From: a virus
Lineage: Duplodnaviria; Caudoviricetes
Length of the DNA stretch: 64,000 nucleotides
Virus record (IMG/VR): IMGVR_UViG_3300022848_000005
Strand: one strand, 5' to 3'
Shown: positions 1 to 64,000 of the stretch, one piece after another
How the letters are laid out: the number at the start of each line of letters is the position of its first letter
Numbering within the stretch: position 1 is the first letter of the stretch
Notes under the pieces: model-generated
The model's database searches: none
What the model saw: only the letters and a program-made list of their open reading frames with translations
What the model was told of the DNA's origin: nothing
Made by a program: the position numbers and the translations under genes

Positions 1-613
1 CTAGTGTTCGGTGTAGGTCTGATTCCCACCACTTGAAGAACGCCTCAACATAAGGATTTTCCTCGCCGAATTTGTACAACTGCGCACTGTCATGAGCATG
101 GGTAAAATGATTACGCCCATCAGAAACGAGCCCAGTATAACTTCCGTTTGATTTGATATCTTTAACCCATGTACTACTAAAAGCAGGGTTGCAATAACTG
201 CAAGCAAATTGACAAGTCCTATCGAAACTGATTTCCAAAGTTCGTAAGTCCACGTCTCTTGTTGCATCTGATTGATATGCATCGTCTAATTCCTTTATAG
301 TGTATATTTTACTTTTATAGACACGGTCAGAAATATTATCACGGTTGATATCTTCAATCTTCCAGCAGTACTCACAACCTGGCGGACGTTCTCCTGCCTG
401 CATCTGCGCTCTGTCTTTTTTCTTTTCAGGCGTGTTGTGTATTGCTTTGGGATTACGCTTAACTTCTTCAATATCAACTTTGTGTGCTGGTGGGTGATGA
501 CAACTGGTACTCATGCCACTGCCTAACCATATGGTGGCGTTATACCATTTCGCTCCACAAAAGCTCGCTGACTTTGTGTCTAACATTTGTTTCTTAAATT
601 CTAAATCATTCAA
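1..613 (-). CDS. Radical SAM protein with twitch-like Cys cluster, 3'-truncated by window edge (not in ORF track)
   Basis: TTG at 613 directly follows the TAA of the upstream gene. The frame stays open to position 2: (M)NDLEFKKQMLDTKSASFCGAKWYNATIWLGSGMSTSCHHPP...CEYCWKIED...DRTCQFACSYCNP...ENPYVEAFFKWWESDLHRTL. It has CX3CX2C and is clearly paralogous to 1827..3197. Confidence 0.9.
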   Translation of the reverse strand, partial: MNDLEFKKQMLDTKSASFCGAKWYNATIWLGSGMSTSCHHPPAHKVDIEEVKRNPKAIHNTPEKKKDRAQMQAGERPPGCEYCWKIEDINRDNISDRVYKSKIYTIKELDDAYQSDATRDVDLRTLEISFDRTCQFACSYCNPAFSSTWVKDIKSNGSYTGLVSDGRNHFTHAHDSAQLYKFGEENPYVEAFFKWWESDLHRTL

Positions 614-1840
614 TTACCATACTCCATTGTCATTGAGTATTTTTCCATACTCAGGAAATATTGTAACATAATCTTCATTTCTATACAAGTCTTTTTCTTT
701 TGTCCAAAACTTAAACTCGTCCCAGGGTGTGTTGACATTTAACTCTGATTCATCAAATAACTTTGGTTTTGTTTCAAGTAGTTTTACTATAGACGTTACA
801 TTATTTTTTCCTATAAGTTCTACATGAGACTCTAAATGTTCACGCACAATAGGTTTAATTTTGTCTGGTATTACATTTACGCAATAATAACTGGGCCACT
901 GTACAAGTATTACAAACGGTGTGATCTCAATATTGTGAAACATCTTAAACTTTACAAACTGTTCATATACTTCATGAAAGTCCCATACATTAATAGCACT
1001 TACACATATGACAGGGACGATACTTACACTATAGTTTGACTGTTCTTCTAGTTTGATAAAATCACATAGGTTATTATATACTATTTTCCAATCTGCTGGG
1101 TGTCTCACGTAGGTTATCTTTTTGCCCACTGCGTCCAGACTGATGTTAACAGTTACATTTTTAAAACCAAGTAAAATGTTACGCCAGGCTTCTGTCAACT
1201 TATGTGTGCAGTTTGTGCTTATCTTTAGGTCTATGTCTTTGGCTTTTCCTGAATCAACAATGCGAGTAAGCAGTTTAGGAACCATGTTATCCAACAGTGG
1301 CTCCCCACCATACAGTTCTATTTTTTCTAAGTTATCAACATAGTTATATAGGTCATCCAACTGCTCATCTGTAAAATGTTTTTTAAACTTTTCTCTGGTG
1401 TATATTGTATTAGACAACCCATGTTTTTCTTCATAGTGTTTGCCTTCTATGTGGTACAAGTAACTGTCGTAACTTTGACATGTTCTGCAACGCAGGTTAC
1501 ATATATTACTTACTTTAATGTTTAAGTTTTTAGGTCCTTTAGTGTAATCTGTGTTAACAAAATCAAACAAGGATAATCTACTTAGTTGATTTACTCTTTC
1601 ACTTCTATGTCCTAATTTTTCTTCCGACCAACATCTCTGACACATGTCTAATTGTTCGCCGTTACTGGATCGCTGTCTAGCATCTTCAAGTTCAGGGCTT
1701 GCCCAAATCTCCTTAAAAGTTTTATTAGGAAATTTGTATGCCCCGCCCCCCAGCGCAGTACATGGGCTATATGATCCTGCAGGATCTACAGTAGCATCTA
1801 CATAGAATGCTGGGCAGGTGTTTTCATTAAACTTGTGCAT
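614..1840 (-). CDS. Radical SAM / SPASM-twitch domain protein
   Basis: CNLRCRTC (CX3CX2C), GGEP motif, N-terminal Cys cluster (CPAF..PC..CQRCW). Confidence 0.9.
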   Translation of the reverse strand: MHKFNENTCPAFYVDATVDPAGSYSPCTALGGGAYKFPNKTFKEIWASPELEDARQRSSNGEQLDMCQRCWSEEKLGHRSERVNQLSRLSLFDFVNTDYTKGPKNLNIKVSNICNLRCRTCQSYDSYLYHIEGKHYEEKHGLSNTIYTREKFKKHFTDEQLDDLYNYVDNLEKIELYGGEPLLDNMVPKLLTRIVDSGKAKDIDLKISTNCTHKLTEAWRNILLGFKNVTVNISLDAVGKKITYVRHPADWKIVYNNLCDFIKLEEQSNYSVSIVPVICVSAINVWDFHEVYEQFVKFKMFHNIEITPFVILVQWPSYYCVNVIPDKIKPIVREHLESHVELIGKNNVTSIVKLLETKPKLFDESELNVNTPWDEFKFWTKEKDLYRNEDYVTIFPEYGKILNDNGVW

Positions 1841-3197
1841 GGTACCTACATTCTGACCACCAGGATTCCATTTCCGGGAAAGTTTCTAAAAAGTTTGTAT
1901 TTCTACGTTTATCGTGTTCATTGAAAAATAAAAAGAAGTTTCTCTTTTGTTGTTTAATGTACTCTCCATCCAGTTGTTGGCCTTCTCGCATCCAAGCAAT
2001 GGTTCTTCGCATACGTTGTACCTCAAAGTCTTTAAAACCTGTACTGTATTCTATATTCTCTTCCATCCAGTCAGCAACTTCGTCTAGACGTTGTGCATAA
2101 CTTTCTGGTAGTATTTGTAAACTCTGCCAAGCAGGTTGTCTAAGTAAAGGAGTATCAAACCAAATTTTATTGTACTCTTTATTGTGTTGACGTCGCAATT
2201 CTAATATCCAGCCTAGCAATTTTTGTAATCTGATAACACTTAAATTATTCATTGTAATAATAAATGTTAGACTGTTCTTGTATTTAACTTCACGTAGGTA
2301 ATGCTCTACGTATCCTGTCAAGCGTTGCATTTTTAAACCATCACGTATGTACTCTGCTTGTACACCCATGCTGTCTACACTAACATACTGCATAAAGTGT
2401 TCTAAGTAGTTGCTCGAACACATCTTCTTAACGTATTCTATGTACTTGATAAACAAACCATTCTCAACACTGAAGTTACTGGTAACATTTAAATGTAAAT
2501 CAGGCTTAGGCAATGCTAACACGTACTCAAACACACGGTATGTGTTACGATCCATTAGTGGCTCACCACCAGTCATTCTAAAGTGTTCTAGTTTGGGGTA
2601 TAGTTCTGGCCACCATTTCCAAAATGCGTCAACATATGGATTTTCTTCTCTATTAGGAACAGGTCGCCTGTCTCCCATAAAGTGTTCTGGTGCATTGTGT
2701 GGTTGTATTGTTGGGTAAGCACCTTTGTCTTGTACTTCTTTTGCCCAACTTGAACTAAACTGTGGGCTACAATAACTGCACCTAAGGTTACATGCGTTGT
2801 TAAAATTGACTTCCACATAACTAGGTATAACATCTTCTTGCCAGTCTATTGTGGCAGGATCCATTTGTGCCCAGGGCTCACCTGAACGATAATGTCTATC
2901 ACTCAAGTTACCTGCATCTTCTATTGCCCAACAGTAACTACACTCTTCAGGACGCTTGCCCTCTATCATTAACTTACGTTGTTGTTTTTTATGCTCTGTG
3001 TTATGTAGTGCGCTGGGATTCTTTTGTATTGCCGCTAAAGGTATTTTGTGCAACGGTGGATGATAGCAACTGTTGTTAAGTCCTGTGGGCAGGTGCAAAC
3101 TTACTTGTTTCCATTTTGCATAGCAAAGACTAGGACCCAACTGGTCCTTCATGGCCTCTGCCGCTGACATAAATTCGCTTTGATCGCCTTTTGTCAT
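1827..3197 (-). CDS. Radical SAM / twitch domain protein
   Basis: CNLRCSYC, TGGEP, N-terminal CYAKW..SCYHPP..CSYCW cluster. Confidence 0.9.
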   Translation of the reverse strand: MTKGDQSEFMSAAEAMKDQLGPSLCYAKWKQVSLHLPTGLNNSCYHPPLHKIPLAAIQKNPSALHNTEHKKQQRKLMIEGKRPEECSYCWAIEDAGNLSDRHYRSGEPWAQMDPATIDWQEDVIPSYVEVNFNNACNLRCSYCSPQFSSSWAKEVQDKGAYPTIQPHNAPEHFMGDRRPVPNREENPYVDAFWKWWPELYPKLEHFRMTGGEPLMDRNTYRVFEYVLALPKPDLHLNVTSNFSVENGLFIKYIEYVKKMCSSNYLEHFMQYVSVDSMGVQAEYIRDGLKMQRLTGYVEHYLREVKYKNSLTFIITMNNLSVIRLQKLLGWILELRRQHNKEYNKIWFDTPLLRQPAWQSLQILPESYAQRLDEVADWMEENIEYSTGFKDFEVQRMRRTIAWMREGQQLDGEYIKQQKRNFFLFFNEHDKRRNTNFLETFPEMESWWSECRYHAQV

Positions 3198-4171
3198 ACT
3201 ACTCTTCTCTTTGATCCGTTACGTCTAACATCAAGTGTTAAACAATGTATACCGGCTTCCCAAAACATGCCGTGTCTTACGGGAACATGGTGTACTGTTA
3301 TGCCATGTGCTTCTACTTCAGGTAACTCTATACTACTTACAATGTTTTCGCTGTCCACAACTAAAACGTTACTTTCAAATGCTGTGTCTTGTGCGAGTCC
3401 TTGCCACTGTTCCAGCCACGTAAATAAATTTTTCCTGTTACCCTGTTGTATGTCTTTTAAACTTTCACTATACTTGAAAGTTCTATTGTTTAGTTCTATA
3501 ATTGTTTTGCTACGTAAGCATTGTGGTACCCACGAGATGTCAACACAAAACACTGTGTCATCATCCGTCATGTAAAAGCCTTGATCTATGTGGCCCCATC
3601 GACCTTGTCTTGTGTCTACGTTTTTTACTAGAGTGCCTTCACAGTTTCTCTCCATCCAGTCATACCCATTTTGGTTACCCGGACCGTAGTCATTAATAAT
3701 TATGCTATCACCTGCCTTAAACATTGTAGCAGTGTGCCATAACAATTTATTTTTATATTCGTGATGATACGGTGTGGCAACCATTTGGTAGGATAACTGT
3801 TCTAGTATAGGCGGTGGCTGACTTAACCAGTTATGTCCTTGCATAAACAGTTGTGCAAATACATCATAATAACATAAGCCGTCCCAGTATCTATCCTTCA
3901 TACTTGTATATGTTTGGTATACACAATCGCCATATACCAAATACTGATCACGTGGCACAATAGGATATATTTGACTAGGCTGTAGATCGCCTATTGTTGG
4001 GCGGTGTACTTTAATGCCTAACTTAGTTAAGTAGTTGGCTAAGTTATCTAAATCCTCTTTTGTTTCTGTTAGTATTTTATCTAACTCAGGCACGCCTGGA
4101 TATGTAGGTCTGCAATCTCCTACTATAACTTCTTCAAGTGGATCCCATTCAGTCCAGACTGTCACCAACAA
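3194..4171 (-). CDS. Amidinotransferase family protein (AGAT/StrB1-like pentein fold)
   Basis: WTEWDPLEEVIVG N-terminus, PRD, GHID, and C-terminal GIHCLTLDVRR with the catalytic Cys. Confidence 0.8.
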   Translation of the reverse strand: MLVTVWTEWDPLEEVIVGDCRPTYPGVPELDKILTETKEDLDNLANYLTKLGIKVHRPTIGDLQPSQIYPIVPRDQYLVYGDCVYQTYTSMKDRYWDGLCYYDVFAQLFMQGHNWLSQPPPILEQLSYQMVATPYHHEYKNKLLWHTATMFKAGDSIIINDYGPGNQNGYDWMERNCEGTLVKNVDTRQGRWGHIDQGFYMTDDDTVFCVDISWVPQCLRSKTIIELNNRTFKYSESLKDIQQGNRKNLFTWLEQWQGLAQDTAFESNVLVVDSENIVSSIELPEVEAHGITVHHVPVRHGMFWEAGIHCLTLDVRRNGSKRRVV

Positions 4172-4625
4172 TCTCCTTTAAGTATTCTGGTTCCCAAAAT
4201 GTATAATAATCTGTTTTTGCTAACTGCGTACGTGCGCCTAGTAGTTTCTGTTTATTTTGACACAGTATTAACTTATACTTGCCGTTATTAGTCTGCACAC
4301 CGTTAATGTGTGTTTCTTTTTCACTGTCAGGTAAAAATATCATATCAGGATATTGTTCTGCTAATCTAGCACAATGCTCTTTTAGTTCGTTGTGTGTCAG
4401 CGGGTTGTTATGACTTAACTTCTGTTCACTACAGATTAGTATCAGTACATCACACTTAATGTCTGGCAGTTCTTTAAGGTCTCTAATTTGTACATTAACT
4501 GCTCGCATCTTAGCCAGGTGTGCATAAGGACAAACACGATTGCCGCCTAATTCTTCGTAAGGCATTACTAAACGTTTAATCCAGATTAATAGATGATTTT
4601 GTTGTTCATGTGTTGCTAAACGCAT
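4149..4625 (-). CDS. Hypothetical protein (VCPYA motif, weakly DUF1415-like)
   Basis: Overlaps both neighbours within the operon; motif resemblance only. Confidence 0.6.
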   Translation of the reverse strand: MRLATHEQQNHLLIWIKRLVMPYEELGGNRVCPYAHLAKMRAVNVQIRDLKELPDIKCDVLILICSEQKLSHNNPLTHNELKEHCARLAEQYPDMIFLPDSEKETHINGVQTNNGKYKLILCQNKQKLLGARTQLAKTDYYTFWEPEYLKEIVGDSLD

Positions 4626-5793
4626 TGTCTAACCTTTCGTTTAACTCGTCCCAATAACCATTATCTTCTATACCGACAGGAACACATAATGTTAAATGAT
4701 TATTGTCATAATAACATCCTAATCCGCTGGGCATTATTCCACTCTCTAACAACTTAAGTTGTGTTATTGGGTTAACTAGCTCAACACTACACAAAATACC
4801 TTTGTGCCAGCCTTGTTTAATGTGACCCTTTGTTAGCCTCTCAGTAATTAAACTGTTGAACCTAGAAGTAATATTATTAAAGGCTGTTTCTTCTGGCCAA
4901 TGTCTCCAGATCCAGTTTGCGGCATCAACTCCTGCCATGTTAGGACTCCAGGTGTGACTAAAACCAAACTTCGCACTTACTGATCTTGTGATATCCTCGC
5001 TCATACACACTGTGCTTAGTGGTGTGTATCCACCAGTAATACTTTTACCACTTATTACCAGATCAGGTAAGATGCCCTGTGCATTGTGTGTAAATCGTGT
5101 ACCTGTTTTACCATAGCCGCCCATGACATCATCAACAATCAGTAAACATTCATACTTGTCGCACAACCTACGCACTTCATGCCACCAGGAATCCGACCAG
5201 GGGCGCAATTTTTCTATCCAGGGTATGGACTCCATAAACACTGTGCCGATATTGTGATTATTCTTTAATAGATCCTCTACCTGTTGTAAAGCGGCATTTT
5301 CATGATGTTGTCTTGCGACTATAGTTGGCCATATACCAGTATCCACAATGTGGCACCAGGGAACCTCGAATTCACCACGTAATATACTAGGCAAAAGACT
5401 TGTACCACTATACCCTGGTGCAAAACATATTATTTCCTGTCTATTGGGATTATGTTTTTTAAAATACAAATCTTTAAGGTAAAACGCAAGCTCTACGGCA
5501 TCAGTACCACTAACTGCCCATGCTACACTGTGTAATCCACTTTCCTGTGTGATATTGTTGGCAAGTAAATCTACAGACTCGGTGCTTTCGCTTGCCTTGT
5601 AGTTTACCCATGATACTTTATTTGTTATACCATGTACTGCCCAGAGTATATTCCAGTGGTTGTATCCCCAGATAAATGTCTGATTGCCACAACTGATGTC
5701 AAACAATCTTCCAGCATTGGTGTCACAATACCACCTGTCTTGTTTGCTTACGAGTAAGTTTACTCGATCATCGGTTAACTCTGCTAATTCCAT
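4606..5793 (-). CDS. PLP-dependent class-III aminotransferase (BioA/ArgD-like)
   Basis: SGTDAVE, LIVDDVMGGYGKTG, SGKSITGG (PLP Lys), FSHTWSPN. Confidence 0.85.
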   Translation of the reverse strand: MELAELTDDRVNLLVSKQDRWYCDTNAGRLFDISCGNQTFIWGYNHWNILWAVHGITNKVSWVNYKASESTESVDLLANNITQESGLHSVAWAVSGTDAVELAFYLKDLYFKKHNPNRQEIICFAPGYSGTSLLPSILRGEFEVPWCHIVDTGIWPTIVARQHHENAALQQVEDLLKNNHNIGTVFMESIPWIEKLRPWSDSWWHEVRRLCDKYECLLIVDDVMGGYGKTGTRFTHNAQGILPDLVISGKSITGGYTPLSTVCMSEDITRSVSAKFGFSHTWSPNMAGVDAANWIWRHWPEETAFNNITSRFNSLITERLTKGHIKQGWHKGILCSVELVNPITQLKLLESGIMPSGLGCYYDNNHLTLCVPVGIEDNGYWDELNERLDNAFSNT

Positions 5794-6743
5794 TACCAGC
5801 CTTCAACAATCCTGATAATGTCTATTTCTCTGGTCATGGGCTTTATGTTAAAATGTTTTCCGGTTAGGTGATGCTTTAGAAATTTACTTTGCTCTGCATC
5901 TAGTGTAACAATTGGCAGTCCTAATCGTTTTGATAGAACAGTTTCCAATATCTTACTGTGTTCTACTGGGTCGTTGTCTTTAACTGACTCCCATAACTTT
6001 TCTAGTTCCACAAAGTCTTGTACACGCTTGTAAGGCCAGTCTTCCAACATGGTCATGTAAGTACCAAGTCGTGCGCCATACATTGCCCAGATGCCGTTAG
6101 TTATGTCCTGTCCAACACTTTGCCAAATACATAACTGATCGTAATTCCTATTGTTTACTTTTTTATCAAACTCCAACAGCGATGGTTTAACTCCACGATC
6201 CAAACACATCTTTACACCTTCTCTAAATCCTGCTCGCCATGCTTGAAAAGGTGTTTGGTTAGGATAGGTAGTACTATAACAATTATGCATTGCCAAATAT
6301 CGTTTGTCGAAACAAAACTCCACTGCGGTATCATCACTACCGTCTGAGTTTTCGTGTGTGCGCATATCGGCAACAAAGTCTTTTGTCCAGCAACTGATAC
6401 CACCATTGCCATACATAAGTCCGTTTATCTCATTGCGGGCTCTCCATCTAAACACACAGTCTCGATTTGTATCATCTAGCTCTAACTGTATGTTAAAGAA
6501 GTCTGGATCAGGCAAGTTGTCACCGTCTATTAACACAAACCTATATGTGTCACTTGCTTCACCTGCGGCTTTGTGTGCATTATCACTGCCTTGCACACCG
6601 TCCACACGTTTGGCCCAAGGTACTATGTTTTGTATTTTAATCCAGAACTCTTCCTTCTTGGGCTCGTCATACGTTAAAAATATGACATCTAAATCTGCTA
6701 CATCAATAATGTCCATGGTCCCAATACTCCGGATTGTTGTCAT
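5793..6743 (-). CDS. Putative glycosyltransferase (GT-A-like)
   Basis: DVIFLTYDEP start, LIDGDN (DxD), QAWRAGFREGVKM. Confidence 0.6.
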   Translation of the reverse strand: MTTIRSIGTMDIIDVADLDVIFLTYDEPKKEEFWIKIQNIVPWAKRVDGVQGSDNAHKAAGEASDTYRFVLIDGDNLPDPDFFNIQLELDDTNRDCVFRWRARNEINGLMYGNGGISCWTKDFVADMRTHENSDGSDDTAVEFCFDKRYLAMHNCYSTTYPNQTPFQAWRAGFREGVKMCLDRGVKPSLLEFDKKVNNRNYDQLCIWQSVGQDITNGIWAMYGARLGTYMTMLEDWPYKRVQDFVELEKLWESVKDNDPVEHSKILETVLSKRLGLPIVTLDAEQSKFLKHHLTGKHFNIKPMTREIDIIRIVEGW

Positions 6744-7068
6744 CAGGAAATGCTAGGTTGTTACGCATAACACTGTAGCCTGAATTGCTTGGTTTTAGTA
6801 ATTTAGTCTTTACCTTATGTGGTATATCTGTTATCGTGCCGTCCTTAATAATACAGTTATGTAACTTATGCATAACTGTATTATATTCGTTCCAGTTCAT
6901 TTCCAAACAAGGACCAGTGGGGTCTCCCGGTTCATTATGAACTTGCTTAGTTACTTCTCCTTCACTATTATAATATATTCTGTATGTTTCTACAATAGCT
7001 TTAGGTGGAATAAACTCAGTTACGGCTTTGGAAAATTCGCTCCAGGCTTTGGATTGCTTGTCTGACAA
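6703..7068 (-). CDS. Hypothetical protein
   Basis: 121-aa ORF overlapping both neighbours in the operon. Confidence 0.55.
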   Translation of the reverse strand: MSDKQSKAWSEFSKAVTEFIPPKAIVETYRIYYNSEGEVTKQVHNEPGDPTGPCLEMNWNEYNTVMHKLHNCIIKDGTITDIPHKVKTKLLKPSNSGYSVMRNNLAFPDDNNPEYWDHGHY

Positions 7069-7867
7069 ACTCTTTGTCCTTTATAAAATAATGCACAGGA
7101 TACATCTGCTTTTGTGTGTTCAAACTTAACACCCCATCATTGCCAAACTGTGCTAGTACATGATCTTGCCAGTTTAAATTAGGATGCCAACTGTTAACTG
7201 CACCTTTCATATGCACAAAACTTGGTATAGCATGTGGTAAATAACACCGTTCTTCTCCTACTAGCTTTGCTGTTACTGCATATGCAACGTCGGTACTAAC
7301 CCTATCTTCCCTACAATTTTTAAGTATTCTATCTCTGAATCTTGGCCAATGTTGGTATACATACCTTAGTTGCCGCCAGAACTCCTGACTGGTATGCCCA
7401 TACCTAAAATAACTAAATCCGTTGTACGTGTTTAATAAATTATTTTCCACAAACAATTTACGGTAAGTCATCGTGTTATTGATGTTGCCTTCCCAGTCTC
7501 GTATATTTGTACAAATGCAGACCTCACGCTCCTGCATTGCAGACCACCAATGATCTATGTTGGTGGTTAATAATATGTCTGATTCAATTTTTACTGTCTC
7601 CTTGAAGGGAGTCAATGGACCCACCTGCCATTCGTTGGCCAGTTTCCAGTCATCATCGACGGCATCGTCCTGTTGTAAATCAATTACATGGTCAAATACA
7701 GCCAGGTACTTTTCCTTCATTGCCAGTCTGGTTTGTTTATCAACCAGTACTGCATAGTTGGTATATTTTTTCTGTGTTAGTTTAATACTCAGAGCCTGCA
7801 GATACGCTAACTCTAAGTAGTCAGTAGTACTATTGTTCTGTGCTATTGTCACGTACCCTGATGTCAT
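7016..7867 (-). CDS. Putative glycosyltransferase (GT8-like)
   Basis: GYVTIAQN..DYLELAY start, ETVKIESDIL (DxD variant), STDVAYA; paralog of 7864..8694. Confidence 0.6.
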   Translation of the reverse strand: MTSGYVTIAQNNSTTDYLELAYLQALSIKLTQKKYTNYAVLVDKQTRLAMKEKYLAVFDHVIDLQQDDAVDDDWKLANEWQVGPLTPFKETVKIESDILLTTNIDHWWSAMQEREVCICTNIRDWEGNINNTMTYRKLFVENNLLNTYNGFSYFRYGHTSQEFWRQLRYVYQHWPRFRDRILKNCREDRVSTDVAYAVTAKLVGEERCYLPHAIPSFVHMKGAVNSWHPNLNWQDHVLAQFGNDGVLSLNTQKQMYPVHYFIKDKEFVRQAIQSLERIFQSRN

Positions 7868-8694
7868 ATAAAATCCACTAACGACTTTTTATCCATAATA
7901 TGTATGTCTTGTCGGACCCTGCCTACATAGTTATGCTTTTGTTTTTCGTAGACATATTTTATCCCACGTTCATTGTAGTCAATGATCTTTGCTCTAGATG
8001 TCAGTGTGGGCAATGCCCATGGTATGCTATATGTATTTGTGCCATAGCCTCCCAGTATGTGTAATGCTATACTAAGTGCAAAATCGTTCCTAAATACTTT
8101 GCGGTTAAATTGGTATAGTGATGAATAATACTCCCAGTGTTCTTTAACTAACTTCATCATCGTAAATACATTTTCTGAAAAGTTGCACTTGTCGAACAAA
8201 ACTGCTGTTGCCCATACCATTGGTATAGTGTAACTGTTTAACCTCTTGTCGGAGTTATATAAGTTCTGCCCGGTAACATCTAACACACTGTAGTGACATG
8301 TAAATTCAATATCCAGATCAAACAATTTTTTGTAGTTGTTTGACATTATCAAGTAGTCAGCATCTAGTAAAAGTGTCCGATCAAAAGGCGTTAGGTCATA
8401 TGCATCACTGCGACTGCCATTTATCCAGGGAGTTGACAATGATTCGCCGTTAAAGTAAAACACCCTTTTGTTCGTGTCTTCAGTATTATCCATGATGACA
8501 TGGTCAAACATGGTGGTGTCTGATTCATCACGTGTCTTGGTGTCAGTAATTACTGCTACTGGTAACTGTAAATGTTCTTTTATCAATCCACAATTATGTT
8601 GTGCTATGCGCATGTAATCCAGTTTAGAATTACGTGCGAACATTAGTACACCTTTAGACTTGGGTTGCTCGCCTGGTTTGTTTGAGTTGCTCAT
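7864..8694 (-). CDS. Putative glycosyltransferase (GT8-like)
   Basis: KGVLMFA..DY start, TPFDRTLLLDADYL (DxD), RNDFALSIA. Confidence 0.65.
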   Translation of the reverse strand: MSNSNKPGEQPKSKGVLMFARNSKLDYMRIAQHNCGLIKEHLQLPVAVITDTKTRDESDTTMFDHVIMDNTEDTNKRVFYFNGESLSTPWINGSRSDAYDLTPFDRTLLLDADYLIMSNNYKKLFDLDIEFTCHYSVLDVTGQNLYNSDKRLNSYTIPMVWATAVLFDKCNFSENVFTMMKLVKEHWEYYSSLYQFNRKVFRNDFALSIALHILGGYGTNTYSIPWALPTLTSRAKIIDYNERGIKYVYEKQKHNYVGRVRQDIHIMDKKSLVDFI

Positions 8695-8977
8695 ATTCTA
8701 CATGGTATGCATTAATCTTTTGTTGGTATGATTGTTTAGCATATTCTAATAATGTTGTTCTTTGTACCTGAATAGGATTTTCGTAGGTGTCTACCATATA
8801 GATAGTGTCCTCTTCCCAGGCATTTAGAAATGCTATTAGACCTTGATCTGCCTTAAACATACCACCATTGTGTGCAACGTATAGATCTGAATCTATACGT
8901 TCTTTAAGATTCTTTTTTGCTACAGCAAGTTCGAAACGAGCCTGTGCGAACTGTTCTAATTTATCTACTTTGTCCAT
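8654..8977 (-). CDS. Hypothetical protein, first gene of the rSAM/GT operon
   Basis: ATG lies 6 nt downstream of a -10 box. Confidence 0.7.
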   Translation of the reverse strand: MDKVDKLEQFAQARFELAVAKKNLKERIDSDLYVAHNGGMFKADQGLIAFLNAWEEDTIYMVDTYENPIQVQRTTLLEYAKQSYQQKINAYHVEYEQLKQTRRATQV

Positions 8978-8983
8978 GTTGGT

Positions 8984-9012
8984 ATTTTACATTAATATTG
9001 TTGAATAGTCAA
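8984..9012 (-). promoter_or_regulatory. sigma70-type promoter for the rSAM/GT operon
   Basis: Minus strand TTGACT-N17-TAAAAT, then 6 nt to ATG. Confidence 0.75.
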
Positions 9013-9015
9013 TAC

Positions 9016-9040
9016 AAAAATGGCACTATTTCTAGTGCCA
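9016..9040 (-). terminator. Rho-independent terminator ending the fibre operon
   Basis: Minus strand TGGCACTA-GAAA-TAGTGCCA followed by TTTTT. Confidence 0.8.
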
Positions 9041-9066
9041 AATTTGTGTTTATTTGTAAAACTAAG

Positions 9067-10071
9067 TTATGCGACTGCCGCCGTTGCTTGTGCCATTGTG
9101 ACTGTGCCCCAAGTAGTAGTTAAATGCGTTGCACTTGGTGGGACATTGCTGGCCACAACCCTAGCATCACCGTCCATTATGTCAAGAGGATCATATTCTG
9201 GCTTATCATAAGTTTGGTCTGTTGAAGCGTCTAAGAAGCTAATCTTAAATGTTACAATACTGCCACTATCACTGTTTGATCCTTGTGCGCCGTTAGATTT
9301 TGCTTCAATCCTAATATTGTTTGCGGCACCACTAATGTACGGGCTACCAGCTGATGTTAAATCTCTTTGAAGTATTGTCTGATAACCTGTGGTCATGTCA
9401 TAATAACCAATAGTAGTTGCTAATGTGACTTGAGAGCTTGTGTGTGCTTCTGTAACTGTGATAGAATCGGCACCACCACTTATAACGCTACCGTTTGCAC
9501 TGTATACCAGAGACCCAGCCATCTGTGTTAATGCGTTCCAGGATCTTGCTTTGGCATCATCTGTATAACCTACCATTTGCGGATCTAATACAATTGTACC
9601 ACCTGCATTAAAGAAATATCTTGCTTGATCTGCTGAACTAAATGTAAAAGTTACTTCCTGAATATTACTTACTGTCCAGTTGCCTGACGAGTTAAAGGTT
9701 GAAGAAGCAGTTGATCCTTGGGCCGCCGCATTAGTTTTGTTGCTATGTAATGTACTAATGTTTGTGCTAATTGCGGCTATGATTTCAATCTCATTTCCTG
9801 CACTAGGAGAAGTCATTGAAGTTAAACTAGACCCTTGGTGACTGCCCATTGTGGTTATTCTTGAAAGAGCCGTAGCCCACTGTGTTGCAGTTACGTTACT
9901 GCCTGCTGTAACTGCTGATAATGTTCCAGACTGACCGTAACCCCGGTCTCCTGTCCCAGTTCCCCAAATGTTGTTAATATTTGCACTGTCGGTTGCCGTT
10001 CCTCCAGTATGCCCTGTAGCGAATACATTGTATTCGTCATCTAGTATTGTATCACCGGTTTGGTATGCCAT
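9067..10071 (-). CDS. Virion structural / tail-fibre-associated protein (MAYQTG paralog 2)
   Basis: Thr/Ser/Gly-rich; GYGQ and RYFFNAGG motifs; closely paralogous to 10087..11088. Confidence 0.65.
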   Translation of the reverse strand: MAYQTGDTILDDEYNVFATGHTGGTATDSANINNIWGTGTGDRGYGQSGTLSAVTAGSNVTATQWATALSRITTMGSHQGSSLTSMTSPSAGNEIEIIAAISTNISTLHSNKTNAAAQGSTASSTFNSSGNWTVSNIQEVTFTFSSADQARYFFNAGGTIVLDPQMVGYTDDAKARSWNALTQMAGSLVYSANGSVISGGADSITVTEAHTSSQVTLATTIGYYDMTTGYQTILQRDLTSAGSPYISGAANNIRIEAKSNGAQGSNSDSGSIVTFKISFLDASTDQTYDKPEYDPLDIMDGDARVVASNVPPSATHLTTTWGTVTMAQATAAVA

Positions 10072-10086
10072 CTTTATTTCTTCCTA

Positions 10087-11088
10087 TTATGTATGTGTAC
10101 TACTACCCAACGCAATTGTTGGATTAGACCAACTCTGAGTCAAATATGTTGTGCTAGGTGGAACACTAGAAATTTCATTTCGTACTGTGCCATCCATAAT
10201 ATCTAAGTCACTATATTCAGTCTTATCAAAGGTACTATCCTCACTTGCGTCATTATAATCTATTGTAACTGTAATAATTGTTCCGTTGTCACTAAAACTC
10301 CCCTGAGTCCCATTTGATTTCACATAAACCTTAACGTTATTTGCTGTATTTACAATATAAGGACTAGCAAATGTAGTCAATGTCTTGTCAAACAGCAATT
10401 GATTGCTTGTAGTTAGGTCATAATAACCTAACGCACTTACGGATGCAGGACTTGATGCATGGGCATCTGTAACTGTAATACTATTTGATTCTCCAGTAAC
10501 TGTTGTAGCGTCTGACTTAAACTGTAGACTTCCTGCCATCTGTACCAATGCGTCCCAACTACGTGCTTTTGCATCGTCTGTGTAGCCAATAACTGTGGGA
10601 TTAATATGTATGTATCCACCTGCATTAAAGAAATATCTTACTTCATCTGCATCTGCCCACGTAAGTGTAATAATTTGTTGTGCCTGTGTTGACCAGGATC
10701 CTGTGCTATCTATGTTTGATGTTGTACTAGAACCGGTTGCTACAGCAGTTTTCCTATTAGTGTGTATAGTGCTAACATTGGCACTAATTGTGCCGATAAC
10801 CTCAATAATGTCTGTAGCACTAGGATTTGTCATAGATGAAATGCTAGATCCCTGATGGTCTGCCGCACTAGTGACACGAGCTAACATAGTAGACCATTGT
10901 GTAGCAGTTACTGTGGATCCTGCTGTAACAGCACTCAGTGTAGTTGCCTGGCCGTAACCTCTGTCTGCTTGTCCGATGCCCCAGACATTGTTTATGTTTG
11001 CACTATCTGTGGAGCCACCGCCTATTAATCCTGTGGCAAATACATTGTATTCGTCATCTAATATCGTGTCTCCGGTTTGGTATGCCAT
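10087..11088 (-). CDS. Virion structural / tail-fibre-associated protein (MAYQTG paralog 1)
   Basis: Same MAYQTGDTILDDEYNVFATG N-terminus; RYFFNAGG. Confidence 0.65.
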   Translation of the reverse strand: MAYQTGDTILDDEYNVFATGLIGGGSTDSANINNVWGIGQADRGYGQATTLSAVTAGSTVTATQWSTMLARVTSAADHQGSSISSMTNPSATDIIEVIGTISANVSTIHTNRKTAVATGSSTTSNIDSTGSWSTQAQQIITLTWADADEVRYFFNAGGYIHINPTVIGYTDDAKARSWDALVQMAGSLQFKSDATTVTGESNSITVTDAHASSPASVSALGYYDLTTSNQLLFDKTLTTFASPYIVNTANNVKVYVKSNGTQGSFSDNGTIITVTIDYNDASEDSTFDKTEYSDLDIMDGTVRNEISSVPPSTTYLTQSWSNPTIALGSSTHT

Positions 11089-11097
11089 ACTACATCC

Positions 11098-12585
11098 TTA
11101 TGAATTCAATTGGACTACTGCTTCTACTACGCCGATGCCATCATCAGTTTTACTTGTTAATGCTCGACCAATTACGTTAAAAGAAGTGATCTCTGAACGA
11201 GTACCTGCTCTTGCAAGTCCGTTTCCAGCTGAAATTAATCTATCACCTTTATTTACCTTACCTAGCACTTGTACTGGTACCCTACCTTGTAGAGCAACAC
11301 CAGGATGTGTTTCATCTGTGCCTGCTCCAGCATTCATCAAGTGTGCTGGTTGTTTACTAATAACACCAAATACATCTTCTGATGCATCGTCTAATACTCT
11401 AGTAATTTCATTAACACCACCTAGTGCAACTACTGTACCAGGTGTATAAACATCATCAGCGTGGAAGCGTTCGGCCACGTCAGCGTATTGCGCTTGTGTT
11501 GATGTTCCGTTAAATGTTGTTGCATATATTGTAGCAAACTTAGTTAACGATGCACCCAAATTATGAGTATTATTAGTGTCTGGTAAAATATTTCCACTTA
11601 TAGTGTTTGCGCCGTTTCTTGCTAGTGCATTACCTGTTAGGATAATGTTGTCTACATAGTTCTTTGTTGCTACACCTAGTCCTGTTGTAGGATCACTTGC
11701 TACTAACAAAGTTGATGTAGCACCATCTATTGTTAATGCCGTAGTAAGTACACCACCATCGTTAACTTTAATGTAGATGTCTCCATCTGATGTTTGATTT
11801 TGAATTGTTGCATCACTGCCACTAACACTGATTTTTACGTCACTGTCAGCACCAACAATAAATCCTGTATCGTTAAGTACACTCAGTGTTCCTGATGTTG
11901 AGTCGTTAGCGTCTGCACGTAAAAACTGTGTACTAGTTAGACTATCTAACAAGTCTGCATTACTTGCTGTGCCTGTTAGTTGGATACCTGCAATAGTTCC
12001 TGTACTTGCAAGATTAATACCTGGCTTAATAGTACTAAATCCTGTAATACTTGGATCTGGGGTAAATGTTCCATCCTTGCTGATAATGCTAACTACTGTG
12101 TTACTAGTATAGTTCTTAATAACGACATGATCCACTGCACCCGGAGTATCGGTGACTGTCTCAACAATGGCGCCTGATGTTCCTGCGCCTGCTGTAGCGG
12201 GTGGACCAACGAGAATAAATGCTGACCCGTCGTATGCTTTCAACTGCTTGTCAGTACTGCTCCACCATAAATCACCTGTTGTGTTATTTGTGGGCGTACT
12301 AGTAGTACTTGTAATTGCTGACAACCGCTTAAAGCCAACAGCACCACTGATGTACACTTTTAAGTGACTGGTAGTAGTATCGTACCAAAGTTGTCCTGCA
12401 ATAGGCGTTCCTGGTTGTGTAGTATTTGCAAAGTTTTCTAACAACTTCACATAGTTTTCGTTCTGTAACTCACCGTAACCAGCATAATTTTTGCCAATTA
12501 AGGTTAAGTCTGAAGTGGTGTCGATAGTACCATCAGCGATTGTTGTTAACACCGCCCCACTTGTTTTGTTAATTGTATAAGCCAT
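11098..12585 (-). CDS. Tail fibre protein with C-terminal autoproteolytic chaperone (peptidase G2-like) domain
   Basis: MAYTINKT N-terminus; C-terminal ADVAERF..PGTVV..GVIS..VALQGRVPV..GDRL..IGRAL. Confidence 0.7.
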   Translation of the reverse strand: MAYTINKTSGAVLTTIADGTIDTTSDLTLIGKNYAGYGELQNENYVKLLENFANTTQPGTPIAGQLWYDTTTSHLKVYISGAVGFKRLSAITSTTSTPTNNTTGDLWWSSTDKQLKAYDGSAFILVGPPATAGAGTSGAIVETVTDTPGAVDHVVIKNYTSNTVVSIISKDGTFTPDPSITGFSTIKPGINLASTGTIAGIQLTGTASNADLLDSLTSTQFLRADANDSTSGTLSVLNDTGFIVGADSDVKISVSGSDATIQNQTSDGDIYIKVNDGGVLTTALTIDGATSTLLVASDPTTGLGVATKNYVDNIILTGNALARNGANTISGNILPDTNNTHNLGASLTKFATIYATTFNGTSTQAQYADVAERFHADDVYTPGTVVALGGVNEITRVLDDASEDVFGVISKQPAHLMNAGAGTDETHPGVALQGRVPVQVLGKVNKGDRLISAGNGLARAGTRSEITSFNVIGRALTSKTDDGIGVVEAVVQLNS

Positions 12586-12609
12586 TTATAGTTTACTCCA
12601 TTTATCTTA

Positions 12610-12616
12610 TATTTAT
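12610..12616 (-). promoter_or_regulatory. T4 gp55-type late promoter
   Basis: ATAAATA on minus strand in the intergenic gap, upstream of GGAG and the ATG at 12585. Confidence 0.6.
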
Positions 12617-12623
12617 TACGATT

Positions 12624-12767
12624 CTAACCTGAGAAAATTTGTTTCCAGGTTCCACTTACTTTAACATAAGCGGCAGTAATGTTCTTCCATGTTCCGCTTA
12701 CCTTGGTCTTAATTGCTGTGACCTGTTTTTGTGATCCTGCTACTTTTACATAAACATTAGTGGACAT
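12624..12767 (-). CDS. 47-aa fibre-associated small protein (not in ORF track)
   Basis: MSTNVYVKVAGSQKQVTAIKTKVSGTWKNITAAYVKVSGTWKQIFSG; TAATG stop-start coupling with the upstream fibre gene; repeated (Y)VKVSGTWK. Confidence 0.75.
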   Translation of the reverse strand: MSTNVYVKVAGSQKQVTAIKTKVSGTWKNITAAYVKVSGTWKQIFSG

Positions 12768-14473
12768 TATGCTTCCCTAACAAACCAGATGTCACCATCG
12801 ACACCATCACTGCCAGTAGGCGCACTTGTTTCAACATGTTTGTTGGAACCCTGCCACTTGGCTGTTTGATCTGCATATGTTTTAAGTGCGTATGAGCCCA
12901 ACGTGTCTGATACAGCACTATCTACGTAACCTTTTGTTGCGGCATGCCCTGTTGCTGTTGGTACACCAGATAATGTTAATGCACCTGTCAATGTATCGCC
13001 GGCAATATTAACAGCACCTAAGTTCGTCCTTGCGTCTGCGGCTGAGCTTGCGCCTGTGCCGCCTTCTGTAACTGCTAAGTCATTGGTTAGCGCCAGTGTA
13101 GTTATTGTTGCTGTGCCACTTACAGTTAACCCGCCTAGTGTGCCAACGCTTGTGATATTTGTTTGTGACGCAGAGCCTAGTGTACCACTAATTACCCCAC
13201 TTGCAACATTGATACCATTATTAAACGTTGCTGAACCAGATACTTGTAGTCCGCTCAATGTTCCAATTTGATTAATGTTTGTTTGTGCCGCTGTACTTAA
13301 CGTTCCTGTTAATGTTGTTGCACTAAATGTATTTGCAGTTACTGTGTCAGTGACTGCTAAACTTCCCAATGTACCAATACTTGTGATATTAGGCTGTGCC
13401 GCTGTACTTAACGTTCCTGTTAATGTTGTTGCACTAAATGTATTTGCAGTTACTGTGCCAGTGACTGCTAAACTTCCCAATGTACCAATACTTGTGATAT
13501 TAGGCTGTGCCGCTGTCGTCAATGTACCCACAACTGTGTCTCCAGTAAGTACACCTGATGCCGTTATAGTTCCTGCTGAAAGGATTGCCGCTGACAATGT
13601 ATTAGTTGCTATAACATTACCAGTGCTACCATCTAGTGTCAGTAAAGTAGATAATGTAGAACTGTCTTTGGCCTGAAAAATAATATCTTTGTTTAATGCT
13701 TCATTTTTTACTATATAATCATCGTCTTGTATTTCCTGAGTCACAAATGCGTTTGAGCCCAGCACCATACCAGCATTATTATTAATTGTTAACTTTGCTG
13801 TTGCTACATTCGCCAGGTCTAGTCGCATAAATTTTGAACTATCTAAACTGTCGACCTGATCTGCACTTGTGGCAGTTCCTTGGAACTTCATTGACGAATA
13901 ATCAGCACTAAAAGTTAAGCCTGCTTTTATCTCTGCAAAGCCACTAATACTAGGACTAGGAGTAAATGTTGTCGTTGATATATATGCTATAACAACCCCT
14001 GCTTGCATGACCTTACTAACAACATAACTTGTTGTTGTGCTATCTTGTAATGTTTCAACAAATATACCACTTTGCCCTTGTGAATCTGTGTATTGCGGGC
14101 CTAATAGTTTGTGAGCATTTCCGTCTGTTAGATACAACTGCTCGTTTGTGGTGTTATACCATAAATCTCCTGCTTGCTGACTTGCAGGGGTAGATGATTG
14201 CACAACTACCACACCAAGTGATTTAAAAACAGATCCGTTGTAGACGCTAAGTCTATCATTACTCTTATCCCACCAGAGCTGCCCCTCAAGTGGGGTCGTT
14301 GGTGAAGTGGCATTACTGAAGTTTTCCAGTAGTTTAATTAAATTTTCATTAAAAACTTCACCAAAATTACTGTAATTCTTGCCAATCAGTCTTAAGTTTG
14401 TTGTTGTGTCCAATGTCCCATCTTCAACTACAGTTAAGATAGTGTCATCTGTCTTATTAATGGTATAACTCAT
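12767..14473 (-). CDS. Tail fibre protein
   Basis: MSYTINKT N-terminus paralogous to 11098..12585; TAAQPNITSIGTL repeats; ATKGYVD motif. Confidence 0.75.
   Translation of the reverse strand: MSYTINKTDDTILTVVEDGTLDTTTNLRLIGKNYSNFGEVFNENLIKLLENFSNATSPTTPLEGQLWWDKSNDRLSVYNGSVFKSLGVVVVQSSTPASQQAGDLWYNTTNEQLYLTDGNAHKLLGPQYTDSQGQSGIFVETLQDSTTTSYVVSKVMQAGVVIAYISTTTFTPSPSISGFAEIKAGLTFSADYSSMKFQGTATSADQVDSLDSSKFMRLDLANVATAKLTINNNAGMVLGSNAFVTQEIQDDDYIVKNEALNKDIIFQAKDSSTLSTLLTLDGSTGNVIATNTLSAAILSAGTITASGVLTGDTVVGTLTTAAQPNITSIGTLGSLAVTGTVTANTFSATTLTGTLSTAAQPNITSIGTLGSLAVTDTVTANTFSATTLTGTLSTAAQTNINQIGTLSGLQVSGSATFNNGINVASGVISGTLGSASQTNITSVGTLGGLTVSGTATITTLALTNDLAVTEGGTGASSAADARTNLGAVNIAGDTLTGALTLSGVPTATGHAATKGYVDSAVSDTLGSYALKTYADQTAKWQGSNKHVETSAPTGSDGVDGDIWFVREA
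13284..13516. repeat. Near-perfect 111-nt (37-aa) tandem duplication within fibre gene
   Basis: tgtgccgctgt recurs at 13284, 13395 and 13506; the two full units differ at about one base (D vs G codon). Confidence 0.9.
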
Positions 14474-15129
14474 TATGCAACACCGGTTAAGTTAGTTAAA
14501 CTCTGAATTCTAACAGTATAGTCAATTTGTATTAATCTATTCAATGATTTTTGCACTGGATGAAAAATTACGTGTGTTAGTAATTTGCCTGTAGCAATTG
14601 TCCCTACCCAACTCTTAAGCCCTAGTTCGTCAAAAACATACTCCTCATCTAAATTGGAGGTGTTATCAAATGCACTTTGTCCGCTAGGTTCTCCATAATC
14701 TAATAAACAAGTTACTAGAATATCTGTGTAATTGTTGCCCGCTGTGTGCCTAGTTTCAATTTTATTTCTGGTGGGGTCTGTATTTAAACTGGAGTTATCA
14801 TCTACAACTTTGTAATAAGTTTGGTTGTATAAGTCAGAATTTTGACCTGTGTTGTTTGCTGGCAAATATGTAATTACCCCGGTAGGGTCCACACTTGTGC
14901 CACCGTTGCCAAAGTGCATCTCATGAATAAATCCAGTGGTTTTGTTTGATAAACTTAGTGCTAGTGCTTCACTGATGTTCTCGTAATGAATAGCATTACG
15001 TTTATCCACAAATACTTCACCTGAGTCTGGATCATGAATTTTTATGTGGCCTTCTATATGGATTCCAGAGTCCTCATTGGGCTTTTCTTGTTGTTCAGTA
15101 GTCATATTATCCTGCTTATTTTCTTCCAT
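14473..15129 (-). CDS. Virion structural protein
   Basis: HIEGHIKIHDP..KRNAIH..FDELGL..LLTHVIFHPVQKS; lies in the baseplate/fibre operon. Confidence 0.65.
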   Translation of the reverse strand: MEENKQDNMTTEQQEKPNEDSGIHIEGHIKIHDPDSGEVFVDKRNAIHYENISEALALSLSNKTTGFIHEMHFGNGGTSVDPTGVITYLPANNTGQNSDLYNQTYYKVVDDNSSLNTDPTRNKIETRHTAGNNYTDILVTCLLDYGEPSGQSAFDNTSNLDEEYVFDELGLKSWVGTIATGKLLTHVIFHPVQKSLNRLIQIDYTVRIQSLTNLTGVA

Positions 15130-15134
15130 ATTAG

Positions 15135-15141
15135 TATTTAT
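15135..15141 (-). promoter_or_regulatory. Late promoter overlapping the upstream stop codon
   Basis: ATAAATA then 5 nt to ATG. Confidence 0.55.
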
Positions 15142-18100
15142 CCTTGGTAAAATGCTGTTCGATCTCTTAGGAATTTAGCCTGTGTAGTTGTTGCTGTACC
15201 CAAACTTTTACCTGCTGTAGTCTTAACCACCAGTGTGCTTCCGTCCGGACCAACCTGGCCTCCTGCATCTATGTCATACCATATCTTTGTTGTAGCTGGT
15301 ACATTCTGCTGTGTACTTGCATCCTGCACTGTACTGCCTGCCAGGTGAGTATTTTTTGCGCCTGTACCATATGTTCCTCTTCTTAACTGCGATAATGTGT
15401 TATTTGCTTTGTCTATTGCATAATATGTAATTCGTTCACTGTCAATATACACAATGCCTGGATCGTTGGCTGTTATACCTGGATCTGGTAAAACACTTGC
15501 ATTAGTAACGTGTATTTCAGTATCTGTAATCTGTAGCGTTCTAGACAATGTAGTAGCCTCTTGGTCACTAATACGTTTGTAAATTACATTGCCTAATATA
15601 TCTTGCCCTATTCTAAATCCAAATGCATCTGGTCTTACGTTTTCAGTAAACGACGTTACTGCTATTACTGTATCACCAGCTACATTTAAGTGGTCTCCCA
15701 ATAATATCTTATTAGTGCCAGTTATTTCAAAGTCCACTGTTGGGTGTATTCTAACACCATCTACAGCAACCCAGAGAAAAGTTGCATTTGTTACGCCTCT
15801 GCTTAAGGTATATTCAGGTGTTGTAACAACTAATGACGTTTCTCCGTCAAAAGTATCTGCCTCATACCCAAGTTCATCATACCCTGTTGTAACTGTTGTT
15901 GTACCTGTTGTAGTACCAACGAAAACCTGTGTTCTCATACGTAGCGGATCATGGTTAGCAAAAGTGTGTATAGTTATAGTATTACCTGCCGCTAAAGTTA
16001 AGCCACTGTCTAATAAAATCTCGCTACTTGAATTAATTCTAAATTGTTGTCCTGTTAGTAAAGATATAACAACTCTGTTGCCACTTACTGGTGCTGTAAT
16101 GAATGTAATATAACGTAAACTACTACCGTCACTCGGTGCTAGTGTATAATCAATATTTTGCACAAGTCTCGTACCATTATTATACACTTCTACATCGTTG
16201 TCTGCAACCGTATCCGGATCTAATGTTCCATCACTGCCACTTACTGTGTACACTGTGGTTGATCCATCACCGGTATAATAAGCATTATTAGATGGGCGTA
16301 ATCTTGTTCCATTTAGCTCTAAGATAAGCATCGCACTCAACGGACCTTCATATTGTAATTCTTTGTCTAGAGTTATTGTATAGTCAGTTGGGTATGTTCC
16401 ACCTGTCAGTGTCTCATATTGAGAATGTGGGTAAGAAACATCTCTTACGCCCGTTGCACCATTATGCACGTGGACGTCAATGTGTGTTCCTGCCAACGGA
16501 GCAGGACTAAACCTAATAATTGCTTGTCCTGGATCGCTATCAACTACAGTGTGTGCTGTCTCTACGTTGTCTACTAGTACTAACGTATTTATTGTTAATG
16601 CATAGTCAGCATTAACAATAAAATCTGTTGTGCTTCCGTCTCCGGCATATTCACCGGTAAAAATTTCATTATTTCCAACAATATCCATAACATAAATGAA
16701 TACAATGTCACCGGCAACTGGAGTAGTTCCTAAAGTTATTGTTCTATTAGTGTAATCTGTTGTGTAGTGCGTAGGATTGTGTAGGTCACCTCGAGTTTGA
16801 GTGTAAACAAAGAGTTGGTGGCCCCCAGGAGCACTTGCCCAACTAAACGTTGTTGCGCTTCCGTCTCCGGTATGAGTTATTAAGTGTTGCAGACTTCCGC
16901 TACCGTCTGATTCGATATCGTTGCCAGATGTTTGATATACCTGTATGTCTAAAGTATCAAAAACTCTGCCAGGTAGTAACTCCTGCGGAGCAAACGAACT
17001 GAACTCATCAACAAATGCGGCGCCATCTATATTAATATCTTCTGCCTTTAACCCTAGCGTTACAGATGAGCCATCTGCGTCTACGAACGTACTACTAATA
17101 AAAGTATCGTAATAGTCCGTACTTGCTTCAATACTGCTTGCATCACTGTATGTTGTGTTTAGGTCCTGCACGAGAACGCCTCGATATTCTAATCCATCAA
17201 CTAACTGAGTTAGGTCTCTACCCAACATTCCACTAGTAGGATTGTATAATGCCATAATCCTATCATTGGCGTTTTCGAATTCGCTACCACCTAGTTCTGT
17301 TAAGTTTGTTAAACTAAACGTGCTTCCACTAGTGAAGCCTGTTGTGGCTTGATACGCTTTGCCTAGGTATCTAATATAATCGTCTTCAGCGTATGCCGTG
17401 CTAGCGGCCCAGTCGTTAATAGTATGGCTATAAGTAATACGGTCAAATTTTAATGTATTACTAAAAGTTCTTACAAGTGTGTTGTTGCCTAATTGTACAT
17501 ACGCCTTTGCTGTTGTTCCCGTAATAGGTGCAGGTCCTATAGTTACTGTTGGAGTAGTTGTATAACCGACTCCTCTGGTGACCATAGTTATAGATGTTAC
17601 TATACCGTTAACTATTCTTGCTGTAGCCGTTGCGCCGGTGCCTCCCCCACCTGTAATTGTTACTGTGGGAGTTTGCGTGTAACCTACTCCACCTTGGTAG
17701 ATATCAATGCTCTGTACTTGATACTTGTGGTGAGTGTTCCAGTCTGTATATTCTGGTTGTGTTGACAGTAGATCCGGGTCAACAGTAAACTCTCCACTAG
17801 GACTCCTAAACCGGTTTACAGTGGTGTGGTAATATGCTGGCAAATCAAAGTCACTGTTGCCTACGTAGTTATTCTCTAACTTAGTATAATTAAGTAGGTA
17901 TTCCCTTATCTTTGTGTGGTAAGGTTTAACCTCATTAATGTAATCCTGTAAATATGTCTGGTTGTCTTTCTGATAACTAGGATTTTGGTCAAGGTCTCTT
18001 AACTTGTGTAATACCGTTAATAAACTAGTCTTGAATGCATAATCAACAGAAGTTTGCTCAGACAAGATTTGTCTAATAAGAACAAAGAACATATTTCGGT

Positions 18101-18182
18101 GTTCAATACTTAGATCTTTAATGAAAATATCATTTTCTAATGCCTCTAAGATATTTCTAATCTCTGTTGATCCTACGGCCAT
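15138..18182 (-). CDS. Large baseplate/virion structural protein (continuation-type partner of the giant protein)
   Basis: YINEVKPYHTKIREY, repeated GDGSTT.F beta modules, C-terminal LRRGTYGT..H..GS. Confidence 0.7.
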   Translation of the reverse strand: MAVGSTEIRNILEALENDIFIKDLSIEHRNMFFVLIRQILSEQTSVDYAFKTSLLTVLHKLRDLDQNPSYQKDNQTYLQDYINEVKPYHTKIREYLLNYTKLENNYVGNSDFDLPAYYHTTVNRFRSPSGEFTVDPDLLSTQPEYTDWNTHHKYQVQSIDIYQGGVGYTQTPTVTITGGGGTGATATARIVNGIVTSITMVTRGVGYTTTPTVTIGPAPITGTTAKAYVQLGNNTLVRTFSNTLKFDRITYSHTINDWAASTAYAEDDYIRYLGKAYQATTGFTSGSTFSLTNLTELGGSEFENANDRIMALYNPTSGMLGRDLTQLVDGLEYRGVLVQDLNTTYSDASSIEASTDYYDTFISSTFVDADGSSVTLGLKAEDINIDGAAFVDEFSSFAPQELLPGRVFDTLDIQVYQTSGNDIESDGSGSLQHLITHTGDGSATTFSWASAPGGHQLFVYTQTRGDLHNPTHYTTDYTNRTITLGTTPVAGDIVFIYVMDIVGNNEIFTGEYAGDGSTTDFIVNADYALTINTLVLVDNVETAHTVVDSDPGQAIIRFSPAPLAGTHIDVHVHNGATGVRDVSYPHSQYETLTGGTYPTDYTITLDKELQYEGPLSAMLILELNGTRLRPSNNAYYTGDGSTTVYTVSGSDGTLDPDTVADNDVEVYNNGTRLVQNIDYTLAPSDGSSLRYITFITAPVSGNRVVISLLTGQQFRINSSSEILLDSGLTLAAGNTITIHTFANHDPLRMRTQVFVGTTTGTTTVTTGYDELGYEADTFDGETSLVVTTPEYTLSRGVTNATFLWVAVDGVRIHPTVDFEITGTNKILLGDHLNVAGDTVIAVTSFTENVRPDAFGFRIGQDILGNVIYKRISDQEATTLSRTLQITDTEIHVTNASVLPDPGITANDPGIVYIDSERITYYAIDKANNTLSQLRRGTYGTGAKNTHLAGSTVQDASTQQNVPATTKIWYDIDAGGQVGPDGSTLVVKTTAGKSLGTATTTQAKFLRDRTAFYQG

Positions 18183-18192
18183 TTAATTTCCT

Positions 18193-21100
18193 TTATTCAT
18201 GTGTTTTACTGTACAAACTTGTTGCAGGCACTGACCAGGTTTTGCTTATGTATGTTGCGCTTGGTTCGTAATACGTAACTGCTGATCGTACTGTTCCGTC
18301 CATTGTGTCTGTTGGTGCACCTGTTGAATCGTCTGACGCATCAGACAAAACAACTGTAAATGTAATTATCGTTCCGTTGTCAGTGTTATTGCCAATTGTG
18401 CCATTTGTTTTTGCATAAATTTTTACGTTGTTTGCTGTGGCACTTATATACGGACTTCCCGCTGTGGTTAACGTTTTCTCGAAAATTAATTGGTCTACCG
18501 AAGTTAAATCATAATATCCAATATTAGAACCTACAACACTTGTACTACTTGTGTGTGTTTCTGTTACAGTAGCACTTGTGCTATCTCCCGTAACTGTGGT
18601 TGTTTGTGCGTTTAATTTTATTGTGCCACTCATCTGTGTAAGTGCAACCCAACTACGTGCTTTGGCATCATCTGTATAACCTGTAACTGTGGGTGCAATT
18701 GCAATGTAACCGCCAGCATTAAAGAAATAACGTGTCTTGTCGGGATCATTGAATACCGATCTTATTACCTGAGTTGCACTATCACTCCAGGATCCTGTGC
18801 TATCTATGTTTGTTAACCGACCGACATTGGTTGTTTTTGCAACCAATCTGTTTGTGTGAATATTAGTTATGTTTGTACTAATATCATCTAAGTCCAGTTC
18901 TAAATCATCTGAGGACATAGCCAACATCGCTGTGTCCTGATGACTTCCTATACTATTATTAATAGTGAACATAGCACTCCATTCTTCAGTTGATGGTTCA
19001 CTATCCTCTGCTTTAGGTACTATGATATTTGTTTGTCCATAGCCTGCGTCTCCACTGCCTATGCCCCATACATTATTAATATTAGCACCTACTTGTTGTA
19101 TTCCTGATTGTGCTCCTGTAGCAAAAATATTATAATCGTCCCAGTACCCAGATTGTACTTCTGACCAAATTGTAGACTTAAACTGTATGGTGCCGTCTTC
19201 TAATCCCACTACTTCTGTAGTTAAGTCATCCTTAACACGAAGCACTTCAAATAAACCGTTACCCCTGTTTGTAACATTAATTATATCTCCTACAGATAAA
19301 TTAGTAAGCCCTGCAACTGCATTTCTATCAGTCACATTGTGGTCTGGTATAGTTGTTAAATCATGATCTGACGCATACCAATCTGCATAATCCCAGTACG
19401 TTGTTGTATCGTATGACTGTTTATCTATCTGCAACCATATGCGTGTGCTTGAATCAACTACATCTAATTCGTATAGTGACCAACCACCTGCATTATTTTG
19501 TTCATCTGCTAGTACGAGTACTTTGTACCCGTCGCTGAATAAGTCTTGATCTAAGAACAGTAGCTCTGCATAACTGTTTAAACTTTCTGTCCAACCACCA
19601 ACTGCTTTAGTAGGTGTGGGCTCTTTAGATAATAACCTGGTTAAGTCTCTCGATTCAGACACCTGATTTTCTGTCATAACAATGTTAACATACCTAAACA
19701 ATGCTTCTAATGCATTGCCTCGATCCACAAACACAGTCTGTCTAGGTCTAATGTTTATTCCATACCGCTCAGTTTTTACTAAGCCTGTCTGAGGTACTGC
19801 ATTTCCGTATACGTCCTCACCACACAAACTATCGTATAGTTTTTCAACAATGTTATTAGGCAATGCGGCATCTGCTTTGTTCTCTTGCACGAGTTGATAT
19901 TCGTTGTGTAAGACTGCTTCATTATAACTTGTGTCATAATTTATACCCAGGATTACATTATCTGAATCTATATAAGATTGTATATTAAACATACCTATTA
20001 GGTTCTTGTCCATTATAGCTATATGTGCAACTCCCTGATTGAAGGGATCTGTCAGCAATGCATTTACCTGACTGATTGTTAGACTCTTAGTTATGTTGTC
20101 TGTCACTGTTCTTTGACCTACCCAATAACAATAAATTGGAGTAGAAGCGCCTGTACTTGTGTCGTTTTTAGTTTTTGTAACATAGTCTATGTTGTTCTCG
20201 TCTCTTGGGACTCCGTTGTATCCTGCACTTACATAGTTGCTAGGAAGCACATCAGTTTCTACCCATTCATAAACATTAAAGACACTGCCAGGAAAACTAG
20301 ATCCCCAGTTATTTGATCTATAGAGGTAATCTCCTTGTTCGTAATCTATATAACGAACAGTACTGGTGTCCCACCAATACTTGCCTTTATTAAAACCTGA
20401 CCAACCGGTAGAGTATGTGGCAGGATCTACTTCAGAAATGTAGTCTGTCTCTTGGCTTGCTAAACCTATAAACTTTCCTTTAGCAGGGTCATAAACATCT
20501 AAGTATGTAGATATTTCTTTAGTAACTCTATTATAGAGATATGCTTTATTAATAACTCTTGGTTCTATCTGACTAGTTCGAGATCTAAGTACTTTCCAAC
20601 CACCAACACCTGTACTATCAAAATCATATACTGCGCCTGCGTCAATGCCTTGCTCGTCATCTTGCTCGGCCCCAACTACAGCGTAATTACCTCTAACACT
20701 AATACTAACACCGAACCGATCTTCTGCCGCCATGTTGTCAGTTGCAGAACTAACTTCTAGTTCTTGCACAAAGTCAAACTGTCCAGGATCAGTAACGAGA
20801 TTGCGAGGATTACCTAAAAATTCGTACACGTAGGCTGCGCCAGAGTTAGGATTTGTATCAAAGAATGTTGTGCTATCTATATCAAAAGTTGTATCTGGTT
20901 TGTTATCAACAGCGTCAACATCAAACTGTACATTAACTCTCATAGTGCAGTTAGGAGCACCGACAAACAACTTGGTTGCATCATCACTTATTGCAATGGT
21001 GTCACCAAAATTACTGTTGGAAGAACCTTTGGGCGCTAGTATTGATTGTGTGTAGTAAAATACTGTTAAGCCTAAATCAATTAATCCTGTGCCTACGCCT

Positions 21101-24100
21101 GGTAATACTTTTAACTTTTGTAATTCGATAGTGCTTGTACTTGTAACTGTAAGCACACCACTAGTAACACTGGCAGATACACCTGCAATACCAGCATTGT
21201 TAATATCTGTCTTAACAGAATCTATAGTTGTGCCTGTAAACGCAACCTCAAAGTCGTTTATTCTGATACTATCAGTAGCTGTCACTGTGGGGCTAGTTTT
21301 GGTGCTTGTTATTAAGCCGTATACTCGACCCTGATTAACATAGCGATCAACACTGCCTGAGTTACGTAGTTCTCTTGGATCGTCGCTTGGATTTCCAATG
21401 TATATCGAACAGTCTGTAGGACAAATTAGCACAGTCTTACCAAAACTATTACCCACACCACGTGTGTTAGCAGTCTGCTCTGCCATCTTTTGCATTTGTA
21501 TAAACGTATTTGTGTCGACTTTTATAATTGCACCTGAGCTCGGCGCAATGTTAAATGTTAGAGTTGTTCCTGATACTGAGTAGTCCCAATATGCATCAGC
21601 GCCTTTGCGCTGATCCTGTAACACCCGGTTAACAGTTGTTTTGTTAACATCTGCATCCATTGAGCGTATTGTAGTAAATGCTGTTGTACTACCGTCTCCT
21701 TTAAATGCTTCTACAGTTCTATCAAACACGTAAGAGGCGCCTGAATTTATAACACTATCCTCTCCTGCGTTATCATGACTAGGAGCGCCGATTACTGTTT
21801 GTGTACCATCTGTGCTTGTCCAAACACTAGCACCAAACTGATCGCCAGCATCTCCACCACTTGCGGTAAGTGTAGCAATATATTTGTAACTAAAGTTTTC
21901 TGACACTGTAACATTAACACTAGGCGCAGTTGCAAAAGTAATATCACTGCCACTAACTGTGTAGTCTGTTGTGGGTCTGTATATAACACCTGTCGCATCC
22001 TGTACAAAAATACTTGTCAGGCTCTTAGGAGTAAATCCTAATGCATGTACTGTGGTACTACCATCACCTGTTACTGTAACAGACTGTTCTGTTAATTTTG
22101 TATCTAAACAGTAAGCATAAACTTTATCTTCGCCTGGTGCACCAATATATAACCAACTTGCGTCTTGACTTATCGCTACTGCTTTACCGAACTCATCACT
22201 AACAACTGCACTAACTGGTGCAATATACTGATGCGCTGTCCATGTGCCGCTTCTGTATCTGTAAATTACAACTCCGCCACGTGTGCTGTTACTGTCAGGC
22301 GCACCTACTGCAAGATATTCGTCACTAACTACTGTAGATCCGTCATAGTTAAAACTAAGTTGTCCAGTAGCAAGACTTCTACCAAACAACTGGGTAATGT
22401 CTGCACCTGCTCCTACTTCTGCGTCTAGTAACGTATCTTGTTCTAAATCGTTAATGCTGTTAATATCGTAAAGTTGTACTCTACCAGTATCTCTGCCTGG
22501 TGCACCTACTGCAACCCAGGTAGCACTTTGTCCTATAAGTACAGTCTGACCTAATAAGTCATCTGCATCAAATCCTGCTCTTATATATTTCTTATTGTTG
22601 CTCCAAGGTTCTGTTTTTTCTAATACTTGCCAGTCACCAGCACTGTTATATTCATCTACAAATACTTTATCACCCACTTTCCAATGGTTTAGTGGATCTG
22701 TAGCGGCTACTCTGCTGGGGTATGCATAACGGTTACTAACTAACTTATATACGTTTCCGGTTTTTCCTACACTGCCAGGAGCTCCAGTGTTTGGATCTAT
22801 TAGCAAACTCATCCTAGCCTGTGTTGATTTAACACTGAACTCTAGACCATTAATTACACTATAGACTCTATAAATTGCATTGAATCGTGTATCAACGTCT
22901 TTAATTATTACTACATCATCTTTAGAAAGAGTGTGTGGTAAACTACAAGTAACCTTCATAAAGTTATTTGTGATGTTTGTGAGTTTTGTAACTAGTGTAT
23001 TTGTTTCTGTAATTCTGTAAGTATTCCAGCTTCCGTTGTAATCTTTAGCTACCCAGATCTCTTGTCCAAGTCCAAACTTTTCAACGCTCTGATCCAGCGT
23101 AGTGGCTGATCTTATATCAAATATTTTCCAGTCTGTGTCGTCAAGTCTAGGAAATCCAGCCTTAGCAATGTCTTTGTTTAAATCTGTGTCGAAATCTCTG
23201 TACACGAAAGGAGTTGCATTATAATTAGCTGGCCGCTTGTACACTCCTGCAAATGGCACACTAACAATATCTATAGGTGTGGCATCAGATGCCGTTAGTA
23301 ATTTAACTGTGGTATTGCTGTTACTGTATGTGGCATCAGAGGTTTGTATTTCAATAACTTGATTTTTGTCTAATACTCCGTAACTGCCTGTTCTAAATGC
23401 CCACTCTTCAAATAGGTTAACACTGGTATTTAAGTTGTTTAACCGTGCTTTGACCAATGCATTTATTGAGTTTAGAGTACCTTTTTCCTGAATAAATCCC
23501 TGGTAGAATTTTACCTGACTGGTGTCGTCTATACCAAGAGCATTAAGATATTCTCTGTTTTTATATCCTATTAAACTTTTACTGAATAAGTCTGCATCGC
23601 TTTCTAAATTAATATCATCTATATCGTAAAATTTCTCAATAGCGGCTGCTGTATTACTTAGGTTAGGCAATAAGCCTTTCTTAATAGCATTGTAATCTAT
23701 CTTTACCCAGTTTTCTTCTTTAAACGTGGTGCTTGCTGGGGTATTAGCCAGGGCTCGGTAATATCTCTGTTTAAACTTAACTAACTTGCCTTTTCTATAA
23801 TCTGTATTGGTTTGCCATAATGCAATGTTATCCTGGTTTAGCAAGAAACCTCCAGGTGAGATTGTGCCGTTCCAGTTGTTGGATTTAAATCCAACTAATT
23901 TAACCCTACCTTGCCTATTGCCCAACTCAGGCTGATAGATAACATCATTAAACACAGTAATATTGTTAGGGACAAAAGTGTGTTCGTACTGTATAGTTTC
24001 TAAGACAGCGAGTCCAATAGTTTTATTATTGGCTGTTTTTATTGATGCACTGTTGCCTATTCTATCTATCTCTAATTCTTTGCTACCAATCGTGTTGTAG

Positions 24101-27100
24101 TTCTGATCTAAGATTCTGCTACTTCTATACGCACCTGATATGTTGTCTATAGTAGCATTATCAAGAACTAACTCAAGTTGATCAAACACTGGACTTAATA
24201 CTAAAAGGTTGCCAGATGCCCAGCCCTGCTGTGCCCAGACTAAGAACTCTTTCGCACTCATTAACCAGGTTTTAGTCTCACCTAAAGTTCCTATTCTTGC
24301 CTGGAAAACAAATCCCTGCGCTGTTAGATATCTACCATATCCTAACAGAAAGTCTATTACTGCTTGTTGTGATGTAAACTCTGTACCGTAAGGCACAGAT
24401 TCTGACACAGGGAGAAACTCGTCGTTTAATGCAACACTAGCACCAAAAATATTAAGTGTGCCGCCTGACTTTGATTCTTTCCTGTGAGGTACTATTCTAA
24501 AGTAAGGGTTATCTGTATCGTACCCATCAACTTTGTATCCTTTTGCTGTTTTCTCTACAATCACAGCACTATAACTTAAACGCTCAATAGCACTAGACTT
24601 CTGAAGGAACAACTCATAGTCTGTGTCAGGAATAAACACAGAATCAGTTGTACTTGTAGGACTATTCTGTTCCGCTAACACTTTAAGGTAGGTCTTATCA
24701 GTAAAGCCTCCTAATTTACTTGCTAGTTGTATATAAAGGTTGTCTAACTTGTTACGTAGAGTTACTGCTGGGTCAACGCCCAAGGATCTTATCCTGTCTG
24801 AAATCCAGTTTACATAGCCAGCAGTAAACTGCCGGACGCTACCAACAAGAGCACCATTAATTGTAATATCTGATTTTGTTAATCTGTTGTTCGTAGAACT
24901 TAAAACGTATTGTCCTAAATTACTATTAACTGTAAATCCACTAACCCTGGCATTAAGTCCAAAGTACTTTGCTGGTTTTACCAAAGCTAATAGCTTTTGT
25001 ACAGCAAACGGATATTGACTGCTCTTGATCCAGGCAGTTTCAGCAGGCGCCTCGTCTCCCGCTACAAATGTTTTTTGTATATATGTACCGTTAAAACTTC
25101 TAATTAAAAACTCGTTAGGTGCTTTTAATTCACCGTAAACATTTACAGGAATAAATTTTGTTACTCCAGGTCGTGCATAGCGAGTATCGATTCGAGTATT
25201 ACCTGGTTCTTTAATATATCCTGTTTCTAAGTCGTCCCAGAGTACTAGGTTACCTGAAGAGAAAGGTGCGGTACCGTATGCGGCAGCCCACCAACTTGGC
25301 TCTTCTGCAAGACCCAGGCACTCCCAGGGAGTCAAGTGAGGAGTATCAGTATCGTAATAGTGCCTATAAACACCACGCCAGAAACCTGGCAATAACACAC
25401 CGTCTACCGCACTAGAACTTTGACTCCAGTTGTAAGTAAAAGGATCAGAGTTGTTAAAGAAGTCCTGGTTAGCAAAATCAATTACATTATTGCCTGCCCA
25501 CCTAGAAAACTCCTGTCCCAAGATCCCTACGCATTCTGCTCTTGAGTACTCAGTTGTTCTAAATTGTCCTGGGAACACATCATGTAAGTCTAGTCTAGAC
25601 TTTTGGTATCTTACTTTTATGTTGTTGTATATTCTTTTTTCTAATTCTAGCAGTAGGTCGTCTCTTGAGTCACCAAAGCTAGGGGTGTAACTACCGTCAT
25701 GTCCAATAACAAATGTAGTTGTTGTTCTGTATGTACTATCTGTCAGTAATCTAGGCTGATAACTAGGATACATTCCCATCTTGGTGGGTGTTTCAGGAAC
25801 AAAACTTCCGTTAGTGCTGGTGTACTCTCTAATTGTTATAACATCATTATGAGCAGGAGTATAGTCTGCGGTAAATTCAACAAACAATCCATCACTGCTT
25901 ATGTTATAGTCCTTATATCTTAATAGTTGTGTGGTACCATTAAACACCAGCACAGACACCTGACTAGGAGTATCCATTTTATTAGTGTATGTTGTCCTTA
26001 TGGACTTACTGTTGCCAGCCCGCCAGGTTTCTGTAAACTCTGTGTACGTGCTTCCAGCAGGAATCATATCTGAGTAGTACCAAGGGAATGTGTCTGTTTT
26101 TGCTTCGTTAATACTTGTTATTATGGCATCTACCGCTTTGTCAGTGGATAGTTGTTCTAAACCTGACAGCGTAAATGACGCCTCAATAAACTTATTTTTA
26201 AAGTTAGAGTATTCCCTAGCGGCAAGATCTAAACTGTCAAAGAAGTTTGTCTGTTTATCACCAGTAAACAACATTGCGTAAGGTAGCCCAGATGTGTGTT
26301 GTAGTATACTTCCCTGACTTTGTTTAGCGTTAATATCTCTGGAGTTATTTCTTCCAGGAAACACTCCGGAAACATTCAGCGTATTTTCAAAACTTGTTTG
26401 GAAGTGGTTACGCAGTTGTCCTAACGTAACATTGTTAAAATTAGCATTAACACTATTATAATCCAAGTTGGTCGGTATCTGATAATACGCATTAGCAAGT
26501 ACGCTATTGTCAAGAGTTAATATTGTAACTGTTTTGTCAGTTAAATCTACAGTGGTTGATATCTCAATATATTGTTGGTTGCTGATAGTTACTTTACTGT
26601 ATTGACTTTCACCTAACAAAACACTACCAACATACACTTTAAGTGTCTGGCGTTGTACTGATGTAATTTCAGTCGCAGGGTACAAGAACTTGTTAGATGC
26701 TTTGTACTCATAACTGTATACCTGAAACTGTCTGGTATCGGATAATGTCTTTTCCCAAGTGTTCTTAGAGGTAAAAGCTGTCAGACTACTGTTACTGTGG
26801 AGAAATCCGTTATTAACCGCATTAGTACTACTCGCAGTAGTTCTAAAATTATCTGATGCAAAGTTGTTATCGTATAAAATATCACCAACACTCTGGAAAT
26901 TCCTGTAACTTAGTGGGAACCCCAAGTACTGATCTAAAGTACCTGTACCACGTCTGTAGGAGAAAATCTTTGTGCCTTTAAAGTCTGTTCCAGGATATGC
27001 TGTTGTATCTGAAAAACTATTACCAGCTGAATCGTATATATTAAAAAGAGGTTCAACATTTGTTGATGTTTTTTGTTGTCCTGAAATCCAGTTTGTTCCA

Positions 27101-29151
27101 TTGAACCAAAACTGCTTACCTTGGTTCTGTGTTCCTAGTTTTACCACCACAGTTTCATATGCTTGTACAGCAGTATCGACTGTAGGAGTTAAATGAATCT
27201 GTAACGACCCATCGTTTTGTGGATCGATAATTAAAACTTCATAAACCTTATTACGAACGTCATCGTCACTATCAGCCGCAAATACTATGCGCTGTCCACC
27301 TGCAAGGTCAATACCATCTGACACATAACTTGCAGAACCTTCTACCAGTGTAAATGCATCTAATGTTGAAGTGTCAATTATGTCTACAGGAGCCTTTGCA
27401 ACCTTACCAAAGTTGTACATCTCTAAATTTGGATTAAACTCGATAATAGGTCTCTTGCCACGTTTTGTCTGATCTATTGTAGGCGTAAAGTTATTGTATG
27501 TGGCAGTTGCATTAATAGCATCAATGTGGAACCATCTATTTCCACGTGCCCAGGCATTGCCATCTAAACTATCTCGTTGTGATACAATATAATCCTGTGA
27601 TGTGGGTGCGTTTGCCGTTGCTTCGTAACCGGTAGAATCGTATAGTTCTAAATCGAAGCCCACGCTCTCATCAACTGTATAGGTTTCTGGAGTAACAAGA
27701 GTTCCTACGTCTGTAAGTGTAATACCACTGCCTACACCTTCAACGTAATATAATTTGTTTTGATATGCTACGGGTATTACCCCTGAATCAAACCTTACTT
27801 TAAGACCGTTAGTGAAGACGACGCCGCTTGCAGACGTATATACTGTTTTGCCTAATATGTCAGCATCAACATTAATATTGGCAATTGCTGTGGGTTCCAC
27901 AAGTTTTATAGTACCGTAACGTTCTCCATCAACCCCGTCCTGATAATATAGTGTGTCAAGTATTGCTGTTATTATAGGTACTTCCTCTAGGTAACCTGAA
28001 TTCGCTTTATAAAATTCCTTGTTTCCGTATTCTAAGCCTTCTCTAACTAACACTTTATTGTTAGTTAGAATCTCTCTGAGAGGGACTAGCGTAACTATAG
28101 GGTCGCTTACATTTCCCATATATTTTACACGCCATATACCCCACTTCTGAGCATCTGTTGGTTCGTAACCTGCATCGTACAGGTTAGCATCGTAGTTTTC
28201 ACCATCTTTGTCAAATACTCCACCAAATAACCAACCATCTTGACTGGAGAAAATTACAGTCTTGGCATCTAAACTTCGTTGACCGTCTATGCCACCATAT
28301 GTTGCCAATACTGTGCTGAGTAACTGGTTGTGTACCTTATTAAAATCTAAGTCAGTAGCAAGATCCACTTCCTGAAGCGTTGTCATGTTTAGGTAGAAAT
28401 TCTGAGAGTCTTTAAGCGGCACATTAAATGTGATACTACCAAAGTCGTCTCCGTTATTTCCTACGCCTAATACCTCACGTGAGCTTATGTTACTCTGGGC
28501 TACTCTAACTCCTGTCGTGCCTATTTCAGACTGTATCCAGAAAGGAATACCAGTCTGAGACACATTAAAAGTGTAACTACCGCCTCTTGCAAGATATATT
28601 GTTGGGGTACCACCTATACCGATAGAGGTAGCTACATCACCTGAATCAGCAAAAGAATATTCACTTAAATGTGGACTACGAGTTATCCTATAGGTTTCGC
28701 TAGTAGCAACACTCGTTGTACGGATGTCTACACTATCTGGACCACTTGGTAACCAGTAATACTGAGAGAAGTTTACAAACTTGTCTAAGTCTATTTCTCC
28801 GGTAAATGTATATGCTTCTGCAGAAAATAATCTATCATGGTTGTTAGTTAGGCCACCGTGGAAGCCTATGCCCTGTAATAAATCAATGTACGTATTAACA
28901 AAGATTACTTCGCCCTGATCATTTTTTACAACTGTACTAGGTTCGAACTGATAATTTTCTCTGTCCGTTGTTGGTTCAGGTAGATAGTTATCCGTTGACC
29001 GAAACGTAGGAGTAAATTTTCGACCCACAAAACCATTGACTCTCGCAAGATCGGTTTCTGACGTTGCCTGTTCCAGTGTGGCATTTAAAAACTTTTGATT
29101 CTTGCTAGTTCTAAATACTGCTGGTAAAAGATCTAATGTTCTAACTGCCAT
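18193..29151 (-). CDS. Giant (3652 aa) baseplate wedge-like structural protein with FG-GAP beta-propeller and C-terminal MAYQTG-like module
   Basis: Directly downstream of gp6; multiple FG..v.is....l.vGAP repeats; last ~316 aa homologous to 10087..11088. Confidence 0.7.
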   Translation of the reverse strand: MAVRTLDLLPAVFRTSKNQKFLNATLEQATSETDLARVNGFVGRKFTPTFRSTDNYLPEPTTDRENYQFEPSTVVKNDQGEVIFVNTYIDLLQGIGFHGGLTNNHDRLFSAEAYTFTGEIDLDKFVNFSQYYWLPSGPDSVDIRTTSVATSETYRITRSPHLSEYSFADSGDVATSIGIGGTPTIYLARGGSYTFNVSQTGIPFWIQSEIGTTGVRVAQSNISSREVLGVGNNGDDFGSITFNVPLKDSQNFYLNMTTLQEVDLATDLDFNKVHNQLLSTVLATYGGIDGQRSLDAKTVIFSSQDGWLFGGVFDKDGENYDANLYDAGYEPTDAQKWGIWRVKYMGNVSDPIVTLVPLREILTNNKVLVREGLEYGNKEFYKANSGYLEEVPIITAILDTLYYQDGVDGERYGTIKLVEPTAIANINVDADILGKTVYTSASGVVFTNGLKVRFDSGVIPVAYQNKLYYVEGVGSGITLTDVGTLVTPETYTVDESVGFDLELYDSTGYEATANAPTSQDYIVSQRDSLDGNAWARGNRWFHIDAINATATYNNFTPTIDQTKRGKRPIIEFNPNLEMYNFGKVAKAPVDIIDTSTLDAFTLVEGSASYVSDGIDLAGGQRIVFAADSDDDVRNKVYEVLIIDPQNDGSLQIHLTPTVDTAVQAYETVVVKLGTQNQGKQFWFNGTNWISGQQKTSTNVEPLFNIYDSAGNSFSDTTAYPGTDFKGTKIFSYRRGTGTLDQYLGFPLSYRNFQSVGDILYDNNFASDNFRTTASSTNAVNNGFLHSNSSLTAFTSKNTWEKTLSDTRQFQVYSYEYKASNKFLYPATEITSVQRQTLKVYVGSVLLGESQYSKVTISNQQYIEISTTVDLTDKTVTILTLDNSVLANAYYQIPTNLDYNSVNANFNNVTLGQLRNHFQTSFENTLNVSGVFPGRNNSRDINAKQSQGSILQHTSGLPYAMLFTGDKQTNFFDSLDLAAREYSNFKNKFIEASFTLSGLEQLSTDKAVDAIITSINEAKTDTFPWYYSDMIPAGSTYTEFTETWRAGNSKSIRTTYTNKMDTPSQVSVLVFNGTTQLLRYKDYNISSDGLFVEFTADYTPAHNDVITIREYTSTNGSFVPETPTKMGMYPSYQPRLLTDSTYRTTTTFVIGHDGSYTPSFGDSRDDLLLELEKRIYNNIKVRYQKSRLDLHDVFPGQFRTTEYSRAECVGILGQEFSRWAGNNVIDFANQDFFNNSDPFTYNWSQSSSAVDGVLLPGFWRGVYRHYYDTDTPHLTPWECLGLAEEPSWWAAAYGTAPFSSGNLVLWDDLETGYIKEPGNTRIDTRYARPGVTKFIPVNVYGELKAPNEFLIRSFNGTYIQKTFVAGDEAPAETAWIKSSQYPFAVQKLLALVKPAKYFGLNARVSGFTVNSNLGQYVLSSTNNRLTKSDITINGALVGSVRQFTAGYVNWISDRIRSLGVDPAVTLRNKLDNLYIQLASKLGGFTDKTYLKVLAEQNSPTSTTDSVFIPDTDYELFLQKSSAIERLSYSAVIVEKTAKGYKVDGYDTDNPYFRIVPHRKESKSGGTLNIFGASVALNDEFLPVSESVPYGTEFTSQQAVIDFLLGYGRYLTAQGFVFQARIGTLGETKTWLMSAKEFLVWAQQGWASGNLLVLSPVFDQLELVLDNATIDNISGAYRSSRILDQNYNTIGSKELEIDRIGNSASIKTANNKTIGLAVLETIQYEHTFVPNNITVFNDVIYQPELGNRQGRVKLVGFKSNNWNGTISPGGFLLNQDNIALWQTNTDYRKGKLVKFKQRYYRALANTPASTTFKEENWVKIDYNAIKKGLLPNLSNTAAAIEKFYDIDDINLESDADLFSKSLIGYKNREYLNALGIDDTSQVKFYQGFIQEKGTLNSINALVKARLNNLNTSVNLFEEWAFRTGSYGVLDKNQVIEIQTSDATYSNSNTTVKLLTASDATPIDIVSVPFAGVYKRPANYNATPFVYRDFDTDLNKDIAKAGFPRLDDTDWKIFDIRSATTLDQSVEKFGLGQEIWVAKDYNGSWNTYRITETNTLVTKLTNITNNFMKVTCSLPHTLSKDDVVIIKDVDTRFNAIYRVYSVINGLEFSVKSTQARMSLLIDPNTGAPGSVGKTGNVYKLVSNRYAYPSRVAATDPLNHWKVGDKVFVDEYNSAGDWQVLEKTEPWSNNKKYIRAGFDADDLLGQTVLIGQSATWVAVGAPGRDTGRVQLYDINSINDLEQDTLLDAEVGAGADITQLFGRSLATGQLSFNYDGSTVVSDEYLAVGAPDSNSTRGGVVIYRYRSGTWTAHQYIAPVSAVVSDEFGKAVAISQDASWLYIGAPGEDKVYAYCLDTKLTEQSVTVTGDGSTTVHALGFTPKSLTSIFVQDATGVIYRPTTDYTVSGSDITFATAPSVNVTVSENFSYKYIATLTASGGDAGDQFGASVWTSTDGTQTVIGAPSHDNAGEDSVINSGASYVFDRTVEAFKGDGSTTAFTTIRSMDADVNKTTVNRVLQDQRKGADAYWDYSVSGTTLTFNIAPSSGAIIKVDTNTFIQMQKMAEQTANTRGVGNSFGKTVLICPTDCSIYIGNPSDDPRELRNSGSVDRYVNQGRVYGLITSTKTSPTVTATDSIRINDFEVAFTGTTIDSVKTDINNAGIAGVSASVTSGVLTVTSTSTIELQKLKVLPGVGTGLIDLGLTVFYYTQSILAPKGSSNSNFGDTIAISDDATKLFVGAPNCTMRVNVQFDVDAVDNKPDTTFDIDSTTFFDTNPNSGAAYVYEFLGNPRNLVTDPGQFDFVQELEVSSATDNMAAEDRFGVSISVRGNYAVVGAEQDDEQGIDAGAVYDFDSTGVGGWKVLRSRTSQIEPRVINKAYLYNRVTKEISTYLDVYDPAKGKFIGLASQETDYISEVDPATYSTGWSGFNKGKYWWDTSTVRYIDYEQGDYLYRSNNWGSSFPGSVFNVYEWVETDVLPSNYVSAGYNGVPRDENNIDYVTKTKNDTSTGASTPIYCYWVGQRTVTDNITKSLTISQVNALLTDPFNQGVAHIAIMDKNLIGMFNIQSYIDSDNVILGINYDTSYNEAVLHNEYQLVQENKADAALPNNIVEKLYDSLCGEDVYGNAVPQTGLVKTERYGINIRPRQTVFVDRGNALEALFRYVNIVMTENQVSESRDLTRLLSKEPTPTKAVGGWTESLNSYAELLFLDQDLFSDGYKVLVLADEQNNAGGWSLYELDVVDSSTRIWLQIDKQSYDTTTYWDYADWYASDHDLTTIPDHNVTDRNAVAGLTNLSVGDIINVTNRGNGLFEVLRVKDDLTTEVVGLEDGTIQFKSTIWSEVQSGYWDDYNIFATGAQSGIQQVGANINNVWGIGSGDAGYGQTNIIVPKAEDSEPSTEEWSAMFTINNSIGSHQDTAMLAMSSDDLELDLDDISTNITNIHTNRLVAKTTNVGRLTNIDSTGSWSDSATQVIRSVFNDPDKTRYFFNAGGYIAIAPTVTGYTDDAKARSWVALTQMSGTIKLNAQTTTVTGDSTSATVTETHTSSTSVVGSNIGYYDLTSVDQLIFEKTLTTAGSPYISATANNVKIYAKTNGTIGNNTDNGTIITFTVVLSDASDDSTGAPTDTMDGTVRSAVTYYEPSATYISKTWSVPATSLYSKTHE

Positions 29152-29154
29152 GTA

Positions 29155-32100
29155 TTAACCTAACTTTAAATTGGATGCTGTTAAACTTGGCACAATTGCT
29201 ACCTGATCAACTGTTGCCACGCTTATAAAAATCTCATCTGCATTACATGAGATCTGCTGTAAATTTCCGTAATTGCTGTTGTCCGGTACAATCACAATGC
29301 TTGCTACATTGGGTACTAGTTCTGCATGTAGATAAGCACTAAGCTCACTAAAGTAGAATGACTCTCCAAAGTCCCAGTTCTCCAACGCAAAATATTCATC
29401 TAAAGCTGTAACAACCTGTACTCTTATTTCACTGTCGCTGATATTTACGTTAGGGTTTTTTACAACCTTAAATGTTGCTCTTAACCCGTTATCTGCCTTT
29501 ATTCCAAACAGTGGTTTAAATTTAGCACTGTTATAGATAATTGTGTCTGATATACTTTTAAAGTTCTCTAAAGTTGCGTAATTTAGTCTCAGGCTTTCAG
29601 ATGTAGGCCTTGTTGGCTGAACTATCCTTGCTGTGGTGTCTCTAGCCCACAGTCTAAAGTTATCGTTGTGGTCGTTTGTGAGTAAAAATAAATCAATAAT
29701 ATTACTTGGATTAGGATCAATACGCTTGTATCCTGGTGCATTGTGTCTGTACTGGAAGTAGAATCCTTGTCTACCTGTATAATACAGGTATCCTGACAGA
29801 CTATTAACTACCTTGACATTATTAACTAGACTGGCCTGATAGAATAACTTTGTAGTAGTTGTAAAGAATATTTGCCCGGTAGGGTAATCATTCTTGTTTG
29901 CCTCTAATTCATCTAAGGCAGTAAACTCAGTGCTTACAGTTCCTGTGGTTAAAGGAGTAACATCGTTAAAGCTGTACTGATCAGTTGATGGCTTAAAGAA
30001 TACTAACTTATTGTTAGGATTTGTATCTGGTGACACCAGCGTTTCAAAAAAGTCTGGATCATCAGCAATACCATCATCATCTCTGTCAGTAAAACTTATC
30101 CGAACTCTCTTTGTGTTTATGTAACCATCAGCCTCAAGAACAGATTTATATACTTGTAGGCTAGTATCTATAGTAAACGAGTCACTGGAGTCTGGTTGAG
30201 AGTTTGTCTTTAGTACCTTGATGTTATCTCGAATAATTCTACCTTGTCTAGGATCATATATTTTTACGTTGTCATCAACGTAAAAGTTTGTCTCGCCTTC
30301 TGACTCATAAAGGTATTCTAAGTTTCTATAAGTTGATGTGTACACCTGATTAGTTGCCTTAAAATGCATTAACCAACTAGCATCTAAACTGGCGCTTGTT
30401 GTGTTCTTGGCATTTGTTAGACTAAAATCGTTTACTAGGTCTAAATCGGCATCTGCAATAATATACCACGTGCGTGTGCCTTGTTCATACCCTAGTCCAA
30501 ACTCATCGTAAACTTTTATCAGTGCTATCATTGCGGTTTGCACTGTAGCACTTGGAGTATTAGAATATGTTGGGATAATCTGTGACATTTCTGCGCCTGT
30601 AGGCACAATGTCATTTAATGTTACAGGACCATTGCCGTTCTCTAGGTTACCTAGGCCTCCGTTGGTGCCATCAGTAACTACGTCTGAGATCGATCCCCAT
30701 ATTGTTGTTCTATCTCCTGGCAGTGTCGGTGATCCTGTTTTTAACAAGTTGCCCGCTGTAAAATATTTGCCACTTGGTGCATCAAACTTAACAAGACTGT
30801 TTTCAGTAAGATACTTTCTGTTGTCACCAACATAACTACCTATGTTCTGTGAGTCACCTGCGGCATTTACAAAATAACCTGTACTTGCGTTGGTAGCAAC
30901 TGTGCTTTGTTGCCAACTGAGACTTGCCACAGTATATCTATTAAATTTGTCGTAGTAAAAATGTAAAGTTTCTCGTTCAGCAAGAGCTGGATTAACCTGA
31001 TTGTTAAATGTGTTCTGAATATCTGCTACTGTAACAAAGTCAAATGCAAAAGTCTTATTTGCTTCTTTTCTATAGAGTAGCCCGTCTTCGCAGAATATAT
31101 TTGTACTGCTGTATCTGCCAGAAGTGTCTGCAACATCTAAAAACCTGCTTATGCCTGATGATGTTCTGTTAACTGCTTTAACTTTAACTAGGTCACTAAA
31201 ACTGGTAAATGGGAATATGTTATAATCCTCTCCATTAACCATTCTGTTCTGTGTGTAATACTGTTGTGGTGCTTTAAGTCTAATGTCATCAGCAGTTTCT
31301 CTTGCGGTAGCATTTGTCACAGTATACTGTAAACTGGCAGTTACCGACAACGTCTCAATTCTGTTTAATTTGCTTAGATATGCAATATTAAAACTGATGG
31401 CTTGCAGATCGTTAGGTGTGATCTGATATGTTAGTCCGTTTGACACACGATAGTATAATCTGAATTTTCCCTGAGGAATATTAGCAAATGCACCATCACC
31501 AAATACCAAGTTTGTTTGGTCATTCTGTCTTGTAGTAACCTGATAGGCATTGCGACTTGCTGATGTGTCAGAGTTGTAAATTACGTTAGCACTAGCAACA
31601 CTGGGCACTGCTGACCACAAATCTACCTCATTGTTGTTGTCGTCTAGACTATACAACCAAACATCAGTGTTGTTTATGTTGTTAATATTAATATTTGCAA
31701 CTCTATTAGATAAACTTTCTTCAAAGTTTAAGTCAATGCTGTTTAATGAACCTTGTTTAAAGTAGAAGAAGTAACCTGTTGTGTTACTGGCATTGCCTAG
31801 GTTATCGTTCTTGTAGAGAACCTGGAATGTGCCGTCAGGTGCTACATTTTCTTCGTATACATATTGCTGGTTAAGTGTGGTAGGACTCACCAACTCAAAA
31901 TTTGTTTTAGTGCCGTCTATTGTCTTCTGAAACGGAAACACACTGAGAGATGCGTTATCTATCTGTAACGTGTACTCCTGTGTTTTAACTTTGTTCAGCG
32001 TCTGACTGTTACCAGCTTTGCCTACCTTTTGTCCAGTAATCATTGCGGAATTTAAAATACTGTTCCATTGTTCTTCCCAGTCTGGGTTAGAAGTATCGTT

Positions 32101-32532
32101 CCAGTTAATTACTGTGTTGCTGATATTTTTTCCAGTGCCATCTCTGAGAGTTTCTGTAGTACTTAGAGCCTGAAATTTCAGGAATCCGCTGCCTGGTATA
32201 CTGCGCTTAGGGTTATAGCTAACTAGCCGTGCTAGTCGCAGAATACTGTCTCTGCGCTCAGCAGTATCAATAAAGTTTTCACGGGAGTTTAAGTCTGCTC
32301 TAAATGCTAGACTTTGTCCCATGTATGCAATTAAATCTATTAGAGCGATGTACTCACTTGATTCAGTAAAATCATTGAAGTCTTCAGGATAGTAAAGTTG
32401 TAGATAGTCAATCATAGACTTTCGCAGAGTCGAGAAATCGTAACTCTGGAAGTCTGCCTCCCTGAAACTTTGATAGACTTTTTTCCAGTCTTCTGCGGCT
32501 AAAAGCCCTACTTGTCGTTCGTTTATCGCCAT
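29155..32532 (-). CDS. gp6: Baseplate wedge subunit
   Basis: DFQSYDFSTLR..YPEDFNDFTESSEYIALIDLIAY..ENFIDTAERR; RMVNGEDY. Confidence 0.85.
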   Translation of the reverse strand: MAINERQVGLLAAEDWKKVYQSFREADFQSYDFSTLRKSMIDYLQLYYPEDFNDFTESSEYIALIDLIAYMGQSLAFRADLNSRENFIDTAERRDSILRLARLVSYNPKRSIPGSGFLKFQALSTTETLRDGTGKNISNTVINWNDTSNPDWEEQWNSILNSAMITGQKVGKAGNSQTLNKVKTQEYTLQIDNASLSVFPFQKTIDGTKTNFELVSPTTLNQQYVYEENVAPDGTFQVLYKNDNLGNASNTTGYFFYFKQGSLNSIDLNFEESLSNRVANININNINNTDVWLYSLDDNNNEVDLWSAVPSVASANVIYNSDTSASRNAYQVTTRQNDQTNLVFGDGAFANIPQGKFRLYYRVSNGLTYQITPNDLQAISFNIAYLSKLNRIETLSVTASLQYTVTNATARETADDIRLKAPQQYYTQNRMVNGEDYNIFPFTSFSDLVKVKAVNRTSSGISRFLDVADTSGRYSSTNIFCEDGLLYRKEANKTFAFDFVTVADIQNTFNNQVNPALAERETLHFYYDKFNRYTVASLSWQQSTVATNASTGYFVNAAGDSQNIGSYVGDNRKYLTENSLVKFDAPSGKYFTAGNLLKTGSPTLPGDRTTIWGSISDVVTDGTNGGLGNLENGNGPVTLNDIVPTGAEMSQIIPTYSNTPSATVQTAMIALIKVYDEFGLGYEQGTRTWYIIADADLDLVNDFSLTNAKNTTSASLDASWLMHFKATNQVYTSTYRNLEYLYESEGETNFYVDDNVKIYDPRQGRIIRDNIKVLKTNSQPDSSDSFTIDTSLQVYKSVLEADGYINTKRVRISFTDRDDDGIADDPDFFETLVSPDTNPNNKLVFFKPSTDQYSFNDVTPLTTGTVSTEFTALDELEANKNDYPTGQIFFTTTTKLFYQASLVNNVKVVNSLSGYLYYTGRQGFYFQYRHNAPGYKRIDPNPSNIIDLFLLTNDHNDNFRLWARDTTARIVQPTRPTSESLRLNYATLENFKSISDTIIYNSAKFKPLFGIKADNGLRATFKVVKNPNVNISDSEIRVQVVTALDEYFALENWDFGESFYFSELSAYLHAELVPNVASIVIVPDNSNYGNLQQISCNADEIFISVATVDQVAIVPSLTASNLKLG

Positions 32533-32550
32533 ATTAAGTATACCTTTAAG

Positions 32551-32557
32551 TATTTAT
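32551..32557 (-). promoter_or_regulatory. Late promoter
   Basis: ATAAATA in the gap upstream of gp6. Confidence 0.6.
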
Positions 32558-32578
32558 TGCAATTAAAATGTGCTACTT

Positions 32579-32959
32579 TTATAAGTTGCCTACGCTAAGA
32601 CCTTGAGATTCCTGATCAAATTGCAGTAGCAGAGACTCTGTAATGTCCTCTGCTAGGTAGGATAAATCTAACTCTACCTGCACTCCTTGCTCATACTCTA
32701 CTACGTTTACACTGTTTACAGCTATTCTGGGGTCGTAACTTGCAATAGCCCGTATATCATCTATAATTGCCTGTTTAGTTGTGTCAGTAAGTGGGTCAAA
32801 TACAATACTCCAGAGATTACTACCAAAATTTGGATTATGCAACTTCTCACCTTTTCTTATATGAAAGTGGTTGATTAGATCCTGTTTTGCTAATTCAAAA
32901 TCAGTGTAGCGAATCTTTCTAGTATTATTTACTGTGCTGAACCCTTTATATGTTATCAT
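32579..32959 (-). CDS. gp25: Baseplate wedge subunit
   Basis: KQDLINHFHIRKGEKLHNPNFGS..I..YDPRI. Confidence 0.9.
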   Translation of the reverse strand: MITYKGFSTVNNTRKIRYTDFELAKQDLINHFHIRKGEKLHNPNFGSNLWSIVFDPLTDTTKQAIIDDIRAIASYDPRIAVNSVNVVEYEQGVQVELDLSYLAEDITESLLLQFDQESQGLSVGNL

Positions 32960-33756
32960 TTCTTAACTCCTAATACGCTTATACCGTAAGCACCATGTTG
33001 TGCTAACGAGTCTGCTAATTTGTTTGATGTGTTTCCTGGCTGTGCGACTGTACGCCACTGTTTAGCGGCCGCTGGTCCCAACTTAGTACTTACTGCCATC
33101 ATTGCCCCTTGTAGTTCGGCAGTATCAGTAGGTTTTATGCCACCGTTGGACTGCATTTTGTTAAAAAATCCTGACAATGCATTCTTAAATCCTGTTTCCT
33201 GAGCTTTAGGGTTATTCAGAAAACCAGCCTTGTTTCCTGGCATGCTTCCTCCCTTCCAGCTCGACGGGTTGTTTACTATTTCAGAGGCGGATAACTGTCC
33301 TAATCTAAACTTATCACCTACTCCAGACTGAAGCATTCCAGCCTCTTGTAACATACTAGGATCCATTTTAAACTTTCCTAATAGTCCGTCGACGTCTGTG
33401 TTATATCTGCCTTCGGCAAAACCGGTGTTGAAGTTTGCAAGTTCTGTTGTTAGTCCGTCTAGTTGCCCCGCATTCAAGTTACCGAGCTCCTGTAAACCAC
33501 CATCCTTATTAAGCTGGTCTATGGACTGTTGAAATTTACTGGCGAGATCATCTGGCAAGTCTATGCCATCAGCTAATACTTCATTAAGTTGGTCAAACCC
33601 TTCTTCGGGAACCTCTAATGTTGCAAGTTGTCCAGAAAGTTTGGCAGTAATGCTATCGAAACCCTTAAAGTTTTTTATTTTATCAAATCCCTTTGTTACC
33701 TTGCTATCTAGTTTGGGATCATTAAAAAGAACATCTGCCTCTTCTGTTAAAGCCAT
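32956..33756 (-). CDS. Hypothetical protein, possibly a degenerate lytic-enzyme-like domain
   Basis: Coupled to the gp5-like gene; LGKFKM..L.EAG..NNPKAQE segment only faintly resembles lysozyme-fold proteins. Confidence 0.5.
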   Translation of the reverse strand: MALTEEADVLFNDPKLDSKVTKGFDKIKNFKGFDSITAKLSGQLATLEVPEEGFDQLNEVLADGIDLPDDLASKFQQSIDQLNKDGGLQELGNLNAGQLDGLTTELANFNTGFAEGRYNTDVDGLLGKFKMDPSMLQEAGMLQSGVGDKFRLGQLSASEIVNNPSSWKGGSMPGNKAGFLNNPKAQETGFKNALSGFFNKMQSNGGIKPTDTAELQGAMMAVSTKLGPAAAKQWRTVAQPGNTSNKLADSLAQHGAYGISVLGVKK

Positions 33757-35321
33757 TATAATAGATTCCTGTAAAATCTAGCAATTTGCTCTGGTGTCTT
33801 AGGGTTAATTCTGCGAGGGTATGGTTCGTGTGTAGGTACCCAATTTAATATAGACTCTATACTGGGCTCTTTTTCTTCCTGCCAGATAACACCATCGCTA
33901 TTAACTACATCTGTGTACTTTTCTTTAGGCAACTTTTCTACAACAGGACTGCTTGGGGCTGGGCCACTATTAAGATTTATAGTGGATCCCTGGTAATTAA
34001 GAGTGGCGGCACAGTTCCAACCACTTGACGTCGTTGAATTTAATGCAATAGAACCATCAGTAAGCATAGTAAAGTCCTCGCCCTGATGCATTCGTGTGGT
34101 TTTTAGACTCTTCATATACATATCAGTAGTTTCTGTCTTAATTTTGTTCTTACCACGTATGTTTACTTCATTGCCTGCTTCTAGATTAATGTTGTTATCT
34201 GCACGTAAGTTAAGGTCTAGACCTGTTCTAATGTTTAGACTGTTATTACTAAAGATTGTTATCTGTCCGACAGCGTCTATCTCTATCCAGGCTAGACCGT
34301 TAGCATGCTGTATATGTATAAACTCTTCTGTGTCATGCATGGTGATCTGATGACCACGACTTGATCTGATTCGCACAAGGTTGTTTTGTCCTGCTACATC
34401 GCCATCATCCATAGTAAGGCTGTGACCGCCTCGCCTTGCTTTGTTGCCTTTGTTTACGTAATCTTTAACTTCGTCTGATTCGGCAGTTCCTGCTTTTAAT
34501 TTTCTAACAAGGGTAGCGTCTTGGGCTATGTCTTTACGGGTTCTGCCAGGAGTGCTAAAACCAAATACCTGACTAGGGGTATCTCTCTGTGCGCTACTAG
34601 TAATAGGTCCACGGTCTTTATCGTTCTGTATTCCTTGTACAATAAACTGTTTGTACAGGTCTTCGTGAATGCCCCTAGTTGAACCATAGAATGTTTCCAT
34701 CACAGACTCTTCTCCGTTACCGGCACCATCTTGATTCTGTGTTTTAAATTGCACTTCACCTACAGGAAACTTGATTCCTTCTAGGTCACTGGGGTTTTCA
34801 GTAAACCACTGTGTTAGACTTTCCTGAAAAGCTGGTATCATCAGATCGCTCTGGTACTCAGCACCAAAGTTAACTACACTACCGTTCTGGTCATTATAGC
34901 TTCTAGAACCTATACTAGGTACCATGTGGTTCTTAAGGGGTTCAGGAATGCAACCTATCCAGTATGCCTTGTTAATATCATGTTCAGCGAAGATAATCAT
35001 AACCCTAACACCTATATCAGGCGGCACCATCCAGAAGCCGTAGCTCTGTTGTGTTTTGTCGTATCTCTTGCCTTCTTCCGATGCGTTCATGTTTGTAAAG
35101 CCCATAAAAGGACTTAGGTACTGGCAAATTACCCAGCCGGTGGGATCCTCGGGATTAACACTGCCCAATGATGGTATGTAAACCTGAAGTCTGCCGTTTC
35201 TAGAATAATCTATGTTATTCTTTATAACTCCTATCCAGGGCCCAGCACTAATTAAATCTCCGGAATGTACCGACTGAAGATTTTTTATACTTGCAAATTT
35301 TTCTGTGTTATTAACCGCCAT
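33756..35321 (-). CDS. gp5: Baseplate hub / spike protein (gp5/VgrG-like OB fold and beta-helix)
   Basis: GPWIGVIKNNID..GRLQVYIP, SYGFWMVPPD, GGHSLTMDDGD..LVRIRSSRGHQITMHD, PTHEPY. Confidence 0.75.
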   Translation of the reverse strand: MAVNNTEKFASIKNLQSVHSGDLISAGPWIGVIKNNIDYSRNGRLQVYIPSLGSVNPEDPTGWVICQYLSPFMGFTNMNASEEGKRYDKTQQSYGFWMVPPDIGVRVMIIFAEHDINKAYWIGCIPEPLKNHMVPSIGSRSYNDQNGSVVNFGAEYQSDLMIPAFQESLTQWFTENPSDLEGIKFPVGEVQFKTQNQDGAGNGEESVMETFYGSTRGIHEDLYKQFIVQGIQNDKDRGPITSSAQRDTPSQVFGFSTPGRTRKDIAQDATLVRKLKAGTAESDEVKDYVNKGNKARRGGHSLTMDDGDVAGQNNLVRIRSSRGHQITMHDTEEFIHIQHANGLAWIEIDAVGQITIFSNNSLNIRTGLDLNLRADNNINLEAGNEVNIRGKNKIKTETTDMYMKSLKTTRMHQGEDFTMLTDGSIALNSTTSSGWNCAATLNYQGSTINLNSGPAPSSPVVEKLPKEKYTDVVNSDGVIWQEEKEPSIESILNWVPTHEPYPRRINPKTPEQIARFYRNLL

Positions 35322-37792
35322 TATTGATTAAATCCTGTTTTAAAACTGCCAGTCTGAATTGCACGGGTTTGTGCTTTGGTCAGAGCAGTCTGGTTTTGAG
35401 AGGCTGTTTGTGTGGCAGGGGCACGGGCGTTTGTGTTGGCCGCTAACCCCGTAAACACACTGGATCCGTTAGATGTAACTATGTTTGACTGTATGCCTGG
35501 TATTCCTGCAGACAAATTGTCTGCGTCAGACTGCAACGCAGGCATATTGGCCGCTAACCCCGTAAACACACTAGTACCAGGACTAAAAGAGCTTAGGCTT
35601 CCAGCAATTGTGCTTCCTATACTGGTTACGTTACCGCCTGATTTCTTAGGTTCTGTGCCTAGTCCAGGCTGATTAAACAACCTAACGGTAGTTAGTACCT
35701 GTGTGAACTGACCACCACTAAAGTTGCTGTTGACTTCAATAATCTTGTACACTCCGCTATACGCACTGTCAAAATATGCTGGGTTATTAGATTTTACTAA
35801 CATTCCAGTATTTTCGTCCCAGTCCTGTGGGCTCTTATAATTTATAAGACAGGTAAGTTCGTCTTCAGAGTTTAAGATGTTTAAACTATTACCTGCAATA
35901 ACATTTTCGTTGTATCCTACCAAAAAGTCAGGATCCCCTATAATAGTTAACTTAACTTCCACCATGTCTCCCATGGAGTTTGTATACTGATTGTTAATTA
36001 GTACTCTGTCGTCCTGTTGTTCGTAATCACTGGATTCCGTAGCCTGTCCACTTTCAATATCAGCATTTGTGTTCTCTGACTGCTGTGGCTGGATACCACT
36101 AGTTGTTTGTGAATCACCAGCATCTGTTTTCGATACTCTATTTCCAGTGTCACCAGAACGAGTAACCTCGCCAGATGCCAATACATATTTGGCAGGATTG
36201 CCCAATACTTGCTGATAATACAAAGCATCAAACTTTATATTAAAGTCTATTACAGAATCGTTTTTTCCTGTAAAGATATAGTCGTAACGCTTAACCGGTT
36301 TAGTTTCTCCCCAACCCGGATAGGATGCAACAGTTCTATTAGAGACGTTATACTTTGATATCACAAAGGTGTTTTCCCTGGCATACTTCTGTAGACTAAC
36401 GTTAAACTGTTTAATTGTTTTTTTATTTCTTGTCCTAAACCAACTTAATGGCTTTCCAACGTCTTCAGATAGTTTTTCTAATGCCGCCTGCTTGACTTTG
36501 GGATCAGTCATATTCCCTATCTTGTTAATATTTTCTGGACTTAATTTCTGAGACTTTATGTAACTACTCTGTTGTATAATTATTGTGTTAATCATCTTAA
36601 TAATATTTGTGCCAGCACTAAAATCAATTTTTATATCCCCTGACGGTATCTTTTTCTGTGCGTCAATAAATGCATGACTCGCTGTTACATCAAATGCGCC
36701 TTGCGGTGTGGGCACCATAGATGTTTTGTCAGCAGACTTAACATCGTTGTTAAACTTAATGGGGGCGTTTTTTATTTCGTCGTCTATCTCAAATTTTATT
36801 GTGTGGCAAAAATTGTCGCCAGCAACAATATCAGGATCTGCTTTCTTTTGTTTTTCCAGAGATACCTTGTAGTAGTTGTTATAGAATTCTGTTAAATCGT
36901 TAAAGAAATCTCCCACAGTCTTGCTTTTACTGCTGAAGTTTTCGTGTATGCTACACTCATTACTAAACAAGGCACTGTCGCTATATGCAACTGCTTGCAC
37001 ATCGTACTCACCACCTGACTTGCTTACTCTGTGTTGTATTTCTGTAAATTTAATAGGAGTAATAAAAGGCACACTACTTTCTTTAAAGGTATTGCTGTCT
37101 TCTATATTATCATATCCTTTAAACTGTATAGATAGAGAATAGGGCACATCTAGATAGTTCTTTATGCCCATATCCTGACATAAAGCCAGTAACCTATTAA
37201 AAAACGTAAGACCGCCGGGCTCTGTAATAGTAAAATTAATTGATGTTGCATTTGAACCACCAGTGACTTTGTTAAGTCCAATTATACTATTCAGATCTAA
37301 ATCGTCAATGTAGAAGTCAACATCAAAATATGCGGCTCGGCGTTCTTTTAGGATACCACCAGACGCTATCATTATGTTTTGATCTAAAGAGTCATAGTCG
37401 CCGTCATTAAATGCGTTCAACATGTCAGGAGTCATTACACCCAGTTTAATATTATATGTGTAATTTAAAAACTCGTTAAGTGGGTTTTTTCTTATTCCAC
37501 TAGTGCCTTGTTGGGTAACTAGGTTTTTGTCACCGTGATCAAATACGCCTGCAGGATCAAACTTGCTTACAAGGTTTACTGCACTGCCAAGGTCCGCAGG
37601 TATTATACCACCCGCTAGGTTAAATGGTGACGGTGCCCGAGGCTCTTTAGGTGGTTGCGCATCAGCCTGATTAGCTAGCCCAACGGGTCCTATATTGCCA
37701 CCGTTACTGCCTGCTATACCTGCGCCTGACGTAGATGTGGTAACGTTTGGATTTAACCTACGCTGTTGAGCGGCACTTAATCCATCAGCCAT
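35321..37792 (-). CDS. Baseplate hub protein (gp27-like)
   Basis: NPLNEFLNYTYNI, FYIDDL..FTITEP, V.LTIIGDP, YSGVYKIIEVNSNFSGGQFTQVL. Confidence 0.6.
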   Translation of the reverse strand: MADGLSAAQQRRLNPNVTTSTSGAGIAGSNGGNIGPVGLANQADAQPPKEPRAPSPFNLAGGIIPADLGSAVNLVSKFDPAGVFDHGDKNLVTQQGTSGIRKNPLNEFLNYTYNIKLGVMTPDMLNAFNDGDYDSLDQNIMIASGGILKERRAAYFDVDFYIDDLDLNSIIGLNKVTGGSNATSINFTITEPGGLTFFNRLLALCQDMGIKNYLDVPYSLSIQFKGYDNIEDSNTFKESSVPFITPIKFTEIQHRVSKSGGEYDVQAVAYSDSALFSNECSIHENFSSKSKTVGDFFNDLTEFYNNYYKVSLEKQKKADPDIVAGDNFCHTIKFEIDDEIKNAPIKFNNDVKSADKTSMVPTPQGAFDVTASHAFIDAQKKIPSGDIKIDFSAGTNIIKMINTIIIQQSSYIKSQKLSPENINKIGNMTDPKVKQAALEKLSEDVGKPLSWFRTRNKKTIKQFNVSLQKYARENTFVISKYNVSNRTVASYPGWGETKPVKRYDYIFTGKNDSVIDFNIKFDALYYQQVLGNPAKYVLASGEVTRSGDTGNRVSKTDAGDSQTTSGIQPQQSENTNADIESGQATESSDYEQQDDRVLINNQYTNSMGDMVEVKLTIIGDPDFLVGYNENVIAGNSLNILNSEDELTCLINYKSPQDWDENTGMLVKSNNPAYFDSAYSGVYKIIEVNSNFSGGQFTQVLTTVRLFNQPGLGTEPKKSGGNVTSIGSTIAGSLSSFSPGTSVFTGLAANMPALQSDADNLSAGIPGIQSNIVTSNGSSVFTGLAANTNARAPATQTASQNQTALTKAQTRAIQTGSFKTGFNQ
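35436..35572. repeat. Two exact 26-nt direct repeats, 111 nt apart and in frame
   Basis: TTGGCCGCTAACCCCGTAAACACACT at 35436 and 35547, encoding SVFTGLAAN twice. Confidence 0.9.
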
Positions 37793-37795
37793 GTC

Positions 37796-38101
37796 TTAGA
37801 GTCCTAATGCACTGTTAACAGTGTCTTTGTTGGGAATATAGATTGTTGTGCCAGTGGCAAAATCAAAAATAGGATCACGTAGTGTATTAGGGTTACGTGC
37901 CATAAACACCCACCATAAATTAACATCCTGATACAAGTCAAACGCCATTAAATCTGGTCTGTACTTGTAGGTTTCTGTAATCATGTATTCTATATCACCA
38001 CGGTTTGCTGGGATCTTCCTGTAGTTTAGTACGTCCAAATACTTGTTGTTGACAACATTGGTATTGAAGTAAGGACTTGATCTTTTATAGGTGACAGACA
38101 T
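37796..38101 (-). CDS. gp53: Baseplate wedge LysM-like subunit
   Basis: YKYRPDLMAFDLY..LWWVF..N. Confidence 0.85.
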   Translation of the reverse strand: MSVTYKRSSPYFNTNVVNNKYLDVLNYRKIPANRGDIEYMITETYKYRPDLMAFDLYQDVNLWWVFMARNPNTLRDPIFDFATGTTIYIPNKDTVNSALGL

Positions 38102-39069
38102 TATAAGAATCCTCCATTGCCTTTAAGCAGTGAGCCCTTACTAAAATCTTCCCAGGTAAACTTGTTAGCTATAGTGCTTCTACTGTATACCGGCTGTAGA
38201 CTTACTTGTATCGACGACTTTGTTGGGATCCTGGCTCGCTTGCTAGAGGACTGTACCCGTCTGACTTGTCCGGGTGTTTGGAATTGTGCGCCAAGTTGAT
38301 TAGTAATTGTGCTTGTGCTCGTGGCTAATCCTGTTTGTAATGCCTGCAATTGCGGCGGTAATATACTGCCTAACACAAGAGTATTAGTTGTTAACCCAGG
38401 CTGTACTGTGCATTCTATATAGTCTGTGTTGCTAGGCATTGTGTGAGTAAAGTTAGTTACTACACAAGAAACATGAGGCAGATAATAATCACCGTATCCA
38501 TCTATATAAACGATTGGAGGCGGGTTGCCTGAATTAGGTCCACCGTAGAACATCTTGGTTGCTGATCTAAAAAACCATATCATGCCTAAAACATACCGTG
38601 CCTGATCTTCTGTCTGTGCAGTGAAATCTGCACTAATGCTGATAGCACCTACCTCACTGTTATTGTAAAAGTAGCTAGGGAAGTTGCTGTGTGTGGGTGT
38701 CAGTGACCCGTAACTTGCATTGTGTGTTACAGCAATATTAGGAGTAAAAGGAAAAACCACTCCGTTGGCTTCAGATAATGCACTCATTGGGCCTGTACTA
38801 AAATCAAAGGGACCTGCTAGAGGAGCAGTTACTTTGACTTTCCAGTCATTTTCTGCGGCTAGATTACCGCCCTGAATACTACCAAAGAATACTTCTGGCA
38901 AGCTGTCTGACCGCTTTCTTTTCCCCCCAGGCATAAGATTGTTAATGTTTAGTCTTGATAGACTGGGGTTACTAATTAATTCTGTGGCCTTTTTGGCTAT
39001 GTCCTGTGCTTGGCCAGTTATCCCGTTGGATTTATTGGTTAAGTTGGACAAAAAATTCTTAAATGGCAT
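38101..39069 (-). CDS. Baseplate tail-tube initiator/cap-like protein (gp48/gp54-like)
   Basis: GVVFPFTPNI..HSN..FY..S.V..ISISADFT..WFFRSATKMFYG..GNPPPI. Confidence 0.65.
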   Translation of the reverse strand: MPFKNFLSNLTNKSNGITGQAQDIAKKATELISNPSLSRLNINNLMPGGKRKRSDSLPEVFFGSIQGGNLAAENDWKVKVTAPLAGPFDFSTGPMSALSEANGVVFPFTPNIAVTHNASYGSLTPTHSNFPSYFYNNSEVGAISISADFTAQTEDQARYVLGMIWFFRSATKMFYGGPNSGNPPPIVYIDGYGDYYLPHVSCVVTNFTHTMPSNTDYIECTVQPGLTTNTLVLGSILPPQLQALQTGLATSTSTITNQLGAQFQTPGQVRRVQSSSKRARIPTKSSIQVSLQPVYSRSTIANKFTWEDFSKGSLLKGNGGFL

Positions 39070-39079
39070 GGGGTTTCCT

Positions 39080-39108
39080 TTGCATTATGTATTTATTGGT
39101 GTTATAAT
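39080..39108 (+). promoter_or_regulatory. sigma70-type promoter of gp55
   Basis: TTGCAT-N17-TATAAT with extended -10 TGn. Confidence 0.7.
39090..39096 (-). promoter_or_regulatory. Late promoter of the baseplate operon
   Basis: ATAAATA upstream of AAGGA and the ATG at 39069. Confidence 0.65.
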
Positions 39109-39137
39109 ATGCTAATATAAAGAAGGTAAATAATAAC

Positions 39138-40046
39138 ATGCGCAAAAAGAATTATCTTAATAACAAAGACATATTAAAAGAAATACACAAATCAAAGAAT
39201 ACCTACTGTTATTTTAGCGATCCCAGTATTGCAGATTATGACATGATCCTACTTAACGTAGATAAAATTCATAAAACAAACATTAAAGAAGCACTTAAAC
39301 TACGTGCTGACCGTCTATCAAAACTTGCGGTTGAAGCGGCACAGGCAGCAGATCCCAAGACAAAGGTTAAATTAGACGAATTTAAAATAAAGGCCGGTAG
39401 TATTCCTGTTACTGATTTGATATTTAGAGTTATGACTTTTGAACATATCCCGCTTAAGGAACCTAAAAAATCTTTGAGCAAGGGAGAGACTGTCGATGAA
39501 GACGAAGTAGAAGTAGTTGAAGAGTACGAACCAGATCCAGCTAAAAGAGCTAAAAAATTTCGTGCAAAGTATCTTAAATTAAACTTCCCACCGTTCTTTC
39601 ATTACAAAATTAACGAAGAATGCGAGCCTTATTTGGTGGGTAAGAGTCATTGGAAGGGTGAGTTAGACACAGGTGAGTTTTGCAAAGAGCACGGCACCAT
39701 GACCAACAAACTAGCACACATGTTTATGAAACTGTGCGAGCGTTATGCTACTCGTAGTAACTGGCGTGGATACACATACAATGACGAGATGCGTAGCCAG
39801 GCATTGCTACAGTTAGCACAAATAGGGTTACAGTTTGACGAGTCTAAGTCACAAAATCCTTTTGCTTACTACACTGCCGCTATTACAAACAGTTTTACCA
39901 GAGTATTGCACATCGAAAAGAAAGTTCAGAGCATACGTGATGACATACTAGAGATGAATAACTTTACGCCTAGTTCTACTAGACAGAACGCAGAGGTCTG
40001 GGAACGAGAAGAAGGACGTAATCATCCTGGTAAACTTAACTCTTGA
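39138..40046 (+). CDS. gp55: Late-transcription sigma factor
   Basis: NYLNNKDIL, RYATRSNWRGYTYNDEM, NPFAYYTAAITNSF. Confidence 0.9.
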   Translation: MRKKNYLNNKDILKEIHKSKNTYCYFSDPSIADYDMILLNVDKIHKTNIKEALKLRADRLSKLAVEAAQAADPKTKVKLDEFKIKAGSIPVTDLIFRVMTFEHIPLKEPKKSLSKGETVDEDEVEVVEEYEPDPAKRAKKFRAKYLKLNFPPFFHYKINEECEPYLVGKSHWKGELDTGEFCKEHGTMTNKLAHMFMKLCERYATRSNWRGYTYNDEMRSQALLQLAQIGLQFDESKSQNPFAYYTAAITNSFTRVLHIEKKVQSIRDDILEMNNFTPSSTRQNAEVWEREEGRNHPGKLNS

Positions 40047-40070
40047 CATTTGTCCTAGATGCTGTAAAAT
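40043..40070 (+). promoter_or_regulatory. sigma70-type promoter of gp47
   Basis: TTGACA-N16-TAAAAT, ATG 6 nt later. Confidence 0.65.
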
Positions 40071-40076
40071 TATAGC

Positions 40077-41090
40077 ATGCCTGCATTTAAACGAGCCGCA
40101 GTATTTACGGATATACACTTTGGATTAAAGTCTAACAGTCAGTTGCACAATGATGACTGTTTAAACTTTGTTGACTGGGTTATTAAAACAGCAAAAGAAA
40201 AAGAATGTGATACCTGTATAATGATGGGAGACTGGCATAATAATCGTGCAAGTATAAACATTGTTACACTTAACTACAGTCTTAAAGCCCTAGAACGTTT
40301 AGGCAAGGCGTTTAACCGAGTGTTGTTTATCCCTGGCAATCACGACTTGTACTACAGAGACAAACGTGAGGTGCAGTCAGCAGAGTGGGCTAAACATATC
40401 CCTAATATTCAAATAGTCAATGACTTTTATAATGAAGATGATATTGTAATTGTGCCTTGGTTAGTAGGTGACGAGCATAAAAAGATACCTAAGATGTCTG
40501 GCAAGTTTATGTTTGGACATTTTGAGTTGCCTAATTTTTATATGAATGCTATGATACAGATGCCAGATCATGGTGAGATAAAAAATGAACACTTTGGTGG
40601 CATAGAGCATGTGTTTAGTGGACACTTCCACAAACGTCAAACACAAGGCAATATCACATACACAGGCAATGCCTTCCCTCACAACTATGCAGATGCAGGA
40701 GATGATGATCGTGGTTTAATGATACTGGACTGGTCAGGTGAGAAGGAATTTATCAGTTGGCCCGATCAACCTAGTTACCGTGTGTTTGACCTTAGTCAAA
40801 TAATAGATCATGCAGACACATTACTAAGACCTAACATGCATGTTAGGGTTAACTTAGATATTGAGATCAGTTACGAAGAAGCAAATTTTATTAAAGACAC
40901 CTTTGTAGGCACACACAAACTACGTGAGATTACGTTACTGCCTAAAAAGAACGAACACAGCAATCAAGCCACTACCGCTGTGCGGATAGAGTTTAAAAGT
41001 GTAGATCAAATCGTAACAAATCAGATCACAGCTATTGACAGCAATCAGTTTGACAAGAAGTTATTGTTAGACATCTACCAAAATTTATAG
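40077..41090 (+). CDS. gp47: Recombination nuclease subunit (Mre11/SbcD)
   Basis: DIHFG, GDWH, GNHD, GHFE, SGHFH phosphoesterase motifs. Confidence 0.92.
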   Translation: MPAFKRAAVFTDIHFGLKSNSQLHNDDCLNFVDWVIKTAKEKECDTCIMMGDWHNNRASINIVTLNYSLKALERLGKAFNRVLFIPGNHDLYYRDKREVQSAEWAKHIPNIQIVNDFYNEDDIVIVPWLVGDEHKKIPKMSGKFMFGHFELPNFYMNAMIQMPDHGEIKNEHFGGIEHVFSGHFHKRQTQGNITYTGNAFPHNYADAGDDDRGLMILDWSGEKEFISWPDQPSYRVFDLSQIIDHADTLLRPNMHVRVNLDIEISYEEANFIKDTFVGTHKLREITLLPKKNEHSNQATTAVRIEFKSVDQIVTNQITAIDSNQFDKKLLLDIYQNL

Positions 41091-41096
41091 TATAAT
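41068..41096 (+). promoter_or_regulatory. sigma70-type promoter of gp46-N
   Basis: TAGACA-N17-TATAAT, ATG 8 nt later, no SD. Confidence 0.6.
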
Positions 41097-41104
41097 ACAA
41101 ACCT

Positions 41105-41371
41105 ATGTTCAAGATTACTGATATTAGTGTGAAAAATTTTATGAGCGTTGGAAACAGCACTCAGGGTATTCGGTTTGACAGAAATGACCTAACACTTGTA
41201 CTGGGGCAGAATTTAGACCTAGGTGGTGATGACACAGGCGCACGTAATGGTACAGGCAAGTGTCTTTGTATAAATACATTAGTAAAAGTTCGAAATACAG
41301 AAACCGGCGAAGTAACAGAACTTACTATGGGAGAATTGTATAATGCCGCGGTGGGACAACAGCCTAAATGA
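41105..41371 (+). CDS. gp46: gp46 (Rad50/SbcC) N-extein (52 aa) fused to split-intein N-fragment (36 aa)
   Basis: KNFMSVGN..GARNGTGK (half Walker A), then CLCINTLVKVR (intein block A). Confidence 0.92.
   Translation: MFKITDISVKNFMSVGNSTQGIRFDRNDLTLVLGQNLDLGGDDTGARNGTGKCLCINTLVKVRNTETGEVTELTMGELYNAAVGQQPK
41261..41368 (+). mobile_element. Split intein N-fragment (IntN, 36 aa)
   Basis: CLCINTLVKVRNTETGEVTELTMGELYNAAVGQQPK; Cys1 directly follows the Walker A Lys. Confidence 0.88.
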
Positions 41372-49231: not shown

Positions 49232-50917
49232 ATGGCTTGGAAAAAATATTTTAAAATAAGCAATGACGTAGATACTGGGTACATTTCAGAATCTGCTAAA
49301 CCGACCCCTGGATTCCGTAACTATCAGAGCCAACTACCTGAAGTTTATATCGGACACCCTAATCGTGTTGAGCGTTATTCTCAGTACGAGCAAATGGACA
49401 TGGACTCTGAAGTCAATGCGGCTCTAGACACTATCGCAGAGTTCTGTACTCAGAAGAATATTGAAAACAACACTGCTTTTGACCTTGTATTCAAAGAAAC
49501 GCCTAGTGATAGCGAAATTAAAATTATTAAAGAACAACTGCAAAACTGGTGTAGTCTAAACAAACTAGACCAACGTATGTTTAAGATGTTTAGGAACGTG
49601 TTAAAGTACGGTGACCAGGTATTTGTTAGAGATCCAGAAACATTTGAAATGTACTGGGTTGAGATGTCAAAGATTGTTAAGGTCATTGTTAACGAAAGCG
49701 ACGGCAAAAGACCAGAGCAGTATGTTGTTAAAGACCTAAACCCTAACTTTCAGAACTTAACAGTTTCAGCAGTTACCACCAGCGATGTATATACCAACCG
49801 CCCACAAGTAGGTGGTCCTAATGGTGCTTACATACAACCCAATGCACCTTATGGTAGCGGTGGCTCACGTTTTACTAATGCACAAAACGAGTCTGTTGTT
49901 AATGCTGAACACGTTGTACACACTAGTCTGACAGAGGGGTTAGATGTTAATTGGCCCTTTGGAAATAGCATTTTAGAGAACGTTTTTAAAGTCTTTAAGC
50001 AGAAAGAACTACTTGAAGACGCTATTATTATATACAGGGTACAAAGAGCCCCAGAGCGTAGAGTATTTTATGTTGATGTGGGTAACATGCCAGCACATAT
50101 GGCTATGGCATTTGTTGAGCGTGTTAAAAACGAGATACATCAACGTAGAATACCAACACAAACTGGTGGCGGCACTAACATGATGGATGCCACATATAAT
50201 CCACTCAGTATTAACGAAGACTATTTCTTCCCACAGACCGGAGAAGGTCGTGGGTCTAAAGTAGAAACACTACCAGGTGGGCAGAACCTAGGCGAGATCG
50301 ACGACTTGCGTTTCTTTACAAACAAGTTGTTTAGAGGCCTACGTATTCCTAGCAGTTATTTGCCAACTGGTCCAGAAGATGGTTCACAATCTGTAAGCGA
50401 TGGGCGTGTAGGTACTGCACTTATTCAGGAATGGAGGTTTAATCAGTATTGTAAACGTCTACAGCGCATGGTTGTCGAAAAACTTGACACAGAGTTTAAG
50501 ATGTTTATGCGTTGGCGTGGCATCAACATAGACAACAGTTTATTTGATTTACACTTTAACGAACCACAAAACTTCAGTAGAAACAGACAAGCAGAGCTAG
50601 ATAACACCCGTATTAATGCGTTCTCTAATTTAGAAGCAGTGCCCTACTTAAGTAAACGCTTTATGTTACAGCGGTTCTTGGGTCTTAGTGAAGAAGAAAT
50701 GCGTGATAACGAAGAGCTCTGGAAAGAAGAAAATGGTACAGATGCTGTACCAGGTATGGACGCAGGATTACGTAGTGTTGGCGTTACGCCAGCAGGTATT
50801 GACGCTGACTTAGAAGTAGCGACTCCTCCAGAGGTACCAGAAGAGAATCCAGAAGCTAACGTAGACGTACCAGCAGGCCCAGAAGCATCTGCAAGTCCGG
50901 TTCCGGTCAGACAATAA
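49232..50917 (+). CDS. gp20: Portal vertex protein
   Basis: LLEDAIIIYRVQRAPERRVFYVDVGNMP, EDYFFP, VETLPGGQNLGEIDD. Confidence 0.95.
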   Translation: MAWKKYFKISNDVDTGYISESAKPTPGFRNYQSQLPEVYIGHPNRVERYSQYEQMDMDSEVNAALDTIAEFCTQKNIENNTAFDLVFKETPSDSEIKIIKEQLQNWCSLNKLDQRMFKMFRNVLKYGDQVFVRDPETFEMYWVEMSKIVKVIVNESDGKRPEQYVVKDLNPNFQNLTVSAVTTSDVYTNRPQVGGPNGAYIQPNAPYGSGGSRFTNAQNESVVNAEHVVHTSLTEGLDVNWPFGNSILENVFKVFKQKELLEDAIIIYRVQRAPERRVFYVDVGNMPAHMAMAFVERVKNEIHQRRIPTQTGGGTNMMDATYNPLSINEDYFFPQTGEGRGSKVETLPGGQNLGEIDDLRFFTNKLFRGLRIPSSYLPTGPEDGSQSVSDGRVGTALIQEWRFNQYCKRLQRMVVEKLDTEFKMFMRWRGINIDNSLFDLHFNEPQNFSRNRQAELDNTRINAFSNLEAVPYLSKRFMLQRFLGLSEEEMRDNEELWKEENGTDAVPGMDAGLRSVGVTPAGIDADLEVATPPEVPEENPEANVDVPAGPEASASPVPVRQ

Positions 50918-50931
50918 TAAATAATACTATT

Positions 50932-51150
50932 ATGTTACTAAACGAATTCTTAAAGAAAGATGAAGGCGAAAGTTACCCTAGTAATAACGATGATAACAGC
51001 GTTTATAAACTAAGTGACTTACGTAAGACCAGGCTCACATTGGCACAATTAAATAAGCTCAGGAATATAAGGGACGTTAAAAAAATTGAAAAATCTAAAA
51101 AAATAGAAGACGTTAGGCAACAATATAAGCCCGCACCACAGTCAATGTAA
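50932..51150 (+). CDS. Small hypothetical protein after portal
   Basis: ATAAATA 8 nt upstream; RKTRLTLAQLNKLR. Confidence 0.7.
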   Translation: MLLNEFLKKDEGESYPSNNDDNSVYKLSDLRKTRLTLAQLNKLRNIRDVKKIEKSKKIEDVRQQYKPAPQSM

Positions 51151-51272
51151 TAGCAAAAAGTTATTTGTTTTAGTGTTTTCACACTAAAACTACCCAAAAA
51201 ACCTCCTTTTTGCAGTGTAAATCTGCACCTCCGTTAAATACTACTATAATACTACTATAGGAGTAACTTCGC

Positions 51273-51923
51273 ATGAGTACAAAGTATGAACAGTTGATTG
51301 AATATATCATCAACGAAGAAGAGGATAAGGCAAAAGCACTCTTCCATGATATCGTAGTTCAAACTAGTCGTGACATCTATGAGAATCTAATTGACGAAGA
51401 CGATTTTTCTGAAGAAGAAACAGTGGATGACATGTCAGATGCTATCGAAGCTGATGAAGAAGGTATCAGTGAAGAAGACGACGAGATGGACATGGACGAC
51501 GAAGAAGAGTCAGAAGAGTCAGAAGAGTCAGAGCCAGAAATTGAAGATCGAGTTATGGATCTTGAAGACGCATTAGACCAACTCAAAGCTGAATTTGATG
51601 CCATGTTGGACGATGACGGCGACAAAGAGCCTGAAATGGACATGGAACTGGATATGGGTAACATGGGCGACCAAGAAGAGTCAGTAGAAGAACATGAAGT
51701 TGTTAGAGAATATGTTGATAAAGTTGCTCAGCCTGCTAATAATTCAGAAGCTGTCACATCACCAGTTGCTCGTAAGAACGACATGGGCGGTAAAGCAGTT
51801 GATCCTACCGGTGAAGAAAACGGTGGTTCTACTCCTAAGGTCGCACCAGGTAAGTCTTACAAGAATACCGCTGGTGGCAAAGCACCTTTAGAAAGAGCAC
51901 CTGCCGCTAAGACAGGTGAGTAA
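51273..51923 (+). CDS. Acidic prohead core-like protein (gp67/68 position)
   Basis: Very Asp/Glu-rich; between portal and protease; TTAAATA (51234-51240) and AGGAG upstream. Confidence 0.65.
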   Translation: MSTKYEQLIEYIINEEEDKAKALFHDIVVQTSRDIYENLIDEDDFSEEETVDDMSDAIEADEEGISEEDDEMDMDDEEESEESEESEPEIEDRVMDLEDALDQLKAEFDAMLDDDGDKEPEMDMELDMGNMGDQEESVEEHEVVREYVDKVAQPANNSEAVTSPVARKNDMGGKAVDPTGEENGGSTPKVAPGKSYKNTAGGKAPLERAPAAKTGE

Positions 51924-51946
51924 TTAGAGTTAACTAAGGATAAACA

Positions 51947-52570
51947 ATGACATTACTTAAAGAACATTTAACATTTGATGCGGCCCGTATGGTAACAGAA
52001 GGCTCTGACGATGGTAAAGATATGTTTATGAAAGGTATTTTCATTCAGGGTGGTGTTAAGAATGAAAATAAACGAATTTATCCTGTTTCAGAAATCTCTA
52101 ATGCAGTCAGTACTGTCAATGAACAAATTAAGGGTGGTTACTCCGTTTTAGGCGAAGTTGACCATCCAGATGATTTGAAAATTAACTTAGATCGTGTTAG
52201 CCACATGATTACTGAAATGTGGATGGACGGACCTAATGGTTTTGGTAAATTAAAATTATTACCAACCCCAATGGGACAATTAGTAAAAACTATGTTAGAA
52301 TCGGGCGTCAAACTTGGTGTAAGTTCTAGAGGCAGTGGTCAGGTCTCAGAATCATCAGGAGACGTTAGCGGTTTTGAAATTGTAACAGTAGATGTAGTTG
52401 CACAACCAAGTGCTCCTAACGCATATCCAACAACTGTGTATGAAGGGTTGATGAATATGAGGGGCGGACACAAGGTTCTCGAAATGGCAGCTGATGCCGG
52501 TGCAAATCAAAAAGTACAGAAGTACTTAAAAGAGCAAGTAACACGCTTAATTAAGAACTTAAAAATTTAG
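51947..52570 (+). CDS. gp21: Prohead protease
   Basis: KGIFIQG..N.N.RIYP, GEVDHP, GVSSRG. Confidence 0.93.
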   Translation: MTLLKEHLTFDAARMVTEGSDDGKDMFMKGIFIQGGVKNENKRIYPVSEISNAVSTVNEQIKGGYSVLGEVDHPDDLKINLDRVSHMITEMWMDGPNGFGKLKLLPTPMGQLVKTMLESGVKLGVSSRGSGQVSESSGDVSGFEIVTVDVVAQPSAPNAYPTTVYEGLMNMRGGHKVLEMAADAGANQKVQKYLKEQVTRLIKNLKI

Positions 52571-52579
52571 GAGATCCGT

Positions 52580-53677
52580 ATGTTAGAAGCAATCAAACCA
52601 TTGCTAGATAGCGGAATTATTAACGAAGAAACAGAGATAGCAATTAATGAGGCGTGGGAAGCAAAACTTTCTGAAGCTAAAGAAATTGTTCGTTCTGAAC
52701 TCCGTGAAGAGTTTTCGCAACGCTATGAACATGACAAATCCGTCATGGTTGAGGCTTTAGACAAAATGGTCAACGAGTCTTTATCTAAAGAACTTCAGGA
52801 ATTCGCTGAAGACAAGAAGAGATTAGCAGAAGATAGAGTTAAGTACAACACAAAGATGTCTGAAACAGCAGATAAGTTTAAAGGCTTCTTAGTTGGTAAA
52901 CTAACCGATGAACTCAAAGAGTTACGTGAAGACCGCAAGACAATGGCTGGTACAATGGCCAAAGTTGAGCAGTTCGTTATTCGTCAACTTGCTGAGGAAC
53001 TTAAAGAATTCGAACAGGACAAGAAAGCCATTGTGGAAACAAAGGTCAGACTTGTTACTCGAGCGAAGGAAAAGTTAGATGAACTTAAGACTAAATTCGT
53101 TGCTAGATCTTCCGCATTAGTTAAAGAAACAGTTGCTACAAATCTAGAGTCTGAGTTAACTCAACTCAAAGAAGACATCCAAACAGCTCGTGAGAATATG
53201 TTTGGGCGTAGATTGTTTGAAGCATTTGCAGGCGAATTTGCTGGTACTCACTTAAATGAGAATCAGGAGATTAAAAAACTTATGAGCATTATTGCTCAGA
53301 AGGATGTGAAACTTGCAGAAGCTACACAATCACAAGAGGAAGCTAAGAAATTAGTTGAATCTACAAAGAGCGAAATTAAAGTCATTAAGGAATCTAGTGA
53401 GAGAAAAGAAACACTCAATGGATTACTTAGTACATTAAACAAAGAGAAAGCCACGGTAATGCGTGACTTGCTCGAATCAGTGCAGACCGATAAACTTGGA
53501 TCTGCATTTGACAAGTATTTGCCAGCAGTACTTAATAATTCCAAGATCGAACACGCCGCAAAGCACGTTCTTTCAGAGAACAAAAAAGTAGTAACTGGTG
53601 ATAAAATCACTGCAAAAGACGTTGTTAAGGAAGATGGCACTAATATCATCCAACTAAAGCGTTTAGCAGGGCTATAA
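52580..53677 (+). CDS. gp22: Prohead scaffolding protein
   Basis: Long acidic coiled coil between gp21 and gp23. Confidence 0.8.
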   Translation: MLEAIKPLLDSGIINEETEIAINEAWEAKLSEAKEIVRSELREEFSQRYEHDKSVMVEALDKMVNESLSKELQEFAEDKKRLAEDRVKYNTKMSETADKFKGFLVGKLTDELKELREDRKTMAGTMAKVEQFVIRQLAEELKEFEQDKKAIVETKVRLVTRAKEKLDELKTKFVARSSALVKETVATNLESELTQLKEDIQTARENMFGRRLFEAFAGEFAGTHLNENQEIKKLMSIIAQKDVKLAEATQSQEEAKKLVESTKSEIKVIKESSERKETLNGLLSTLNKEKATVMRDLLESVQTDKLGSAFDKYLPAVLNNSKIEHAAKHVLSENKKVVTGDKITAKDVVKEDGTNIIQLKRLAGL

Positions 53678-53708
53678 ATTAATAAATTATTATTAGGAGA
53701 AAACTGAA

Positions 53709-54893
53709 ATGTCAGATAATTTACTAGAAGGCCGTTGGGGTGAGACCAAAGAAGCTCTGTTAGAAGGTTTACAAGGTTCCCGCCGTACAACAATGTCTTC
53801 CATATTGGAAAACACAAGAAAGCACTTAGCAGAATCCGCCACTGGCGGTGCAACAACTAGTGGTAACGTTGCAACTCTTAACCGAGTTATTCTTCCCGTA
53901 ATTAGACGAGTTATGCCAACTGTTATTGCCAACGAAATTGTTGGAGTACAGCCAATGACTGGTCCAGTTGCACAGATTCACACATTACGTGTGCGTTACG
54001 CTGAAACAGCAACATCTACAGCAAGTGCACCGTTTAATACAAACACAACATCAGGTGACGAAGCACTTTCACCATTCAAAATTGCCACAGCATACTCTGG
54101 TTCAACATCAACTGGTCGTGCAGACAGCACAGCATCATTTGAAGGTTCACCAGGACGTAAGATCAACGTTCAGATCTTAAAGCAAGTTGTTGAAGCTAAA
54201 ACACGTAAGCTATCAGCTCGTTGGACATTTGAAGCCGCACAAGACGCACAGTCAATGCACGGTTTAGATGTTGAAGCAGAGATTATGGCTGCATTAGCTC
54301 AAGAGATCACTGTTGAAATTGACCAGGAAGTACTTGGTTCTTTACGTAGCCTTGCGGCAACTGAAGAAACATACAACCAGGCAGCAGTATCTGGTACAGC
54401 TACTTACGTTGGTGACGAGCATGCCGCATTGGCAGTTCTTATCAACAGAACAGCAAACAAGATTGCACAAAGAACAAGACGTGGTGCAGGTAACTGGGCA
54501 GTTGTTTCCCCAGCCGCACTAACAGTTTTACAGAGTGCAACAACATCAGCTTTCGCACGGACAACTGAAGGCACATTTGAAGCACCTACAAACACTAAGT
54601 TTGTTGGTACACTAAATGGCGCAATGAAAGTTTATGTTGATAGCTATGCAAGTGACTCAACCGCAGTTCTAGTTGGTTATAAGGGTTCAAGCGAGGCAGA
54701 TGCCGCGGCTTTCTATTGCCCATATATTCCATTAATGAGCAGTGGAGTTGTTCTTGATCCAGCAACGTTTGAGCCAGTAGTTGGCTTTATGACTCGCTAC
54801 GGATACGTAGAGCTCACAAATTCCGCTTCATCGCTCGGTAACGCCGGCGATTATCTGGGTGAAATTGCCATAAGCAATTTGTCCTTCTCATAA
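53709..54893 (+). CDS. gp23: Major capsid protein
   Basis: GVQPMTGP, VEAKTRKLSARWTFEAAQDAQSMHGLDVEAE, AFYCPYIPL, FMTRYG. Confidence 0.96.
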   Translation: MSDNLLEGRWGETKEALLEGLQGSRRTTMSSILENTRKHLAESATGGATTSGNVATLNRVILPVIRRVMPTVIANEIVGVQPMTGPVAQIHTLRVRYAETATSTASAPFNTNTTSGDEALSPFKIATAYSGSTSTGRADSTASFEGSPGRKINVQILKQVVEAKTRKLSARWTFEAAQDAQSMHGLDVEAEIMAALAQEITVEIDQEVLGSLRSLAATEETYNQAAVSGTATYVGDEHAALAVLINRTANKIAQRTRRGAGNWAVVSPAALTVLQSATTSAFARTTEGTFEAPTNTKFVGTLNGAMKVYVDSYASDSTAVLVGYKGSSEADAAAFYCPYIPLMSSGVVLDPATFEPVVGFMTRYGYVELTNSASSLGNAGDYLGEIAISNLSFS

Positions 54894-54945
54894 TTGTAGA
54901 AGTCAAAACGCAACAAAAAATTCCTGTTCGGAATGGGATACAAGG

Positions 54946-54969
54946 AAGGGGTCGCAAGGCCCCTTTTTT
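54946..54969 (+). terminator. Rho-independent terminator after gp23
   Basis: AAGGGGTC-GCAA-GGCCCCTT-TTTT. Confidence 0.9.
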
Positions 54970-54977
54970 GTGGCTAA

Positions 54978-55121
54978 AAGAAGCAGTCAGCAGAAACCAT
55001 CGCTAAAAAAGCAGAATTATTGCGTGGACAGCCCAGAGAGAAACGTTATTGTCAACATTGTGACAGGCAGATCTCACTTGGTTGGTACAATAGACACAGT
55101 GACAACTGTAAGTCAAAATAA
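54978..55121 (+). pseudogene. Start-less remnant of a homing-endonuclease C-terminal zinc finger
   Basis: KKQSAETIAKKAELLRGQPREKRYCQHCDRQISLGWYNRHSDNCKSK*; in-frame stop immediately before and no start codon. Confidence 0.6.
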
Positions 55122-55122
55122 C

Positions 55123-55153
55123 TTGACTTAACTCCCGACTTACTGTATAAATA
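55123..55153 (+). promoter_or_regulatory. Composite sigma70 plus late promoter of the riboswitch unit
   Basis: TTGACT-N17-TATAAA, with the -10 embedded in TATAAATA. Confidence 0.7.
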
Positions 55154-55159
55154 TATATA

Positions 55160-55209
55160 CGTTCAGGCAATAGCCCGGAAGTAGACTTTACTATTAGTCG
55201 AAGGAACGC
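55160..55209 (+). ncRNA. glnA-type (glutamine-I) riboswitch aptamer 1
   Basis: CGTTC-A-GGC(AATA)GCC-CGGAAGTA-GACT(ttactatt)AGTC-GAAG-GAACGC matches the glnA three-way-junction consensus. Confidence 0.85.
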
Positions 55210-55217
55210 ATTATCAT

Positions 55218-55266
55218 CGTTCATCTCAAAAGAGACGGAAGTAGGTAATGGTTACCGAAGGAACGC
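55218..55266 (+). ncRNA. glnA-type (glutamine-I) riboswitch aptamer 2
   Basis: CGTTC-A-TCTC(AAAA)GAGA-CGGAAGTA-GGTAA(tgg)TTACC-GAAG-GAACGC; P2 and P3 differ from aptamer 1 while pairing is kept. Confidence 0.85.
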
Positions 55267-55294
55267 ACCTAACTGTAAGAAGGAGGGTGTTGAC

Positions 55295-55396
55295 ATGACA
55301 TTGTGGACTCGATATTGTAGAGCTCATGCACAACAAGACTATCATAAGGCTTGTATGCTTAAATTGTTTCTGTTACGTGCATTTGTACACTACTAA
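55295..55396 (+). CDS. 33-aa peptide downstream of the tandem riboswitch (not in ORF track)
   Basis: AAGGAGG SD 8 nt before ATG; MTLWTRYCRAHAQQDYHKACMLKLFLLRAFVHY. Confidence 0.7.
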   Translation: MTLWTRYCRAHAQQDYHKACMLKLFLLRAFVHY

Positions 55397-55413
55397 TAAG
55401 TAAGCATCAATTT

Positions 55414-55441
55414 AAGGGATCGAAATTTGATCCCTTTCTTA
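55414..55441 (+). terminator. Terminator closing the riboswitch-peptide unit
   Basis: AAGGGATC-GAAATTT-GATCCCTT-TCTT. Confidence 0.75.
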
Positions 55442-55454
55442 TGGCTTCATAATC

Positions 55455-55462
55455 TATAAATA
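55455..55462 (+). promoter_or_regulatory. Late promoter (exact T4 consensus)
   Basis: TATAAATA. Confidence 0.7.
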
Positions 55463-55577
55463 CTACTGTTCAGTAGTTAGGTAAACAGGAAAATTTTTCC
55501 TGTCCAAACTGACTTATGCTGTTCCCACAGCGTAGCGACTAGAACTCGCATTGGACTTCTTAACAAGGAGAAAACAA

Positions 55578-56012
55578 ATGGGAAGACCTATTAAAACTGC
55601 CGAATCAGTTGGCGGCAATCTTAAAGTAGCATCAGCATCAACAGCATTACCAATTGGTTCAAATGCTCTAAGTGGCAATCAAATAGTTATGAAAGCATAC
55701 ATTACAGGCGGTAGTGTTCAAGACACAACACTAGTTCTACAAAAAGGAACAAAGAAATTCCGTTGTACAAATAGTGATGGAACCGAGTCTCTGCAATTAA
55801 CATCAGTAGTGCATGGTTCATTAGCACAAGGACAATGTCAGATTACTGGTACAGATAGTGCCGGTGGTACTTACTTTGCAAGTAAAATTACAGGACGTCA
55901 TTTTCATGTAGGCAATCTTGGAACAGGATCACAATTTGCAGTTGGTGATAAGGCTTTATTAGTCGCATCAGGACCAGAAGCAAATGTAAGTGTTTCAGTA
56001 CCGAACAGTTAA
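55578..56012 (+). CDS. Hypothetical virion-module protein (MGRPIK start, 144 aa)
   Basis: AAGGAG SD precedes the ATG at 55578; the track's TTG at 55551 is probably not the start. Confidence 0.75.
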   Translation: MGRPIKTAESVGGNLKVASASTALPIGSNALSGNQIVMKAYITGGSVQDTTLVLQKGTKKFRCTNSDGTESLQLTSVVHGSLAQGQCQITGTDSAGGTYFASKITGRHFHVGNLGTGSQFAVGDKALLVASGPEANVSVSVPNS

Positions 56013-56027
56013 TATTTTTTTAACAGT

Positions 56028-56064
56028 AAAGGCTACAGTGATAATTACAGTGTAGCCTTTTTTT
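56028..56064 (+). terminator. Rho-independent terminator
   Basis: AAAGGCTACA...TGTAGCCTTT-TTTT. Confidence 0.75.
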
Positions 56065-56649
56065 ATGACACCAATAGCATTTATTATCGGAAACGGACGT
56101 AGCAGACTAGATGTAGACCTTAATACACTACGAGGTCGAGGCATGACCTACGGCTGTAATGCACTATACCGGGACTTTGTTCCTGACGTACTGATAGCAA
56201 CTGATAACGGTATTGCTAAAGAAATACAAGAATCAGGATATGCTAACACAAATAGATTCTATACCAGAAGACCACAAGAAGGATCAGGAGCGAAACCTAT
56301 AGAATACAATTATGGATGGTCAAGTGGACAAGTTGCACTAAGTTATGCCGCCCACGCAAAGCACAGTTATTTGTATATGATTGGATTTGATTTAGCAGGG
56401 CTTGACAGCAATACCAAGTTTAATAATGTATATGCAGGCACTGACCACTATAAAAGATCGGAAGAGCGAGCAACATTTTACGGTAACTGGTTAAAACAGA
56501 TACATCAAACAGCTACAGAGTTTAAAAATACAAGGTTTGTTAGGGTAATTTCAGAGTCTGGATATGAGCCACCAGAGCTTGGTCCTTTAAAAAACCTGCA
56601 ACACATGTCTACAACTGACTTTAAAACTGTACTAAATACATTGAAATAG
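56065..56649 (+). CDS. MptE/Maf-like (sialyltransferase-like fold) protein
   Basis: AFIIGNGRS, YGCNALYRD..D, SSG..A, LYMIGFD. Confidence 0.6.
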   Translation: MTPIAFIIGNGRSRLDVDLNTLRGRGMTYGCNALYRDFVPDVLIATDNGIAKEIQESGYANTNRFYTRRPQEGSGAKPIEYNYGWSSGQVALSYAAHAKHSYLYMIGFDLAGLDSNTKFNNVYAGTDHYKRSEERATFYGNWLKQIHQTATEFKNTRFVRVISESGYEPPELGPLKNLQHMSTTDFKTVLNTLK

Positions 56650-56660
56650 GTAGAAAAAGA

Positions 56661-57314
56661 ATGTCCACAACCAAACGAGTTTCCGGTGATTACCATATAA
56701 GTTCAGTAGATGTAAGTACTGATAATGTTATTATTACGACACACACAGTTACGGTTAACGGTAACCTAACAGTTACGGGAACAACTACATCTGTTGAAAC
56801 AACTAACACAGAAGTATCAGATAACACAATTACGCTTAATAGTGGCGAGGCTGGTGCGGGCGTTACTGCTGGAACAAGTGGTATTGAAGTTGAACGAGGA
56901 TCTTTAACAAACGCTAAATTTGTTTTTGATGAAACATCGGACACCTGGCAAGTTGATAACGGAACAGGATCATTAGCCACTGTTCTTACGGTAGGCGGTG
57001 CAGGTATTGCCAGCGTTGTTGAAGACACAACGCCCCAACTAGGCGGTAATTTAGACATTAACGGTTTTAATATTACTAGTTCAAGATCCAACGAGGATGT
57101 CGTTATTGATCCTAATGGCACTGGTAAACTGGAAGTAGCAAGTGAACTAAAATTATTGGAAGTAGGGAGCGATCCCTCAGCAGTAGCAACACATACTTTT
57201 GTTTATGCAAAGAATCCGGGTGCAGGGCAAACAGGATTATATGTAGCAAACGCTACAAGAACAGACGAAGTAGCCTCAAATAAGAGAGCTAGATTATACG
57301 GATTAATTTTTTAA
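56661..57314 (+). CDS. Virion structural protein
   Basis: GNLTVTGTTTSVETTN..DN.I.LN, GIEVERG, EDTTPQLGGNLD; CTAAATA at 56632. Confidence 0.65.
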   Translation: MSTTKRVSGDYHISSVDVSTDNVIITTHTVTVNGNLTVTGTTTSVETTNTEVSDNTITLNSGEAGAGVTAGTSGIEVERGSLTNAKFVFDETSDTWQVDNGTGSLATVLTVGGAGIASVVEDTTPQLGGNLDINGFNITSSRSNEDVVIDPNGTGKLEVASELKLLEVGSDPSAVATHTFVYAKNPGAGQTGLYVANATRTDEVASNKRARLYGLIF

Positions 57315-57326
57315 TAGGAACATAGA

Positions 57327-57635
57327 ATGGCAATAGAAAATACAGCAGTAGGTGCTACCAATACAGACATTTACACCTCAACCGGAGAGACTTGTGCTAT
57401 AACCATGTATTTTTGTAACTATAGCGGTGCAGGTAGGACTATATCTTTATACGTAGTACCTAGCGGAGACAGTGCCGATAATACTACTATTATTATTAAA
57501 GATGTTGCAATTACTGCATCCGACACATATATATTATCTGGTGACAGGATAATTCTTGATAATGGCGACAAAGTTATTGCCATTGCTGACGCAGGCTCGG
57601 CTATAACTGCAACAGTAAGTTATGTGAGCGTATAA
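57327..57635 (+). CDS. Small virion structural protein
   Basis: Beta-sandwich-like sequence with AGGA SD, in the late operon. Confidence 0.6.
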   Translation: MAIENTAVGATNTDIYTSTGETCAITMYFCNYSGAGRTISLYVVPSGDSADNTTIIIKDVAITASDTYILSGDRIILDNGDKVIAIADAGSAITATVSYVSV

Positions 57636-58054
57636 TGGCTAAACCAGGAAAATACGTAAAGAATCCTGAAGTTGCTGGTGCTGGTGCTGGTGCGATTAGG
57701 ATACCGGTAGGAACATCAGCTGATCGACCTACAGCGCCAATAAACGGACAGTTACGCTACAATACAACAGCTAACGTGATGGAGATGTATGTTAACAGTG
57801 CATGGGCGACACTTGGTGTAGTTGGCTTAGTGACTATCACAAAAGACACATTTACCGGTGACGGTTCCACCACAGCATACACGATGTCAATTAGTGTTGC
57901 AAACGAGCAAGATATTATTGTGCATGTTGGTAATGTTCACCAAAACCCAGATGTTGCTTACACAATAAGTGGGACCACACTTACATTTACGAGTCCTCCA
58001 CCAGATACGCATACAATTATAGTACAGCACGGTTACAATAGTACTAGTGCGTAA
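57635..58054 (+). CDS. Virion structural protein (GDGSTTAY module)
   Basis: PVGTSADRP..GQLRYNT, FTGDGSTTAY..Q.P..AYT..GTTLTF. Confidence 0.65.
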   Translation: MAKPGKYVKNPEVAGAGAGAIRIPVGTSADRPTAPINGQLRYNTTANVMEMYVNSAWATLGVVGLVTITKDTFTGDGSTTAYTMSISVANEQDIIVHVGNVHQNPDVAYTISGTTLTFTSPPPDTHTIIVQHGYNSTSA

Positions 58055-58064
58055 AGGATAAAAC

Positions 58065-61000
58065 ATGGCAATTGGCAGAATATCAGGAGCCATGCTAAAA
58101 TCTAACCTAGAACGTTTAGGTGTGGATATTGCAGTAGACACTGATTTATTATACCTAGATGTTACTAACAATCGCATTGGTATTAATGAAGCAAGTCCTA
58201 CCAAAAGCCTACAAGTCGATAACGTTACTATAGAAGGCAGTCAGATACGAAGCACAAGCGGTGCTTTAGACTTGGGATCTAATAGTAATATTTCAGTAAC
58301 AGGCGGATCCAATGGACAAGTTTTAACAACTGATGGTAGCGGCAACTTAACCTGGACATCTATTAGTTCAGACGGTCTGACTATAAATTTGGGCATTCCA
58401 GAAGATAGCTCATGGTCTGATGGAGCAATTAACACTTGGTCAGAATCTACATTGTTGTCTAATGCACATGATGACACCAACGAGTGTATGCTTAATATTA
58501 TTAACAACACAGCCGTTGCTAACATGGACTTTACTGCTGATGTAACATCAGGTGGTGCTGGTACATCAGTTACGCTAACTATTATTACTGCCGGGAATCC
58601 TAATAGGTATGACATTACCTGGGGCGATGGCGATACCGACTCAAACCAAACTGATTCAACGCCAACGCACACTTATGCTACTAATTCAGGATCACCATTC
58701 GATATTACTGTTAGAGCATATAATAATGGTGGTAGTGGTACTTGTAGCGAAACAAGTAAGACACGTACATCATACATTATTATATACACAGCAGATCCTG
58801 TTGTAACTTTTGCGGCCTATACAGCAAGCTCAGGTGGGAGTGCTATTACACAATGGGACGATGGCGACACAGTTTACTTTGAAAATACAACCACAAACAC
58901 AAGTGGTGCAACAGTTCAGTATACTTGGGACTGGGGCGACGGTAGTAGTGACGATGTAGTATCGAGCGATGCATCTGCAGGTGGAGTAGGCGGCGCCAGA
59001 ATAGCACATACATTTACTGCCAGCACAGAACAAGAACAAACAAGAACAGTAACACTTACATTGGATAGTCACAGCACGGCATTGCCTGCATCTGTACCAA
59101 CAAGTGACAATACTGCTCATAAAATTTATGACACACATACCCCAACAGTGTCGTTAAGTGCATCTACGGGCGTTAACGAAGAAGGAACAAGTGGATTACC
59201 AATTACGTTTACTAATAATACAGAAAGCTCAATTGGTAGTTTTGCAACATATGGTATCCAATACCAGTATCAATGGGGTGACGGCACATCCGATAATACA
59301 GTAAACGTTGGATCAGGAAGTAGCGGAGATACTGGTGGCACAATTAGCCACACATTTGCGTTAAGCTCAGGTGACCAAGCAGATGGAACAGCGCAGGACT
59401 TTACTGGTAACCTAAGAGTTATTAGCAACCATACTAGTTCACCGTTTATTAGTTCAACATTTACGGTACACGTAGAGCCAGATGTTAGAGCAAACATTGC
59501 GGCAACAGCAGTAACAATTAGTGATAGAAATGGTGACAACCAGTATGACTTGTATGACTTTACAGATTTAAGTGGCAACAATCGTGCGCTAGTACGTGCA
59601 ACTAATACATCACAAAATGGTGATGATTATGAATACGATTGGGCAGACGGTGGCACAAACGATACCGTCACAGAAGATGGATCAGCGTCAGGTAGTATAG
59701 GAGCAACATTAGATCATAACTATGCAGGCGAATCAACAGACAACTATAATTTAAGTTTTACTGCAAATGGCCAACCAGACATTACGTTACAAACAGATAC
59801 TGATAGTAGTATAACATTTACATTAAACGCTGTGCCTTCAACACCGGCTAATTTAAGCACAAAGTCAATCACACTGTCTGACAGTGTACAAGGAACAAGT
59901 CCAAAACTATGTGCTTCCTTTACAGACAACAGTGATTCAAATCCTCTAAGTGCAGGTGCAAGTCTGCAAACTACCACAGCAAGAAGGTACACCTCAGGTA
60001 CTATTGATACAAGTGTTGTAGACAATGCTTATAACGGAGCATCAGGAACACTAAGTGCTAGTATTAACGGTGTTACTACAGGCAGCAAAGCATTTAGCAC
60101 ATCAACAGGAGAAAATGGAACGTTTACAAGTCTTGTTGTTAGTGGACAACTTGATGCACACGATAGCATCAGCTCAAGTACGTATCCAACAGGATTCTAT
60201 CAAACATTTGACGCTAAAATTACACAAGCACTTAGCAGTTATACTGTGGGTGTTAATGATCAGAGACTTGAACACAGTGCAACAGGTAATACAAATTATG
60301 TAAGTGTTGTATATGATGATATTACAAGTGTACCAAGTATAGTGTCCGCAGGTACGCTAATTGAAGGCACAGGTGGAACTAAACGATATATTTCGGGTAT
60401 TCCATATTACAATTCAGGATCGCCAACAGTTGTTTTGAGCAGTGTACAAATAAGCAACCTGACAGGACAAGCATATTCGGATGTGTCTAATCCTGTTGAA
60501 GTAGATTCTGCATCAAATCAAGAAGGCACATCAAGTGCAGGAACAACCGATACTGATTACAGCTATAGCAATATAGATGGCGCAAGTACTATGTTGTCGG
60601 TCGGTATACCAGTTACAGACACAGGGGTTGGCGGAGCATACACAATAGGTAACTTAACTATTCCTATTACAGCCAGTTCAGTAAGAACAATAGACAGAGT
60701 TCAGGTACGTGCGAGGAACTGTAATGGTGTAGGTAGTTACAGTGCAAACACAACCAACGTACAAGTACACAAGTCAGCACAAAGTGGTATCAGTGAGATT
60801 GCTGTTGCAGTGTCTGACGATTTAGGAGCAGGATTTGACGATGATGGTGTTAGGGTATTCGATTTTAGTGCCGCTACAACAGACAACCCAAGTTACACTG
60901 GCTCAACCAATTTCTACACAAACAGTCCTTACACAGAAGCAAGCGACCTTGGTGTTGAAGGCACAAAAGAAGCAACTATTAGATTAGGTGTTTTGAAGTA

Positions 61001-61454
61001 TGATGTTACAGATTATAGTTCAGGATATCTTCCAGTAGGCCCAGACAGAAGCAGTGACACCGGAACACAATACTTTACATTTGCATTTAGACGTACCACA
61101 ATGGCAAACTTTGACATTAACATAACAAGTGCAAGCATTGCAGGGTTATGGATAGCGGCACCGGGTACTGGTATTGATTCAGCGTCAGGGATTAACGGCT
61201 GGCTAGACGCAAGTACAACGTATGGCGGCTCAGGTGTACCGGGCTCTAACACAGGCAGTGGTGGTAATGGATCTAATGGATGTGCGTTTACATCTGGCGA
61301 TAGAATTGCTGCCAGCACGTCACTTAGTGGTGGTTATACAATGACACTTGGTAGTGAGAACGGCACGAACGCAACAGGCAATGTTGTGTTGGTAAGAATA
61401 GCATTAACAAGTGGTCAAAGTGTCACAGCACTCAGCGTAGGAGTGGCAAGCTAA
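58065..61454 (+). CDS. Large PKD-domain virion/adhesin protein
   Basis: Repeated W.WGDG PKD motifs (four copies); Ser/Thr/Gly-rich. Confidence 0.7.
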   Translation: MAIGRISGAMLKSNLERLGVDIAVDTDLLYLDVTNNRIGINEASPTKSLQVDNVTIEGSQIRSTSGALDLGSNSNISVTGGSNGQVLTTDGSGNLTWTSISSDGLTINLGIPEDSSWSDGAINTWSESTLLSNAHDDTNECMLNIINNTAVANMDFTADVTSGGAGTSVTLTIITAGNPNRYDITWGDGDTDSNQTDSTPTHTYATNSGSPFDITVRAYNNGGSGTCSETSKTRTSYIIIYTADPVVTFAAYTASSGGSAITQWDDGDTVYFENTTTNTSGATVQYTWDWGDGSSDDVVSSDASAGGVGGARIAHTFTASTEQEQTRTVTLTLDSHSTALPASVPTSDNTAHKIYDTHTPTVSLSASTGVNEEGTSGLPITFTNNTESSIGSFATYGIQYQYQWGDGTSDNTVNVGSGSSGDTGGTISHTFALSSGDQADGTAQDFTGNLRVISNHTSSPFISSTFTVHVEPDVRANIAATAVTISDRNGDNQYDLYDFTDLSGNNRALVRATNTSQNGDDYEYDWADGGTNDTVTEDGSASGSIGATLDHNYAGESTDNYNLSFTANGQPDITLQTDTDSSITFTLNAVPSTPANLSTKSITLSDSVQGTSPKLCASFTDNSDSNPLSAGASLQTTTARRYTSGTIDTSVVDNAYNGASGTLSASINGVTTGSKAFSTSTGENGTFTSLVVSGQLDAHDSISSSTYPTGFYQTFDAKITQALSSYTVGVNDQRLEHSATGNTNYVSVVYDDITSVPSIVSAGTLIEGTGGTKRYISGIPYYNSGSPTVVLSSVQISNLTGQAYSDVSNPVEVDSASNQEGTSSAGTTDTDYSYSNIDGASTMLSVGIPVTDTGVGGAYTIGNLTIPITASSVRTIDRVQVRARNCNGVGSYSANTTNVQVHKSAQSGISEIAVAVSDDLGAGFDDDGVRVFDFSAATTDNPSYTGSTNFYTNSPYTEASDLGVEGTKEATIRLGVLKYDVTDYSSGYLPVGPDRSSDTGTQYFTFAFRRTTMANFDINITSASIAGLWIAAPGTGIDSASGINGWLDASTTYGGSGVPGSNTGSGGNGSNGCAFTSGDRIAASTSLSGGYTMTLGSENGTNATGNVVLVRIALTSGQSVTALSVGVAS

Positions 61455-62737
61455 TGGCTATATCAGATACACAAAAAGTTGATTACTTGTGGAAGAAACT
61501 AGGTTACTCAGCAACTAAATCAGACACAAACGCTAACAAAAAAGCACCAAACGAAGCGATAGCCAGCCCGCTGTTAATGCGGTTTGATACAATGTGGTCG
61601 CAAAGTGGAAATATTCCCGCCACATTGCCAGGTAGTAGCTCAAGCGTAGTTACAGTATACCCAACAAGCGCACCGAGTGAGTGTACTCTTGATGGCACAT
61701 CTACTGCCAATAGAACTTGGAAAACAGGATTAATTAATTGGATTAGCCCGGAGTTTGGGTCAACGTATCAAGCAAAAATTTATATTCATACTGCTAGTGA
61801 TGCCGCAGGAGCATCAGGCGGCGACCAAGTATTTGCAACTGGTTCAGGCAATGATGACGAATGGTTCTTCGATTATCAGTCTGGCGTACTGCACTTTATT
61901 GGTGATAACTTACCCAACGGCATTAGTTTTTCAGGCAAGAGTGTTTACATAAGTGGCGGAAGATATATAGGAAACATAGGCACTGGGCTGAACGCAACTG
62001 ACTTTGGTGACTTCACCACAAGTGGGTCACCACAAACAACTTTAACTAGTGCTGTAACAAACTCCGATATAGGTTTAGATCCTAACGGAACTGGTCAAGT
62101 TATAATCAATGGCACTAATGCATTAACTGTGCCCTCAGGGACTACTGCACAGCGACCAAGTGGTAGTACAGGTGATATACGTGTTAATACTTCTACTGGT
62201 TATTTAGAATACTACGATGGCAGTGATTGGCAAGACTTGGCCCCTGCCACAGGTAGTCATACGTTAGATACTTTTGCTGGTGACAGCAGTACAGTAGTTT
62301 TTACACTGAGTGCATCAACAACAACTAACGATGTGCTTATAACACACAATGGTGTTGTGCAAGTAGCAACGACAGCATTTTCAATATCAGGAACCACACT
62401 AACATACACAGAAGCACCCCGGTCAGGCGACGTTATTGAAGTACGATATCTTAGTACTGCTTATAGTCCAGGTAGTGTTATTAAAGATGCAGACAATGAC
62501 ACAAAAATACAGACTGAAGAAACAGCAGACGGGGATACAATACGTTTTGATGCCGCTGGCACAGAAGTCGCAACAATGACCGATACTGTTACTGCATTTG
62601 CAACAGCAGTAAGAGTCGCTAACATGACCACTACTGCTAGGAACGCACTGAGTCCTGCAAACGGATGGGTAATTTACAATACGTCTGATAACAAATTTCA
62701 GGGGTATGCAAACGGTGTTTGGGTAAATTTTCACTAA
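61454..62737 (+). CDS. Virion structural / fibre protein
   Basis: KVDYLWKKLGY, WFFDYQSGVLHF, PSGTTAQRP, GDSSTVVF modules. Confidence 0.65.
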   Translation: MAISDTQKVDYLWKKLGYSATKSDTNANKKAPNEAIASPLLMRFDTMWSQSGNIPATLPGSSSSVVTVYPTSAPSECTLDGTSTANRTWKTGLINWISPEFGSTYQAKIYIHTASDAAGASGGDQVFATGSGNDDEWFFDYQSGVLHFIGDNLPNGISFSGKSVYISGGRYIGNIGTGLNATDFGDFTTSGSPQTTLTSAVTNSDIGLDPNGTGQVIINGTNALTVPSGTTAQRPSGSTGDIRVNTSTGYLEYYDGSDWQDLAPATGSHTLDTFAGDSSTVVFTLSASTTTNDVLITHNGVVQVATTAFSISGTTLTYTEAPRSGDVIEVRYLSTAYSPGSVIKDADNDTKIQTEETADGDTIRFDAAGTEVATMTDTVTAFATAVRVANMTTTARNALSPANGWVIYNTSDNKFQGYANGVWVNFH

Positions 62738-62924
62738 TTAACTAAATACTGATGTGAAGAGTGCAATGCTCTTACTTAACCTAAAATAATTATTCTCCCA
62801 TAATAATACGCTATTTGCTAAATTGGCAACGTCGAACCATTTTGGACTTTTTTGGTAAATAATATTACTATCTATACTCAGATGAGGTAGATTGAATTTT
62901 TAGCTAAAAATTAGGGAGAAACAA

Positions 62925-64000
62925 ATGGCTGTTACAAGAATTAAAGCGAATCAGATTTCTGATTCAGCAGTCGAATCTGCAAAACTTGCAGATTTAGCAA
63001 TTACCGCAGGAAAATTAGAAAACAACTTAACATATGGTTCGAATCTAACAGTTACTGGCAACTTAATAGTTAACGGGACCACAACAACAGTTGATTCAAC
63101 TAACACAACAGTGGCAGATCCAATTCTATTGCTTTCAAAAGGAGCAACTGGATCAGGCACAGTTGATGCAGGTATCGTTGTTGAAAGGGGAGACGACAAC
63201 AACGTTGCCATATTATGGGACGAGTCAGCAGACCAGTTTGTCGTAGCTGTCACAGCAAGTGAAGCAGGTTTAACGGCAGGTAACGTTACACTAACAAGTT
63301 ACGCAAACTTACAGGCAGGGACACTTACTGCAAGCGCACTTGACGTAACCGGTACGCTCGATATTGATAACATTCAGATCGACGGTAACACAATGAGTAG
63401 TACAGATACAAACGGTGCAATTAACCTAACACCAAACGGCAGTGGTGAAGTTGTTATTGCAACTGCTACAGTCAGTGACTTGACAGATAACAGAGTTGTT
63501 ATTGCAGGCACAAGTGGTGCACTTGAAGATGACACAAACTTCACGTATGATGGCACTAACTTAACAGTCAATAGTGCAGTTGTTACTGATTTGACTGACA
63601 ATAGAGTTGTTATTGCTGGTACTTCAGGAGCACTTGAAGATAGCGCAACCTTCACGTATGATGGCACTAACTTAACAGTCAATAGTGCAATTGTTAGTGA
63701 TTTGACTGACAATAGAGTTGTTATTGCAGGCACAAGTGGTGCATTGGAAGATGATGCAAACTTTACTTGGGATGGTACAGACTTAAATCTTACTGGTGGC
63801 TTGAATGTTACTGGTGATTTAGCAGTTGACAATATTGCAGTTAATGGCAATGCTATTACATCAACTGACACAAATGGCAATATTACAATTACACCAGATG
63901 GTACAGGTGATTTAGTACTTGACGGATTAAAATTCCCACAAGCAGATGGTACAGCAGGATATGTTCTTACAACAGACGGTAGTGCTCAACTAAGTTGGAC
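62925..64000 (+). CDS. Long tail-fibre-like protein, truncated by window edge (not in ORF track)
   Basis: AGGGAG SD then MAVTRIKANQISDSAVESAKL...GNLIVNGTTTTVDSTN; open to the window end. Confidence 0.85.
   Translation, partial: MAVTRIKANQISDSAVESAKLADLAITAGKLENNLTYGSNLTVTGNLIVNGTTTTVDSTNTTVADPILLLSKGATGSGTVDAGIVVERGDDNNVAILWDESADQFVVAVTASEAGLTAGNVTLTSYANLQAGTLTASALDVTGTLDIDNIQIDGNTMSSTDTNGAINLTPNGSGEVVIATATVSDLTDNRVVIAGTSGALEDDTNFTYDGTNLTVNSAVVTDLTDNRVVIAGTSGALEDSATFTYDGTNLTVNSAIVSDLTDNRVVIAGTSGALEDDANFTWDGTDLNLTGGLNVTGDLAVDNIAVNGNAITSTDTNGNITITPDGTGDLVLDGLKFPQADGTAGYVLTTDGSAQLSW
63477..63790 (+). repeat. Three 111-nt (37-aa) tandem repeats in fibre gene
   Basis: DLTDNRVVIAGTSGALEDD/S..FTYDGTNLTVNSA starting at 63477, 63588 and 63699. 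Confidence 0.85.

Follow-up and report, generated by a model that had tools for sequence, protein, structure and literature searches.

Tandem glutamine riboswitch aptamers and a small peptide gene next to the capsid gene of an uncultured jumbo phage, with a homologous cassette in marine Burkholderiales

Introduction

What does a glutamine riboswitch control when it lies beside the capsid gene of a phage? Glutamine riboswitches had been reported as restricted to cyanobacteria, in which they control IF17, an inhibitor of glutamine synthetase (GS), and GS is regulated there by inhibitors of this small kind, not through covalent modification (PMC6212724). The riboswitch class itself, its tandem copies (PMC2864571; PMC6212724) and its presence in phages have already been published, and the glnA RNA is listed in cyanophages such as S-CREM1 (PMC9964418). 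In earlier reports of phage switches, the target was either left open or considered to be tmRNA. The latter applies to the phage Melnitz, whose authors assigned the switch to tmRNA control and found no switch in the host (PMC9004378).

Here, we describe a locus in a 64,000-nucleotide stretch of phage DNA (hereafter, the window). It belongs to a 289-kb record of an uncultured T4-related jumbo phage, estimated to be ca. 80% complete (IMG/VR). A preliminary description of the window had proposed that a tandem glutamine riboswitch forms a small transcription unit of its own next to a gp23-like capsid gene and that the phage thereby senses host glutamine. We asked which elements of this unit are retained in its relatives, what gene the switch is likely to control and where the unit came from.

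Results

The cassette lies just downstream of a block of portal, protease, scaffold and capsid genes (49232–54893) with ca. 67% nucleotide identity to the jumbo phages PA5oct and 121Q. The capsid ORF in this block bears out the assignment of the neighbouring gene as gp23-like, and the gene has 599 relatives in IMG/VR. Downstream of its stop codon (54893), folding predicted a terminator hairpin, whose T-run extends to 54969, followed by a small variable ORF. The elements of the cassette are then arranged in the order promoter, aptamer 1, 3-nt linker, aptamer 2, Shine–Dalgarno (SD) sequence, 33-codon ORF and terminator (Table 1). Its 3′ border is marked by a freshwater-2 RNA leader belonging to a 144-aa gene at 55578–56012; a literature search on this RNA yielded nothing relevant. 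With a terminator behind its ORF and a separate TATAAATA in front of the next gene, the cassette was regarded as a standalone unit. The bacterial cassette described below is likewise monocistronic, with variable downstream neighbours. The promoter, SD, short ORF and terminator that had been attributed to the unit were all present on reading the sequence.

Table 1. Features at and around the riboswitch locus (positions in the window)
Feature	Position	Strand	Basis
Major capsid protein gene (gp23-like)	53709–54893	+	ORF; ca. 67% nucleotide identity to the major head genes annotated in PA5oct and 121Q
Predicted promoter (TTGACT 55123–55128, 17-nt spacer, TATAAATA 55146–55153)	55123–55153	+	Read from the sequence; boxes conserved in relatives
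Glutamine riboswitch aptamer 1 (type 1, glnA RNA)	55158–55212	+	RF01739, 48.4 bits, E 1.5e-7; P2/P3 covary
Glutamine riboswitch aptamer 2 (type 1)	55216–55269	+	RF01739, 61.9 bits, E 2.9e-11; P2/P3 covary; 3′ tail feeds the expression platform
Expression platform (SD-masking hairpin)	55265–55290	+	Fold of −10.2 kcal/mol; covariation in 54 leaders
33-aa peptide gene (family A)	55295–55396	+	ORF, ATG at 55295; kept in relatives; dN/dS 0.26
Intrinsic terminator	55414–55442	+	Hairpin 55414–55436, −13.1 kcal/mol, U-rich tail
Next late unit (second TATAAATA 55455–55462; freshwater-2 RNA leader 55493–55580)	55455–55580	+	RF02980, 64.7 bits (cut-off 49.9)

An Rfam cmscan of the whole window returned three matches above the gathering score, namely two to RF01739 and one to RF02980, and the 289-kb record contained no further RF01739 match. 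Both aptamers covered the model at full length (positions 1–53 of 53), and their scores exceeded the RF01739 gathering score of 35 bits, in agreement with the proposed tandem glnA/glutamine-I riboswitch. The two complete aptamers are only 3 nt apart (55212, 55216) and stand in front of a single expression platform, as is characteristic of a tandem arrangement. Tandem leaders were collected from IMG/VR by junction pattern (at least 117 contigs), bacterial examples were added, and 54 distinct leaders were aligned. The junction strands CGGAAGUAG and GAAGGAACGCA showed no variation across these leaders. P1 has the sequence CGUUC/GAACG in both aptamers of the phage. The preliminary description had noted that P2 and P3 differ between the two copies and nevertheless pair, and the alignment agreed with this: compensatory changes were numerous in P2 and P3 of both aptamers (RNAalifold pair counts), for example a double change at alignment columns 50–63 (UA 32, AU 15, GC 4, CG 3). 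The locus thus carries two type-1 glutamine riboswitch aptamers, which presumably bind glutamine and might do so cooperatively.

The minimum-free-energy fold of the whole leader did not recover aptamer 1; therefore, the covariance model and covariation were used instead. As the P1 helices of the two aptamers are identical in sequence, RNAalifold favoured a swapped pairing, in which the 3′ P1 strand of aptamer 1 pairs with the 5′ P1 strand of aptamer 2. It may be speculated that this swapped form is a misfolded state that couples the two aptamers.

In the putative promoter, TATAAATA ends 4 nt 5′ of the Rfam match of aptamer 1 and doubles as a −10-like element and a T4-type late-promoter box. 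Both TTGACT and TATAAATA were kept in all 12 main-type phage cassettes (12/12), with variation in the 17-nt spacer, and the bacterial homologues have TTGACA-17/18 nt-TAnnnT at an equal distance from the aptamer. A consensus promoter scan did not list the cassette promoter, as it demands a final T that is missing from TATAAA. A late box ([ACT]TAAATA) was found ≤ 45 nt upstream in 50 of 52 phage loci, as opposed to 3% of random background windows, and 35 of the 50 boxes ended 6–8 nt before the leader start as cut here. Given the conserved late box, the TTGACT and the homologous bacterial promoters, a dual sigma-70 and late character of the promoter is plausible, and the cassette would be transcribed from it. 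It had been suggested that glutamine sensing by the phage covers early as well as late stages. Both parts of this suggestion derive from promoter-like sequence; the late box is strongly supported by its frequency in the comparison, and the sigma-70 reading draws on the conserved TTGACT at 17 nt and the homologous bacterial promoter.

At the other end of the cassette, the U-tract of the terminator is interrupted, and a simple terminator scan did not call it. Two related loci (L004 and L005) have a GC hairpin and a T-run at the equivalent spot with a different stem sequence, and of the 52 cassettes from phages, 39 had a hairpin with a T-run ≤ 90 nt from the stop codon.

The 3′ end of aptamer 2 leads directly into a helix that covers the ribosome-binding site. 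The 6-bp helix is formed by GCACCU (55265–55270) and GGGUGU (55285–55290), with the inner pairs C55273–G55282 and U55274–A55281, and the SD (AAGGAGG) lies at 55280–55286. In the predicted ensemble, SD bases 55281, 55282 and 55285–55287 were > 97% paired. Without G55265 and C55266, the folding energy of the hairpin was −6.3 kcal/mol, compared with −10.2 kcal/mol when intact. The core pairs of this mask (columns 149–152 with 171–174) were CG in 54 leaders; AU in 53; UA in 24, CG in 22 and AU in 8; and CG in 43 and UA in 11. Across the 54 leaders, the mask core contained one non-pair in total, and two of its pairs switched among two to three Watson–Crick types, none being broken. The same correspondence was found in the tails that follow P1: the variants CACC, CAUC, CAAUC, CACU and CAUU were matched, in every case, by GGUG, GAUG, GAUUG, AGUG and AAUG at the 3′ edge of the SD. 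Tails paired with their own SD region at a mean of −8.8 kcal/mol, compared with −5.1 kcal/mol for the SD region of another tail class. The pairing of CACC with GGTG had been put forward as a possible translational expression platform; both the compensatory covariation and the folding back this proposal, and the SD mask covaries throughout the leaders.

To place the gene behind the mask among its relatives, the ORFs following the switch were grouped. An ORF of 32–65 aa comes after the tandem switch in all 52 distinct phage loci that were complete. Family A, to which the peptide of this phage belongs, accounted for 14 loci; family B, beginning with MTKYQ and ending NPFY-like, for 25; and family C, which is DUF4278 (E 4.9e-9), for 4. 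Three smaller families (3, 3 and 2 loci) and one orphan peptide made up the others. Thus, in other phage contigs the slot behind the switch is filled by DUF4278, the IF17 family. Cassettes of the family-B type are present in SAR86 genomes too. A scan of genome contigs by the tandem-junction pattern gave mostly chance matches, and ca. 10 of the fetched loci were real after an aptamer regex filter.

The family-A peptide begins with M-T-L-W-T-R-Y-C-R, followed by a basic amphipathic helix, and has a net charge of +4. AlphaFold2 predicted a single helix for residues 3–32 (pLDDT 89), and in a helical-wheel reading of the alignments the best conserved residues (W4, Y7, C8, A12, D15, K18, L22 and L26) share one helix face. 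The SD and ATG of the gene are conserved, and metagenome gene callers predict the peptide. The peptide is under purifying selection, with a median dN/dS of 0.26 and values below 1 in 99% of 88 pairs. A profile search of 1.84 billion representative proteins recovered only 11 clusters (34–72 aa). The peptide had no match in Pfam, even at E values up to 10, and none in PHROGs or the ESM Atlas. Similarly, searches of 50,697 cultured phage records with the cassette (blastn) and with the family-A and -B peptides (tblastn) gave no match. The possibility that family A is DUF4278/IF17 was rejected based on the lack of a Pfam hit and an hhalign probability of 0.07% against the phage DUF4278 peptides. 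The broader idea that every peptide behind such a switch is a diverged member of DUF4278 was abandoned because hhalign found no relationship in the A–B, B–C and A–C comparisons.

The OM43 phage Melnitz provided a further case. Behind its single aptamer (46398–46446; RF01739, 52.8 bits) come a CACU/AGUG mask, an SD and, on the + strand, an unannotated ORF (46469–46567) encoding 32 aa, where GenBank instead has a 33-aa antisense CDS. This homologue was detected by the Rfam model only. Based on the hhalign comparison of its product with family A (probability 89%, E 2.3e-6), the Melnitz ORF is probably related to family A.

The distribution of the cassette among phages is narrow. Among 80 capsid-gene relatives, it was present in the nearest only; in the rest, the capsid gene is followed directly by the gene with the freshwater-2 leader. 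A survey of the locus in the capsid relatives showed that the freshwater-2-led gene keeps its own TATAAATA where the cassette is absent. The spot downstream of the capsid gene is variable. At least 12 contigs, with capsid proteins 83%–95% identical to that of the phage, keep the cassette at exactly this position.

Two small Burkholderiales MAGs encode SufB proteins with 94%–95% identity to the SufB of the phage (DNA ca. 80% identical, flanks unmatched). Each of these MAGs has one tandem switch with a family-A peptide, amid ordinary bacterial genes. In the bacterial genome G001, the switch lies between genes for a 4HBT/PaaI-type thioesterase and a TonB-dependent receptor (the latter read from the translation), and the cassette consists of a sigma-70 promoter, the switch, a 35-aa family-A peptide and a terminator; two more bacterial contigs showed the same synteny. 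Of the 29 genomes in that GTDB family, 8 had the switch, and these carriers were all 1.2–2.1 Mb in size; in a sample of 151 genomes from the order, only 2 had it. Named carriers are Betaproteobacteria bacterium TMED22 and the single-cell genome AH-141-I18. A homologous cassette is therefore present in bacteria, small-genome marine Burkholderiales are the likely host lineage, and the phage cassette was probably derived from that lineage. The bacterial contig G119:C27 (with PdxA, CobW, NadE and P-II genes) holds a phage-type cassette with a partial duplication; thus, exchange between phage and host is evident and the direction of transfer uncertain. The cyanobacterial, gifB-centred frame of the preliminary description did not suit this phage, since the peptide is not gifB/DUF4278 and the cassette matches that of heterotrophic marine Burkholderiales.

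A 9-nt word (TTCAGTAGT) occurring in the bacterial 3′ UTR and in the post-cassette phage sequence was considered as microhomology left by a capture event. It was confined to the window and L005 (one of nine freshwater-2-matching loci), and this candidate was rejected.

GlnE is the adenylyltransferase that normally regulates GS. Neither GS nor GlnE was found among the phage genes. Both GS and P-II are general throughout the host family, P-II being present in 29 of 29 genomes. A GlnE match was obtained in none of the eight switch carriers and in 18 of the 21 other genomes of the family, three non-carriers also being without a match; these genomes are incomplete MAGs, and the pattern, being confined to one Burkholderiales clade, probably reflects one evolutionary event. 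In a sample of the SAR86 order, the switch was present in 33 of 61 genomes and GlnE in 0 of 61.

Discussion

Taken together, the locus is likely a self-contained cassette in which a tandem glutamine switch acts through an SD mask as a translational ON switch for a small regulator peptide, and which is probably of host origin. The sigma-70/late promoter would start the RNA at the first aptamer. GCACCU, which overlaps and follows the 3′ end of aptamer 2, pairs with GGGUGU, which overlaps the 3′ end of the SD, and because this helix extends over the SD, the ribosome-binding site of the 33-codon gene is masked by default. By homology with gifB, glutamine would weaken the mask and switch translation ON, and the upstream aptamer would probably sharpen the response. 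The product is predicted to be a basic single helix of 33 aa with one conserved face and may act as a small regulator that binds some partner.

The leading guess for this partner is host GS, with the peptide serving as a functional analogue of IF7/IF17. Control by switch-run micro-proteins in place of adenylylation as the GS feedback would fit both the absence of GlnE and the small GS inhibitors of cyanobacteria. A further hint is that DUF4278, the IF17 family, fills the slot behind the switch in other phage contigs. As the supporting evidence is correlative, we regard GS as a tentative assignment. An extended form of this idea, which we consider equally tentative, is that family A, and perhaps other switch peptides, are convergent analogues of IF7/IF17 with which GlnE-less streamlined aquatic heterotrophs such as this Burkholderiales clade and SAR86 shut down GS when glutamine is plentiful, and that phages captured this module under a late promoter and use it to steer host nitrogen assimilation while virions are being produced.

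The same RNA mechanism could serve a different target, such as P-II/AmtB, GOGAT, a glutamine-dependent amidotransferase (e.g., NadE) or a phage process such as the timing of lysis, on which the Melnitz authors speculated (PMC9004378). This is a serious possibility, if short of a probable one. The peptide has no homology to IF7/IF17, and P-II occurs in every genome of the host family. Moreover, since at least six unrelated peptide families follow tandem switches, their targets need not all match. However, nothing pointed to any specific alternative, the bacterial neighbours of the cassette (the 4HBT thioesterase gene and variable downstream genes) were uninformative, and the match between the absence of GlnE and the presence of the switch fits GS best.

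The direction of the switch is taken from the cyanobacterial homologues. In the model postulated for gifB, the C just 3′ of P1 quits a short helix blocking the ribosome-binding site when glutamine binds (Klahn et al. 2018, PMC6212724) and enters a long-range pair with the aptamer core (PMC6212724). The equivalent base here is C55266, the second base of the mask. Together with the in vivo activation of translation by both types of glutamine riboswitch (Klahn et al. 2018, PMC6212724), this model suggests that the phage leader would also act as a translational ON switch. Conversely, glutamine binding might stabilise P1 and a mask stacked on it and thereby repress translation. Such stacking is conceivable as the mask helix abuts P1, but an OFF switch of this kind is improbable given the activation seen with both riboswitch types in vivo and a structural model in which ligand binding draws the C 3′ of P1 out of the short helix.

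Two further explanations concern the ORF and the cassette as a whole. It is very improbable that the short ORF is a mere leader and that the actual output comes from transcripts running on into the late gene behind it or from a trans-acting RNA: a conserved late gene with a structured freshwater-2 leader does lie directly downstream and the U-tract of the terminator is interrupted, but the peptide is under purifying selection, relatives keep the terminator with a stem that differs in sequence, a separate TATAAATA precedes the downstream gene and is retained in cassette-less relatives, and the genes downstream of the bacterial cassettes differ or are convergent. That the cassette was captured recently as a passenger and plays no part in infection, as might be suspected because it is missing from most capsid-gene relatives and sits at a variable spot, is likewise highly unlikely in view of the position kept in at least 12 contigs with capsid proteins of 83%–95% identity, the phage late box in the promoter, the continuing selection on the peptide and the analogous cassettes in other phage lineages.

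In heterotrophic marine Burkholderiales, the switch and its unannotated micro-protein form a unit on the chromosome, and the switch is common in SAR86. These lineages are without detectable GlnE, and their phages carry an equivalent unit under late promoters. We hypothesise that small peptides run by glutamine riboswitches are effectors of nitrogen status that phages exploit, which could be tested in Melnitz and the OM43 strain H5P1. If the extended GS reading is true, a general nitrogen feedback circuit, previously unrecognised, would exist beyond cyanobacteria. For genome annotation, the genes of 32–65 aa behind these switches have been systematically missed or called on the wrong strand. 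What the present analysis adds is the combination of a non-cyanobacterial host lineage that also has the cassette, an undescribed peptide family, an SD mask backed by covariation, an association with the absence of GlnE and the overlooked ORF of Melnitz.

The closest described precedent for the RNA is the type-1 leader of Synechocystis gifB, which encodes IF17 (PMC6212724; glnA RNA motif, Weinberg et al. 2010, PMC2864571). It belongs to the same RF01739 family and forms the 5′ leader of a gene for a very small protein, and the bases 3′ of its P1 also pair with the ribosome-binding site. The two systems differ in that gifB is owned by a cyanobacterium and the present cassette by a jumbo phage and heterotrophic Burkholderiales; the gifB product is a DUF4278 protein, whereas the 33-aa product here is a predicted helix without the DUF4278 signature; and the gifB promoter has an NtcA site in place of the T4-type late box. 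Furthermore, the SD mask is strongly supported here by covariation, whereas it was only postulated for gifB. The DUF4278 cassettes of cyanophages (family C) resemble the present one in combining a tandem aptamer with a late-promoter box, a mask over the SD and a gene for a small peptide. They belong to another host lineage and their peptide is unrelated (hhalign 0.07%), and no gene is nested in an aptamer loop in the present cassette.

At the level of the product, the small GS regulators IF7 and IF17 of cyanobacteria and sP26 of Methanosarcina are likewise very small basic proteins whose production depends on nitrogen status, in organisms without GlnE-type adenylylation. Both comparisons are analogies only, and neither IF7/IF17 nor sP26 has sequence similarity to the 33-aa peptide.

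Melnitz (MZ577097; Buchholz et al. 2022, PMC9004378) is a closely similar phage case, being likewise a phage of a streamlined betaproteobacterium with an RF01739 aptamer, a mask, an SD and a small ORF. It has one aptamer adjoining the tmRNA gene, whereas the present phage has two adjoining the capsid gene. Moreover, the host of Melnitz is without a switch according to its authors (PMC9004378), whereas the host lineage of the present phage carries an equivalent cassette of its own.

Alternative folding of the tandem leaders

In the alignment of 54 tandem leaders (A3), RNAalifold joined the two aptamers through their P1 strands, the 3' strand from aptamer 1 pairing with the 5' strand from aptamer 2. 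This swapped pairing arises because both P1 helices are identical in sequence, and the alternative fold is possible in all tandem leaders examined. On the basis of this modelled fold, any cooperativity of the tandem aptamers might rest on an exchange of P1 strands.

Surroundings of the cassette behind the capsid gene

The capsid terminator and the glutamine-switch cassette are separated by a short ORF (33–53 aa) with a CxxC motif and a further Cys/His. Two related loci (L004 and L005) carry another, unrelated ORF at the matching position, and the site directly 3' of the capsid gene is therefore a variable insertion region. Compared with the stored genome record, the window has 12 differing positions; most of them are close to its two ends, and none of the 12 is close to the cassette.

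In these T4-related phages, a freshwater-2 RNA forms the 5' leader of a 144-aa gene located after the capsid gene, with the SD and ATG of this gene falling inside the freshwater-2 model. Besides the window, the leader was found at 12 loci (L005, L013, L018, L022, L023, L025, L030, L034, L037, L038, L053 and L063), and an ATAAATA-type late box stood upstream of the RNA in every case. The 144-aa protein had no match in Pfam or PHROG. Here, the RNA appears to serve a late phage gene as its leader; the motif is not known to have been described from sources other than metagenomes.

Coordinates of features in the window and related sequences
Feature	Location	Strand	Remarks
Cys/His ORF	window 54970–55131
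Freshwater-2 leader region with late box	window 55455–55580	+	RF02980, 64.7 bits (Rfam)
Window/record differences	window 74–161, 18997, 31462, 63981–63986
Alternative P1 pairing	A3 columns 69–73 with 85–89 and 11–15 with 140–144		RNAalifold
Phage-type cassette	L453 (G119:C27) 7690–8080	minus	bacterial contig
32-aa ORF, unannotated	MZ577097 46469–46567 (L455:1572–1670)	+	immediately 3' of glutamine aptamer
Annotated 33-aa CDS	MZ577097 46492–46593	opposite to 32-aa ORF	overlaps 32-aa ORF

Glutamine switches in bacteria and in phage Melnitz

A phage-type cassette was also present on L453, a bacterial contig with PdxA, CobW, FemAB-like, NadE and P-II genes. Here, the segment comprising aptamer tail, SD and peptide is duplicated in tandem, resulting in a 72-aa fused ORF (P0001). 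Of 61 genomes sampled from the order to which a SAR86 MAG belongs (G179–G242), 33 contained glutamine riboswitches that scored above the cut-off, frequently in tandem and at up to five sites per genome; GlnE had no match in any of the 61. The published claim that this riboswitch class is exclusive to cyanobacteria no longer holds.

In the cultured OM43 phage Melnitz, the unannotated 32-aa ORF is preceded by an SD and a CACU/AGUG mask, and it is a probable homologue of the 33-aa peptide family encoded behind the tandem switch (family A). The annotated antisense CDS is probably spurious. The published link between the Melnitz glutamine switch and tmRNA control merits re-examination.
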